Positions 1-64,000 of a DNA stretch of 64,000 nucleotides are shown piece by piece. This DNA comes from Octopus vulgaris (Eukaryota). The stretch covers positions 43,586,001-43,650,000 of the forward strand of contig OX597835.1 of the NCBI GenBank assembly GCA_951406725.2, written 5' to 3'. How positions within the stretch are numbered: the first letter of the stretch is position 1; each line of letters opens with the position of its first letter. The notes under the pieces are model-generated. The model was not told where the DNA came from and searched no databases. It saw only the letters and a program-made list of their open reading frames with translations. A program made the position numbers and the translations under genes.

Positions 1-821
1 CGACAGGCTTCTTTCAGTTTCCGTCAACCAAATCCACTCACAAGGCTTTGGTCGGCCCGAGGCTATAGTAGAAGACACTTGCCCTAGGTGCCACGCAGTG
101 GGACTGAACCCGGAACCATGTGGTTGGGAAGCAAGCTACTTACCACGCAGCCACTCCTGCATATATAATGTGTGAGTTATCGATTCAATCGTAAATCCTT
201 GTTCTTGTTTGATGCAAGGATCAAACTTGAAAGAGATGGAAGGATTTGAACTCAGAATGCAGAAAGCTATAAGTGATTATTACCATTAAGGCCGAAGACT
301 ACGCCTGTTCACCAGATACAACGATTTTAGAAACGTGGGTGTAGAGGGAAGCGGAAGGCTTAATCGATTTCTTTGAACCTGAAAAGATTAATGACTAAAT
401 TGATCTGGAACAAACACCGCAAGGTACTTTTGTCTGTTTCTAACGTGCAATGTCAACCAGCCATGATTGTGACAAAAGACTACCAAACCATATACCAAAA
501 AGTATGTTCGGGTGGTAAGCGACACCAGTTACTCACTCACTTTTTTTTTCGTTTTTAGTGAAAACATCAAACATGGCGTCACTTTGTAATCACGGTGTCT
601 TGGGTTCAATCCCACTGCACTTAATGTATTTTTATTATAAAACTCTTATCTTAGAGAACTTGGTAGAGGAAACTGTGGAAATTGATTAAAGGGGAGGGAG
701 GTATTGATGTTTCTGGGCAAAGCAATCTCAAACAGTCTTGCTGGGGACAGGCAAACCAGCACCTAACGAAAACCCAGATGAAGGGGAGGAAACGGGGTAG
801 GCGACACACCCTACAGAAACC

Positions 822-1040
822 CCGTTTCCAACAGTACAAAATAAGCCCTGCAATGGACAACCTCACGGGAGACATGGAAGCATGACAGACCAAAAACAAG
901 GAGAAAGTCCCCAGAAACTGAAGCCCTAGCAAGCAGTTACACTTGGGGACAACTGCAATCTAGTACCAAAGATTGAGACTGAATGTGGTCTCTTGTTGGC
1001 ACCCTATGCTCCATATGGCATTAAAGGATTAAGAAGAAAA
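822..1040 (+). mobile_element. Decayed RTE-type LINE 3' end (second family)
   Basis: ALQW...WGQL...LVGTLCS.WH-like remnant ending taagaagaa. Confidence 0.45.
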
Positions 1041-1619
1041 TTCCACCCTGGATCGGTTTAACACAACCCCACCCCACCAATACTTGGATGCCTTTGGTAG
1101 AGTCCACTTTGCGCTGGGGTCTCCTGACTGCGGATAAAGCTTTCTCTCGCTTCTTCCTTCAACCAGTGTTGGAAGCCCAGTGTCAATGGATGTTCCTTTA
1201 ACTAAGCCATGAAGTCAAAGGTGTTAATATTTCCAGAGAAAAGCACGCCGGAAAAAATACTTAGCGGCATTTTGCCAGTTCTTACGTTCTGAGTTCAAAT
1301 TCCGCCGAGGCCGACTTTGCCTTTCATCCATTCGGGGTCGTTAAAATAAGTATCAGCTGAGCATTGGGGTCGATATAATGAACTGGCCCCAACTTTCTTG
1401 AAATTGCTGGCCTTGTGTCTATTGTAGAAAGGAATATTCCCAGAGAAAAAAAGAGAGGGAGCTGGCAGAATCGTTAGCACGCCGGATAAAATGATTCGTG
1501 GCATTTCGTCTGTCTTCACATCCTGAGTTCAAATTCTACCAAGGTCGACTTTACCTTTCATTATTTCAGGGTCGATAAAATTGCTAATGAGCCACCTATT
1601 TAATTTGTTATGTATTTAA

Positions 1620-2238
1620 ATAATGTCAACAGCAGGTTACAATGTTTCACCAAAAAGGAGATTTATAATTGTCACTAAATGTGACTACGGTGTTAGGAAA
1701 CACCTACATTGCTAGAAATAAGAGCTAAAACGGTCTAATGCTGTAGTCAATGCACATGAATGAAAACATATACACTAACAGGAACCAAAATTCTCCGAAA
1801 AAAGCCAACTGAGAATCCTTAAGACTGACGTTAGTTTCGTCAATCTCCGTTGCAATCATCAGTTAAGCCAGTTCTGTGTTCGGCTATTTCCTGACCAGTT
1901 TCTTTATTAATGACTGATTTAGCGATTCGCTAATATGTATACACAAAATTAATGTAAACAGCAGGTTGCAATGTTTCACGAAAAAGGAGAATTAAAATTG
2001 TTACTAAATGTGACTTGGGTGTTAAAAAATACCGACATTGCTAGAAATAAGAGCTGCTGTTTACAACTGATGATGGCAAAGGAAATTACCGAAACTGACA
2101 TCGGCATTTTCCGGACAATTATGGTCCCTGTGAGTGTATGTTTTCATTCATGTGCGTTAACTACAGCATTCGTGCATTTTACCTCTTATTTCTAGCAATG
2201 TAGGAGTTTTTTTAACACTCTAGTCAAATTTAGTGACA
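1620..2238. repeat. Foldback element with inverted arms and an internal direct repeat
   Basis: 1669-1786 is an imperfect reverse complement of 2123-2238; 1622-1726 is repeated directly at 1952-2056. Confidence 0.7.
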
Positions 2239-2435
2239 TAGACATATATATATATATATGTGTGTGTGTGTGTTTGTATTTGTCCCCCTCCTACCGTCGC
2301 TTGACAACCGATGCTTGTGTGTTGACGTCTTCGTAACTTAGCGATTCAGCAAAAAAGATCGATAGAATATGATCTCAAAGCTGTGCCCAGCATGGCCACA
2401 GTCTAATGACTGAAACAGTAAAAGATAAAATATAT

Positions 2436-2722
2436 GAAGGCGCGTGGCCGGAGTGATTACAGCAGGGCAGTGCACTTGCGATCGAAAGATCATGGGTTCA
2501 ATTCCTGAGCCGGGTGGTGCGTTGTGTTCTCGTGCAAAAACACTTCATTTCACGTTGGTCCAGTCCACTTAGCTGTAAATGGGTGATCATGTGACGGAAT
2601 AGCCCTCCAATCAGGGGGAATGCTGTCTAGCCAGCAGAGCAGCATCATACCAAAGGTAAAACGATGCAAAGCGCATTGTGACTAGCGATGTATAACATCC
2701 GATAATCCGGTCGCTCACGTGG
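2436..2722 (+). mobile_element. SINE family C (tRNA head, CORE-like middle)
   Basis: ggcgcgtggcc..gtg...ggttcaattcct...gtgttctcgtgcaaaaacacttcattt...ctgtaaatggg. Relatives at 6140-6295, 20438-20690, 20932-21075, 26830-27085 and 52165-52500, with different 3' tails. Confidence 0.75.
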
Positions 2723-2734
2723 TGTGTGTGTACT

Positions 2735-3140
2735 CTTTTTATTCTTTTATTTGTTTCAGTCATTTGACTGCGGCCATGCTGGAGCACCATCTTTAATCGA
2801 GCAACTCGACCCCGGGACTTATTCTTTGTAAGCCCAGTACTTATTCTATCGGTCTGTTTTGCCGAACCGCTAAGTGACGGGGACGTAAACACACCAGCAT
2901 CGGTTGTCAAGCAATGCTAGGGGGACAAACACAGACACAGAAACACACACACGCATATATACATATGCATATATACGACGGGCTTCTTTCAGTTTCCCTC
3001 TACCAAATCCACTCACAAGGCTTTGGTCAACCCGAGGCTATAGCAGAAGACACTTGCCCAAGGTGCCACGCAGTGGGACTGAACCCAGAACCATGTGGTT
3101 GGTAAGCAAGCTACTTACCACACAGCCACTCCTGCGCCTA
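2735..3140 (-). mobile_element. SINE family A (tRNA-like head, internal microsatellite, AAAGAGT tail), full-length copy
   Basis: A/B-box-like head ggctgtgtggtaag...ggttcagtccc; more than 25 full or partial copies in the window. Confidence 0.9.
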
Positions 3141-3720
3141 TGTATGTATTATTAATAATCGGCTGAAGTTCGAGACTCAAAATTCTCGGCACTTGACAAA
3201 AAGAAAAAAAAAGACTAGTTTGAAGGTGGTGCTCCAGCATGGCTGCAGTCTGACGACCGAAACGTTTTGTGTCCTATTTTTTGTTTGCACAGTCGTCCTG
3301 GCAACATTTATAGCCCCCACCCCCACCACGAGCAGATGAAGGCATTGGGCCCTAAAGTATTTATTTACCGAAAGCAAGTCAGAGGAAACATAGATCAGAA
3401 TTCGGCCCCTTAGATTTGTAGGGCTCCTGGGTAATGCTCCCTGTGACCCTGCCCTAAAACGGTTCTGCACCAAACACATACAAGGATTCTTTTCCTTCTT
3501 TCAGCTGTTTGACTGCGGCCATGATGGAGCACCGCCTTGAAGGGTTTAAGTCGAGCAAATCAACCCCAGGACTTATTCTTTGTAAGCCTAGTACTTATTC
3601 TGTCGGTCCCTTTTGCCGAACCGCTAAGTTACGGGGGCGTAAACATACCAACACCAGTTGTCAAGCGGTGATGGGTGGGGACACACACATACATACATAC
3701 ATACACGCATACATATGCAT

Positions 3721-3752
<32 letters not shown>

Positions 3753-3842
3753 ACACACACACACACACACATCTTTTTATTAAAATTTTATGTATTGATA
3801 TCTTTCCTTGTTTGTTTTGTGTGGTTTTGTCTCTAATTAATA

Positions 3843-3895
3843 TTATATAATATATATTATATATATTATATATATATATATATATATATGATATA

Positions 3896-3981
<86 letters not shown>
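3843..3981. repeat. (TA)n microsatellite
   Basis: Seen directly. Confidence 0.97.
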
Positions 3982-3983
<2 letters not shown>

Positions 3984-5055
3984 AGGGGCTTTTTTCAGTT
4001 TCTGTCTACGAAATCCTCTCACGAGGCTTTGGTCGCCCCAAGGCTGTAGTAGACAGTTGCACAAGGTGCCATGCAGTGGGACTGAACCCGGAACCATGTG
4101 GTTGTATGTAATATAATGTTTCTGTAATTTGTCCCCAACATTCGTTATAAGTTACAAGGATGTAACTTAGCGGTCCGATAATTAGACCGATTGAATAAAA
4201 AGCAGACTTTATTAACAAAATAACTACTCGGGTTAATTTGTCCGAGTAAAAAAAGTCCTCAAGGCGTTGCCCCAGCATGGCCGCATCAAAATCTGAAGTC
4301 GTGCAGAGCTGAATGTAAACCAATGACTTAACGTTGGTCGCCTTTCTATTTATAACTATGGTGTAACAGGACAGCCTCTACATGGTCACTGAGCATACTA
4401 GAAATAGCAGCCAAATCTTACTCAAACCACAGCGGGCCGTCTGAGAAAACGAACATTCGCTAATTAGGTCAGTGTTTAACTATTACTGGGAAATAGCAAA
4501 CAGTGGTCATAGCTGGAATGTCTTTCAGCATAGACAAATCTGCTCATGAAAACTTGAACAGCTATTAAGTTTTCCGACGTAAGGGAAATAAATCTTCCAC
4601 TGAGTGATTAGAGTTACTTCCCTTGTGTTAAAAAAAAAAGCAAGTAAATGTAATTAGTATTAGTGGACATTAGTAGTCGTTAGTAGTTACCAGTTACTTT
4701 TTGGATCATTACATTTTTGATGGTGAGAGTGATAAGGGAGTGCCCGTAACGCGATGCAGAACAAATAGATCGTTTGTGCAGTCACTGATTTTCGGTTTTC
4801 ACGATTTCTTTTCGTTTTGCACACAGCTATGCAAACATTTAACTGATAATTTACAAATTACTATTTTAATTAAAATTCTTTTATTCACAAATTATTTCAA
4901 AAACAAAAGAAATAACTGAATTTAATAATCATAATAAAAAGACCATTAAAAGTGTTCCTGAGTGCATCTCATGCTATTTTATAGAAAACATTTCTAATTT
5001 TCGTTTTTGGATTTGGTTTGCAAGATTCTTTATATGAGTTCGTGTGTTGAAGCAT

Positions 5056-5341
5056 ATTCTGTTGTGTCTGGGGAGAGTCATTCACTTTTAGTGCCTTATT
5101 ATTTAACACACTAACCGGTAAAATTTCCACTTATTTCTTATTTTTATTTTCCTAAAATTTTTGTTGTGTCTTGCAACCTTTTCAATAGTCTTGACTTTTG
5201 ACTCAAAACTATTGAAAAGGTTGCAAGACGCAACAAAAATTTTAGGAAAATAAAAATAAGAAATAAGTGGAAATTTTATCGGTGAGTGTGTTAAATAATA
5301 AGGCACTAAAAGTGAATGACTCTCCCCAGACACAACAGAAT
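5056..5341. repeat. Long near-perfect palindrome (~133 bp arms)
   Basis: 5056-5189 is the reverse complement of 5208-5341; a second copy lies at 27838-28126. Confidence 0.92.
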
Positions 5342-6585
5342 TTCTAATTTTACTCATTGCAATATATGTCACCATTAAAAATTTCAACAACAAACTTATC
5401 TTAATATTTTACTGGAAACTTAGTTAACTTTTTTTTTGTTTTCTTCTTTATTTTAATTTTTTTTTAATTGTTTTTTGTTTGTTTTGTTTTGTTGTTTTCT
5501 CTTCTCAGCAAAATCTTAAAAGGTTGGTTTGATACTTCCAGATCACGACTCCAGAATTTCAGGAAAAGTTTTAAAACAGACAAACAGATTTTATTGATAA
5601 CAGCAGTTTTTTCACTTTTGTATGAAATAAATTTACAATTGTTTTCATTCATTATCTTTTTATGCAGACACAGCCTTACACACACACACACAGTAAATAA
5701 ATTCCCCTTAAACGCTCTCACAAAAACTTACACGCAATCACACTAAAGTGGTACTTCCCGGATACTTTATTGAATATTTACCAGAATCTTTCAGTGAACC
5801 CAAACTTACAGTCAGTAATCCAGTTAAAAAAAAAAAATATTGAGGGAAGATTTTTTTTCTTTCCTTAAAAAAAAAAAAGAGGGGAAGAAAAAACACAATG
5901 TGGAAACAAAACCCACTCATATTCTAAACTGGCCCTCGTGCCGGTGGCATGTAAAAGCACCCACTACACTCTCGGAGTGGTTGGCATTAGGAAGGGCATC
6001 CAGCTGTAGAAACTCTGCCAGATCAGATTGGAGTCTGGTTCGCCAGACCTCAGTCAAATCGTCCAACCCATGCTAGCATGGTAAGCGGACGTTAAACGAA
6101 GATGATGATGATGATTCAGTGCAACACCCAATGTAACATAACTGGCCCCTTTGAATTACAGGTACTTCTCACTTTTGCAAGCTGAGTAGACTGGAGCAAC
6201 ATGAAGTAAAGTGTCTTGCTCAGGGGCACAACACACCACTGGGAATTGAACTTACAACCACAAGTTGAATACTCTAACCATTGAGCCATACTCCTCTCAT
6301 AGCTATAAAAAAAGGCCCTATTCTTCTCAATGGGTAGGGATTAGATTATCAAAAAGAGGGCACAGTATTGATGTAAGCCCCACCATCACCACCACCACTA
6401 ACAACATAAATTACCGAGTGGTTAATGAAGAAATGATAACGAGGACACGAGGAATGTCCTGCAACTATAATGATAAAGCTGTGCATCACATACGGCCATG
6501 CTGGAGCATGGACAATTAAATCTTACACCAACCAACAGCATTTATTAACAAAAGCAAAAATATTCCACAATGGCTGGAAAATAAC

Positions 6586-6620
<35 letters not shown>

Positions 6621-6770
6621 ATAAATACATGTTTGTATATGCATACACATAGGTATGAAAATAAATATATAGAAATGTACATACATATACAACGTGTGTG
6701 TGTATAGATACATGTGTGCATACATGTATATAGATACACATATGCTTATATGTGTGTGTGTGTGTGCATG

Positions 6771-6820
<50 letters not shown>

Positions 6821-6822
<2 letters not shown>

Positions 6823-7218
6823 CACAGGGGTGGCTGTGTGGTAAGTAGTTTGCTTGCCAATCACATGGTTCCAGGTTCAGTCCCACTGTGTTGCACCTTG
6901 GGCAGGTGTCTTCTACTATAGCCTCAGACCAACCAAAGCCTTGTGAATGGATTTGGTAGACGGAAACTGAAAGAAGCCAGTCGTATATATGTGTGCGTGT
7001 ATGTTTGTGTGTCTGTGTTTGTCCCCCTAGCATTGCTTGACAACATTGCTGGTGTGTTTATGTCCCCGTCACTTAGCGGTTTGGCAAAACAGACCGATAG
7101 AATAAGTACTGGGCTTACAAAGAATAAGTCCCGGGGTTGAGTTGCTCGATTAAAGGCGGTGCTCCAGCATGGCTGCAGTCAAATGACTGAAATAAGTAAA
7201 AGAGTAAAGAGTAAAGAG
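6821..7218 (+). mobile_element. SINE family A
   Basis: Full-length copy following (TA)n. Confidence 0.9.
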
Positions 7219-7577
7219 ATATCTATAAAATATAAAAAAAAAACCTACAGGTAACAAACCTGTTGTAGTTTGCTATTTGGTTGCTGATTGCCTACAGGTG
7301 AAAGCTGGTAGTGAAACTGTGCAGCAACTGGAGAAGGATGCATTTAGAAGGATGCAGCAAGTGTAAAGAATGAAAGAGGGGGCGGGAGAAAGGAGGGAAA
7401 GATAGAAGCAACTGTTGAAAGAGTTCCGACCATCTGTGGCAGTTTCTTAATGTTTGCCAATCAACAGGTAAGAGAACAGGTGCGAAAACAGTTAATCCAT
7501 AAATAACATGTTTAAAGAATGGCACTTTCTAGTAGTTAGTTACTGAAACTACCAAGAACAATAAGGTTGACAGTAAT

Positions 7578-7661
7578 ATGATGATGATGATGATTATTGT
7601 TATTAATATTATAATTATTATTATTATTATTATTATTATTATTGTTTTTATTATTATTGTT

Positions 7662-7692
<31 letters not shown>

Positions 7693-8020
7693 TTGTTATT
7701 ATTATTATTATTATTATTGTTTTTATTATTATTGTTATTATTATTGTTGTTGTTATTATTATTATTATTGTTATTATTATCTTTTTTTTCTTCTTCTTTC
7801 AAATTTGCTTCCATTTCTTGCCGAGTGTCTTCCCGACTCCTAGGGCAAAGAAACTCATAGTATACATTGGTAGGCCATTAAACTAAACTCACTAGTTCGT
7901 TCATTTTTTTTTTTAAAGTTAAATATTATTATTGTTATTATTATTAATATCATCATCATTATTATTATTGTTATTATTATTAATGCTAATATTATTATTG
8001 TTATTATTACTATTATGATT

Positions 8021-8065
<45 letters not shown>

Positions 8066-8082
8066 ATTATTATTATTATTAT
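7578..8082. repeat. (ATT)n/(GTT)n microsatellite blocks
   Basis: Seen directly at 7578-7780 and 7925-8082. Confidence 0.95.
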
Positions 8083-8415
8083 TCAGTAGTTTTATTTTTA
8101 TAGCGTGATTTCACTTCACTACCGAGCGCAGCTCTGTGTGCCTTGGGTATGTGCTGTGATTTGTTGTGGTGCTCTGATGGTTACTGTATGGAAAGTGTTC
8201 TGCGTAGGATGTGTGCAGTGCCTAGTAGTGCAATTTTCTGTATGTTATATATGTGTTTGTAAGTCCTGGTGTTTTTGTTAAGTATTTGTCTGAATATTTT
8301 TTTATCAAACGTTTTATCATACCTAAGGCACCTATTATGATAGGAATTGTTTCTGATTTTAGATTCTACATTCGAGTTACCTCTATTTCCAGGTCTTTGT
8401 ATTTTGAAGGTTTCT
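8083..8415 (-). mobile_element. 3' end of an R4/Dong-like RLE non-LTR retrotransposon abutting (TAA)n
   Basis: KYKDLEIEVTRM*NLKSETIPIIIGALG...IQKIALLGTAHILRRTL, a short 3' UTR, then TAA repeats. Confidence 0.8.
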
Positions 8416-8714
8416 CCATTTCTCTCGCGACCATGCTGCTTGGCTCCAATGGTTTGGGGTCTGAGCAAGTGCTCGTTTTTATCTCTTCCCTGTTTTCTTT
8501 CTTCCATCCACGCTTGTTCTCTTTTGGTAGGCAACATCCTCTCCTCTCCTCTCCAACAGGTAGATGGATGAGGTTCTATCAGAATGGAGAGAGCTGCGTT
8601 TGTCAGTTCCGGTTACAGTGGAGGATAGACGGAAACAGTGAGTAAGGGATAATTTGTGTTCAGGTGCCACTTTTTGCTCTCTCCTTGATCAATCTGATCA
8701 ATTTTCAAGGTGTG

Positions 8715-9435
8715 CCTACTTTCAGCTAGTGCAAAATTCTCGGAGGACTGGATTGATGCCCTGCCTGTGGCCAACTTTGAAGGTCTACTCAGTCTAGGAT
8801 GAATTCCGCATCTCCATCACACTCAGAGCGGGAGCTGACGTCTGAAGGGGATTGAGATGCCGCTGTTGTAGGCCCCATGACACCACAGGTCTTTTCGGTC
8901 TGCCTTGCTGCCTAAATGTTACACCGAGCTAAACGCAATCATTAAGTGGGCCCTGGCCCAGATTAATATCCCCTCGGTTCTGGAGACGTTGGGGGTTATC
9001 CAGAAGTAAATGGAAAAAGACCAGATGGTCTTACCCTCTGTCCCTGGGTTAGAGGTAGGTGTTTCATTTGGGACGCCACAGTCTGCGACTCCTTTGATCC
9101 CTCCTACATCCTGGATGCTACAGTTAATCGGAATGTCACTGCATCCATAGCCGAACTGAAGAAAACCCTGAAGTATCGGGGACCTTACAGTGAACTATCG
9201 CTTCCAACCTGCAGCGTTTGAGACATTTGGAGGGACTGGGCCATTAACCGCGAAGTTCTTGTCAACATTGGCAGCTTGCCCCACCGAGGGGTCAGACGAT
9301 GCTCGTGAGTGTGCTTGGCTTTCCCAACGCTTCGCCATCGCCCATGATAATGCTGCGAGCGAAATGGCTTGCTTCAGTATGTTCCATTAAACCTCGAGAT
9401 GTGCGACAAGTTGTTGCTGTGATAAGAAAAAAAAA
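8715..9435 (+). mobile_element. 3' part of a CRE-like RLE non-LTR retrotransposon
   Basis: H.ELNAIIKWAL, RPDGLTLCPW..GR..IWDATVCD, KKTLKY, FQPAAFETFG, WLSQR..NAAS; A-rich tail at 9425-9435. Confidence 0.78.
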
Positions 9436-9775
9436 TTCCCCACTAATGGTTTCAATACAGCTTTATCGGAGAGACTAGTTTAAGGTGACCCGATCTACGC
9501 GCAGGTGAGGGTGTGGTTGTTACTTTCTGTTGCTTCCTTTCTGTTTCTTATCGCCACATTCTCCCTCTTTGTTTTTCTCTCCTTTCTCTCTCACTTTCCC
9601 ACTCTCTTATTCTGCCTTTCTCTCGGACTCTCCCTCGCTTTCTCTTACTCTCTATCTATCTCTATCTATCTGTCTCCCATTTATAAAAAATTAGATTTCC
9701 GTGCTTAAATTACACATCCGCTCCACTTTACCATGTTGAAAATTAGATTGAAATCAGGTAAAAGGTGTCCAATCA

Positions 9776-9881
9776 TAAAATAACTTAGCGGTTCACCAAA
9801 GGTTATCGATAAAATAACTTAGCAGTTTGCCAAACGTGATCGATAAAATAACATAGCGGTTTGCCAAACGTGATTGATAAA
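9776..9881 (+). repeat. 34 bp tandem repeat, three units
   Basis: aaaataacttagcggttt/cgccaaacgtgatcgat units resembling an internal SINE A segment. Confidence 0.8.
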
Positions 9882-11704
9882 CTAGAGAGAGGTACTGTGT
9901 GTATCTGTGAAAGTGTGTGTATGTTCGCCAATCAAATTACTGGAATATGAATCCATATTAGAGAATGTTCTATAGTATTCCAGGAAATATGCGATTTTGT
10001 AGTTATATAAGCAAAACATGCTTGAACAAATCAGACAGTGGAACACTTTGGAAGCGGAACCCTTGCTTCGATAAGTTTTCTTTGACTGAAATTCAGAATC
10101 GAGTTAAAAGGAATGCTTCAACTAGGACAGACAAGTGTAGCTGTGATTCGAAACCGAACTGCTTGGTAACCGGTCAGACATCACGACCAAACCACAATAG
10201 TTTCACGTGAACGGTCTATTTAGCAACTAATCAACGTCAGGCCATCGCATGATTCAATTTTCTAGAAGCTTTTCTTGGTACCCTACAAAAGGGCCGCTTT
10301 GCAGAGTGTTGAGAGCAGCTGAATCATTCACACGTGTCACCTCTTCCCATGCAGAATGTTGAAGCAACTGAGCAATATGTGTTTCCATTCTTTCCACTCC
10401 AGACGACCCCGGAAGACAGCTAAGACTATTGGCACAGATAGATGACTAGGGACCGCTGTCGCTCCGATGATGGTACAATTGTTTTCAGATATTTTGGGCA
10501 TGGTGCACGTTGCCGCACCAATAGCCTGCCGTAAACTCCAAGCAGTATATCTCTTCCATGTAATTATTGCTGTTGTTAATAGTAAAAGACCAACGCAATT
10601 TATCTTTACGTGCGATAATAAATTCTGTTAAATGTTTGTGGGTGTTGTGCAATTTCTGCTTCTCGGAGCTCAAGAAACGTACTTTCATTCACCGACTCAA
10701 CAATTTTAACATGTGACATGAACATTATTTTCGTTTGCCACGCGAAGATAATCCTAGTAGCTTTCATCAACCGAATACATGTCATTGATTGGCTGAAATT
10801 ACCCGAATATGACAACTTTAACACGAAATAACTTCTAAAATACGAAATTTTGTCCAAAACATTCAGAGTAAACTTTGTTCTGCGTGAGAAATTCTACCAA
10901 TATTCGAAGTTTCAAAGTGTTTAGTTAAAAAAATTAATTAAAAGATCTGTGATTGAGATGGAATAGATCCCTTTTTAGTAATTTAATTACAACTACATTA
11001 CGCTTCTGGTAAACTATTCTGTAATTATGTCACTATTGTAATTTACTTCGATGAAAATAAATGTTATTTTAGCAATATTCGTTGTTGATTTATTATAGGA
11101 CAACACGAAGCCGCTGAACTTAACACCAAGCAACAAATAGCCGTACAGCCTGTACGACACTGCTTTATTTCATCGACCTTGAAAGGAGGACGGGTAAAGT
11201 TGATCCCAGTAGGATTGGAACACAGAACATCAGGAACCAGAAGAAATGCTCCTAAGCAGGCGTGGCTGTGTGGTAAGAAGCTTGCTTTCCAATCACATGG
11301 TTCCGGGTTCAGTTTCACTGCGTGGGACTTTGGGTAAGTGTTTTCAGCTTTATCCTTCGGGCCGACCATTGCCTTGTGAGGAGCAGATTTGGCAGAGGGA
11401 AACTAAATGAAGCCCATTGTGTATGTGTGTGTGTGTGTGTGTGTGTCTTTGTGCCTGTGTTTGTCCCCCACTATTGCTTGACAACTGGTGTTGGTGTGCT
11501 TACGCGTAACTTAGCAGTTCGGTAAAAGAAATCGATGGAATACATATAACGCTTAACAAAGTCCTGGGATCGATTTGTTCGACTAAAATTCTTTGTAACA
11601 CACACACACACACACACAGATATATACGACGAGCTTCTTTCAGTTTCCGTCTACGAAATCCACTCATAAGGCCATGGTCGGCTCGAGGCTATAGTAGAAG
11701 ACTA

Positions 11705-12114
11705 CCTTTGAATTAGTCATTACTCATTTTACCCCATTTCAGACATCAGTTTTTGAAACTTGAGAATTATCAGATTAGTCATTGCCGTGGGGAAAAGATT
11801 AACTTGGATTCCAACAGAGAAATTTATTGATTGTCCAACACCAAAAATTATCCAGATATTTTATTAGCAACCTCAATTATAATTTTGAGGGAAAATTTCT
11901 TGAAAGCAGAGGACCTGCCACCTGACTCCTTTGGACTCCTTCAACTTCAGCATCAACAACAAAGCAGACCAATTTTTTTTGTTGCTAATTATAATTCTGA
12001 TAATAATATAGCAATACAAAATGACGATGCAATACCTGCAAAGTGACAATTTCAAACAGATAGAGAAAAAATAACGGTAAATCGGAAGTTACTCATTTTG
12101 CCCCGCTTACCGTA
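11705..12114. mobile_element. Possible DNA transposon end fragment (pogo/Tc1-like)
   Basis: Repeated ttactcatttt(a/g)cccc motif; end ...ccccgcttaccgTA. Confidence 0.35.
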
Positions 12115-12190
12115 CAATTCTTAATATTATTTGAATATGGAAATGCAATATGATTTTTTTAAACATCGAATGGCTCGTAGGGTCAATTTG

Positions 12191-12607
12191 GATTTTTTCG
12201 GTTTGAACGGCAGTTTTTTCTAGCGGTGTTATATGAAATTGACACACATAATTATGACCCTAGTATCGATCTATTGCATTTCAATCTGCTTTAGGGTTAG
12301 GGTTAGGGGTGGGGGAAGGGTATGTTTTTTTTCTTCACAAATGTAATTAAACCCAATCTGTTTCTTAAACGAGGGACATATTCATACGGCACAGAATGTT
12401 TTTTTACTCAATAGACGTCAGTGATTGGTTGAAATTGCAGAAATTGAAGAAAAAACAACAACAAATATCTTACAAACTATAGAATTTTCTCAATAAAGCC
12501 AAGAGAAAAAGATGTTTTATAAACACATTCTACCAGTATAGGAAGTTTGAAATTTTTTAGTTACGTGGAAATTATTTTTAAAAACTGACGTTCAAACCGA
12601 AAAGATC
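12191..12607 (+). mobile_element. Unclassified ~415 bp TIR element with internal (TTAGGG)3, copy 1
   Basis: TIR GAT.TTTTCGGTTTGAACG.CAGTTTTT; reverse-complement homologue at 43479-43894. Confidence 0.85.
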
Positions 12608-12645
12608 AGTTTATTCGAGTAAAATGCACCTGAGCACTGTACACA

Positions 12646-12646
<1 letters not shown>

Positions 12647-12708
<62 letters not shown>
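12647..12708. repeat. (ATT)n microsatellite
   Basis: Seen directly. Confidence 0.97.
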
Positions 12709-13686
12709 TTAAAATAGGAATCAAAGGAATCCATATATAAAAAAACCCAAAAACCAAACAAACAAAAAACGGTTGTGGTGGAATCCTGGTTTTTCGTTCC
12801 AACTGTAGCAGAAGTCTTTAAATGTCAAGTCTTTAACCGAATTACCTCCCCTTACAACTACTTTCAATCCGGGCAATTCTAAAACATGTCTGCGCCCATG
12901 GTTTGACTCTCTGCCTCGTGTTTTGCTGATAATTAACGAATTAATTCAATTAAAATACATCTTTATATGATTGTTTAGAGTTCCAGCGTAAATGAGGACA
13001 AAGAACAGAGATGGTCGAAAGCCAGGTTAGAAATATTTTTCCTTATTCCTCTCGATATCCATTTTTCTTCTTGGCCCTTCCCACGGCCCCCAAAGACCCC
13101 CAAAAGCCTTTTCTCTCCCCAATTCCTATAAATTTACTTAAACTCATTAATTTCACCGAATAATTCCCACTGATACATAACAGCACCTGTTTCCTTAGTA
13201 TTTCTCTTTTTATATATAAACTTACGACCCGCGAAATGGTTTTTCTTCGATTCGAACTCGATCCAAGTTAAACCATTTCACAGGTCGTAAGTTGTTGTTT
13301 TTAGTAAATTTTTGCTATTTTTAGAAAAAAAAAATGTTCAAATTTGTCTTCTACAAACTCTATTTCATACAATTAAATAAAAATTCTTTTAATTAAAATT
13401 ATTATTCCCCGCCGCAGCCAAAATTCTCATCACAGGCGATGTCGTTTGTTTTCAATTTTCCTTGAATACAGACCAAGCCATGGAAAATTATTTCCTTGCT
13501 CGGAAACGAGTGCTGGTGAGTAACAGCAAGAGTATCCTGCTGTAGAAAATATTCGGTTTGTTGTCATTTTAATGACGGACTGCAAATGTGGTTCTCTCAA
13601 CTTGCTAGAAAGAGCAGCTTAATCATCCCCAGACCTTCCACTCACATCTTAACAAAATAGGTTTGCTTCGATGATGTTACAATGAG

Positions 13687-13958
13687 TGGTATTCTTTCGA
13701 TATAACTTGACAAAATCAAAACATTTCAATTTGGGTATTTCCGTGGAAGCAAATGACAGTTCGATTCTGTTTTCTGCTTGGAAATTTGCGGATTTTACCT
13801 ACACACCTGAAACAGGTAAGAACAAATATGCAAGGCTTTTTTTTTCTTTAAAACGAGACATTGCTGATATAATTTCGTTATGTCTATTATTCCACAACCC
13901 ACGGAAATACCCCAAGTGAAATGTTTTGATTTTGTCGAGTTATATCGAAGGAATGCCC
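13687..13958. mobile_element. MITE with ~58 bp terminal inverted repeats
   Basis: ggtattctttcgatataacttgacaaaatcaaaacatttc...ggtatttccgtgg mirrored at 13899-13958. Confidence 0.8.
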
Positions 13959-14157
13959 TGAAAGAAATTGGGGATAGCAACAACAACGAAATGTTATTTT
14001 CTATTTAGTAAAAATCAAATTTTTTTAAAGAATATTTACAAAAGTATATTTAATTTTTTTTTTTAAACAAGGTATTCTCCACATGATTGCTCAACCTGCT
14101 AGAAATAGCAACCAATTCTCTATGATTTTGTGAAGGTTTTATACTGTGAGAACAACA

Positions 14158-14587
14158 ATGGAAACCCAGGTCGAAGATTCTCCTTGCCTCCCTCAAAACA
14201 GCCCCACTTGTGAAATCGATGAAAAAGACAGCCCTTACTACTTTGAATCTGACCATACTGCCCTCAGGTGTAACCCTGATTACTGCAACCTTCTCAAGGC
14301 GCTCTGCCGGCTCGAATCGCAGCGGATAAAGGCCATTCAGGACATTGACCAACTTTATAAGTGCCAAGAATCAGCTCTTAAGGATCCGATTGCATTTGTT
14401 GAACAGCTGCAGCGCGGTGAAGACTTGAACTTCCCGAAGCGGCAAACGGTCGCCGAAATCCCTGTGATAAACTGGGAGGCTTACACTTCCAAAAAAGACA
14501 TCGCTGCCTACTGTACCTCAAGACACATGACCCGCAAGAAGAGACCGGGCCCAAGCATCAGTTGTCTACAAGGCAGCAGTTATATGG
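14158..14587 (+). CDS. ZZZ3: ZZ-type zinc finger-containing protein 3, coding exon 1
   Basis: METQ...YYFESDHTALRCNPDYCNLLKALCRLESQRIKAIQDIDQL...DPIAFVEQLQ resembles the conserved ZZZ3 FESDH-ALK-N-DY block; ends G|GTAAGT (phase 1). The start codon is inferred; an upstream non-coding exon is likely. Confidence 0.9.
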
Positions 14588-14866
14588 GTAAGTAATAATT
14601 TCTCTCTATATAACTATAGTTGCAGACATGGCTTGCTTCTCGAACACGTGGTTCTAGGTTCAGATCCACTGCTTGGCACCTTGAGCAAGTGTCTTCTATT
14701 ATAGCTTTGAGTCTTGTGAGTGGATTTGGTAGATGGAAATTGAAATAAACCCGTTGCATATATATGTGTGTATGTGTCTTTTTGTCTCCCACCACTGCTG
14801 TTGGTTTGTTTACGTTGCTGTAACTTAACAGTTCAGAAAAGAGGCCAATAGAGTAAGTACTAAGCT

Positions 14867-15069
14867 TTAACCCTTTAGCATTTAAACCGGCCATATCCGG
14901 CCTTTTTTATGTTCAAACTGGCCATATCTAGTCTCTCACACCAACCCTACAATATCGTTTTTAAAATTAACAGCTGCCTCATCAAAATCTCAATGCATGA
15001 TTAGTTCGAAACAATGTGGATAAAAAAGTATTAATTTTGGCAGAATAATGTGAACACTAAAGGGTTTAA
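14867..15069. mobile_element. TTAA MITE (piggyBac-like) inserted into a SINE
   Basis: ttaaccctttagc...ctaaagggtttaa. Other family members near 24726, 28630-28993, 34600-34708, 51700-51851 and 57010-57354. Confidence 0.75.
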
Positions 15070-15279
15070 AAAAAAAAGTCCTGGGGTTGATTTTTGCAAC
15101 TCCTTCAAGGTGTTGCCCCAGCATGGCCACAATCAAATGATTGAAAGAAGGAAATGATAGAAGGTAACTTGTGTAGCTAAGAAGCTCACATACATACATA
15201 TGTCCACAGCTACATGCCATACATACATCCATATATATGTATGTAAACCCATTTAAATACACGTTGGCAGTCCATCAGT

Positions 15280-15911
15280 TACATTCTGAGTTCAAATTCT
15301 GCCAAGGTCAGTATTGCCTCTCAACCTTTCGGGGTTGATAAATTAAGTACCAGTGAAAGACTGGTGGGGGGTCAATGTATTCAACTAGGGCCCATGTCCT
15401 TCTTGCAAGTTTCAGGCCTTGTGCCTTTAATAGAAAGGATTCTTATTATTATTAAGGTGGTGACAAGGCAGGGAGCTGGGGAAATCTTGAGCCAGACAAA
15501 ATGGTTTTCCTTCTGTCTTCACGTTTCTGAGTTCAGGTTCTACCAAGGTTGATTTTGCTCTTCTTCCTTTCAGGGTCGATAAAATAAGTATCGTTTGAAC
15601 ACCGATGGGGGGGCATTGTAATCGACCACTCCCTGACCCCTGTTAAATTTCAGGCCCTGTGCTTTGCAGCCTTTCATCCATCCTTACATTCTGAGTTCAA
15701 ATTCTGCTGGCAGAGTCGTTAGCATGCTGAGCAAAATGCTTAGCAGTAGTTTGCCTGTCGCTATGTTCTGAGTTCAAATTCCACTGTGGTTGACTTTGTC
15801 TTTCATCCTTTAAGGGTCGATAAATTAAGTACCAGTTGCATACTGGGGTCGATCTAATTGACTAATCCCCTCCCACAAAAATTGCTGCCTTTATGGCAAA
15901 AATTTGAAAGC

Positions 15912-15945
<34 letters not shown>

Positions 15946-16322
15946 GCTTGCCAGACGAAATGCTTGGCGGTAATTCACCCATCACTATGTTCTGAGTTCA
16001 AATTCCACAGTGGTTGACTCTGCCTTTCATCCCTTTGGGTTCGATAAATTAAAGTACCAGTAAAACATTGGGGTCGATGTAATCGACTAGTACCCCTCCC
16101 AAATTTCAGGCCTTGTGCCCATATCAGAAAGGATTATCATTATGGCAGTGAGCGGCAGAATGCTTTGTACCCTTTCAGCTAGCTTTATGTTCTGAGTTCA
16201 AACTCCACTGAGATTGGTTTTGCCTTGAATCCTTTTGGAGTCAATATAATAAGAACCAATTGAACACTGGGGTTCATGTAATCAACTGATTCCCTGCCCT
16301 GAAACTGCCAAAATTTGAAAGC
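15280..16322 (+). mobile_element. Tandem cluster of about five SINE family B copies separated by (TTA)n
   Basis: Repeated ttctgagttcaaattc...gactttgcctttcatcctttcggggtcgataaattaagtacc core. Other copies at 1250-1580, 26330-26510, 44620-45275, 58835-59115, 60598-60805 and 61242-61458. Confidence 0.85.
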
Positions 16323-16618
16323 ATTATTATTATTGGCACGTAAAAAGCACCATCCGATCGTGGCCGTTGCCAGCCTCACCTGGCCCCCGTGGCCGTTTGC
16401 CAGCGCTGTCTGGCACCTGTGCCGGTGGCATGTAAAAAGCATCCACTACACTCACGGAGTGGTTGGTGTTAGGAAGGGCATCCAGCTGTAGAAACACTGC
16501 CAAACCAGATTGGAGCCTGGTGCAGCCTTCTGGCTTCCCAGACCCCAGTTGAACCATCCAACCCATGCCAGCATGGAAAGTGGATGCTAAATGATGATGA
16601 TGATTATTATTATTGCAG

Positions 16619-16748
16619 ATGATGGTGATGCAGATAGCATGTTTAGAACCGATTGTCCAAAGTCACAGACCGTTGTCCGTGGGAGATTAAAAGATGAAAA
16701 CAAACCGGTCAGCTTCAACCAACTCTGGAGTGTAGACGAACAGAAAAG
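16619..16748 (+). CDS. ZZZ3: ZZZ3 coding exon 2 (start of SANT/Myb domain)
   Basis: ttgcag|AT...; translates DDGDAD...VRGRLKDENKPVSFNQLWSVDEQKR; donor AG|GTAAAT; phases fit the neighbouring exons. Confidence 0.9.
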
Positions 16749-16786
16749 GTAAATAACATTGCATGTGTTTGTTGCTGTTGTTGTTG

Positions 16787-17015
16787 TTTAACCCTTTAGT
16801 GTTCAGATTACTCTGTTAAATGTAATATTTTTTTACTCAAATTGTTTTGAATTAATCAAGCATTATCTTATAGCTTTGAGGTTTCAATGATGTGAGTGGT
16901 TATTTTTAGAATGTCAATGTAGGTTAGGTGTGAGAGGCTAGATATCACCAGTTTGAATATAAAACATATAGAATATTTGGGCTGGATATGGCTGGTTTAA
17001 ACACTAAAGGGTTAA
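16787..17015. mobile_element. TTAA MITE
   Basis: ttaaccctttagtgttca...aacactaaagggttaa. Confidence 0.8.
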
Positions 17016-17578
17016 CCCATTCTTTACTGTATTTATTTTGAGATGCTCTGTGTTTCTTTCAATTACTTTAAATATAACAAAGAATTTAGTAATTCAGTGG
17101 TTAGGAAAATACTTCGATAGAACAACTACCAAACCTTAGAAAACAATAGATTCACTGAGGCCTATTTAAATATACATATATGCATGTATGTGTGTGTATA
17201 TGTTTGTGTATATATTTTTATCCCCCCCAACATCGCTTGACAACCTATGCTGGTGTGTTACGTCCCCGTAACTTAGCGGTTCGGCAAAAGGGACCGATAG
17301 AATAAGTACTAGGCTTACAACAAAGAATAAGTCCTGGGGTCAATTTGCTGGACTAAAGGCAGTGCTCCAGCAAGGCCACAGTCAAATGACTGAAACAAGT
17401 AAAAGAGAGAGTAAAGAGAGGTTAAAATTGATTCGTTTAATTTATCCTTCAGCTGGTGTTAGGGACATAAAGTGTGACTAAGGTTTGGTGGAAGATTTTA
17501 ATTCAGAACTTATGGAAACAAGACATTTGTACTGAGAGCCAGAGCCGGTTTCAGCCGGGTTGGTCACGAAAGGGTTAA
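17012..17578. mobile_element. Second TTAA MITE family with an inserted SINE, sharing a TTAA with the previous MITE
   Basis: Reverse-complement homologue of 44271-44498; ends cgaaagggttaa. Confidence 0.7.
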
Positions 17579-18447
17579 ACTGCAAGTCAGGTTTGTTGAA
17601 GAAGATCAATGATGAAAGGGACTCAGCTGTGACCATTCCAGCTTATTTTGTACGCCTGACCAGCTCCTATCAAACCATCAAACCCCTGCCAGTTGTGGAA
17701 GGAGGAGGAGGATGTTAAACGATGATGATGATGATGACCAAGAGTTACATTGTCCAACCTAACTCTTAATTAAACCTTTTTATTTTACTTCTTTCAGTTA
17801 TTTTGGCTGTGGCCATGCTGTGGCACTACCGTGAAGGATTGTAGTCAAACAAATTGACTCCAGGACTTATTTTTTTTAAGCCTCGTACTTATTCTATTGA
17901 TCTCATTGTACTCAACTGCTAGGTTACAAAGATGTCGCCAGTACTGCCTGACTGGCCCTCATGCTGGTGGCTCATAAAAGCACCCACTACACTCTTGGAG
18001 TGGTTGGCGTTAGGAAGAGCATCCAGCTGTAGAAACTCTACCATATCAGACTGGAGCCTGGTGCAGCCATCTGGCTTGCCAGTCCTCAGTCAAATCTTCC
18101 AACCCTTGCTAGCATGGAAAGCGGGCGTTAAAGGATGATGAGGATGCTGGCATGGGTGGATGTGTGTGTGTGTGATTATATACACCTCATTTGTATATAT
18201 GGTTTATGTATGTATGTATGTATGTATATATATATATTGTATATAAATAAAAGAGGCAGGCAACAGGTTGCTTATGTGGCTAAGCAACCTGTTGCCTGCC
18301 TTTTTTTATTTTATATACAATATATATATTGAACTTTTTATAGAAGTTCCTACCGTTAATGGTTATATTTAGATGCTGAAATCTACCCGTAAATAATTGT
18401 TAGTTTTTTTAAAAAACCATTAAAGATATCATTTACTCTTATTATAT

Positions 18448-18482
<35 letters not shown>

Positions 18483-18774
18483 CATGCATATATTTGTGTC
18501 TGTGTTTTCCCCACTGCCACTTAACCGATGTTAGTTTGTTTACACCTCCATAACTTAGCAGTTCAGCCAAAAGAATGATAGAACAAGTTTACAAGGAAAA
18601 ATAAGTCCTGGGTTGAATTTATTGGACTAAAACCCTTCAGGGCAGTGCTCCAGCATGGCAGCAGTCCAACGTCTGAAACAAGTTTAAGAAGAGGAAGCAA
18701 CAACATGACCGTATCCAGTTTTGAAGTTGCGTAAGGATGAAGTTTTAAATGGCATTTATTCTCTATTTTCCAAG

Positions 18775-18871
18775 GTTGGAAGAACTTTTGGTAAAACACC
18801 CACCTGAAGAAATCGAGTCTCGGCGCTGGCAGAAAATTGCTGCTGCTTTGGGCAACAGGACAACACAACAA
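18775..18871 (+). CDS. ZZZ3: ZZZ3 coding exon 3 (SANT/Myb)
   Basis: ttccaag|G; [32 protein letters not shown]; donor GTATGT. Confidence 0.93.
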
Positions 18872-19692
18872 GTATGTATTAATTTTTGAATCTGGAAACA
18901 GCAAAAGCTTCAGACAAAATTCCTTTCTGTTTGGCTCTCACCTTGTGAAATTTTAAAATTAAGTGAAAATTTTCAAATTTGGTATATTGATGTAATTTTT
19001 CATGCTGTGTTGTTATTTGCTTGTTCCAGAAATATATTAGTAAAATGTTACAGAGGTTTAAAGTTTGGTTAAAAATAAATAATAATAATGAAATTATTGT
19101 ATACAGTGCTCAGGTGCACCACAACTTGTCAGAAAGTGCGTATAAAGTGTATGCAGTAATGTACAAATGTCTGGAAAGCGAACAATGTACGAGTCAGATA
19201 CATGTTTGTATGTGTATGGAGGGGAGAAAATCAGGTGTAGTGTTGGCGGATTTTTACCCAATTAGAAGACAGGATTTGGAAGCTTTTTTTTTCTCATTTT
19301 GCAAGGCATGGAAATAACAGAAAAAGGAAAAAACCTCAATGACATTTTCTTTATTTTTGTGAAAAATTACAAAAAGAAAAGAAATGAATTTCATTTCCTT
19401 AATTAGCTTACAAAACTACATCAATACACCAAATTTCAAATCAACTGGCACAAAATTAAAACTAAATCGATTGGAACAAAATTAAAAGACTTGAAAAGTG
19501 TGAGCCAAACAGGAAAGGTCCCAGGGCAGTTTTTATCTTCTGATTTAGTGCTGGGGTTACATTTTGCTTTTCATACTTGCGTGGTCAATAAAGTAAAATA
19601 CCCTTCAAATATTGAGGTCGGGATAATTGATTAAACCCTTTCCTCAAATCTGTGAACCTGTGTCTGTTAGAAATCATTTTCGTTATTAATTA

Positions 19693-20078
19693 GGCACAGA
19701 TGTGGCTGTGTGGTGAGAAGTTTATTTCCCAACTACACGCTGTTGGGTTCAATCCCACTGCATGGCACCTTGGGTGTCTTCTACTATAGCCAAGGGCCAA
19801 CCAAAGCCTTGTAAGTGGATTTGGTAGATGGAAACTGAAAGAAACGCATCATATATATATATGTGTGTGTGTGTGTGTGCTCCCCCCCACACCACTTGAT
19901 AACTGGTGTTGGTGTGTTTACATCCTTGTAACTTAGTGGTTCGGCAAAAGACCGATGCAGTAAATACTGGGGTTTTTTAAAATAAGTGTTGGGGTCAATT
20001 CGTGCAACTAGAAATTCTTCAAGGAGGTGCCCCAGCATGGCCACCGTCTAATGACTGAAACAGTTAAATGATGAAAGA
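19693..20078 (+). mobile_element. SINE family A (diverged)
   Basis: Head, body and tail recognisable. Confidence 0.8.
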
Positions 20079-20248
20079 CATCCATAAAATTTCAATGATT
20101 CCCGAGTTTAGGTAGTAGGGGCATTTGTAGTGTAACCCTAGGTCAGCCCTGATTGAGTTGGACCATTCTAGTCTTGACCATCTCACCTTTTTACGACTAT
20201 TTTACAAGACTATATTGACTTATTTTTTAATTTTTTTTTTTTCTGTAG

Positions 20249-20344
20249 GTTGCCAGCCGTGTACAGAAATATTTCATCAAGTTAGCCAAAGCTGGTCTGC
20301 CAGTGCCCGGTCGGACACCAAATCTGACATCTTACACACGAAAG
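20249..20344 (+). CDS. ZZZ3: ZZZ3 coding exon 4
   Basis: poly-T + ctgtag acceptor; [32 protein letters not shown]; donor AAG|GTGGGT. Confidence 0.93.
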
Positions 20345-21137
20345 GTGGGTATGCAATGCCGTCCACTGCAGTCTTGTGTTGACTTCAGCTTCAAGAATTT
20401 GTCTTCTGTTACATTTATATGTTTTCCTCCCCTACTCTGGAGGTGCATGGCTTAGTGGTTAGGGTGTTGGACACATGATGGTAAGATTGTGGTTTCGATT
20501 CCTGGACCGGGCAACACATTGTGTTCTTCAGCAAAACACTTCATTTCACGTTGTTCCAGTCCACTCTGCTTGCCAAAATGTGTAACCCTGCAAGGGACCG
20601 GCATCACGTCCAGGTGAGGAATTCACACACCTTGGAAACTGGGAATCTGGCCCTTATGATTCGACATGACTCGAAATGGTAACTTTTACTTTTACCTGGT
20701 CTCCTCTGGACCTTTGTTTTATCAGGAATGGCTTTATAGTTAAAGGTTTGGTTAAGAAACCAAATGGTTTTCGAGTGGAGTCCTGTTGCCTGGCATCTTG
20801 GGCAAGTATCTTCTACCATAGTTCCAGGATGGCCAATATCTTGTCAGTTGGTTTTCAACTCAGAAACTCAAAAACCCCTGATATATAGCTACATGTTTGG
20901 GTGTGAGTGTGCACATGCTTGTACCCATGTGGTGAAGGCATGTGGCTTAGTGGTCAGGTGTGTTTGGCTGACAATCACGAGGGAGTTCAATTGCTGGCAG
21001 CACATTGTATCCTTGAGCAAGGCACTTTACTTCCTGTTGCTCCAGTCCATCCTACTGGCAAAAATGAGTGGTACCCATACTTGAAAAGACCAATCTTGTC
21101 ACATTCTGTGGCATCCATCTGGCTATATAAAGTCTGA

Positions 21138-21527
21138 TGGTGAGCTGGCAGAAACGTTAGCACGCCGGGCGAAATGCGTAACCGTATTTCGTCTGCCGTT
21201 ACGTTCTAAGTTCAAATTCTGCCGAGGTCGACTTTGCCTTTCATCCTTTCGGGGTCAATAAATTAAGTACCAGTTACTCACTGGGGTCGATGTAATCGAC
21301 TTAATCTGTTTGTCTGTCCTTGTTTGTCCCCTCTGTGTTTAGCCCCTTGTGGGTAGTAAAGCTACATTCTGAGTTCAAATTCCGCCGAGGTTGACTTTGC
21401 CTTTCATCCTTTCAGGGTCGATTAAATAAGTACCAGTTACTCACTGGGGTCGATCTGATTGACTTAATCCGTTTGTCTGTCCTTGTTTGTCCCCTCTGTG
21501 TTTAGCCCCTTGTGGGTAGTAAAGAAA
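21138..21527 (+). mobile_element. SINE family B with a tandem duplication of its 3' two-thirds
   Basis: 21200-21361 is repeated at 21362-21525. Confidence 0.85.
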
Positions 21528-21638
21528 CATATATAAAATCTGACTTGAGTTCCAATTGAACCTATCCGGCAGAAAAGAGGTGGAGGTTAAAATGAGGATG
21601 ACTTAAAAGCACATAAAATTCTTTCGCTTTTCTTCCAG

Positions 21639-21812
21639 ACTGGACATCGACACCAACGCTACAATCGCTTCTACCACCAGTCAACGTTTCTCCAAGCACA
21701 CGAGCTTCCGGTCTACATGTCTGACAATGATGATGAGAGCAGCCGCAGCATCGATGGCTGTAATTCATTGACAACTGACGCACTCCAAGCTGAGCACATT
21801 AAGGACTTCACG
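21639..21812 (+). CDS. ZZZ3: ZZZ3 coding exon 5
   Basis: cttccag acceptor; TGHRHQRYNRFYHQSTFLQAHELPVYMSD...KDFT; donor GTGAGT; 174 nt in frame. Confidence 0.88.
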
Positions 21813-21849
21813 GTGAGTATCATTCGGTCTCGCGTATATTCATGACTAT

Positions 21850-22222
21850 GGCACATAAGAGAACCATCTGAACGTGGCCATTGCCAGCGCCGTCCCGACT
21901 GGCTTCCGTGCCGGTGGCACGTAAAAAGCACCATCCGATTGTGGCCATTTGCCAGCCTCGCCTGGTCCCCGTGCCGGTGGCACGTAAAAAGCACCATCCG
22001 ATCGTGGCCGTTTGCCAGCCTCGTCAGGCACCTGTGCCGGTGGCACGTAAAAAGCACCCACTACACTCATGGAGTGGTTGGTGTTAGGAAGGGCATCCAG
22101 CCATAGAAACATTGCCAGGTCAGACTGGGCCTGGTGCAGCCTTCTGGCTTCCCAGACCCCAGTTGAACTGTCCAACCCATGCCAGTATGGAAAGCGGATG
22201 CTAAACAATGATGACGACGATT
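21850..22222 (+). repeat. RTE 3' UTR-derived repeat (family D) with tandem GTGCCGGTGGCACGTAAAAAGCAC units
   Basis: Same sequence as the LINE 3' UTR at 38700-39095. Other copies at 5927-6113, 16334-16605, 17945-18140, 25935-26120, 31935-32300 and 49185-49520. Confidence 0.88.
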
Positions 22223-22867
22223 TATGCTGTGTGTATGTATACGTACGTATATTGAGATCCTAAAAACCTAGGGGTTTATGGGGACAAAAAAAAAGGCATT
22301 GGCGTGGGTGCTGGTGGCATGTAAAAAACATCCAGTACACTCTGTAAAGTGGTTGGTGTTAGGAAGGGCATCAAGCTGTTGAAACCAAACCAAAAGTAGA
22401 GTAAGGAAACTCCTTGAAAAGGTTGTATTAATATGCATTTTCGAATATATTAATTTGACTGATATTTTCTGTATCTAAATATGTAAATACAACAGAACAA
22501 TTATTGGTATTTCATGGTGGAATCACCAATCAAAGGTGTGATTCTCTCTATCCATATTTTTGGTGTCTTATACTCTGAATTTCTTGAAATTCTTTCAAAT
22601 GATATTTGGATCTACTTGCCATAAAACGAGGAATTATCTTGGATGTGTATTCTACTTGCATTTATTGGCGTCCAATTCTTTGATGTAATTAACCGAATTT
22701 GTTTAAAACTGAGTGCTTTATTGATATCTGCTTAGATTTTTTAAATTCATTTTTTTATTCTTATATATCATCATCATTATTATTTAATGCCCACCTGCCA
22801 TTCTGGCATGGGTTGGATGGTTTGACAAGTGCTAGTCAGGCAGAAAACTGCACCAGATATATATATA

Positions 22868-24132
22868 TCAGGTCATCCCATAAGTTCTATCCGATTTTAC
22901 CTTTTTTAAATTTTAATGAAATTTAATAGTATTTTGCAATGTCTAATGGAATTAAAAATTATTTTTATGCATTTGTGTACATTTAAACTAATTAAATATT
23001 AATTTACAGAATAATAGAATTAAAATTTCTTTGATTAAAACCCCTTTCTATCATGGAAGTATCCAAAGAGCATTTCAGGCACATAATGCTTTATGAGTAC
23101 AAAAAAGGAAACTCTGCAGCCGAAGCGACACAAAACATACACTCAGTTTATGGGAAAGAATGCTTGAATGAAAGAACTTGCAGAAGATGGTTTGCAAAAT
23201 TCAGAAGTGGAGATTTAAGCCTTCAAGATGAAGATCGAACAGAACGTTCAGTTGAGTTTGATGATAAGGTCCTTGAGGCATTACTTCAAGAAAATCCTGC
23301 ATTATCAGTTGAAGAATTAGCAATAAAGTTTAGTTCAAACCATACAACTATTCATCGTCATCTTCAACAACTTGGAAAGGTTCCTAAACTTGGAAAATGA
23401 GTGCTTCATGAATTGTCCAAAAGCAACCGCAAATCCTGAGTTGACATTTGCTCTTCTCTCCATTCTCACGAACTCATTTCACCCTCTTTGGATAGACTTG
23501 TGACAGGTGGCGTAAAATGGATCTTCTATCGAAATGTTAAACGTCGTAAACAGTTGCTTGGTAAAAGGGAAAAACTCAACCTCAATTGAGATGGGAACTT
23601 CATGGAAAAAAGGTTCTTCTCTCTATCTGATGGGATTGCAAGGGAGTAATTCACTTCGAATTGTTACCACTTAATGCAACAATCAATGCTCAAGTCTACT
23701 GTCAGCAATTAGAGCGTTTGAACCAAGCTTTGAATTAAAAAAAAGAGCCGCTTTAGTGAATTGAAAAGGAGTGATGTTTTACCAGGACAATGCATGACCC
23801 CACACTGCAAAGATCACATCACAGAAGATCGAAGGGCTTGGTTGGAAAAAATTCCTCATCCACCTTATTCTCCCAACCTTGCTCCTTCAGACTACCATTT
23901 GTTTCGTAGTTTACAGAATCATTTGGGGAACATAACTTTCGCAAGCCAGGAGGAGGTCGAAACTGACATTTGAGAGTTTTACATTGATGGGATTAAAAAG
24001 CTTGTAAATAGATGGAAGGAAGTCATAGATAATCAGGGAAAGTACATTGATGATTAAATTTCAATTAAATATAACATTTGATCACTTGTTTTCTTTATTC
24101 AAAATTCGGACAGAACTTATAGGATGACCTGA
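22868..24132 (+). mobile_element. Full-length decayed mariner (DD34D-type) transposon in ZZZ3 intron 5
   Basis: TIRs TCAGGTCATCC.ATAAGTTCT.TCCGA at both ends, TA flanks; transposase MEVSKEHFRHIMLYEY...RRWFAKFRSGD...PHPPYSPNLAPSDYHLF with stops and frameshifts. Confidence 0.95.
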
Positions 24133-25208
24133 TATATACATACATATATATACATACACACACACACATATGAAAGTGCATGGCTTGGTGGTTTGCGTGT
24201 TAGAAGTGGTTGACGTTAGGAAGGGCATCCAGCTGTAGAAGCTATGCCAAATCAGACTGGAGCCTGGTGCAGCTCTGGTCAAACCGTCCAACTTATGCCA
24301 GCATGGACAGTAGACGTTAAATGATGATGATGATGATGATGATTATTATTATTAAGCTGGTTCTGGATATAAATTAATATATTTTAATAGACAGTTAGAC
24401 TTTGCTGTTGTTGTTTGTGCCTTTTCGAGCCATACCTGGCTCATAAGGGCCAGTTTCCTGGTTTCATTAGCATATAGGTTTCCTACCTGGATGGGATGCT
24501 GGTCCATCGCAGGTGAGCTGCAAGATGCAGAAGGAAAGAGTGAGAGAAAGTTGTGGCGAAAGAATCAGCAGAAGTTCACCATTACCTTCTGCTGGAGCCG
24601 CGTGGGGCTTAGGTTTTTTCGCTTATAAACACACACATCACCTGGTCTGAGATTTGAACCTGTGATCCCTTGACAGCGAGTCAGCTGCTGCAACCACTAG
24701 GCCATGTGTCTCCACTAGTTACACTTTAACCCATTAATATTGAAACAAACCATATCCGGTCCAAATATGCTACATGTTTTATGTTTAAACAGGCCATATC
24801 TGGCCTCTCAAACTTACCCTACAATGTCATTCTAAAAATATACATGTTCTCATCAGCGAAATCTCAAAGCTCAGAGATAGGGCAGGATTACATAAAAACA
24901 GAGTGAATAAAAATAGGCATCGCACACGGTTGAGTAGTCTGAAGGACGGAAGCGAGAGATTTTTCTCAGAGAGCCAGGAACAGACTTGAGGCAGGTTGGT
25001 GTGAAAAGGGTTCAGGTTCTCTACTTAGCTGGATTCTCTTCCTTACACTTACTGCTGCTCCTGTCAGATGTACATGGGAATAAAATTGGATGGTCACAAC
25101 TGGATTGTCTTTGATCTGAGATTCATTTGATCAAAGCTGACCTGAGGTTGAAAAATAACGATTACTTAAATTTTCCTATAATTTTCTTTTTATATCTTTT
25201 AATTGCAG

Positions 25209-25370
25209 GATGATGATGACGATGATGACGACGACGATGATGATGATTATGACAATGAGGATGAAGATATCCCTCTGGAATTGAGAGACACAGCAGAATA
25301 CAGGGAACTCGTGAAACTGAAGAACTTGAAAATGTCTCGATTCAACACAGGACAGTGTCCGACATTGAAA
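25209..25370 (+). CDS. ZZZ3: ZZZ3 coding exon 6 (poly-Asp tract)
   Basis: ttgcag acceptor; 13 Asp then YDNEDEDIPLELRDTAEYRELVKLKNLK...TLK; donor GTAAGT. Confidence 0.88.
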
Positions 25371-25380
25371 GTAAGTAAAA

Positions 25381-25773
25381 TACTCTTTTACTCTTTTACT
25401 TGTTTTAGTCATTTTGACTGAGGCCATGCTGGAGCACCGCCTTTAATTGAGCAACTCGACCCTGGGACTTATTCTTTTGTAAGCCCAGTACTTATTCTAT
25501 CGGTCTCTTGCTGAACCGCTAAGTAACGGAGACATAAACACACCAGCATCGGTTGTCAAGCAATGCTAGAGGGACAAACACAAACACACACATACATATA
25601 TATATATGTGATGGGCTTCTTTCAGTTTCCATCAACCAAATCCACTCACAAGGCATTGGTTGGCCCTGGGCTATATTAGAAGACACTTGCCCAAGATGCC
25701 ACGCAGTGGGACTGAACCCAGAACCATGTGGTTGGTAAGCAAGCTACTTACCACACAGCCACTCCTGGGCCTA
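25381..25773 (-). mobile_element. SINE family A, tail about 10 nt from the ZZZ3 exon 6 donor
   Basis: Full-length reverse copy. Confidence 0.9.
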
Positions 25774-28189
25774 TTGTTTTTAATCAATCATGGATTATCT
25801 CATAGCTTTGCAATTTCAATGATGTGATTGTTAAGCTTTAGGATGACATTGTAGATTAGGTGTAAGTGGCCTGATCTGGTCAGTTTGAATGTAAATTAGA
25901 TAAGAATATTTGGGTCAGATATGGCCATAAAGATCATAAAAAGCACCCACTACACTGACGGAGTGGTTGGCGTTAGGAAGGGCATCCAGCCATAGAAACA
26001 CTGCCAGATCAGACTGGGCCTGGTGCAGCCTTCTGGTTTCCCAGACCCGGGTCGAACCGTCCAACCCATGCTAGCATGGAGAAAGGACGTTAAATGATGA
26101 TGGTGATGATGATGATGATGGCCAGTTTGAATGCCAATGGGTTAAATTATTACTATCATTTGGGTTGGTCGATTCATTAGAACAGCTTTTCCGCAGAATG
26201 CTAGGGATCCACGAAAGGTTCCTAGGGGTTCCGCAAGAAAGAGTGAGATAAACTAATGCTAATTCCATGATTGTAATTCTTACTATACCTGCACAAAATA
26301 TTATTGGTTATTGTAATATTGTGACATACTTTTCTACTCTAGGCACAAGGCTTGAAATTTTGGGGGAGGGAGCCAGTTGATTAGGTTGACCCAAGTATGC
26401 AACTGGTACTTAATTTATTGACCCCAAAATGATGAAAGGCAAAGTCAACCTCGGTGGAATTTGAACTCAGAATGTAGCAGTAGCCGAAATATCTATTTCT
26501 TTACTACCCACAAAGAGACTGGTAGAATAAGTACTAGGCTTAAAACGAATAAGTCGATTTGTTTGACTAAAGGCGGTGCTCCAGCATGGCCACAGTCAAA
26601 TGACTGAAACAAGTAAAAGAATGAAAGAATATATGGCAGGCATTGTTTTTTACTTGGGACTCATTGTAAGTCATCAATTATCATCATCAATCTTACCGTG
26701 TAAGGTATGTCCTCCCTCATCACCATAGCAACCATGGACCCCATTGTCATCATGGCAACAAATTTGTGCCTTTACATGCTGCCCCATAAAAAGATTTCTT
26801 TTGTAGTTTTAGTCTGAGGTGGGAGTGAGCAAAGGTTTCCTTCTTGAGTCATGCTGACTCCTAAGGGCCAGTTTCCCAGTTTCCATGGCGTATATATTCC
26901 CCACCTGGATGGGACACTAGTCCCTTGCAGGATTAACTCACTTTTGCCAGTTGAGTGGACTGGAGTAACGTGAAAATGAAGTGTTTTGCTCAAGAACACA
27001 ATGCATTGCCCGGCTCAGGAATTGAAACCACAATCTTTTGATCAGGAGTCCAGCACCCTGACCACTAAGCCATGCTCCTCCACCAGGAGTGAATTCAATT
27101 CCCTTAATGGTTTGAAGGATAAGAGAGGAAATCACCCTCAGCCTGGATCCCAGAATTGAAATCCTTTACACAAAATAAGACTCCCCTGAGAAATGGGAAC
27201 CCATCAGAAGGATCATTTCTGTTCTTCACTGGCTGACTTAACCCTGCTGGTACCAACCTCACTCAGGCTACCCTTGCTTCTGTCTCACTATATTCCTGTT
27301 TTATTGTAGTCTAAATTAAATCCTTCCCTAAAAATGCCTTCAACCTTTCTCTTTCCATTATTTCATTGAAATAAACTGGTTTTGTTTCAGTGAATTTTGA
27401 AAATAAGGAATTTAGGAAAATGCATTTAATTTAAGCAGACCAAGTGCGGATCTGAGTAGAATATGGGAACTGGGTTTTAAGGAAGGATACGAAAATAATA
27501 GGTTTATTAACCCCATAATTCACTCTATAATTGCTCAAGGACATATAGCCTAGTGTTTAAGAGCGTGGGCTACTAACCCCAAGATTCTGGGTTCAATCCC
27601 AGGCAGTGGTTTGGATAATATTTTACATTATTTACATTTGATGGTTATTTGTCCTCATCTTGTTTGTTGTTAACACAAAGTTTCGGCTGATATGCCCTCC
27701 AGCATTTGAGGTCACGCTGTGCAAAAACTAAAAAAAAAAAGTCCAAGGGCATATGGCTTAGTGGTTAAGAGCGCGGGCTATTAACCCCAAGATTCCAGGT
27801 TCAATTCCAAGCACCTGAATAATAATAATAATAATAATTTTGTTTTTGGATTTGGTTTGCAAGATTCTTTATATGAGTTCGTGTGTTGAAGCATATACTG
27901 TTGTGTCTGGGGAGAGTCATTTTCTTTTAGTGCCTTATAATATAACACACTCACCGGTAAAATTTCCACTTATTTCTTATTTTTACTTTCCTAAAATTTT
28001 TGTTGCGTCTTGCAACCTTTTCAATGAAAAAAAATTAAAAATAAGAAATAAGTGGAAATTTTACCGGTGAGTGTGTTAAATAATAAGGCACTAAAAGAGA
28101 ATGACTCTCTCCAGACACAACAGAATAATAATAATAATGATATTGAAAAATACCTTAGGAATGAGAACCCAGGTTTGAAATTTCCCCAA

Positions 28190-28236
28190 GATACCTGATG
28201 AAGGCCTGGAGGGTATATCAGTCGAAATGTTGTGTT
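28190..28236 (+). ncRNA. Minimal type I hammerhead ribozyme motif, copy 1
   Basis: GATAC-CTGATGA-A-GGCCTG..CAGTC-GAA-ATGT-T-GTGTT: stems I and II pair, core intact. Confidence 0.7.
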
Positions 28237-28436
28237 AACAACAAGCAAGATGAGGACAAATATCTGTCAAATGTAAATAATGTTCATAATTCCTCATCTC
28301 TTAAATATAGAACTCATCATCATCATCATCATCATCGTTTAGCGTCCAATAATAATAATAATATCAGCAACAAACCTTAGGAATGAGAACTGTACTCTGT
28401 TAGCCATGTGAAGGGTTGGGTTCAAAATTCCAGCAG

Positions 28437-28482
28437 GACACCTGATGAAGGCTGGAGAATACATCAGTCGAAATGTTGTGGT
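28437..28482 (+). ncRNA. Minimal type I hammerhead ribozyme motif, copy 2
   Basis: GACAC-CTGATGA-A-GGCTG..CAGTC-GAA-ATGT-T-GTGGT. Confidence 0.7.
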
Positions 28483-29273
28483 AACAACAAACAAGGTGAG
28501 GACACCTATCTGCCCATTGCAAATAATGTACCTTAAACTCAAATTTTGAATATAAATCTAATACAAAATTTTGATGCAAAGTTTAATTTAGCTGACTTTG
28601 CTCCTTCATCATTCAGAAGACTTTGTTGAATGTAAGACTAATTTATTCATATTGTTTTGAAATAATCATGCATTATCTCGTGGCTTTGAGATTTTCATGA
28701 GGTGATTGTTTATTTCTATACAGTAATATCTTGACTATCGTGGGTGTTCTGTTCCAAAACCTCCCACAGAAATAATTAAAATCTAAAAAAATATAAATAC
28801 CCATCGGCTGGAGAAACCCACGATATACTGAGGAGTCCGCAGTATAAATTTACATATATGTACTGAGTGCGTGATAGGTGAATTGCGATGTGATTGTTTA
28901 TTTCTATAATGACATTGTAGGGTAGGTGTGAGAGGTCACATATGGTCAGTGTGAACATAAAATAGGGAGAACAGTTGGATTGGATATGACTGGTTTAACG
29001 GCTAAAGGGTTAAAACAGGAAATTTTTTTATCATAGACCCAGGGGCAGGGTCTGGCAGTTTGGTATCAAAAAATATTATGATGACAGTTATATTAGTAAA
29101 TTCTTGTGTAATTTCGAAATTATCTGAAACAGTGTGTTTCAAGAAGAATATGGTAAATAAAGGCTTCATTCATCCGTGGCTCTACACGGACTGTGTCTGC
29201 TTCTGACAGACTCCTCTCCCCAGAATAAGCAATTCTAGTAAAATTCTTTTTGTGGTTCTTCTCTTCTTTCTAG

Positions 29274-29371
29274 TGTATCAACTGTCGCAGGATTCTTACA
29301 AATCGATGGCATTGTATTGATTGCCAGGAGCAGGGCTTATCGATTGATTTGTGTCAAGTTTGTATCGAAAG
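29274..29371 (+). CDS. ZZZ3: ZZZ3 coding exon 7 (ZZ zinc finger)
   Basis: tttctag acceptor; CINCRRILTNRWHCIDCQEQGLSIDLCQVCIE has ZZ Cys spacing; donor AG|GTAAGT. Confidence 0.92.
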
Positions 29372-29525
29372 GTAAGTTCATCATCATCATCATCAAATGT
29401 CTATTGTCCATACTGGCACGGGTTGGACAGCTTGACTAGGGCTGCACCAGACTCAGGTCTGCTGTGGCCTGGTTTCTATGGTTGGATGCACTTCCTAATG
29501 CCAGCCACTTTACAGAAAATGTACT

Positions 29526-29826
29526 GGGTGCTTTTACATGGCGTTGCACGGGCACTTTTACTTGATGTCACATGTGCACTCTTAGGTAATTCCACATGGG
29601 CACTCTTACATGATGCCACATGGGCACCCACACATGATGCCACATGAGGACTTTTACATGGCGTTGCATTGGTGCTTTTACATAATGTCACACGGGCACT
29701 TTTACTTGATACCACGTGGACACTCTTAAGTAATTCCACATGGGAGCGTTTATGTGATGCCACATTAGGACTTTTACATGGAACCACACATGGCACTGCA
29801 TGGGTGCTTTTACGTGGCACTGCCAC
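29526..29826. repeat. 24 bp minisatellite, about 12 degenerate units
   Basis: Consensus close to gggcact(t/c)ttacatgatgccacat, embedded in a family D copy. Confidence 0.85.
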
Positions 29827-30109
29827 AACTGCTTTATGCCACCAGCAGGATCGTCCTTAACACTTCTGCTGTGAAGTTTGGGTCTTCTTGAGTGCAGCAA
29901 GGTGCCAGGTATCTTGGTCTTTTGTCATCTCACCTGAAAGGTTCATCTCCACCACATTAAATCGTAGTTCATGTTCCATGTACTCGTGCTTTTTTGTTGT
30001 ACATGTTTTGTGATGTCCTGTACCCACATATGCATATATGTACATACATATACACACATATAGATGTAAGTATGTACTTATACATACGGGTATATATACA
30101 TATGTACAC

Positions 30110-31043
30110 ACGTGTTTGTTCCCCATCACTGCTTGACCACTGGTGTTGGTGTGTCTACATCCATTTAATTTAGTGTTTGGCAAAAAGAGACCAATCGGCC
30201 AAGTATCAGGTTCAAAAAGAAAACAAATCCTGGGTCGATTAGTTTGACGAAATCTCTTCAAAGTGGCGCTCCAGCATGACCACAGTCTAATGGCAAACAA
30301 GTGAAAGAGACACACACTCACATTGGTCAGCATTGAGGGATTTTCTCTTGACCACTGGTGTGTATTCTTTCATTCTGTTTGTTACTTGACCGTGGCCATG
30401 CTGGAACACCACCTTGAAGGGTTTTAGTGAAACAAATCGATCGCCTGGTACTTATTTTATTGGTCTCTTTTGCCAAACTGCTAAGTTATGGGGATGTAAA
30501 CACACCAACACCGGTTGTCAAGTGGTGATGGGTGTGGGACAATCACACATATATACAATGGGCTTTTTTCCATTTCCATCAGCCAAATCCACTAACAAGG
30601 CCTTCATTGGCCCAAGGTGCCACGCAGAGGGAGTGACCCTAGGACCATGTGGCTGGGAAGCAAGCTTCTTACCACACAGCCACACCTCTTTTACTTGTTT
30701 CAGTCATTTGACTGTGGCTATGCTGGGGCACCACCTTTTTAGTCGAGCAAATCGACCCCAGGACTTATTCTTTGTAAGCCCAGTACTTATTCTATCAGTC
30801 TCTTTTGCCGAACCGCTAAGTTAAGGGGGTGTAAACACACCAGCATCAGTTGTCAAGCAATGCTAGGGGGACAAACACATATATATATACGACAGGCTTC
30901 TTTCAGTTTCCGTCTACCAAATCCACTCAGGGCATTGGTTGGCCCGAGGCTACAGTAGAAGACACTTGCCACGCCATGGGACTGAACCCGGAACCATGTG
31001 ATTGGTAAACAAGCTACTTACCACACAGCCACTCCTGCGCCTA
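30110..31043. mobile_element. Cluster of three SINE A copies (one +, two -) in the last ZZZ3 intron
   Basis: 30110-30310 (+), 30370-30685 (-), 30686-31043 (-). Confidence 0.85.
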
Positions 31044-31178
31044 TATATTTTTTTCATATAAAAAGGTATATTTAAAAAAACAAACTACGTGGCCTATTTA
31101 TTAGATTGTGTGTGTGTCTGTATTGCATGTAATCACAAGAGAAATTTAAAAACAAATACTTCACTTGTTTTCTTCCAG

Positions 31179-31317
31179 TTCTTTTGACCATCCTGTCCAT
31201 CAAGTGAGCCACCGACTGAAACCATTGAACAGCAATCCAAGTTACGTTGACAACGATTACACCAAGTTCTCTGGAGACTATAACTATTTGGATCCAAACT
31301 ATATGCCAGCCAGTTGA
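31179..31317 (+). CDS. ZZZ3: ZZZ3 last coding exon
   Basis: HPVHQVSHRLKPL...GDYNYLDPNYMPAS* matches the ZZZ3 C-terminal YNYLDPNY motif. The eight exons total 1326 nt (441 aa plus stop). Confidence 0.92.
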
Positions 31318-31800
31318 TGATAGCTGAATCAACAGGATCCATCAGAGGTTGTCTTTGTGGATAAGCTGACAAACTGGGCCGGTTGCAGATACGACACAAA
31401 AGCCAACCAGCCTGCTGGGAACAGACTTAACATAAATGGTATTTCTAACCATGACAATCCATCAGATTTTTTTTTTTTTTTAAATTTAATTTTTAGCAGG
31501 TCAAGTGAATGTATAGAGGGTCTCTGTCTCTCATTCTGCAGCCTACTAAAACACAAGGTTTGCATCATAGTTTGGTGTCCTTTTTTTCTTTTCTTTTCTT
31601 TCTTTGTTTTTAATACCAAGTGGAATTTACCTGGTCAGAAATACTTAAAACTTAAGTTTAGTTTAAGAATAACTTTTTCCTTTTTTTTACCTGGAGACCT
31701 TTACAAGGTTTATGAAGGTTACTATTCCTCAGATTAAATCCATAAAAAGAGGAAAAAAAAAACAACAACAAACAAGAGAATTTATCAAATACAAATGATA

Positions 31801-31806
31801 TTTATT
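31801..31806 (-). terminator. Putative OSTC polyadenylation signal AATAAA
   Basis: tttatt on the + strand, about 15 nt after the OSTC stop codon. Confidence 0.6.
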
Positions 31807-31821
31807 CACTTTAAATCTTCA

Positions 31822-31840
31822 CTAAGCCACAAGGTAACCC
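31822..31840 (-). CDS. OSTC: OSTC exon 4 (19 coding nt, PGYLVA*)
   Basis: Pyrimidine tract + tttcag|G GGT TAC CTT GTG GCT TAG; total CDS 450 nt (149 aa), the length typical of OSTC. Confidence 0.9.
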
Positions 31841-33367
31841 CTGAAATGGAAAAGAAAGAACGTTTCAATTAGCAAAAAACATCATTAAATTTTTACTTTT
31901 TCTTTTTTACAGAAACAAATTTAGTCCTGAAGAATCATCATTTAACATCCATTGTTGGATGGTTTGACTGAGGTCTGGAGAGCCAGTGGCTGCACCAGGC
32001 TCCAGTCTGATCTGGCAATGTTTCTACAGCTGGATGCCTTTCTTAATGCCAACCACTCCGTGAGCGTAGTGGGTGCTTTTTACATGCCACCGTCATGAGA
32101 ACCAGTCAGCAGGTACTGACACCGGTCATGTTTGGATGGCGGTTTTTACGTGCCACTGGCACGAGAGCCAGTCAGGAGGTTCTGGCACTGGCCACGTTTA
32201 GATGGCGCTTTTTGCGTGCCACCGGCATGAGAGCCAGTCAGAAGGTTCTGGCACTGTTACGTGCCACCGGCATGAGAGCCAGCCAGGGAGCACAGGCCAC
32301 AGCTACTAGAATATAATTTTGAAGTTAGGATTAGAGAAATACAAACTTGACTGATTTATAGAGGATAAATTAAGAACTGGTGAACATCTGCTGATTTATA
32401 GAGGATAAAATGAAACAGAGGAGAGTAGTGATGAAATCAACAGAAGTAAACAAAAAAATGTCTTTGATTCCACTGTGGAACACAATTCTTGTCCTTGGGT
32501 AGCAACTGCTGTTTCTTTTTTGACAGGAACCATACAAAGTGTGAAAAATGCCTAATATTTCCTTCAAACTTTGCTTTTTTTATATTTATTTAAACCCCAA
32601 AAATCTCTCTCGACACATGGCTATGATGTTACCCAACTGCTCGTGAGCAGAGATGTACATATCATCAGCCACCAAGGGACATGCTCAAGGGGTTAAGGTC
32701 AAGCAAATCTGTGGTATAGAGCAGAATATTTGCTATAATGATATTTCTGAAATTCAGTAACCTCAGCACTGAATCTGTCTGAAATGTTATGGAAAACAGG
32801 TCAGTTTCAAAACATTGATGTCCAGGTCACAAAAGCAAAGTGTGAAGAGAATTTCGCAAATAGGAAATAACACTCGCAGACCAAAGACAAGAAAATTACA
32901 AATTCTGTTCCAGTGTTCTATGCCTGCTCAGTCCCAGCCGAGTTGGGCTAAAGACGAACAACAGCAGCAGTTGAATGTGGTGCAGACTCTAATCAACAGA
33001 GAAGCAAAAGTGGGATTCTTGCCAGAAGAAGGATTGGAGCTTGGTTTTCGTTTTGTATTCAATGAGGCAAACTAGAACAAGAGTTAAGTGCATTGCTCAA
33101 ACGAGAGCAATGAAGTCTCAAGTTTATCATCAATCAACATGTAACGTCCATTTTTTTGTCCATGCTGACCTGGGTTGGACAGCTGGACGGCAACTGGTCA
33201 GGCCAGGGACCACACCAGGTTCCATGGTGTGTTTTGGTTTGGTCTCTACAGCTGGATACTTAACTCTTTCTAATGCAAACCACTTTACAGAGTGTGCTGG
33301 GTGCCTTTTAGATGGCACCAGAACCCACACCAATGCTTTTTAGATGGCACCTTAGTCCTAGCAGGTT

Positions 33368-33610
33368 AAGTTAATTTTTTTTGGCTCAAAAAGCAAAAAG
33401 CAAGGCCATGTAGGGGGACATGGAGTTATGTACAGGGGTGTTCATGCAAAGAGTTCAGGCAATTTCTTGTCAAGAGAGACTTTGAACCGAGCGGTCGTCG
33501 GCATCTTCACTATCTCGTCTGGCAGCTTATTCCACAGATCCGCAACCCGGACGGAGAAAGTCCCTCTCCTTCGATTGAGATGAAATCGTTGCAGATAGAG
33601 CTTTATGACT
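33368..33610 (-). mobile_element. CR1-like LINE 3' end in OSTC intron 3
   Basis: KLYLQRFHLNRRRGTFSVRVADLWNKLPDEIVK...FKVSLDK. Confidence 0.8.
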
Positions 33611-33693
33611 TATGTGCTAATGGTGAGGGGACAGACTACATGGGAGACAGAATTATAAGAACACTGCATCGGTATTGAGGAGGAAATACTTAC

Positions 33694-33911
33694 GGCAGCT
33701 TCATCCTCATAAACACCCAACACATGAAGAACGAGGTTAAAATGGTAAGAAATGATACGGAAAACAGAAGGACTCGGTTGAGGCGGGGCAAACTTGGTTT
33801 GTTGGTTTGGTCAAGGATGACAAAACCCACACCTCCGAGGGTGAACAAGAAGCTGGAAGCCAAACCCTCCATTATGTATTGACCATTTACTCGATACGGC
33901 ATGAAGGCCAC
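33694..33911 (-). CDS. OSTC: OSTC exon 3
   Basis: [27 protein letters not shown]...FMRMKLP; donor CC|GTAAGT. Confidence 0.95.
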
Positions 33912-34808
33912 CTGCAAAAGAAAGAAAAGGCAAAAGTGTTGGACATGTGTCAGTGGTTTAGTGCAGGGATGGACATTTTGTTTTCTGTCAGTTAGTCAGA
34001 CACAGTGACCCCCCCAGCAAAATTCTGGTTGTGTTAAAGTTTTAACCCTAATGGTCAATAGTTTTGTATTTTATAATGTGATGGGTCCAAGCAAGGCCAC
34101 TTAACTCTAACAAATCAACCAAACTCCAAAAGCATCCTGAACATTTTATTCTGTTTACTGAATAATGGTGTTAAAAGTGCTCCAGTACACCACAAGGCCT
34201 TTTTTGGAAGTTTTGTTTTTACACTGCCCCCCCCCCCACAGTGATTTCGGGTTATACATTAGGGCTGAATGCTCTTCCTGTTGCTAACCCTTATCTCTGT
34301 TTCAAGTATGGGATCTTTTAACCGTTTCTTTTTTCTTAATTTCTATGGTCTTTGAAAGTGTAGAGTGATCTGTTTAACAGGGAATGTCAATATCCCCACC
34401 CCCTCAAAACAAAACTCTGCATCTTCAGTTCCAATATCAAGGCCATTCTTCTTCGTGGGTCACCGAAGCCATAAAGAATAAGCTATGGATCTTCATCAGC
34501 AAATGTCAGCACTACATCCTCCAAGACCAAATTTCTCACAGAAGTCTTTGGGATAGAACAAACCAAATTGCCATCAATCCATTATTGATGAGGTGATGCC
34601 TACTTTTAGAATGACATTGTAGGATAGACGTGAGAGGCCCGATCTGGCTGGTCTGAACAAGTAGAATATTTGGGCTGGATATGGTCAGTTTAAATGCTAA
34701 AAGGTTAAGCTACATCTGAGCTATGCAAACGTGAGTTCTCATTGGTGTGTGTGTGTGTGTGTATGTGTGTTTTGTGGTAGGGGGAAAAAAAAAAAACAGG
34801 TCCCTTAC

Positions 34809-34882
34809 CGGTTTTGTGTTTCCTCTTTCATCTGTTGTTGATCCGATACTCGGAGGTTCCACAATGACATCATAAATGATTC
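34809..34882 (-). CDS. OSTC: OSTC exon 2
   Basis: tttcag|GA; [25 protein letters not shown]; donor GTAAGG. Confidence 0.95.
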
Positions 34883-35129
34883 CTGAAAATAACAAGGAAA
34901 ACAAAAAAAAATTAACAATAACTGTTACACAGAGGCCTCTTTCAGTTTCCACCTACCAAATCCATTCACAAGGCAAGAAATTTAGGGCAGTGGTTATTTG
35001 ATTACAATGGCATTTGGAAGGGCAAGCATTTGGCTCTAGAGACCCTGCCAAAATTGAGACATCGGAGCAAGACGTGGTCATCTAATTTATTCAATCTTGT
35101 TGACCTATGTTTTGCAATTTTAGCAAAAC

Positions 35130-35246
35130 ATATTAAGCAACACTAATAATAAATTTTTAAAAAAACACAAAAATTAACAAGCTTTTGACAGTTTTATAGA
35201 TATTTCAAAATTATGATGCTAGGTGTTTCCATTATTTTGTCCAACC

Positions 35247-35250
<4 letters not shown>
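35130..35250 (-). mobile_element. Solo terminal fragment of the same Tc1 family
   Basis: Near-identical to 37326-37443, ending tccaacccctg next to (TG)n. Confidence 0.75.
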
Positions 35251-35313
<63 letters not shown>

Positions 35314-35398
35314 GAAGTTAATCCAAACATGAAAGCACAAAAAAACGCGAGGACGTGGAACAAATATAGTATTATTGGACGCTCAGGAAAGAAGGAGG

Positions 35399-35433
35399 GT
35401 TTAACGTTTCGAGCGGAGCTCTTTGTCAGAAAC
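35399..35433 (-). ncRNA. Minimal type I hammerhead motif with G8A change
   Basis: Minus strand: GTTT-CTGACAA-A-GAGC-TCC-GCTC-GAA-ACGT-T-AAAC. Confidence 0.6.
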
Positions 35434-36228
35434 ATAGGAATATATATACATATAACCCATGGCAACATGGGAAGTGGATGTTATCATGATTGACTCTAGT
35501 ACTTGACTGGTACTTGGCTATTAAAGGTGATCTTGGCAGGATTTGAACTCAGAATGAAAAGAGCCACCACACAGTGTCTTATTCACCTCACTAACAATTT
35601 TAGCCAAATAATAATAATAATTATAAGTTTGCATGCAAAATTTAGAAAGACATTGCAAGGTAGGTATGAGATGCTAGATATGGCTAGTTTGAACATGAAA
35701 CTAGTAGAGTATGTGGGGTGGATATGGCCCTAATAGGGTTAAAGACAATATATCTCACCAAGGATTTGAACACAGAACATAGAGGAAACTAAATTGCAGG
35801 AAGTTTTTTTTCTTTTACTGCTGCAGTTGCAACCAGTTTCTCGCAATCTAAGAATACTGCAAAGTGAGAACTTATTCCTGTGAAATGACAGAACCTGCTG
35901 AAACCAACCACAGTTATCCCCTTCATCAGCATCATTTAATGCCCGTGTCTCCAGGTCAGATGGAATTTGTCGAGACGTCTTCTAATGCCAGATGCCTTTC
36001 ATGCCATTAAACCTCACGTGTTTCCAAGCAAAGAAATAATTCTCTACAGCCAGGAATACTTTTTTCACAGAAGACTAGAAACGGACAACACTGCTTGTAT
36101 GATGATGATGTTCATTTTACAGCCATCACCTGATAACACAAGGGTTTCTGCACACACCTAAGCCATAATCATTAATCCAACAAAATACATTTTGTTTCAC
36201 TTATGGCTCTGCAGGAATTTGTCACCTC

Positions 36229-37443
36229 TTGGGGTTGGACAAAATATGGGAAACACCTTGTGTTTCTCTCCAGAAACAGTTCTGCAACCCTAGGATGAAT
36301 TTGATCAGATAAAATGCTTAAATAGTCTTGGCTATTAATTCTACCATGAAGGGAAACCATTGGGCTGGTGGATTTCCAAGATATGGCCCTCTCTCTGTCT
36401 CAAACAGCATTCACCTGGGGTTGGTTGAGCTGGCTTCATTCATCTCAATGCTGCATCTCTCACAAACGCTGACCAGGCTTGGCGATTTGAGGCTAATGAC
36501 CGCGTGATCTCCACCCACTCCTTATTCCAGCAGCGAACGCCGTAGACATGGGGTTCTAGGTTGGGTTCCAGATCAGCCTTGACTGTCATCAGCCAGATTT
36601 TTCGTTGTCCACCACATCGCTTTCACCAACCCTGAAGGGGAGCTGGGGCAATTGCTTCGTAGATGAATTCTCCTGCCAACGCAGACGTCTTGTTAGGATG
36701 ACTTGTTGGAGGGAGGTGATTCTACACTGGTGTCGCACCGAATTGTTGGAGACAAAGTGATGTCATCGGACATGAAGGATGCGGCGTAGACAGAGGTGAT
36801 CAAAGGATTCTAGTCGCTTAATATCTTCCACCCTCATCGGCCAGGATTCGCTGCCGTAAAGGAGAATCATTCGCACTAGTGCTTGGTAGATCCGTACTTT
36901 GGTGGTGCGTCGGATCTCAGATCTTGACCAGAGTCGTGCACTGAGTCGGTTGAAGGCTTGACCCCTCAGATCATCACAGATCCCCCTCCATGTTTAACAG
37001 TTGGAAGATGGCAGTCTGAGTCAAATGCTTCCGTTGGCTGTCTACACATGTATACTTGGCAGATGGTTGGAAATAAGGTAAAGGATGACTCGTCTGAGAA
37101 AATAACATTCTTTCACTGCCCTAGGGACCAATTTTCCCCTCTTTCTCAAAGGCTGTCATTACTTTCGAGACAGTACTTCTTGATACACCAAACATTTCAG
37201 CTGTTTTTGTTACGCTAGCACCCGCCATATGAGCACCAACAATTTGACCTCTTTGAAAGTTCGATAGATCTGTCATTTTAATGAATTTTAATTACCTTTT
37301 TCTGATGATATTTGAAAAGAAACAACATATTAAGCAACACTAATGATAAATAAAAAAAACACAAAAATAAACAAGCTTTTGACGGTTTTATAGATATTTC
37401 AAAATTACGATGCTAGGTGTTTCCATTATTTTGTCCAACCCCT
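36229..37443 (-). mobile_element. Deleted Tc1-like transposon with a nested LINE fragment
   Basis: TIR (CA)GGGGTTGGACAAAATA..GGAAACACC at both ends; minus-strand remnants VIFSDESS, TVKHGGGSVMI*G, GAISWKS, LHGRINSQDYLSIL. Confidence 0.85.
36390..36958 (-). mobile_element. RTE-like LINE 3' fragment inserted into the Tc1 transposase
   Basis: GC-richer block splitting the Tc1 IWGAIS motif; the minus strand has decayed RT C-terminal GW.KR.GGQRK.W-like sequence. Confidence 0.55.
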
Positions 37444-37744
37444 GTGTGTGTATACGTATATATATATATATATAAATATATATATATACATGCACACATA
37501 CATACAAAGATAATGGACAATGCATACATAGAATAATCAGTTGCGTGCACATGTTTTGGTTTGTTACATAAATCCATATTAATGTAACAAACTGAAACAT
37601 GGATTTAAGTAAACCAAAACACATGTAGGCCACATGAATCGATTATTACAGAAGATATATTGATTATGTATTCTCCATTATTTTTGTATTGTTAAAATTT
37701 TTTTCTTCTATATCGAAAAGATGGTAACATTCATAGCAACAACT

Positions 37745-39095
37745 GGAATTTCAAAAAGTGTCAGGTACTAATTACCAAAGAACCAACGAGAAACACTAGT
37801 ACATTCAGGTAGATGGCCCTGCTCGATCTGTAGAAAAGGCGTAGGTAGAAACTCATTAAGATGCACCAAGTGTAAGCTATGGACACATAAGAGGTGCAGC
37901 AATGTCAAAGGAAGGCTAACTAGGAAGATGGTTTTTGTATGTGGCAGATGCTCGGGAGCAATAAACACTGAAAATGCTCAGAGAACAACTTCCGCCACAT
38001 TACAGGGAGAAAACCTAGAAGTAGTTGATAGCTTCTGTTACCTAGGTGCACTGAAAGTGTAGCTGCTAGAATAAGAATAGCCTGGGCTAAGTTCAGAGAG
38101 CTCTTACCTCTGCTGGTGACAAAAGGCCTCCCGCTCAGAGTAAAAGGCAGACTGTATGATGCATATGTACGAACAGCCATGCTACATGGTAGTGAAACAT
38201 GGGCCGTGACTGCTGAGAACATGCGTAAGCTCGCAAGAAATGAAGCCAATATGCTCCGATGGATGTGTAATGTCAGTGTTCATACTCGACAGAGTGTAAG
38301 TACCTTGAGAGAAAAGTTGGACCTAAGAAGCATTAGTTGTGGTGTGCAAGAGAGATGTTTGCGCCGGTATGGTCATGTGACAAGAATGGATGAAGATAGT
38401 TGTGTGAAAAAGTGCCACACCTTAGTGGTTGAGGGAACCTGTGGAAGAGGTAGACCCAGGAAAACCTGGGACGAAGTGGTGAAGCATGACCTTTGAACTT
38501 TAAGTCTCACCGAGGAAATGACTAGAGACCGAGACCTATGGAAGTATGTTGTGCATGAGAAGACCCGGCAGGACAAGTGAGACCATAACCCATGGCCTCT
38601 ACCTGGGATGTAGCCAGTCCACCTATGCATACCTTTCCTTCTTGGGACACAAAACTACTTGTGAAGACCTGTTGAGGCAAGCGAGAATCAGAATCGAAAT
38701 CGACCAACATCAATGGAAATTGCAGCTGTGATATCAGTGCCGGTGGCATGTAAGCGAACCATCCGAACGTGGCCATTGCCAGCGCTCCTCCGATGGGCCT
38801 CCATGCCGGTGGCACGTAAAAAGCACCATTTGATCGTGGCCGTTGCCAGCCTCGCCTGGCTCCCGTGCCGGTGGCACATAAAAAGCATCATCCGACCGTG
38901 GCTGTTTGCCTGTGCCGGTGGCACATAAAAAGTACCCACTACACTCACGGAGTGGTTGGCGTTAGGAAGGGCATCCAACCGTAGAAACATTGCCAGATCA
39001 GACTGGGCCTGGTTCAGCCTTCTGGCTTCCCAGACCCCAGTTGAACCGTCCAACCCATGCTAGCATGGAAAGCGGACGCTAAATGATGATGATAT
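37745..39095 (+). mobile_element. 5'-truncated RTE-clade LINE: RT C-terminus, 3' UTR and (GAT)n tail
   Basis: WPCSICRKGVGRNS..C..C..W.HKRC zinc-finger-like segment; KGRLYDAYVRTAMLHGSETW...YGHVTRM...GRGRPRKTW; continuous with the dispersed 3' UTR repeat family. Confidence 0.92.
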
Positions 39096-39663
39096 GCACA
39101 AGCGGAATTTTCAGTACTGTTTGGGGAGCTAAACCAAGGTGCACTTGGTTAAATATCCTTAGGAAAGAACAAACTCTTTACACACAAACTTTATATATTC
39201 TTTTAGTCTTTTACTTGTTTCAGCCATTTGACTGTGGCCATGCTGGAGCACTGCCTTTAGTCGAACAAATTGGCTCCAGGATTCATTCATTGTAAGCCTA
39301 GTACTTATTCTATTGGTCTCTTTTGCCAAACCGCTAAGTTACGGGGATATAAACACACCAACATTGGTTGTCAAATGAAGGTACACGCAAACAAAAATAT
39401 ATACGACAGGCTTCTTTCAGTTTTCGTCTAAAAAATCTACTCACAAGGCTTTGGTTGGATATATATATATATATATATTTATGTGTGTGTATGTATATAT
39501 ATATATGTGTGTGTGTATATATATATATATATCGTGATCACGTGACCGACCAGTCCATCAGATGTAGTTACACATCGCTGGTAACAATGCGCTTCACATT
39601 GTTTTAGCCTTCAAATGACGCAACCCCGCTGGCTAAGCGAGCAGGCCAATATATATATATATT

Positions 39664-39704
<41 letters not shown>

Positions 39705-40128
39705 AATTTACAGAAAACAAAAAATTAAGACAGGTGAAGGATATGGTGGAATAATAGATTCAAAGAACGATTAGCAGAGAGCTCCTAATCATGTAATCCC
39801 ATTATGTGGATGATCTCAAACATCCTTAAACAACAGTGTCTACGAACTAGAAGCTAGCACCATGGAGAGATATATAAGTGTACACATGCAACAAACAAGG
39901 AGATTCTTCTGGTTTTTGTTAAAGAAATCTACTCCCTTAAAGGTTTGTTGACCAGGGGCTGTAGCAGAAAACATTTGCCCAAAGTGCCGTGATTCACTGG
40001 AACTGAATCCAAAACCACACGGCAAAATTAATTCCATGCGAAGCAGCAGAATCTCGTGGCCTTATTATAAGACAGAAAGGCAGCGACAAGGGGTGACTTT
40101 AGGTTGCGAATATAACAGGAGAATGGAG

Positions 40129-40492
40129 GGCATAACTACACAAGTGTGCCTCTCTCCAACCGACTTTTTTTCTTCAGAATTTCCAGAAAAATGAATATTT
40201 TTAATGCAATTTTCTACAATAACTCTTCAGATGGTGCAGATTCCAATTATATTGGAATTTGTAGTGAAAAAAAAAATTCTCCGTAGGTTGGGAGTGGAGT
40301 TTCGGAAAAGTAAAACATGAGTACACACACACACGCACACATATATATACACACACACACATATATATATACACACATATATACACACACACATATATAT
40401 ATACACACACACACACATATATATACACACACATATATATATATACACACACATATATACACACACATATATATACACACACACATATATAT

Positions 40493-40523
<31 letters not shown>

Positions 40524-40644
40524 CACACACACACATATATATACACACACATATATATATATACACACACACACACATATATATATACACACACACACAT
40601 ATATATACATACACACACATATATACATACACACACATATATAT

Positions 40645-40703
<59 letters not shown>

Positions 40704-40774
40704 CACACACACACATATATACACACACACACATATATATATATACACACACACATATATACACACACACACAC

Positions 40775-40819
<45 letters not shown>

Positions 40820-41253
40820 CACACACACATATATACACACACACACACATATATATACACACACACACATATATATATACACACACACACACACATATAT
40901 ATATATACACACACACACATATATATACACACACACACACATATATATATATATATGTGTGTGTGTGCATGCTCACCATTTTTCTTCTCACAGCAATTTT
41001 AGATGTAATCGTAATTTACACACTCTGTAAAGTATCTGTAGAGAATTTCATTTAAAAACATTCATTTTGCCGAAAGTTACGAAGAAACAAAACCGCCTCC
41101 TCGTGTGAATAATAATCTCCGATCTAATCAGTGTCTACAAAATCGGAAGCGTATTTGCAGAACATTTCGTTTACAAGCAAATCCAGTTTTCTGGAAGTAT
41201 GAGGGAACAAAATCGGTGGGGTACGCTTGTGTAGTTATGCCGAAAGGAGTTAA
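40129..41253. mobile_element. Non-autonomous TIR element (TTAA end) containing a large compound microsatellite
   Basis: ggcataactacacaag / cttgtgtagttatgcc inverted ends; right end gaaaggagTTAA; subterminal ttccagaaaa / ttttctggaa. Confidence 0.65.
40322..40967. repeat. ~645 bp compound (CA)n(TA)n microsatellite
   Basis: Seen directly; source of the spurious 230-250 aa ORFs. Confidence 0.97.
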
Positions 41254-42405
41254 GTAGGAAAAGCACGGGGTCCTGTAATTAAGTCTCCCTTGAGTTCTTT
41301 ACTTTCGCAAGACTAAACAACCGTCTTATAAAATTGAATAATGAGGTCATCGATACCACATGTCTGTAGGTGGGGCGACAGACTGGGTGATCACGGATGG
41401 AAAACATTTGATTATTGGTATCTGCGATCAAAGTGGACTTTAAGCCAACAACAACTATTGCCAACGAAAGGTCTCAAGGTGGTCACCCATTCTGTTTGAA
41501 ATAGCAGCCAAATCTTTAAAAATAAAAGCGGATAAGTCTAGATATACTTGGATCAAAACAAAAATTTGGATGGTCATGGTTGGAACGATTTTGGTGAGGG
41601 TTCTGCTCGACCTGGGCTAACTTGGGGCTAAACAATAACTATCCAAGTGGGATTCTCTATGTGTTCGTTCGATTTGCGAGAAACAGCAGTCGAAATTATC
41701 TCAACTTACTGCTGCGTTAAAAAGGAAGGACACTTAGAAAACTGTAGTTCTTTATATACTACAAAACGACGAGATAGTCACGACAGGAACGCCTCGTATC
41801 ATAGTTGAGCAGAGGCCAAGACAACAGCAACGAAACACACCTCCTCCTCCTACTATTGCTCCTTCTCCTCCTCCGCCTCCCTCTTCCGTGCTATCTTTGA
41901 GAAATGGTTACGTGGCTCTTACTACAAAGCCAAGCACTTGCCGTCCATAGACATCACATACAACCCATGGCACGGTCAGTCCGAGCGGCAGACGGACATT
42001 AAAGCATGGGTCAAGAGAACATTAAACGAACAAGGCTTTGAAATAATCAGATAATTAAAAAAAAACAAAAACTGTGCCTTATGGAATCAATTAATCGATG
42101 GTGAGGGAGTTCATGGAATTTTGGCTTTCAAGGAAACCCAACACACACAGGCCTTGGGGCTTCGCAGACTTCGTTTTCCCATAAAAGCATATTTTTATAT
42201 AAATAATAAAATATCTAAGCAAAAAATGTCCAATATAAACAAACACGTGTACAGGTGGCAGCGACTTGTGATTAGGTTCAGACGGAGTCTAATTAGATAA
42301 CAATAACCGGCTGCTAATATTAAATAGAGGATGCAATGATAGGATCTTTAAGCGTGTTTGGGGCCACTTTATTATAATATCATTAAGAATTTGATAACAT
42401 TATCC

Positions 42406-42699
42406 TCTATAATAATAATAATAAGCGGCTCTTGCTGTATGCATGCATGAGACAAGTGTAACCCTACCCCCAACTTTTGTATGGATAATAACGTGTCACC
42501 TATCTATCTAGAAGGATATATATATATATATATATATATCCATATATATATATGTATGTGTGCACAGAGACAAACTTAAGGGGAAGCATTCAAAATATGC
42601 AATAGGGTTTATTTATTTGTGTGAAGCTAATATTTTACTCCGTCGCAACGGGTTCTACTTAAGAAGAGTGGTGCAGGTGCGCGCACTCGCGCTAGCTAG
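42406..42699 (+). mobile_element. Non-autonomous Helitron-like element in OSTC intron 1
   Basis: Starts TCTATAATAATAATAATAAG; GC-rich self-complementary gtgcgcgcac just before a terminal CTAG|T. Confidence 0.5.
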
Positions 42700-43049
42700 T
42701 AGTGACTAGTTGATCCTACAACGACTACCTAAGTAAATAAAACACAAAATAAACCATTTTTCTACACAAAATCAATAATTTTTTTTAAAACAAAGTAAAT
42801 AAAACACAAAGTAAATAATGTTTTTGAGACAAATTGTTAGGTTAAAGGGTTCCAAACGTGAGGTGGAACCCTTTAAACGTAACATAAGATAAAATAGAAT
42901 AAATACTAGGATTCCAGGTTTCTGTGAATGTTTGGAGGCGGACGAGAAACTGAATTGGGAGCAGCAAAAAAGGCCAAGGAAGGACCCGCAGCTCGGGCAA
43001 GAAACGAACCCATATGTGTAGAGAGTGATTTCGAAGTGATTACACCTAC

Positions 43050-43188
43050 CTCCGGTCACCATGAAATATGAGAGTAAGACTAAAGTGAACATGAACATTG
43101 CTGAGGGTTGCCTGAGCCATGCCGGTTTCTTCAGCTTGATATTCGGACAGACGAGGACCGTGTAAGGAAGCCCGTAGAAAGTCTCCAT
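43050..43188 (-). CDS. OSTC: Oligosaccharyltransferase complex subunit OSTC/DC2, exon 1
   Basis: [46 protein letters not shown]; donor G|GTAGGT. Confidence 0.95.
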
Positions 43189-43189
43189 G

Positions 43190-43290
43190 ATGTGTCAACA
43201 GCGAGGGTTGTCACGTACCGGAACACCTCACGACGTCTACCGGCGGTCGTGCTTTAATATGCAAGGGCCATAACTCTTCGTTGATTTTTT
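43190..43290 (-). promoter_or_regulatory. Putative OSTC core promoter / 5' UTR
   Basis: CpG-rich non-repetitive patch directly upstream of the ATG. Confidence 0.5.
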
Positions 43291-43478
43291 TTTTTTTTTT
43301 TTCCACTCTGGAATACATTACCGGATTAATTATTGAAATTGTTCCGGATTTCTGCATTCTCTGGTTTTCTGGAGAGACAGTCTAAATAAGGGATTCCTCA
43401 AACCGAGGAATCCATCTGCAATACTTCTACAACACAAAATACTTTTGGTTTTATACCATTCCTAATAATATTTTTTTC

Positions 43479-43894
43479 CATCTTTTCGGTTTGAACGGCA
43501 GTTTTTAACATAATTTCTAGGTAATTAAAAAATTTTAAACTTCGTATACTGGTAGAATGTGTCAAAATAAAACATTTTTTTCTCTTGGCTTTATTGACAA
43601 AATTCTATACTTTGTAAGATATTTGTTATTGTTTTTTCTTCAATTTCTGCAATTTCAACCAATCAATGACGTCTATTGAGGTAAAAACCATTCTATGCCG
43701 TATGAATATGTCCCTCGTTTAAGAAACAGATTGGGTTTATTTACATTTGTGAACAAAAAATTATACCCCCCCCCTAACAAACCCTAACCCTAAAATAGAT
43801 TGAAATGCAATAGATCGATACTAGGGTCATAATTATGGGTGACAATTTCATATGACACTGCTAGAAAAAACAGCCGGTCAAACCGAAAAGATCC
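43479..43894 (-). mobile_element. Same TIR element, copy 2, upstream of OSTC
   Basis: Colinear reverse complement of 12191-12607, including ccctaaccctaa. Confidence 0.85.
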
Positions 43895-44270
43895 TATTTT
43901 TTTCCATCTTTTACTTGTTTCGATCATTAGACTATGGCCATGCTGGAGCACAGCCCCGAAGATATTTTAGTCGAATGTATCGACCCCTAGTACTTATTCT
44001 GTCGGATTCGTTTGTCGAACCGCTAAGTTACGGGGACGTAAACACACCAGCACTGGTTGTCAAGACACATATCCACGCCTGCGCCTACAATTATAAAAAT
44101 ACAATAGGATTTTTTTAATATTCATTAAGTGGCTATGAAGGTCCAGTTAAAACTATTTTTAATTCACCACTTTGAAAAGCAGAATCTGTGTACTCAATAC
44201 AGGGTACAGTATTTTGAAGTATTCCTGGATTCCTGGAAGCTGGATAATCAACTTCTCTTGATTGATGAAG

Positions 44271-44498
44271 TTAACCCTTTTGTTACCAACCCGGCTGGAA
44301 ACGTCTCTGGCCCTGAGTACAAATATCTTCTTTTCATAAGTTCTCAATTAAAATCTTCCACCAAACCTTAGTCACAATTTATGTTCCTAACACTTGCTTA
44401 ATGATAACTAAGTTATTTTACTAAATTCTTTGTTTTATTTAAAGTAATTGAAAGAAACTCAGTGCATCTCAACAGAAATACAGTAACGAAAGGGTTAA
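44271..44498. mobile_element. TTAA MITE with piggyBac-like ends
   Basis: ttaacccttttgttacc...gtaacgaaagggttaa; same terminus as the piggyBac at 59245. Confidence 0.8.
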
Positions 44499-46074
44499 GG
44501 TTAAAATTTGAACTCCAAAGGAAAACTGATGGTTGTTTTTTGAGAAGCTGCATGAGATGAGGCTTATCTTCAGATGAACCATTCTGCTAAAATTTCAAAG
44601 AAATATTGTGTTTGGTGAAGGCAGCAAGCTGGTTGAATTTAAAGTGGTTTTTCATCCGCCTTTATGTTCTGGGTTCAAAAACCGTTGAGGTTGACTTTGC
44701 CTTTCATCCTTTTGGAGTTGATGAAATAAATACCAGTTGAGTACTGGGGTCATTGATGTAATCGACTTACTCCCACCCTCCAAATGGCTGTCCTTGTGGC
44801 AAAATTTCAAGCCATTATTATTATTATTATTCAGAAAGCTGTGCATGTCATCAAAGTGACACTGGGGTAAAATATACAGAGTTCCGTAACCCGTCTGATA
44901 AGGGGACACCGGGCACATGCATCACAACCATGAAGAATATTTATCCCAAGACAAATCAATGTACATAATAACACTTTCAATTAGTTTATGATCAGAAGCC
45001 ATGAGAGCCACTGCCTGGTACTGCATCAAGGCATTTATTATTATTATTATTATTACTATTATTAAGACGTTGAGCTGGCAGAATCGTTAGCACTCTGGGC
45101 AAACTGCTTAGCGGCATTTCGCCCATCTTTAAATTCTGGGTTCAAAAGCTGCCGAGGTTTGCTTTGCCTTCCATCATTTTGGGGTTGATGAAATAAGTAC
45201 CAGTCATGTACTGGGGATTGATGTAACCAACTTATTCCCCCCCCAGAAATTGCTGGCCTTGTGCCAAAATTTTGAAGCAACTTTTGGTTAGGTGTGCGTT
45301 CAAAAAGTTCCATGCGTTATACTTTACCTCTTATTAGCCTCAGTTAAAACTGGAGTCTCTAGGCAGTTAATAGACTTGCTAGAAATAGCAACCAAATGTC
45401 CTTAAAATCCTGTCTCACCTCTAAAAGTAATGAGGTAACCTCTATGCAGTTACTCAGTTTGCTAGAAATAACAACCAAATTTCCTGCACACCTCACTTCA
45501 CCAATGAAAGGAACGAGCCAATGAGGAGGCTACATTGCAGTCTCCTACTTAAAGAAAAAGAAATCAACTTACCCATCACCACCAATTCTTACCTGACTTG
45601 CTGTTGCATTTATTGGACCTGCTGAAAGGCAAAAAGCATAGCTGATCACCCTCAGTCACAATTAGCCACAACTAAATTTTTCTGTTTTTGGTTTAATATT
45701 TTCATATAGCTGCCTTTGTTATTTTATAATTTTCACATTACCATTTTGCTGAATCAGCCATAAATTCTTATAGGAAATATATACCCTGACCATCAGGATT
45801 TAGCCAAACCATCCAATGATGGCATAGTTGCTATTGATGAGTTTGTAATTTTCAAACGAAATCAGTCCAGTCTAGTGATCTAGCTTTGCTGTGGGATGGT
45901 CATCTCTCCTGTCAGTATATGAAAATGTGCTTTTTTTTGGTTCTAAAGGTTTTGAACTTTTATTTCTAGCAATACAGGTACCACCCTGCACCCTCAGTCA
46001 CAATTAGTGACAATGGAATTTTTCCTTTTTGGTTTCATATTGCATAAAGCTGCCTTCATTATTTTACACACACA

Positions 46075-46365
46075 CACAACAAGCTTCTTTCAGTTTCCGT
46101 CTACCAAATCCACTCACAAGGCCTTGGTCGACCTGAAGCTATAACTAAAAACACACTTGGCCGAGATGCCTCACAGTGGGACTGAACCTGGAACAATGTG
46201 GTTGGGAAGCAAACTTCTTACCAAACGGTCCCACCGGTCCCTAAATGCTGCAGAAAAGGAGATTAAGACACTTATCCAGCAGAAACATGTGTCGGACTGG
46301 AATTTAAGGCGAATAAATACTGTAATAAACAAATTTCGAAGATGTATAATTCTACATTCATTCTT

Positions 46366-46421
<56 letters not shown>

Positions 46422-46777
46422 ACCACATGGTTCCGGGTTCAGTCCCACTGCGTGGCACCTTGGGCAAGTGTCTTCTACTATAGCCTCGGGTCGACCAAAG
46501 CCTTCTGAGCAGATTTGGTAGAAGGAAACTGAAGGAAGCCCGTCGTATATATATGCATGTGTGTGTGTGTATATGTTTGTGTGTCTGTGTTTGTCCCCCC
46601 AACATCGCTTGATAACCGATGCTGGTGTGTTTACGTCCCTGTAACTTAGCGGTACGGCAAAAGAGAACGATAGAATAAGTACTAGGCTTACAAAGAATAA
46701 GTCGTGGAGTCGATTTGCTCGACTAAAGGCGGTGCTCCAGCATGGCCACAGTCAAATGACTGAAACAAGTAAAAGAA
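46075..46777. mobile_element. Divergent SINE A pair upstream of MRPS2
   Basis: 46075-46225 (-) and 46420-46777 (+). Confidence 0.85.
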
Positions 46778-46844
46778 TATATATATGTGTGTGTGTGTGT
46801 AGTAATTAGATTATATATTTTGCCCCTTTTTGTTATGTGCATGA

Positions 46845-47089
46845 TCTCCCGCCTTGTCCCTGGGAAAATTACACCGGTCCGTGGTGCAAAGACGCTTGAG
46901 GTCCGTTGGAATATAATACGAAGGGGAATTAGCTACTATTTCTAGCAGGTCGAAGATGGAGGCCTACCCTCATTGCACCGTCGCACACGTAGTGACATCG
47001 CGCGGTTTAAAGTGAAAGCGCTTGTAGCAAGGGAAGTAACTAGCTCCAACCCGGGCACCTGAAGGGGGCATGTGTTGACGAAAGGAAAC
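46845..47089 (+). promoter_or_regulatory. Putative MRPS2 promoter / 5' UTR
   Basis: CpG-rich unique patch upstream of the inferred ATG. Confidence 0.5.
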
Positions 47090-47159
47090 ATGTCTTCGCT
47101 TTTTACCAAAGTTCTTTGTCCCAAACAGGCATTTCATTATATTTCTGCCTCCTTAACAC
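47090..47159 (+). CDS. MRPS2: Mitochondrial ribosomal protein S2, putative exon 1 (transit peptide)
   Basis: aaacATG context after a CpG-rich patch; MSSLFTKVLCPKQAFHYISASLT has no acidic residues; phase 1 donor C|GTAAAT fits exon 2. Confidence 0.65.
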
Positions 47160-47829
47160 GTAAATTAATCATTTTTCTTCTCTTTCATCTGTTCTTAATG
47201 CATTCTTCAGATGTAACCATTATACATTGTTCTCTAATATTTTTTTTCATTTAAACGAATGTGTGGTGTGTGTGTTCAAATGGTTGTAATTTCCTTTAAT
47301 CCTTGAAAAAGGTCAAACATTTATTTTAATTTAGTTTTAAAAAAAAACCCCGATGATTTTGCCAAAGGGTTTTCCTTATTCTGCTACATCCTCTCGCCCT
47401 TTTCACATCACTTCTGTATTTTTAAATGAAGCAAATAATTTTATATCCAATAATCATATCGATCTCTGCACTCTGGTCGAATCAACTAAGAGTAAGATCC
47501 ATCTTCTATGTGGTCACTTGCCTTGTTAGAAATAACAGTCATATCTGCCGTTTTAAATGAAGATAAAAACAAGAGATGCAAAGGATATGTTAGATGTAGT
47601 CCTTGAGAAAATATGCCTTAAAAGAAAGAAAGGTAGACGAAAGGATTGGAGGTTCGAACCTTCTTCAAATCATGTCTTACCGTCTTAAGACACCGAAGGA
47701 CACATTAGAGTTGTCGTTCGAAGTCCCTGACACACAGAAACACAGGGAATTTGTGGTGGGAATAACACATTTCCTTTACATGTGTACATGCATCTGTATA
47801 CGTAAATGTATTGACATCTATACACACAC

Positions 47830-47860
<31 letters not shown>

Positions 47861-47997
47861 ACATTTAAATGTTGAAGTGAATCTAACGGTTTTGTGTGTT
47901 TCTTAAATGGCTTACAAACACCTTCCACGCTGCAATTGTTTTCGTTCCAGCACACGATCTCAGATCAAGTCACTCGCTATGCAAGTACATCTCCGTA

Positions 47998-48033
<36 letters not shown>

Positions 48034-48167
48034 AGGTATATGTATGTATATATATACATGCATGTATGTATAAATATATATATATGTATACATACTTATA
48101 TAGTATATGCATAATCTAGATTTACACACACACACATATGTATAAATATATATTCTATAAGCATGTA

Positions 48168-48765
48168 TCTTTTACTTGTTTCAGTCATTAGACTGCGGCC
48201 ATGCTGGGGCACTATCTTGTAGAATCTCTAGGCGAACTAATCGACTCCAGTACTTTTGTTAAATCTGGTACATATTCTATCGTCCTCTTTTGCCGAACCG
48301 CTAGACTACGAGAACGTAAACACCAACACCAGTTGTCAAGCGGTGGCGGGGGGACAAATATAAAAACAAGGCGCAGGAGTGTGTTAAGAAGCTTGCTTCC
48401 CAACCACATGTTTCTGGGTTCAGTCCCACTGCATGGCACCTTGGGCAAGTGTCTTCTACTACAGCCTTGGGCTAACCAAAGCCTTGTGAGTGGATTTGGT
48501 AGGCGGAAACTGAAAGAAGCCTGTTGTATATATTTACTCATACATACATATATATATGTATGTATGTATGGGTGTGTGTATATGTTTGTCCCCCACCATC
48601 GCTTGACAACCGATGTTGGTGTGTCCCCATAACTTAACAGTTTGGCAAAAGAGACCGACAGAATAAATACTAGGTTTACAAAGAATAAGTCCCGGGTTCG
48701 ATTTGTTCGACTAAAGGCGGTGCTCCAGCATGACCACAGTCAACTGAAACAAATAAAAGAATAAG
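48168..48765. mobile_element. Inverted SINE A pair in MRPS2 intron 1
   Basis: 48168-48358 (-, 3' half) and 48370-48765 (+). Confidence 0.85.
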
Positions 48766-49541
48766 AGACAAAGATATGGGGGCAACTGAATGCTCAAAAT
48801 GAGGAGCAGATAGACAGCTGATGAAGGGTTCTTTCTCTGTATTTACTTGTCCTGTTCCCCATTTTTTCCTTGTTTATGTATTTCATGTTATTTGCACTGT
48901 TGGTGACGTCCTGTACTCATATGTGCATGTATATATATATATATTTTTATATATGACATAATGCATTGTAAATAAACAATAACAAGTAAAAGATGTACAA
49001 CATCTACTGAGTGTACAACTGGATGGGAGACAGACACAGAAGGTCCGTAATTCTTCATTGATTATCAACCAGGTGGTCTCTCCCATCTGTTTGTACACTC
49101 AGCCTACCTTATGTTTGCAGTTTTTCATTTATTAAGTAAGGTATGCAACGCACACCCGGCTTTTAACATTAAGTATATATATATCATCATCTTCATCATT
49201 TAACGTCCCTTTTTCATGCTAGCATAGGTTGGACAGTTCAACCGGGGTCTGGTAAGCCATGGAGGCTGCACCAGGCTCCAGTCTGATTTGGCAGTGTTTC
49301 TACAGCTGGATGCCCTTCCTAATGCCAACCACTCCGTAAGTGTAGTGGGTGTTTTTTACGTGCCACCGGCACAGAGGCCAGTGGAGGCTGGCAAACGGCC
49401 ACGATCGGATGGTGCTTTTTATGTGTCACTGACACGGATGCCAGTCAGGCGGCGCTGGCATCTGCTACGTTCAGACGGTACATTTTACATGTCACCAGCA
49501 CGGGTATCTTAACTACAATTTCTATTTGAATTTTTATTTTG

Positions 49542-49577
<36 letters not shown>

Positions 49578-49692
49578 AAAAGCAATAAAGATTCAAGTTA
49601 ATTTAAATGAATTTACTTGAATATGGTACCTAACTTAGATGCACCAAAAAACTATACGGTTTTAACAATACAGTAATGTGGGGTGATTATAA

Positions 49693-49806
49693 GCGAGAAA
49701 GAAGCAACAAGAATGGATAGGTTTTTAGTACAATCGTTTCATACAATCGTCCTTGTATGAAACGATTGTACTAAAAACCTATCCATTCTTGTTGCTTCTT
49801 TCTCGC
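49693..49806. repeat. Perfect 54 bp inverted repeat with a 6 nt loop
   Basis: gcgagaaag...tttcatacaa-tcgtcc-ttgtatgaaa...ctttctcgc. Confidence 0.95.
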
Positions 49807-49807
49807 G

Positions 49808-49835
<28 letters not shown>

Positions 49836-49838
<3 letters not shown>

Positions 49839-50075
49839 GGGTCTACCTCTTCTACAGGTCCTCTCAACTGCTAGGGTGTGACACTTTTTCACACAGCTAT
49901 CCACATCCATTCTCACCACATGACCATACCAGTGCAGTCGTCCCTCTTGCACACCACATCTGATGCTTCTTAGGTCCAGCTTTCCTCTCAAGGCACTGAC
50001 ATTACACATCCATTGGAGCATCCTGGCTTCATTCCTTGCGAGCTTACACCCATCCTCAGCAGTCATTCTAACCAT
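49836..50075 (-). mobile_element. RTE LINE fragment
   Basis: Homologous to 38200-38460 (RLHWYGHVVRMD..GRPR). Confidence 0.88.
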
Positions 50076-50301
50076 TTATTACTCTCCTCACCACACACTC
50101 TTGATTCTCTGATCCCATTCTCTCTCCTTCTACCTGACACCTCATCTCCACCCATTCTTTCTTCCTCCCCATCTGTGCTAGCCACGTATCTCTCCTTTAC
50201 AACAAGACACCTGTTCTTGTCCCTCTCTCTTACTTGAGCCCTTCAACACCCAGTATAAACCCACGGCCCTCAATACTGAACTTTCACTCACTCGAGGGGA
50301 T

Positions 50302-50530
50302 TTAACCCTTTAGTGTTTGCATTATTCTGCCAAAATTAATGCTTTTTCATCCACATTGCCTTGAACTAATCAGGCATTATCTTGTAGCTTTGAGATTTTA
50401 ATGAAGTAGCTGTTAATTTTTAAAACGATATTGTAGGGTTGGTGTGAGAGACCAGATCTGGCCAGTTTGAACATAAAACAGGTAGGATACTTTTGGTCGG
50501 ATACGGCTGGTTTAAATGCTAAAGGGTTAA
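50302..50530. mobile_element. TTAA MITE
   Basis: ttaaccctttagtgtttg...atgctaaagggttaa. Confidence 0.8.
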
Positions 50531-50782
50531 TCTTGCAAGCTACTTCCTGACCTCTTTAGTTTTGGAGTCACAAAAGATTGCTCAATGCACTCTTGAAAGT
50601 GGTTGGCACTAGGAAGGGCATGCAACCATAGAAACCCCTGCCAAAGCAGACATTGGAGCTTGATGCTATTCTCTGGCTCATCAGATCCTATTGAACCATC
50701 CAACCGAATCCAGCAGGAGAAATGGACATTAAATAATGATGTTGATGATGATGATGATATTTCTCTTTTCTTCTTTTTCCAG

Positions 50783-50908
50783 AAAACTGTTGCCGTGTAA
50801 ACAATGTGAACCCTTTATCAAAGAAATCTCCTTTTCCTACGAGATTCTCTTCATCAGTCTCTCAAACGAATCCTATTCATGAAGAACAAAGATCTGTTGT
50901 AAAATCAG
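50783..50908 (+). CDS. MRPS2: MRPS2 putative exon 2
   Basis: Strong pyrimidine tract + ccag; 126 nt open (NCCRVNNVNPLSKKSPFPTRFSSSVSQ...KS); donor CAG|GTAACT; phase 1/1. Confidence 0.75.
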
Positions 50909-51096
50909 GTAACTTGAATTTTTCTTTTGTTTTTATTTTCATTCTGGTTTCCAAGTCACTGGAATACGACCATCTACGAAGATATGCAAGTAATTACACC
51001 TACCACCCACCTCCACCCTTGTTCTTCATTTTACTGAATATGCCATCAAGTCCCTATTCTAATTCTCTGTATTTCTGTTATTATTGTCATCATTAT

Positions 51097-51690
51097 TAAG
51101 GTGGTGAGCTGCTAGAACCGTTAGTATGCCAGGTAAAATGCTTTATGGTATTTTGCCCATTTAAGGCGGCGAGCTGGCAGAAACGTTAGCACACCAGGCG
51201 AAATGCTTATCGGTATTTCATCTGCCGAGGTCGACTTTGCCTTTCATCCTTTCGGGGTCAATTAAATAAGTACCAGTTGTGCACTGGGGTTGATATAATT
51301 GACTTAATCTGTTTGTCTGTCTTTGTTTGTCCTCTGTGTTTAGCCCCTTGTGGATTGTAAAGAAATAGGTATTTTGCCCATTGCTGCGTTCTGAGTTCAA
51401 ATTCCACCGACGTCTACTTTGCCTTTCATCCTTTCGGGGTCGATAAATTAAGTACCAGTGAAACACTGGGGTCGATGTAATCGACTCATCCTCTCCCTCA
51501 AAATGGCTGCCCTTGTGGCAAAATTTGAAACCATTATTATTATTATTATTATTAAAGGTGGTGAGCTGGCAGAATCATTAGCATGCTGGGCAAAATGCAT
51601 AGTGATATTTCATCTGTCTTCATGTTCTGAGTTCAAATGCCACCAGGGTTGAGTTTGCTTTCATCCTTTAAGGGTCAATAAATTAAGTGC
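51097..51690 (+). mobile_element. Nested SINE B cluster
   Basis: An inner copy at 51163-51365 is flanked by the duplicated ggtattttgcccatt. Confidence 0.8.
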
Positions 51691-52574
51691 CAGTGAAACA
51701 TCTTAGAGCTTTGAAGTTTCAATGGTGTGATAGTTTAATCTTAGAATGTCAATGTAGGTTAGGTGTTAGGGGTTAGATATGGCCAGTTTAAATGTAAAAG
51801 CATGTAGGATATTTGGGCTGGATATGGCCAGCTTAAGCATAAAAGGGTTAAGGGTCAATAAATTAAGTGCCAGTGAAACACCGGGGTCGATAGTTTATAT
51901 ATATATAATATAGATGCAAGTACAAGTGAGGATATAAACCTCAGAGGGATAAAAATATCCAAGATTAGACTGGTTGAATACCCAACAATATTGGCACCTT
52001 TAATGGTTTACTGTATTTTTTGTGTTTAATGTTAAATGCGATAAATTTCTTTGTACTTGGTGCTTTTTACATGCCCCTGGCACAAGTGCCAGTGATGAAT
52101 TGAAACAATTGTGGGTCTAGTCTTATTATATTATCTCTTGGTTTTATAATAATAATATATATATATATTGAAACCCCCTTCGGTCATGACTGACCGTGGG
52201 ATTGCACCTAGAAAGTTACCCTCCAAGGCACAAGTCCGGGCAAGGTTGTTTATGGAAGACCAGCAGTCGCCCCTGCATACCAGCCTCCCCTCTCCGTGCC
52301 ACTGATCTTACCCAAGGGAAAGGCAAAGGGGCCGATACAGCTTGGCATGAGTGACACCGCTACTCATTTCTACAGCTGAGTGACCTGGAGCAACATGAAA
52401 TAAAGTGTCTTGCTCAAGAACACAACACATCGTCTGATCCAGGAATTGAACTTGCAGTCTTGTGTTTGTGAATGCAATGCCCGAACCACTAAGCCATGTA
52501 CCATTATATATACATACACACACAAACACAGAGGTATATATATTTATATATTCCATTTCTTTTCTTTTTTGTAG

Positions 52575-53227
52575 ATGAAGCTGGTGGATATATTGAACTT
52601 GCTGTTCCCAAAGAAGAGGATTATTTTGGGGTCCATAAACTGGTTACCATTAAAAAGCTTTTCTCCAGTCGGGTTCACTTTGGCCACAAAAAGGGACTCC
52701 GTAATCCCTACATGCTTCCATACATTTATGGGAACCGGTTGGATGTTGACATCATTGACCTTGACAAGACGCTACCTTTGTTCCAGAATGCTTTAAATTT
52801 CACAGCCCACATAGCTTACCAGCAGGGCATCATTCTGTTCATGAGTCGTCACATACAGATGATGCCTATCATAGAACAGACGGCGAGAGAGTGTGGAGAA
52901 TATGCAAACTGCCGTGAATGGGGTGGTGGGATCTTTACCAATTCCAAAGTGATGTTTGGTGCCGTCACACGTTTGCCAGACCTTGTGATTTTTATTAGTA
53001 CTCTAAGCACGGTCTTTGAGCCACACACAGCCATCCGAGACAGTGCTAAAATGTGTATTCCTACAATTGGAATCGTTGACACTAACACAGATCCTCGACT
53101 CATCACATATCCTGTACCTGGGAATGATGACTCTCCAGCTTCCATAGAACTCTATCTTGACCTCTTCAAGTCTGCGATTCTAATTGGTAAAGAAAAACGG
53201 AAGCAGGACGAAAGTAAATTGGTGTAG
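52575..53227 (+). CDS. MRPS2: MRPS2 main exon (ribosomal protein uS2 domain)
   Basis: DYFGVHKLVTIKKLFSSRVHFGHK...DIIDLDKT...RLPDLVIF...IPTIGIVDTNTDPRLITYPVPGNDDS is the uS2 signature of the mitochondrial type. Confidence 0.96.
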
Positions 53228-53275
53228 GGGACTTTTTCTTCTTTTTTTTGCAGTTTTTGGAATTTAGTTGAAACA

Positions 53276-53284
53276 ATAAATAAA
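53276..53284 (+). terminator. Putative MRPS2 polyadenylation signal (AATAAATAAA) followed by a GT-rich tract
   Basis: aataaataaa about 50 nt after the stop, then gtttatgttgttg. Confidence 0.6.
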
Positions 53285-54035
53285 TGACTTGTTTATGTTG
53301 TTGTCGCTGTTGTTGTTTACTCTTGGTCATTCCTGGCCAAAGATCAAAGACAGTCCAGCAGTGACTGTTCCACTTTTATGTTTTGGGGAATAGCAGGGAC
53401 TCTATTGTCCAAGGCTCACCAAAACTTTGTAAATGAATTTGGTGGACAGAAACCAGTCAAATATATGTCTGTGTGTCTTTGTGTCTCCTTGTCTTGATAT
53501 TGCATGATGGTTGTAAAGGAGTGTCGTTAGTTTCCTGTCTTCTGAGAAAAACCTGGTGTGACCATGGAGGGGAAATATTACTTGGCTTGGAAACTGGTGA
53601 GGGTTGGTAACAGCAAGGGTATCCACCTGTAAAAAAATTTGCATCAATAAAACTCCGCCTGACCTTTGCAAGCATAGGAAAATGGATGGTGATGAATGCT
53701 ATTTCCAATAATTCTTTGTTCAACAAGAAACCCGTGTGACAATTAGGATTTAAAAAATTATTACATACCTTGTACAGTTCTGTGGAATGGAAGGCAATGC
53801 ACAGATGAAACTTCTCATTCTTGACTGGCCATGAGCTAAATGACAAATGCATCACTTGCTTTGATGCTGTCTGGCCTAACGGACAGCAAGGTGTGATGAG
53901 GGTCTCAAGTCAGTGAAGACTGAATTTGTATCTACACACATTTATAGAAATGGACAAGACGAACCATTGCCCCCGCAGGGAAGTCTTTCCTCACCATGCT
54001 AGCAATGGTTACCAGGGATAACGCTACTGAAACAC

Positions 54036-54475
54036 CCTCGACTCCTCACGTATCCTGCAGCTGGGAATGATGACTCTCCAGTTTCCATAGAACTCTATCT
54101 TATTTCTTTATTGCTCAGAAGGGGCTAAACACAGGGGGGACAAACAAGGACAAAGGGATTAAGTCGATTATATCGACTCCAGTGCGTAACTGATACTTAA
54201 TTTATCGACCTCGAAAGGATGAAAGGCAAAATTGACCTCAGCGGAATTTGAACTCAGAATGTAACGGTAGACGAAATACTGCTAAGCATTTCGCCCGGCG
54301 TGCTAACGATTCTGCCAGTTCACCGCCTTAATAGAACTCTATCTTGACCTCTTCAAGTCTGCAATTCCAATTTGTAAAAGAAAAACGGAAGCAGGACGAA
54401 AGTAAATTGATGCAAGGGATTTTTTTTTCCTTGCAGTTTTTGGAATTTAGTGGAAGCAATAAATAAATGACTTAT
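54036..54475 (+). pseudogene. Degenerate copy of the MRPS2 3' end (last ~45 codons plus 3' UTR), interrupted by a SINE
   Basis: cctcgactcctcacgtatcctgcagctgggaatgatgactctcc...gcaggacgaaagtaaattg...aataaataaatgactt aligns by eye to 53093-53290. Confidence 0.9.
54102..54330 (-). mobile_element. SINE family B with a 15 bp target-site duplication
   Basis: ATAGAACTCTATCTT at 54087-54101 and 54331-54345. Confidence 0.92.
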
Positions 54476-54577
54476 TTTTGAAGAAGACTAGCCATTGCCC
54501 CTGCAGGAAAGTCTTCCCTCACCATGCTAGCAATGGTAAGGTTGCTGGAACACCCAGACTTAGATATATAGAGTTGC

Positions 54578-55313
54578 TGGCGTGGTTGAGTGGTTCAGAA
54601 GCTGGCTTCTCAAACATAGATATTCAGGTTCAGTCCCACTGCACAAATGTCTTCTACTATAGCTGACCAAAGCCTTGAGTGGATTTGCTAGATGGAAACT
54701 GAAATGAAGCTCTCTGTGAATATATATATGTAGGTGCAGGTGTGGTAAGAAGCTTGCTTCTCAACCACATGGTTCTGGGTTCAGCCCCACTGCGTGGTAC
54801 CTTGGGCAAGAGTCTTCTACTATAGCCTCAGGCCAACCAAAGCCTTGTGAGTGGATTTGGTAGACGGAAACTGAAAGATGCCTGTCGTATGTATACATAT
54901 ATATTTATGTGTGTCTGTGTTTGTTCCCCGACCATCACTTGACAACCGATGTTGGTATGTTTACGTCCTCATAACTTAGCAGTTTGGCAAAAGAACTGAT
55001 AGAATAAGTACCAGGATCGATTTCTTTGACTAAAAGGCGATGCTCCAGCATGGCCGCAGCCGAATGACTGGAACAAATAAAAGTATATACATCTTTTACT
55101 TGTTTCAGTTGTTTGACTGTGGTCATGCTGGGGCACTACTTTAAAAAGTCTTTTTTTAAAGTAAGAAATTGGACCCCAGGACTTATTCTTTGTAAGCTTA
55201 CTACTCATTCTATCAATATCTTTTATTGAACCACCAAGTTATGGGGATGTAAACACACCAACATCAGTTGTCAAGCGATGGTGGGGAGGACAAACACACA
55301 CACAATGTATGTA

Positions 55314-55347
<34 letters not shown>

Positions 55348-55565
55348 GTCCAACCCATGCTAGCATGGAAAGCGGACGCTAAACGATGATGATATATATA
55401 CACACACACGATGGACTTCTTTCAGTTTCTGTCTGCCAAACCCACTCACAAGGCTTTGGTTGGCCCAATTAGAAGATAATTTCCTTAGGTGCCCCACAGT
55501 GGGACTGAACCCAGAACCATGTGGTTGGGAAGCAAGCTTCTTACCACACAGCCATGCCTGCGCCT
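54578..55565. mobile_element. SINE A cluster with a tail-to-tail inverted pair
   Basis: 54732-55085 (+) directly abuts 55093-55565 (-). Confidence 0.85.
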
Positions 55566-55867
55566 TAATAATAATAATAATAATTATAAATATATTTTTT
55601 ATTATTTAAAACTGATTGATTTGGCTTTGTGTGACTTAAAGTTTCACAGGCCCCTAACAGAAACCCATCTCTTTCAAGTTTAGATTACTGAATGAAGGAA
55701 CACAGGAAGTCCAAGACGACCACTGGTCAAGACGGATCACATAATGTTATCAGAATAAGATCGGTTGCTCAGCCACAGCAATTCCTTTAGAAAGGGGAAT
55801 TTCTTTGATTGTGTGGCTGGATTGGTGGGGCCTAAGTTTCTGGGTGCAGTGGAAGATTGGTGAGTGT

Positions 55868-56472
55868 GTCATCATCATCATCATTTAACGTCCGTTTTCC
55901 ATGCCGGCATGGGTTGGATGGTTTGACTGAGGCCTGGCAAGCCAGAAGGCTACACCAGGCTCCAATCTGATCTGTCAAGGTTTCTACAGCTGGATGTCCT
56001 TCCTAATGCCAACCACTCCGAGAGTGTAGTGGGTGCTTTTTATGTGCCACCGGCACAGAAGCCAGTCAGATAGTGCTTTTTACATGCCACTGGCATCAAC
56101 CACATTTGGATGGTGCTTTTTACGTGCAAGTGGCACAGGAGCCAGTCAGGGGGCACTGGCTATAGCTATGATTTTAATTTTACTTGACTCAACAGAAGTC
56201 TTCTGAAACATATCATGCCGCCCGATGCATCAAGGGTACCTTTAAATGGGCTGGTTATGTGACACTGGTGTAGGCTACGGCTGCGATCTCACTTTAGTTG
56301 CCGGGTCTTTTCAATCACACCATATCTCCAAAGGTCTTCACCACCTCATCCCATGTCTTCCTGGGTCTACCTCTTCCACAGGGTGCGGCACTTCTTCGCA
56401 CAGTTGTCCCCATCCATACATAACACATGATCATACTAGCGCAGTCGTCTCTCTTGCACACCACATTTGATG
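55868..56472 (-). mobile_element. Decayed RTE LINE 3' end
   Basis: GRGRPRKTWDEVVK remnant, the same 3' UTR and an (ATC)n tail. Confidence 0.8.
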
Positions 56473-57855
56473 CTTGTTTGTGTATGTATATATATGTGGT
56501 GTGTATATATACATTATATATATATATATATACACACCTGTATATTGCATTATATTTGTAAATGAGCATCACCATCATACACTAAGTATCTTTCATTTCC
56601 TATCTTCTGTGAAAACATGTCTGGCCTGGTAAGTGTTGCTTGGAATCAGATGAGAGTTGGTGACAGGAAAGGCATCCGGCTATAGAAAATCTACCTCAAT
56701 GAATTGTGTGACCCATGAAAAAAAAATGCACATTGATGATGATGATAAATGCAAAGCTTTATTAAGTGTTGTCACCTGCAAATTCACTTTATAAACAAGG
56801 CAAAGGGAACACAAAATTTTAAATAAAGTACATTTATTTTATACATACATGTATTGTGTATATACTCACATATTAGCTCAAGCGATATTACATCTCGTTC
56901 ACAAAATTCCATGTCTGAAAACAATTCTTTACAAAGAGATGGTTGACAAAAAAATGTCTGTCAAGCTTGGTAACGCTGCAATGTCTCATTCTAAAAATAA
57001 ACACTTACATCTTCAAAATCTCAAAGCTATGAGATAATCCATGATTAATCTTGTAAAATGTGAATGTATATAAGCATTATATATGATGAAGTTATCCGAA
57101 TGTTATAGGGTGAGATAAAAATGTGTTTGTTTTTGTATGTAGGTAAGTAGCATATTAAAATCCTAATTATAGATTTTACAGGTGGTAAATTTAATCTACT
57201 GCCCTGGTTAAACTTGACCATGTGGCCATTAGATATCTCCAGACAAGTCCACCATTGAAACTTCAAAGCTGTTAGATAATGTATGATTAATTGAAAATAA
57301 TTTTAGTGAAAAAAGTATTACATTTAACAGATTAATCTGAACACTAAAGGGTTAAACTTGACCATGTGGCCATTAGATATCTCCAGACAAGTCCAGCCAG
57401 TTGCAACAATTCGGGACATATTGTTACTGTTGTCGTTAATCTTCTGGCTAGTCCAGACCAATGATGAAAGACAACCCAAGAGTGACTGTCCTGTTTTGTT
57501 TTCTTTTTAATTTGAGTAACAGGGATCCATCATTATCTGAAGCTGAGAGTATATTTGGTCACCAGAAACTGAATGAAACCTGTCACACACACACACACAC
57601 ACAATAAATGAGGGAAATGGAAATTGGGGTTAGCAAGAATCTTTATTCAACACAAATTCTTCCGAACTCCATCTTCTGTTTCCCACATTCATTTTAAACT
57701 CAACGAACACTGCAGAATTCCTGACATAGACCCAGTGACACATACCACTGTGGATGACATCAGATAGCCTAAACAGTGAAAGTGCTTTAATCGGCATACA
57801 ACCAACCATATACCCGAGGTCCAAATAATAAATTTTATATATGTATATATATATA

Positions 57856-58263
57856 GGTGCAGGAGTGGCTGTGTGGTAAGTAGCTTGCTTACCAACCACA
57901 TGGTTCCAGGTTCAGTCCCACTGTGTGGCACCTTGGGCAAATTTCTACTAAAGCGTCGGGCCGACCAAAGCCTTGTAAGTGGATTTGGTAAACAGAAACT
58001 GAAAGAAGCCTGTTGTATATATGTATATATATATGTATGTGTGTGTATATGTTTGTGTGTCTGTGTTTGTCCTCCCAACATCGCCTGACAACTGATGCTG
58101 GTGTGTTTACGTCCCCGTTACTTAGCAGTTCGGCAAAAGAGACCAATAGAATAAGTACTAGACTTACAAAGAATAAGTCCTGGGGTTGATTTGCTCGACT
58201 AAAGACGGTGCTCCAGCATGGCCACAGTCAAATGACTGAAAGAAGTAAAAGAGAGTAAAGAGT
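57856..58263 (+). mobile_element. SINE family A
   Basis: Full-length copy. Confidence 0.9.
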
Positions 58264-58287
58264 ATATATATATATATATATAATTGT

Positions 58288-58318
<31 letters not shown>

Positions 58319-58511
58319 ATTGTACATATATATGTACAAATATATACAAATTTCCAACCTGAAAATCCTTACTTATCAGGGAAAAACTGAAAAGGGCCCC
58401 AAGCGCAACCCTTCTTTTGATTAAATCACAAAAAAAAGAGGCCAGCTTCTAATTATTTATGTGACTGTGTTTGTTTGCTTTTTTTTTGTATGTGTTTGTG
58501 TGTTTTTGTAT

Positions 58512-58717
58512 CTATGAGACAATGGTTGCTTCTTCTGGTGCCGGTGCAGCAGCAGCAGCAGCCGATGTTGTTGTAACTGTTGCTGCTGTGCTTGTCGTCG
58601 GAGGTGGTTGCAGGGGCAGCGGAGGGATGAGGATTGCCCGTAGCTTCTCGTTTAACTGAGAGATTTCAAGGTTGTACTTCTCGTAAGACTTGACCAGTTG
58701 AGTGAAACGGACCAAAC
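58512..58717 (-). CDS. C12orf57: Protein C10 last exon
   Basis: cttcag|GT; GLVRFTQLVKSYEKYNLEISQLNEKLRAILIPPLPL followed by a Thr/Ala-rich tail and TAG. Confidence 0.9.
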
Positions 58718-59244
58718 CTGAAGCAAAAGACAAAAGAAAATGGAAATTAGACACGAGAGACAAAGGATTGGTGCCAGTCAATTGGCAGATTTGTAAGAGC
58801 ATAGCTCGGAATGCCTAGTGATTCCTTATGCTCTGAGTTCAAATCCACACCAAGACAAGGTCAACTTTGCTTTTATGACTTACTATTCTTCGGTATTGAG
58901 GCGGTGAGCTGGCAGAAACGTTAGCACGCCAGGCAAAATGCGTAGCCGTATTTCGTCTGCCGCTACGTTCTGAGTTCAAATTCCACCGAGGTCGACTTTG
59001 CCTTTCATCCTTTCGGGGTCGATAAATTAAGTACCAGTTACGCACTGGGGTCGATGTAATCGACTTAATCCGTTTGACTGTCTGTGTTTGGCCCCTTGTG
59101 GGTAGTAAAGAAATAGGTACCCATTTTATTAGTTCATAAACTGTACATTTTGGGTATGAGACCAATCTCCCCACTCACCCTGGAAAGCATTGTAATACCT
59201 GGCCCCTGTGATATATTACAATTGAGTTTGCTCAAGCTAGGCCC

Positions 59245-60350
59245 TTAACCCTTTTGTTACCATATTTCTGTGAGAATTCCATTCCTTTGCTTCAACTAAT
59301 TATTTATGATAAAATAATATATTTACAAAATAATATAGTTATGACATATTTCTGTCATGAAACTGCCCAAAGCACCCTTTACACAATGGCACTCTGCTAA
59401 AGGAACACCTATACGAAGCCTCAATCTGAGACCCTTTTGCAGTTTTTCTTTTTTTGCAGCAAACTGTCTGCAAACCTTTTTGCCTCCAATTATCTTTTCG
59501 ACTTGATGAAAGTCAATATTTTCTCTGTTGACATCAGCCTCAGTTAATTTTGTTTTTCTCTCAGTTCTGTGCTTTCTACCTTGATCCCCCATTTAGTAGG
59601 TTTGGCAGGTATGTACTACCGAAAATGTACTCTGCCCTTATAGCCTATCATGGCTTCATCTACACTGAGATTTTCCCCAGGTAGATACACAGTTTTATAA
59701 CTATTAAGGAGTAAATCAATTACAGGACATACTTTGTACAGGGGATCGTAGTTTGGGTCGTTTTTGCTGGGGCCATTAGCAGAATCAGTTAAATGTAAAT
59801 ACTGAGATATTTTTGAATACCTCGTCTTCAACATTATACTCGAAATATATGGATCGTCACACCTTATATGAGGACTCCAGTAGTTCCACAGTCGAGGAAG
59901 CTGTTTAACACCAAACATAATATTAATTGTGAAAGGCGCTCTCACTTTAGCAGTATAAGTAGGCTACCATGGTGGATCACTTCTTCCATGAATAGAAATT
60001 AAGTTATGCATATTTGTGTGTTTTCTCTGCAACATTTTCAAAAAAAAAAACTTTCTGGTAAAAATAAAAATAGTCCAATGGTTGAGCATCAGGAGGTAAA
60101 TCGTGTTGTGGACCAGTGTTTTATGTGAAATCAGGAATAATGATTGGTGTTGTAATCTTTGACCATGTTGCCATGTTTACGATATCATTTTCATCACTTT
60201 CATTCTCACAATCTTCCTCATCCGACGAATAATCACTGATATCAATATCAGATTCATCCAAAGACAAAATACTTTTGTTTTCATTTATATTTTCTATATC
60301 GTCAATTGTAAAACCTTCAAAGCCAGAATCGCTGATGCCATTTCTTTAAC
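59245..60350 (-). mobile_element. Decayed piggyBac (PGBD4-like) transposon in the C10 intron
   Basis: TTAACCCTTT end at 59245; YLHLTDS...YDPLYKVCPVID...YLPGENLSVDEAMIGYKGRVHF; acidic N-terminal and Cys-rich C-terminal remnants. Confidence 0.88.
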
Positions 60351-60816
60351 AACTAAGGTTCACACTTCTCTTCAGATGTTAAAAAAAAAAACCACGTGGT
60401 CTAAACAATTTCACAGTATTTATTCTTGAATAAAGGTGGGGAAAGGTTTCATCTCGCATCATCTCAAAGCTACGAGAATTGAATAATGTGATTTGTTTAT
60501 TTTTTGAGTGATTTTGTAGAACAGCCAGATACAGATGGGTTGGACAAATAAAGGGGAATTAATTTTGGCCAGTTTGAACCCTAAAAGGTTAAGCCGGTCA
60601 GCTGGCAGAGTTGTTAGTATGCTGGGCGAAATGCTTAGTGGTATGTCATTTCTCTTGATGCTCTGAGTCCAAATTCTGCTGAGATCAACTTTGCCTTTCA
60701 TTCTTTTGGGGTTGATAAATTAAGTACCAGTTGCGTACTGGGGTCGATCTAATCAACTGATCCCCTCCCCCAAAATTTCAGGCCTTGAGCTTACAGTAGA
60801 AAAGATTATTATTATA

Positions 60817-60981
60817 GGTGTAGGAATCACTGTGTGGTAAGTAGTTTGTTTACTAACCACATGATTCCAGGTTCAGTCCCACTGCGTGGCACCTTGGGCA
60901 AGTGTCTTCTGCTATAGCCTCGGGCCAACCAAAGCCTTGTGAGTGGATTTGTTAGACAGAAACTGAAAGAAGCCCGTCGTA

Positions 60982-61023
<42 letters not shown>

Positions 61024-61236
61024 TGTGTGTGTTTGTGTGTCTGTGTTTGTCCTCCTAGCATTGCTTGACAACCGATGCTGGTGTGTTTATGTTCCCGTTA
61101 CTTAGCGGTTCGGCAAAAGAGACCGATAGAATAAGTACTGGGCTTACAAAAGAATAAGTCCTGGGGTCAAGTTGCTCAATTAAAAGGCGGTGCTCCAGCA
61201 TGGCCGCAGTCAAATGACTGAAACAAGTAAAAGAGT
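60817..61236 (+). mobile_element. SINE family A
   Basis: Full-length copy. Confidence 0.9.
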
Positions 61237-61764
61237 ATTATTAAGGTGGCGAGCTGGCAGAATCGTTAGCACGCCGGACGAAGTGCTTAGCAGTATTTCA
61301 TCTGCCACTACATTCTGGGTTCAAATTCCCCCGAGGTCGACTTTGCCTTTCATCCTTTCGGGGTCGATAAATTAGGTACCAGTAGAGTTCTGGAGGTGAT
61401 GTGATCGACTATCCCCCTCCCCGCAAATTCCAGGCCTTGTGCCTTTAGTAGAAAGGATATTTGAGCAGCATCAATTTCATTAGTTGCTAAGGGTCTGCAA
61501 AGGTCATGACCGCTTGCCTTTGATTAATTATGCCCTCCTCCCCAAACCTACCTCACTCTTGAGATAAAAAAAAATATGGAAGTAAGGAAACCAGCTGTAA
61601 TTGAGGATTGAACTCAGATTCATTGATGAAACGGATGGACAGACAGACAAACAGGGTGGGTGGCTGGGACGGTCACAATTTGGAATCAATGTTGATTATC
61701 GAATCTCAGATTTGCTCAACAGGAAGGGGGCTGACCTGGGGCCAAACAACAAAGGGTGACATAC

Positions 61765-61941
61765 CTTCTCCATTTCCTGGGAATCCGTATTTTTCAATGA
61801 TACCCATCTCAATTTGTGTTGCTAACGGGAAAACAAGTTGCATAGTTTTCAACATGTCGTTGCCAGCACTCTCCCGGGCCTCGTCTAATTGAGCAACGTT
61901 CTCTTCCTTGTTCAGTGTGTCGAGGATTTCGTTAAGGACCA
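61765..61941 (-). CDS. C12orf57: Protein C10 (C12orf57/Grcc10 homologue), internal exon; first exon not found, probably beyond the window
   Basis: VLNEILDTLNKEENVAQLDEARESAGNDMLKTMQLVFPLATQIEMGIIEKYGFPGNGEG resembles C10 (DEARDNACNDMGKMLQFVLPVATQIQ..YGF..DGEG); tttcag and GTATGT splice sites. Confidence 0.9.
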
Positions 61942-61975
61942 CTGAAACAAAACAAACAAATTGTCTAAATCAGGA

Positions 61976-62329
61976 CTTTACTCTTTTAGTTGTTTCAGTC
62001 ATTTGACTGCGGCCATGCTGGAGCACCGCCTTTAGTCGAGCACATCGACTCCAGAACTTATTCTATCGGTCTGTTTTGCCGAACCGCGAAGTAACAGGGA
62101 TGTAAACACACCAGCATCGGTTGTCAAGCGATGTTGGGGAGACAAACACAGACACACACATATACGACAGGCTTCTTTCAGTTTCCGTCTACCAAATCAA
62201 CTCACAAAGCTTTGGTCAGCCCGAGGCTATAGTAGAAGACACTTGCCCAAGGTGCCATGCAGTGGGACTGAACCTGGAACCATGTGGTTGGTAAGCAAGC
62301 TACTTACCACACAGCCACTCCTGCGCCTA
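61976..62329 (-). mobile_element. SINE family A
   Basis: Reverse copy just upstream of the C10 exon acceptor. Confidence 0.9.
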
Positions 62330-62935
62330 TCAATTTTTATTATTTTATTATTATTTTTTTCTGGTATTATGTCTTGAGTTCAAATCCCGCCAAAGGACTT
62401 TGCCTTTTATCCCTTATATGGTTTAGTTGAAGAAATGAGGGTTGATATAATCAATTAATCTCCCACCCTGACCCCACAAATTTCAGGCTTTGAGCCTATA
62501 TTAGAAAGGTTTGTTACTCGTATAATTTCTGACAGATCCATCCATGGCATTCTCCATCACATGCAACACATCATGGGACAGATTGCGAATAGATCTGGCT
62601 TTGGCAGGGGCAGACCACCAGTTTGGATCAGTCCAAGGTATTTGACAGGGTAGACCATCGCCATCTGGTGGCTGTCCTAAAATCTATCTTCAGAGGCTGC
62701 ATCACCGCAATGTAGAGTGGCATTTGTTTGGTGGTCAAATTAAAGAGCAACTTCTTGGAACCTTTCAGCATTGAATGTTTGGTCTTTGCTAAGAATGCAA
62801 TTTTTTTAGTTGAAGGAGATAACCAAAAAGTACTGAATTGTCGACCAAGTCTTGACTGTTGCAGAGATCCAAGATGAAGAATGATCTGATGAAGATTTCT
62901 GATCACCCTTTTGCATAGTTACATTGCATAATTAA

Positions 62936-64000
62936 TGGCATGGCTGTGTGGTAAGAAGCTTGCTTCCTAACCACATGGCTCTGGGTTCAATCCCACTGCA
63001 TAGCATCTTGGGCAAGTGTCTTCTACTATACCTTCAGGCTGATCAAAGCCTTGTGAGCGGATTTGGAAGACGGAAACTGAAAGAAGCCTGTCGTATATTA
63101 TATATACATGCATATGCTATGTGTGTTTCTCCCCCCACCATCGCTTGACAACTGGTGTTGGTGTATTTACGTCCACGTAACGTAGCAGTACAGCAAAAGA
63201 CACTGATAGAATAAGTTCCTGACTTTAAAAAAAAAGGGTCCTATGGTCGATTATTCGACTAAAACCCTTCAAAGTGGGGCTCCAGTATGGTCGCAGTCAA
63301 AGGACTGAAACAAGTCAAAAACAAAAGATGTTTCTAATTAAAATACCTGTAAATTAACAGAATATTTTCCCCTCTACGTAGCAAACATGTTTTTTTTTAA
63401 AATTAAAGTGTTTTTATTCCTACCCTTAAGTAAAAAAGAAATAAATAAAATAAAAAAAGGGGAAAAAGCCTGTCGTATATATGTATATATATATATGTGT
63501 GTGTGTGTGTGTTTGTGTCTGTGTTTGTCCCCCTAGCATTGCTTGACAACCGATGCTGGTGTGTTTACGTCGCCGTCACTTAGCGGTTCGGCAAAACAGA
63601 CCGATAGAATAAGTACTGGGCTTACAAAGAATAAGTCCCGGGGTCGATTTGATCGACTAAAGGCGGTGCTCCAGCATGGCCGCAGTCAAATGACTGAAAC
63701 AAGTAAAAGAGTAAAAGAGTAAAGAGTAATACTTTGTTTTAGGGATTTCATGTAAACTATATTCATACACAAACCTCATTATACCGAAATTTCAATTAAT
63801 TATAAAGCTGAGCCTTCCAATCACAGTTTCGGATTCAGTCCCAGAGAATGGCACCTTGGGCAAGTGTCTTCTACTTTCGCCCTGGGCACCGATCAAAGCC
63901 TTGTGAGTGGACTTGGGTAGCTGAAGAAGGAAAGCAGCTCGTTACACACAGACTGTCTGTCTCCGATAATCTGCGTTTGTTTATGTCCCCGTAACTTAGA
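62936..64000 (+). mobile_element. Three further SINE A copies or fragments
   Basis: 62936-63325, 63468-63728 and 63810-64000. Confidence 0.8.

Follow-up and report, generated by a model that had tools for sequence, protein, structure and literature searches.

Introduction

Penelope-like elements (PLEs) of the Penelope/Poseidon group, as portrayed in the accounts of PAc of Anolis (PMC11167929) and of PLEs with minimal hammerhead ribozymes (PMC4209133), have much in common with the octopus repeat described here: a single frame with a reverse transcriptase (RT) plus a GIY-YIG domain at its C-terminus, a pseudo-LTR (pLTR) whose minimal type I hammerhead has one additional base ahead of stem II and a stem III that is palindromic, an overlap of pLTR and frame, inverted 5' arms, a tail of ~30 nt and AT-rich targets. 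In PAc, as in the octopus element, the frame overlaps the hammerhead (PMC11167929). According to the parts of this literature that bear on insertion, inverted 5' arms and a tail of 30-40 nt are PLE hallmarks (PMC8557442), and two RT start sites found in vitro have a spacing equal to the length of the PLE tail (PMC11167929); minimal PLE hammerheads are described as needing dimers and as cleaving poorly in vitro (PMC4209133). Unlike these PLEs as described, the octopus element has a tRNA-derived segment with A and B boxes, followed by (AAT)n, in its 3' UTR, and about 80% of the copies that reach this segment begin there.

Sm-alpha and Sj-alpha of Schistosoma (PMC6765202, PMC2770079) share with the octopus repeat a tRNA-derived Pol III-type promoter followed by a hammerhead, and a high copy number. 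As described there, the hammerhead of Sm-alpha is canonical and active, cleavage releases the repeat from multimers and no autonomous partner is named, whereas the octopus hammerhead is minimal and the partner is the very element that contains the head. The tRNA-headed SINEs paired with LINEs in SINEBase (PMC3531059) are likewise short and have a 3' part in common with a coding element. SINE partners in the definitions outlined there are LINEs, whereas the octopus partner is a PLE, the head lies within that partner, there is no separate lineage, and inverted arms take the place of a simple tail. A small-RNA-derived Pol III promoter in a terminal region, probably acquired when a SINE or tRNA inserted, is a further likeness, to Cassandra, Helenus, Ajax and TRIMp3 (PMC10886601); all of these are, on that account, non-autonomous LTR elements, and the promoter is not expected in their autonomous partners, whereas in octopus the coding element carries it. 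Among the systems covered by these partial accounts, Sm-alpha is the nearest hammerhead SINE, and Cassandra, Helenus and Ajax are the nearest case of a Pol III promoter in retroelement repeats. Animal non-LTR retrozymes, presented as PLE derivatives in the available portions of PMC7229834 and 10.64898/2026.07.22.740005, resemble the octopus family in their PLE-derived short hammerhead repeats, and the octopus family likewise has head-less tandems of ~285 nt, but at the locus analysed here probably no single unit is repeated in tandem, and single or head-to-head copies make up most of the family.

Octopus repeat surveys report PLEs and many unclassified SINEs, and the portions available draw no link between them (PMC13282606; PMC8967140). 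The accessible text of PMC6685494, PMC4758252 and PMC3531059 makes no mention of a tRNA-headed PLE. Nor did any title or opening of an abstract among the papers listed by literature searches describe one; the repeat databases Repbase and Dfam, and the supplements of PMC13282606 and PMC8557442, may already contain the family. What stands out here is one surprising feature at the level of the family, the start of most copies at a tRNA-derived segment; the hammerhead itself is an ordinary PLE hammerhead, and the tandem at this locus is probably accidental.

Results

A decayed hammerhead locus in a host intron

We analysed a 64,000-nt stretch of the Octopus vulgaris genome (contig OX597835.1, positions 43,586,001 to 43,650,000), hereafter the window. 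The features on which the original prediction was built are all present in the sequence: two tRNA-like segments (27539-27612 and 27747-27817, 86% alike), a split (AAT)n, two hammerhead cores and an inverted, truncated body. The CTGATGA...GAAA cores lie at 28195 and 28442, and the predicted GUU triplets end, as had been stated, at 28231 and 28477, a spacing of 246 nt. At the gathering level, Rfam together with ARAGORN reported no hammerhead family and no tRNA gene in the window, the two heads scoring 22 and 16.6 bits against a tRNA cut-off of 29, and no hammerhead model matched the window at E<=10. Rfam matches to miRNA families in the window were spurious, being caused by a palindromic MITE.

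The hammerheads had been placed on the sense strand of a host intron, and this was borne out. A Myb/SANT exon (18749-18886, + strand; Pfam, below cut-off) and, downstream of the repeat-bearing intron, a ZZ-finger exon (29275-29371, + strand; Pfam ZZ, E 0.004, below cut-off) flank the repeat, so both hammerheads are intronic and sense. From this pair of domains we take the host gene to be ZZZ3. A 24-bp minisatellite (29531-29781) lies just beyond the ZZ exon.

The family sequence extends further upstream than the first head, which had been regarded as a 5' end: it runs another 106 nt, to 27432. The interval 27432-27538 (+ strand; profile A, positions -106 to 81) comprises the tail of a PLE RT/GIY-YIG frame and a spacer of ~30 nt, and loci related to it translate to a GIY-YIG C-terminus; judged from its sequence, it is a 5'-truncated older copy of a subfamily that we call B. 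It continues into tRNA-derived segment 1 (27539-27612, + strand), which has A- and B-box remnants, scores the 22 bits given above and carries subfamily B marks at three of three positions. An inverted 5' arm follows on the minus strand (27621-27706; profile B, positions 64 to 149) that has subfamily A letters at its three readable marks and stops at a short 3' end, body position 149. The direct arm of this subfamily A insertion starts with tRNA-derived segment 2 (27741-27817, + strand; profile A, positions -6 to 75; 16.6 bits), its 5' end lying at about -6 to +1, where +1 is 27747. The (AAT)n spacer that comes next (27818-27838, + strand, by tandem repeat finder) is split by an unrelated palindromic, MITE-like insertion (27880-28125, self-inverted) and resumes beyond it (28124-28142). 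Elements of this palindromic type are 250-300 nt long; a second copy lies in the window at 5041-5340, and matches were found in or near 3 of 29 other loci.

Body 1 (28141-28315, + strand; profile B, positions 4 to 177) corresponds to the PLE pLTR plus the 5' end of the PLE coding frame. It stops at a long 3' end, body position 177, and its frame resembles the N-terminus of the homolog P0003. Within it lies minimal type I hammerhead 1 (28190-28236, + strand, predicted cut after 28231), with a 1-nt insertion in stem II and a CpG-decayed stem III. A (TCA)n stub, probably from another repeat, separates the two bodies (28314-28347). The last part, (AAT)n plus body 2 (28348-28558, + strand; profile B, positions 10 to 175), has four of four subfamily B marks and contains minimal type I hammerhead 2 (28437-28482, + strand, predicted cut after 28477), with a CpG-decayed stem III and a weaker stem I.

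Several other features were observed in the window. A 244-aa open frame with a Ribosomal_S2 domain (52493-53224, + strand, E 2.7e-43) is either an exon of a neighbouring gene or a retrocopy; remnants of a Mariner/Mos1-type transposase lie at 23035-23970 (+ strand, HTH_48, E 2e-24), and a PHD-like zinc-finger frame, probably LINE-derived, at 37772-38062 (+ strand). Another abundant family of repeats with tRNA boxes occurs at 25620-25770 (- strand), 60820-60970 and 62935-63080 (both + strand) and near 3100, 48400 and 55500; it resembles the head only in the B-box region. Two more CTGATGA...CGAAA motifs, at 2067 (+ strand) and 1862 (- strand), lie ~200 nt apart on opposite strands and are possibly the inverted pLTR pair of another PLE family.

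The repeat is the 3' part of a Penelope-like element

We searched 2.8 Gb of genome in 227 contigs. A 20-mer from the body had 11,919 exact matches and its reversed control had none, so the repeat is not a product of chance. Scaled by exact-match rates, the family comprises an estimated ~34,000 body arms and 14,000-16,000 heads, with ~2,100 copies extending a short way past the head on its upstream side. A genome-wide link between head, (AAT)n and hammerhead body had been expected, and a collinear body was present in 37 of 40 loci chosen by the head motif. Family copies are ~5% diverged. The hammerhead core columns are present across 144 bodies, and conservation is all that the stems show; outside CpG sites, the free N7 is the core position that varies most.

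The search for a PLE sharing the body, suggested with the original prediction, was successful. Upstream of the head, family sequence translates to RT and GIY-YIG motifs, with a stop ~30 nt before the tRNA-like +1. The head stood behind such a frame in 18 of 20 loci chosen by protein, and in 16 of 20 further loci drawn from 150 matches of a distant homolog. Two near-full-length copies (L202 and L206) have body, frame and 3' part in order, with a body on both sides of the frame. The body doubles as the beginning of the frame: translated, it runs on into an N-terminal domain, and the product is similar to the 847-aa homolog P0003 at the latter's N-terminus. The layout of the element is accordingly a pLTR with hammerhead overlapping the frame start, RT, GIY-YIG, stop, tRNA-like segment, (AAT)n and pLTR.

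No intact PLE frame was found among 150 scored matches, the longest being 569 aa. This copy matches RVT_1 weakly (E 2.7e-6, below cut-off). Its homologs number 2,989 of the 7,999 scored, and some of these carry RVT_1 and GIY-YIG annotation. Pfam GIY-YIG had no match to the family's own C-terminus; it does match the homolog P0069 above cut-off. As a control we looked for a sister PLE family lacking the head, and the 20 inspected of the 150 matches of the distant homolog all belonged to the same family.

Thus the element has a single frame with RT and C-terminal GIY-YIG, a minimal type I hammerhead in the pLTR, inverted 5' arms and a tail, and by all features examined in its sequence the repeat is a PLE, with head, (AAT)n and hammerhead body forming its 3' UTR and pLTR. 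From the domain order and motifs we assume that it belongs to Penelope/Poseidon. The hammerhead had been likened to those of PLEs, and it is indeed of the minimal PLE type. The repeat had also been read as a separate, non-autonomous retroelement, which is wrong because the head is fixed within the 3' UTR of a coding PLE (the 18 of 20 and 16 of 20 loci above). At one further locus (L285, ~590-930) a fragment that resembles small-subunit rRNA is inserted in a body copy.

Two subfamilies probably account for the apparent tandem

Head and body marks define two subfamilies and co-segregate in 77 pairs: 72 are A/A, 4 are B/B and 1 is discordant (p 4e-6). In the window, head 1 carries 3/3 B marks and body 2 carries 4/4, against 0/4 in body 1 and 0/2 readable in head 2. 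These marks suggest that the target of a younger subfamily A insertion was probably the (AAT)n of an older subfamily B copy, and that body 2 likely belongs to this older copy, with its start at 27432, and was displaced from it. The MITE and the (TCA)n stub would have arrived after the nested insertion. Bodies 1 and 2 had been proposed to form a tandem with a 246-nt unit, but they differ in subfamily; nested insertion is the best explanation, and the 246-nt spacing would then be accidental. The candidate of a retrozyme tandem of one unit was rejected on the same grounds, together with the foreign sequence between the bodies.

Stem III is ATGT in this copy, as predicted, but it is not the family form: the majority has ACGT, from which ATGT and ACAT are CpG decay products. 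The computed self-duplex of stem III is +2.6 kcal/mol for the window version, compared with -1.7 kcal/mol for ACGU. Given a likely nested insertion of two subfamilies and a CpG-decayed stem III, regulated cleavage of ZZZ3 or release of a 246-nt circle is unlikely. Low-level cutting of the host intron may occur; nothing indicates a function.

Head-less tandems of ~285 nt, with one hammerhead per unit and a shared junction, exist elsewhere (L204:3807-4316, L212, L213, L215 and L220), most of them on one contig (C29). Each of their units joins the body to the initial ~115 nt of the frame after it, and they are better candidates for retrozymes or circles than the window locus. At 4 of 20 loci (L214, L221, L225 and L228, of which L221 and L228 are possibly duplicates) the sequence breaks off ~231 nt into the frame and returns either to the body or to position -6 of the head.

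Paired 3' ends fit two starts of reverse transcription

We sampled the first 100 listed body matches, all on contig C1, and after removal of 6 overlapping loci and 3 segmental duplicates obtained 81 insertions, of which 53 were inverted. At four loci on this contig (L135, L137, L138 and L139; 7.9-9.1 Mb) an identical two-armed insertion occurs several times, indicating segmental duplication. The 3' ends of the body form two groups separated by ~30 nt; of 50 classifiable head-to-head pairs, 46 combine one long and one short end, which fits the two RT start sites reported for the in vitro system in the available account (PMC11167929).

Beyond the hammerhead cut site the copies retain 55-85 nt, with 3' ends at two other positions. 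Templates were therefore uncut or re-ligated, and the proposal that the element is ribozyme-processed was unsupported.

Most copies begin at the tRNA-derived segment

The 5' end fell within -10 to +20 of the tRNA start in 73 of 92 sampled insertions that reach the head. Among the body-selected insertions this applied to 40 of the 52 that reach the head (30 of them in -10 to +5); 4 of the 52 stopped in the 3' part of the head and 8 extended further. In an independent head-selected set, in which L235 and L238 are possibly duplicates, 33 of 40 ended in the same interval and 7 of 40 passed -50. Both samples come from contig C1 and are biased to subfamily A. The stop rate per nt was 0.040 in -10 to +20, compared with 0.0014 in the 3' part of the head and 0.0028 upstream. 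Genome-wide, exact matches numbered 5,629 inside the head and 919 just upstream, with similar exact-match rates.

The 5' ends are sharply piled at about -7 to +5, within a spread of about 25 nt. A GCCC-AC-GGGC palindrome spans -6 to +4 and coincides with the peak, and many junctions are hairpins there. By hand count, non-inverted copies also end in -10 to +20 (17 of 25), and fold-back is therefore dispensable. If one arm is long, its partner stops in this interval in 2 of 12 cases, compared with 73 of 88 overall (hand tally; p about 1e-6). This correlation of arms speaks for the use of two templates, one a long PLE RNA and the other a short RNA with its start near +1; it would not do so if the first cDNA served as template for the second arm.

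The tRNA-derived segment as a candidate promoter

In the family majority, the A box lies at +8 to +18 and the B box at about +53 to +62, which keeps tRNA spacing. The cloverleaf is lost: acceptor and T stems are broken, ARAGORN at its default threshold recognised 0 of 106 heads, and folding of three heads gave no cloverleaf. Against two host tRNA-Arg genes, 42-49 of 74 letters were identical in most copies tested, compared with a mean of 36 and a maximum of 44 for shuffles, in a comparison that covered a subset of host tRNA types. The head thus appears tRNA-derived from its sequence, with a similarity to tRNA-Arg only modestly above shuffles and an uncertain source tRNA. It has SINE-type features, namely a tRNA-derived head with A and B boxes that forms the 5' end of copies.

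Over the 3' 1 kb, 11 of 12 aligned copies had no T4 terminator, a point in favour of Pol III transcription; T4 is also absent across the coding region, so its absence here is not specific. A Pol III terminator at the recurrent junctions ~231 nt into the frame was considered and rejected, there being no T4 at that point. Among copies, conservation of the A and B boxes did not exceed that of the remaining head. RNA-seq from a related organism (three runs and one contig set, on L206) gave equal coverage of the two strands and no accumulation of ends at +1 or the cut site; head depth was not above the depth at the end of the ORF, in libraries that are unstranded and on a divergent reference that limits mapping.

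We also looked for SINE variants private to short copies, comparing 96 short with 52 long arms. Three columns gave p<0.02 and none was private to short copies. Short and long copies share the same letters, and there is therefore no independent SINE lineage; a separate non-autonomous lineage was rejected for this reason and because the coding element contains the head.

Discussion

This PLE has a 3' UTR and pLTR with a tRNA-derived segment 30 nt past the stop, and most copies start at this segment. We propose that they probably do so because a Pol III transcript is copied back by the enzyme of the element itself. The A and B boxes of the head would drive Pol III to start near +1 and to read ~300 nt through head, (AAT)n and body, and the resulting short RNA would contain both RT start sites. 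The PLE protein would cut AT-rich DNA and prime from both cut strands, and the two priming events would yield a direct and an inverted arm, each halting at the RNA 5' end. In such monomer RNAs a dimer-dependent hammerhead would remain mostly uncut. Of the idea that the repeat is Pol III-headed, we would accordingly keep the head as probable promoter, on its boxes and the pile-up of 5' ends, and give up the separate element.

The same ends could arise in other ways. All copies might come from full-length PLE RNA, with RT stopping or snapping back at the palindrome at +1 and the tRNA segment a mere passenger, left by an old tRNA or SINE insertion in the source element. Hairpins centred at -2/-1 at many junctions and the lack of private variants in short copies agree with this, and inverted 5' arms are ordinary for PLEs in the available account (PMC8557442); a second arm copied from the first cDNA would even correlate arm lengths without a second RNA. 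But 17 of 25 non-inverted copies stop at the head start too, the partner arms of long copies pass that point in 10 of 12 cases, the stops lie at the far (5') side of a segment that folds weakly (z -0.6 to -1.3), and the differing 3' ends of the two arms favour two RNA-templated starts, so that we regard this reading as improbable, though it is the rival we take most seriously. Less probable still is an RNase P-type cut of long PLE RNA at the tRNA-like boundary, with the released 3' piece as template. It would account for a template that is short and begins near +1, which the arm correlation calls for, and the segment retains tRNA numbering; yet the acceptor and T stems are broken, ARAGORN recognised 0 of 106 heads, three folds gave no cloverleaf, and many ends lie at -2 to -7, upstream of where RNase P would cut. 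A Pol III start is, on balance, the simplest source of the short RNA near +1, and we favour it with some confidence.

The independent SINE or retrozyme of the original prediction, whose tandem hammerheads would release a 246-nt RNA or cut the host pre-mRNA, is very improbable. Both cores do keep the catalytic consensus and lie on the sense strand, and head-less ~285-nt hammerhead tandems of the family exist elsewhere (L204, L212, L215). Here, however, the bodies come from different subfamilies, a foreign (TCA)n stub occupies the spacer, the stem III self-duplex is weak (+2.6 vs -1.7 kcal/mol) and the head is part of a coding PLE; in a lizard PLE, moreover, the hammerhead is reported to be active only with protein, and insertion in vitro did not require the hammerhead (PMC11167929). 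Any claim about the host gene is also of small weight, concerning one decayed copy among roughly 34,000 arms.

The family provides a large natural record of PLE insertion, and its 46 of 50 long-plus-short pairs lend support, from the genome, to priming on two strands at the two RT start sites seen in vitro. Returning to the Pol III reading, we consider it slightly the better bet that the 3' UTR of a PLE acquired a tRNA-derived Pol III promoter, each insertion that includes this promoter being in effect a SINE mobilised by the PLE and built into its autonomous partner. If so, short copies would outnumber longer ones about six to one, and the family would offer a model for the origin of hammerhead SINEs of the Sm-alpha type. 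With a SINE head of its own, a PLE would be a further route by which SINEs are born and would link hammerhead SINEs such as Sm-alpha to PLEs, and part of the SINE annotation in the Octopus vulgaris genome may be PLE ends.
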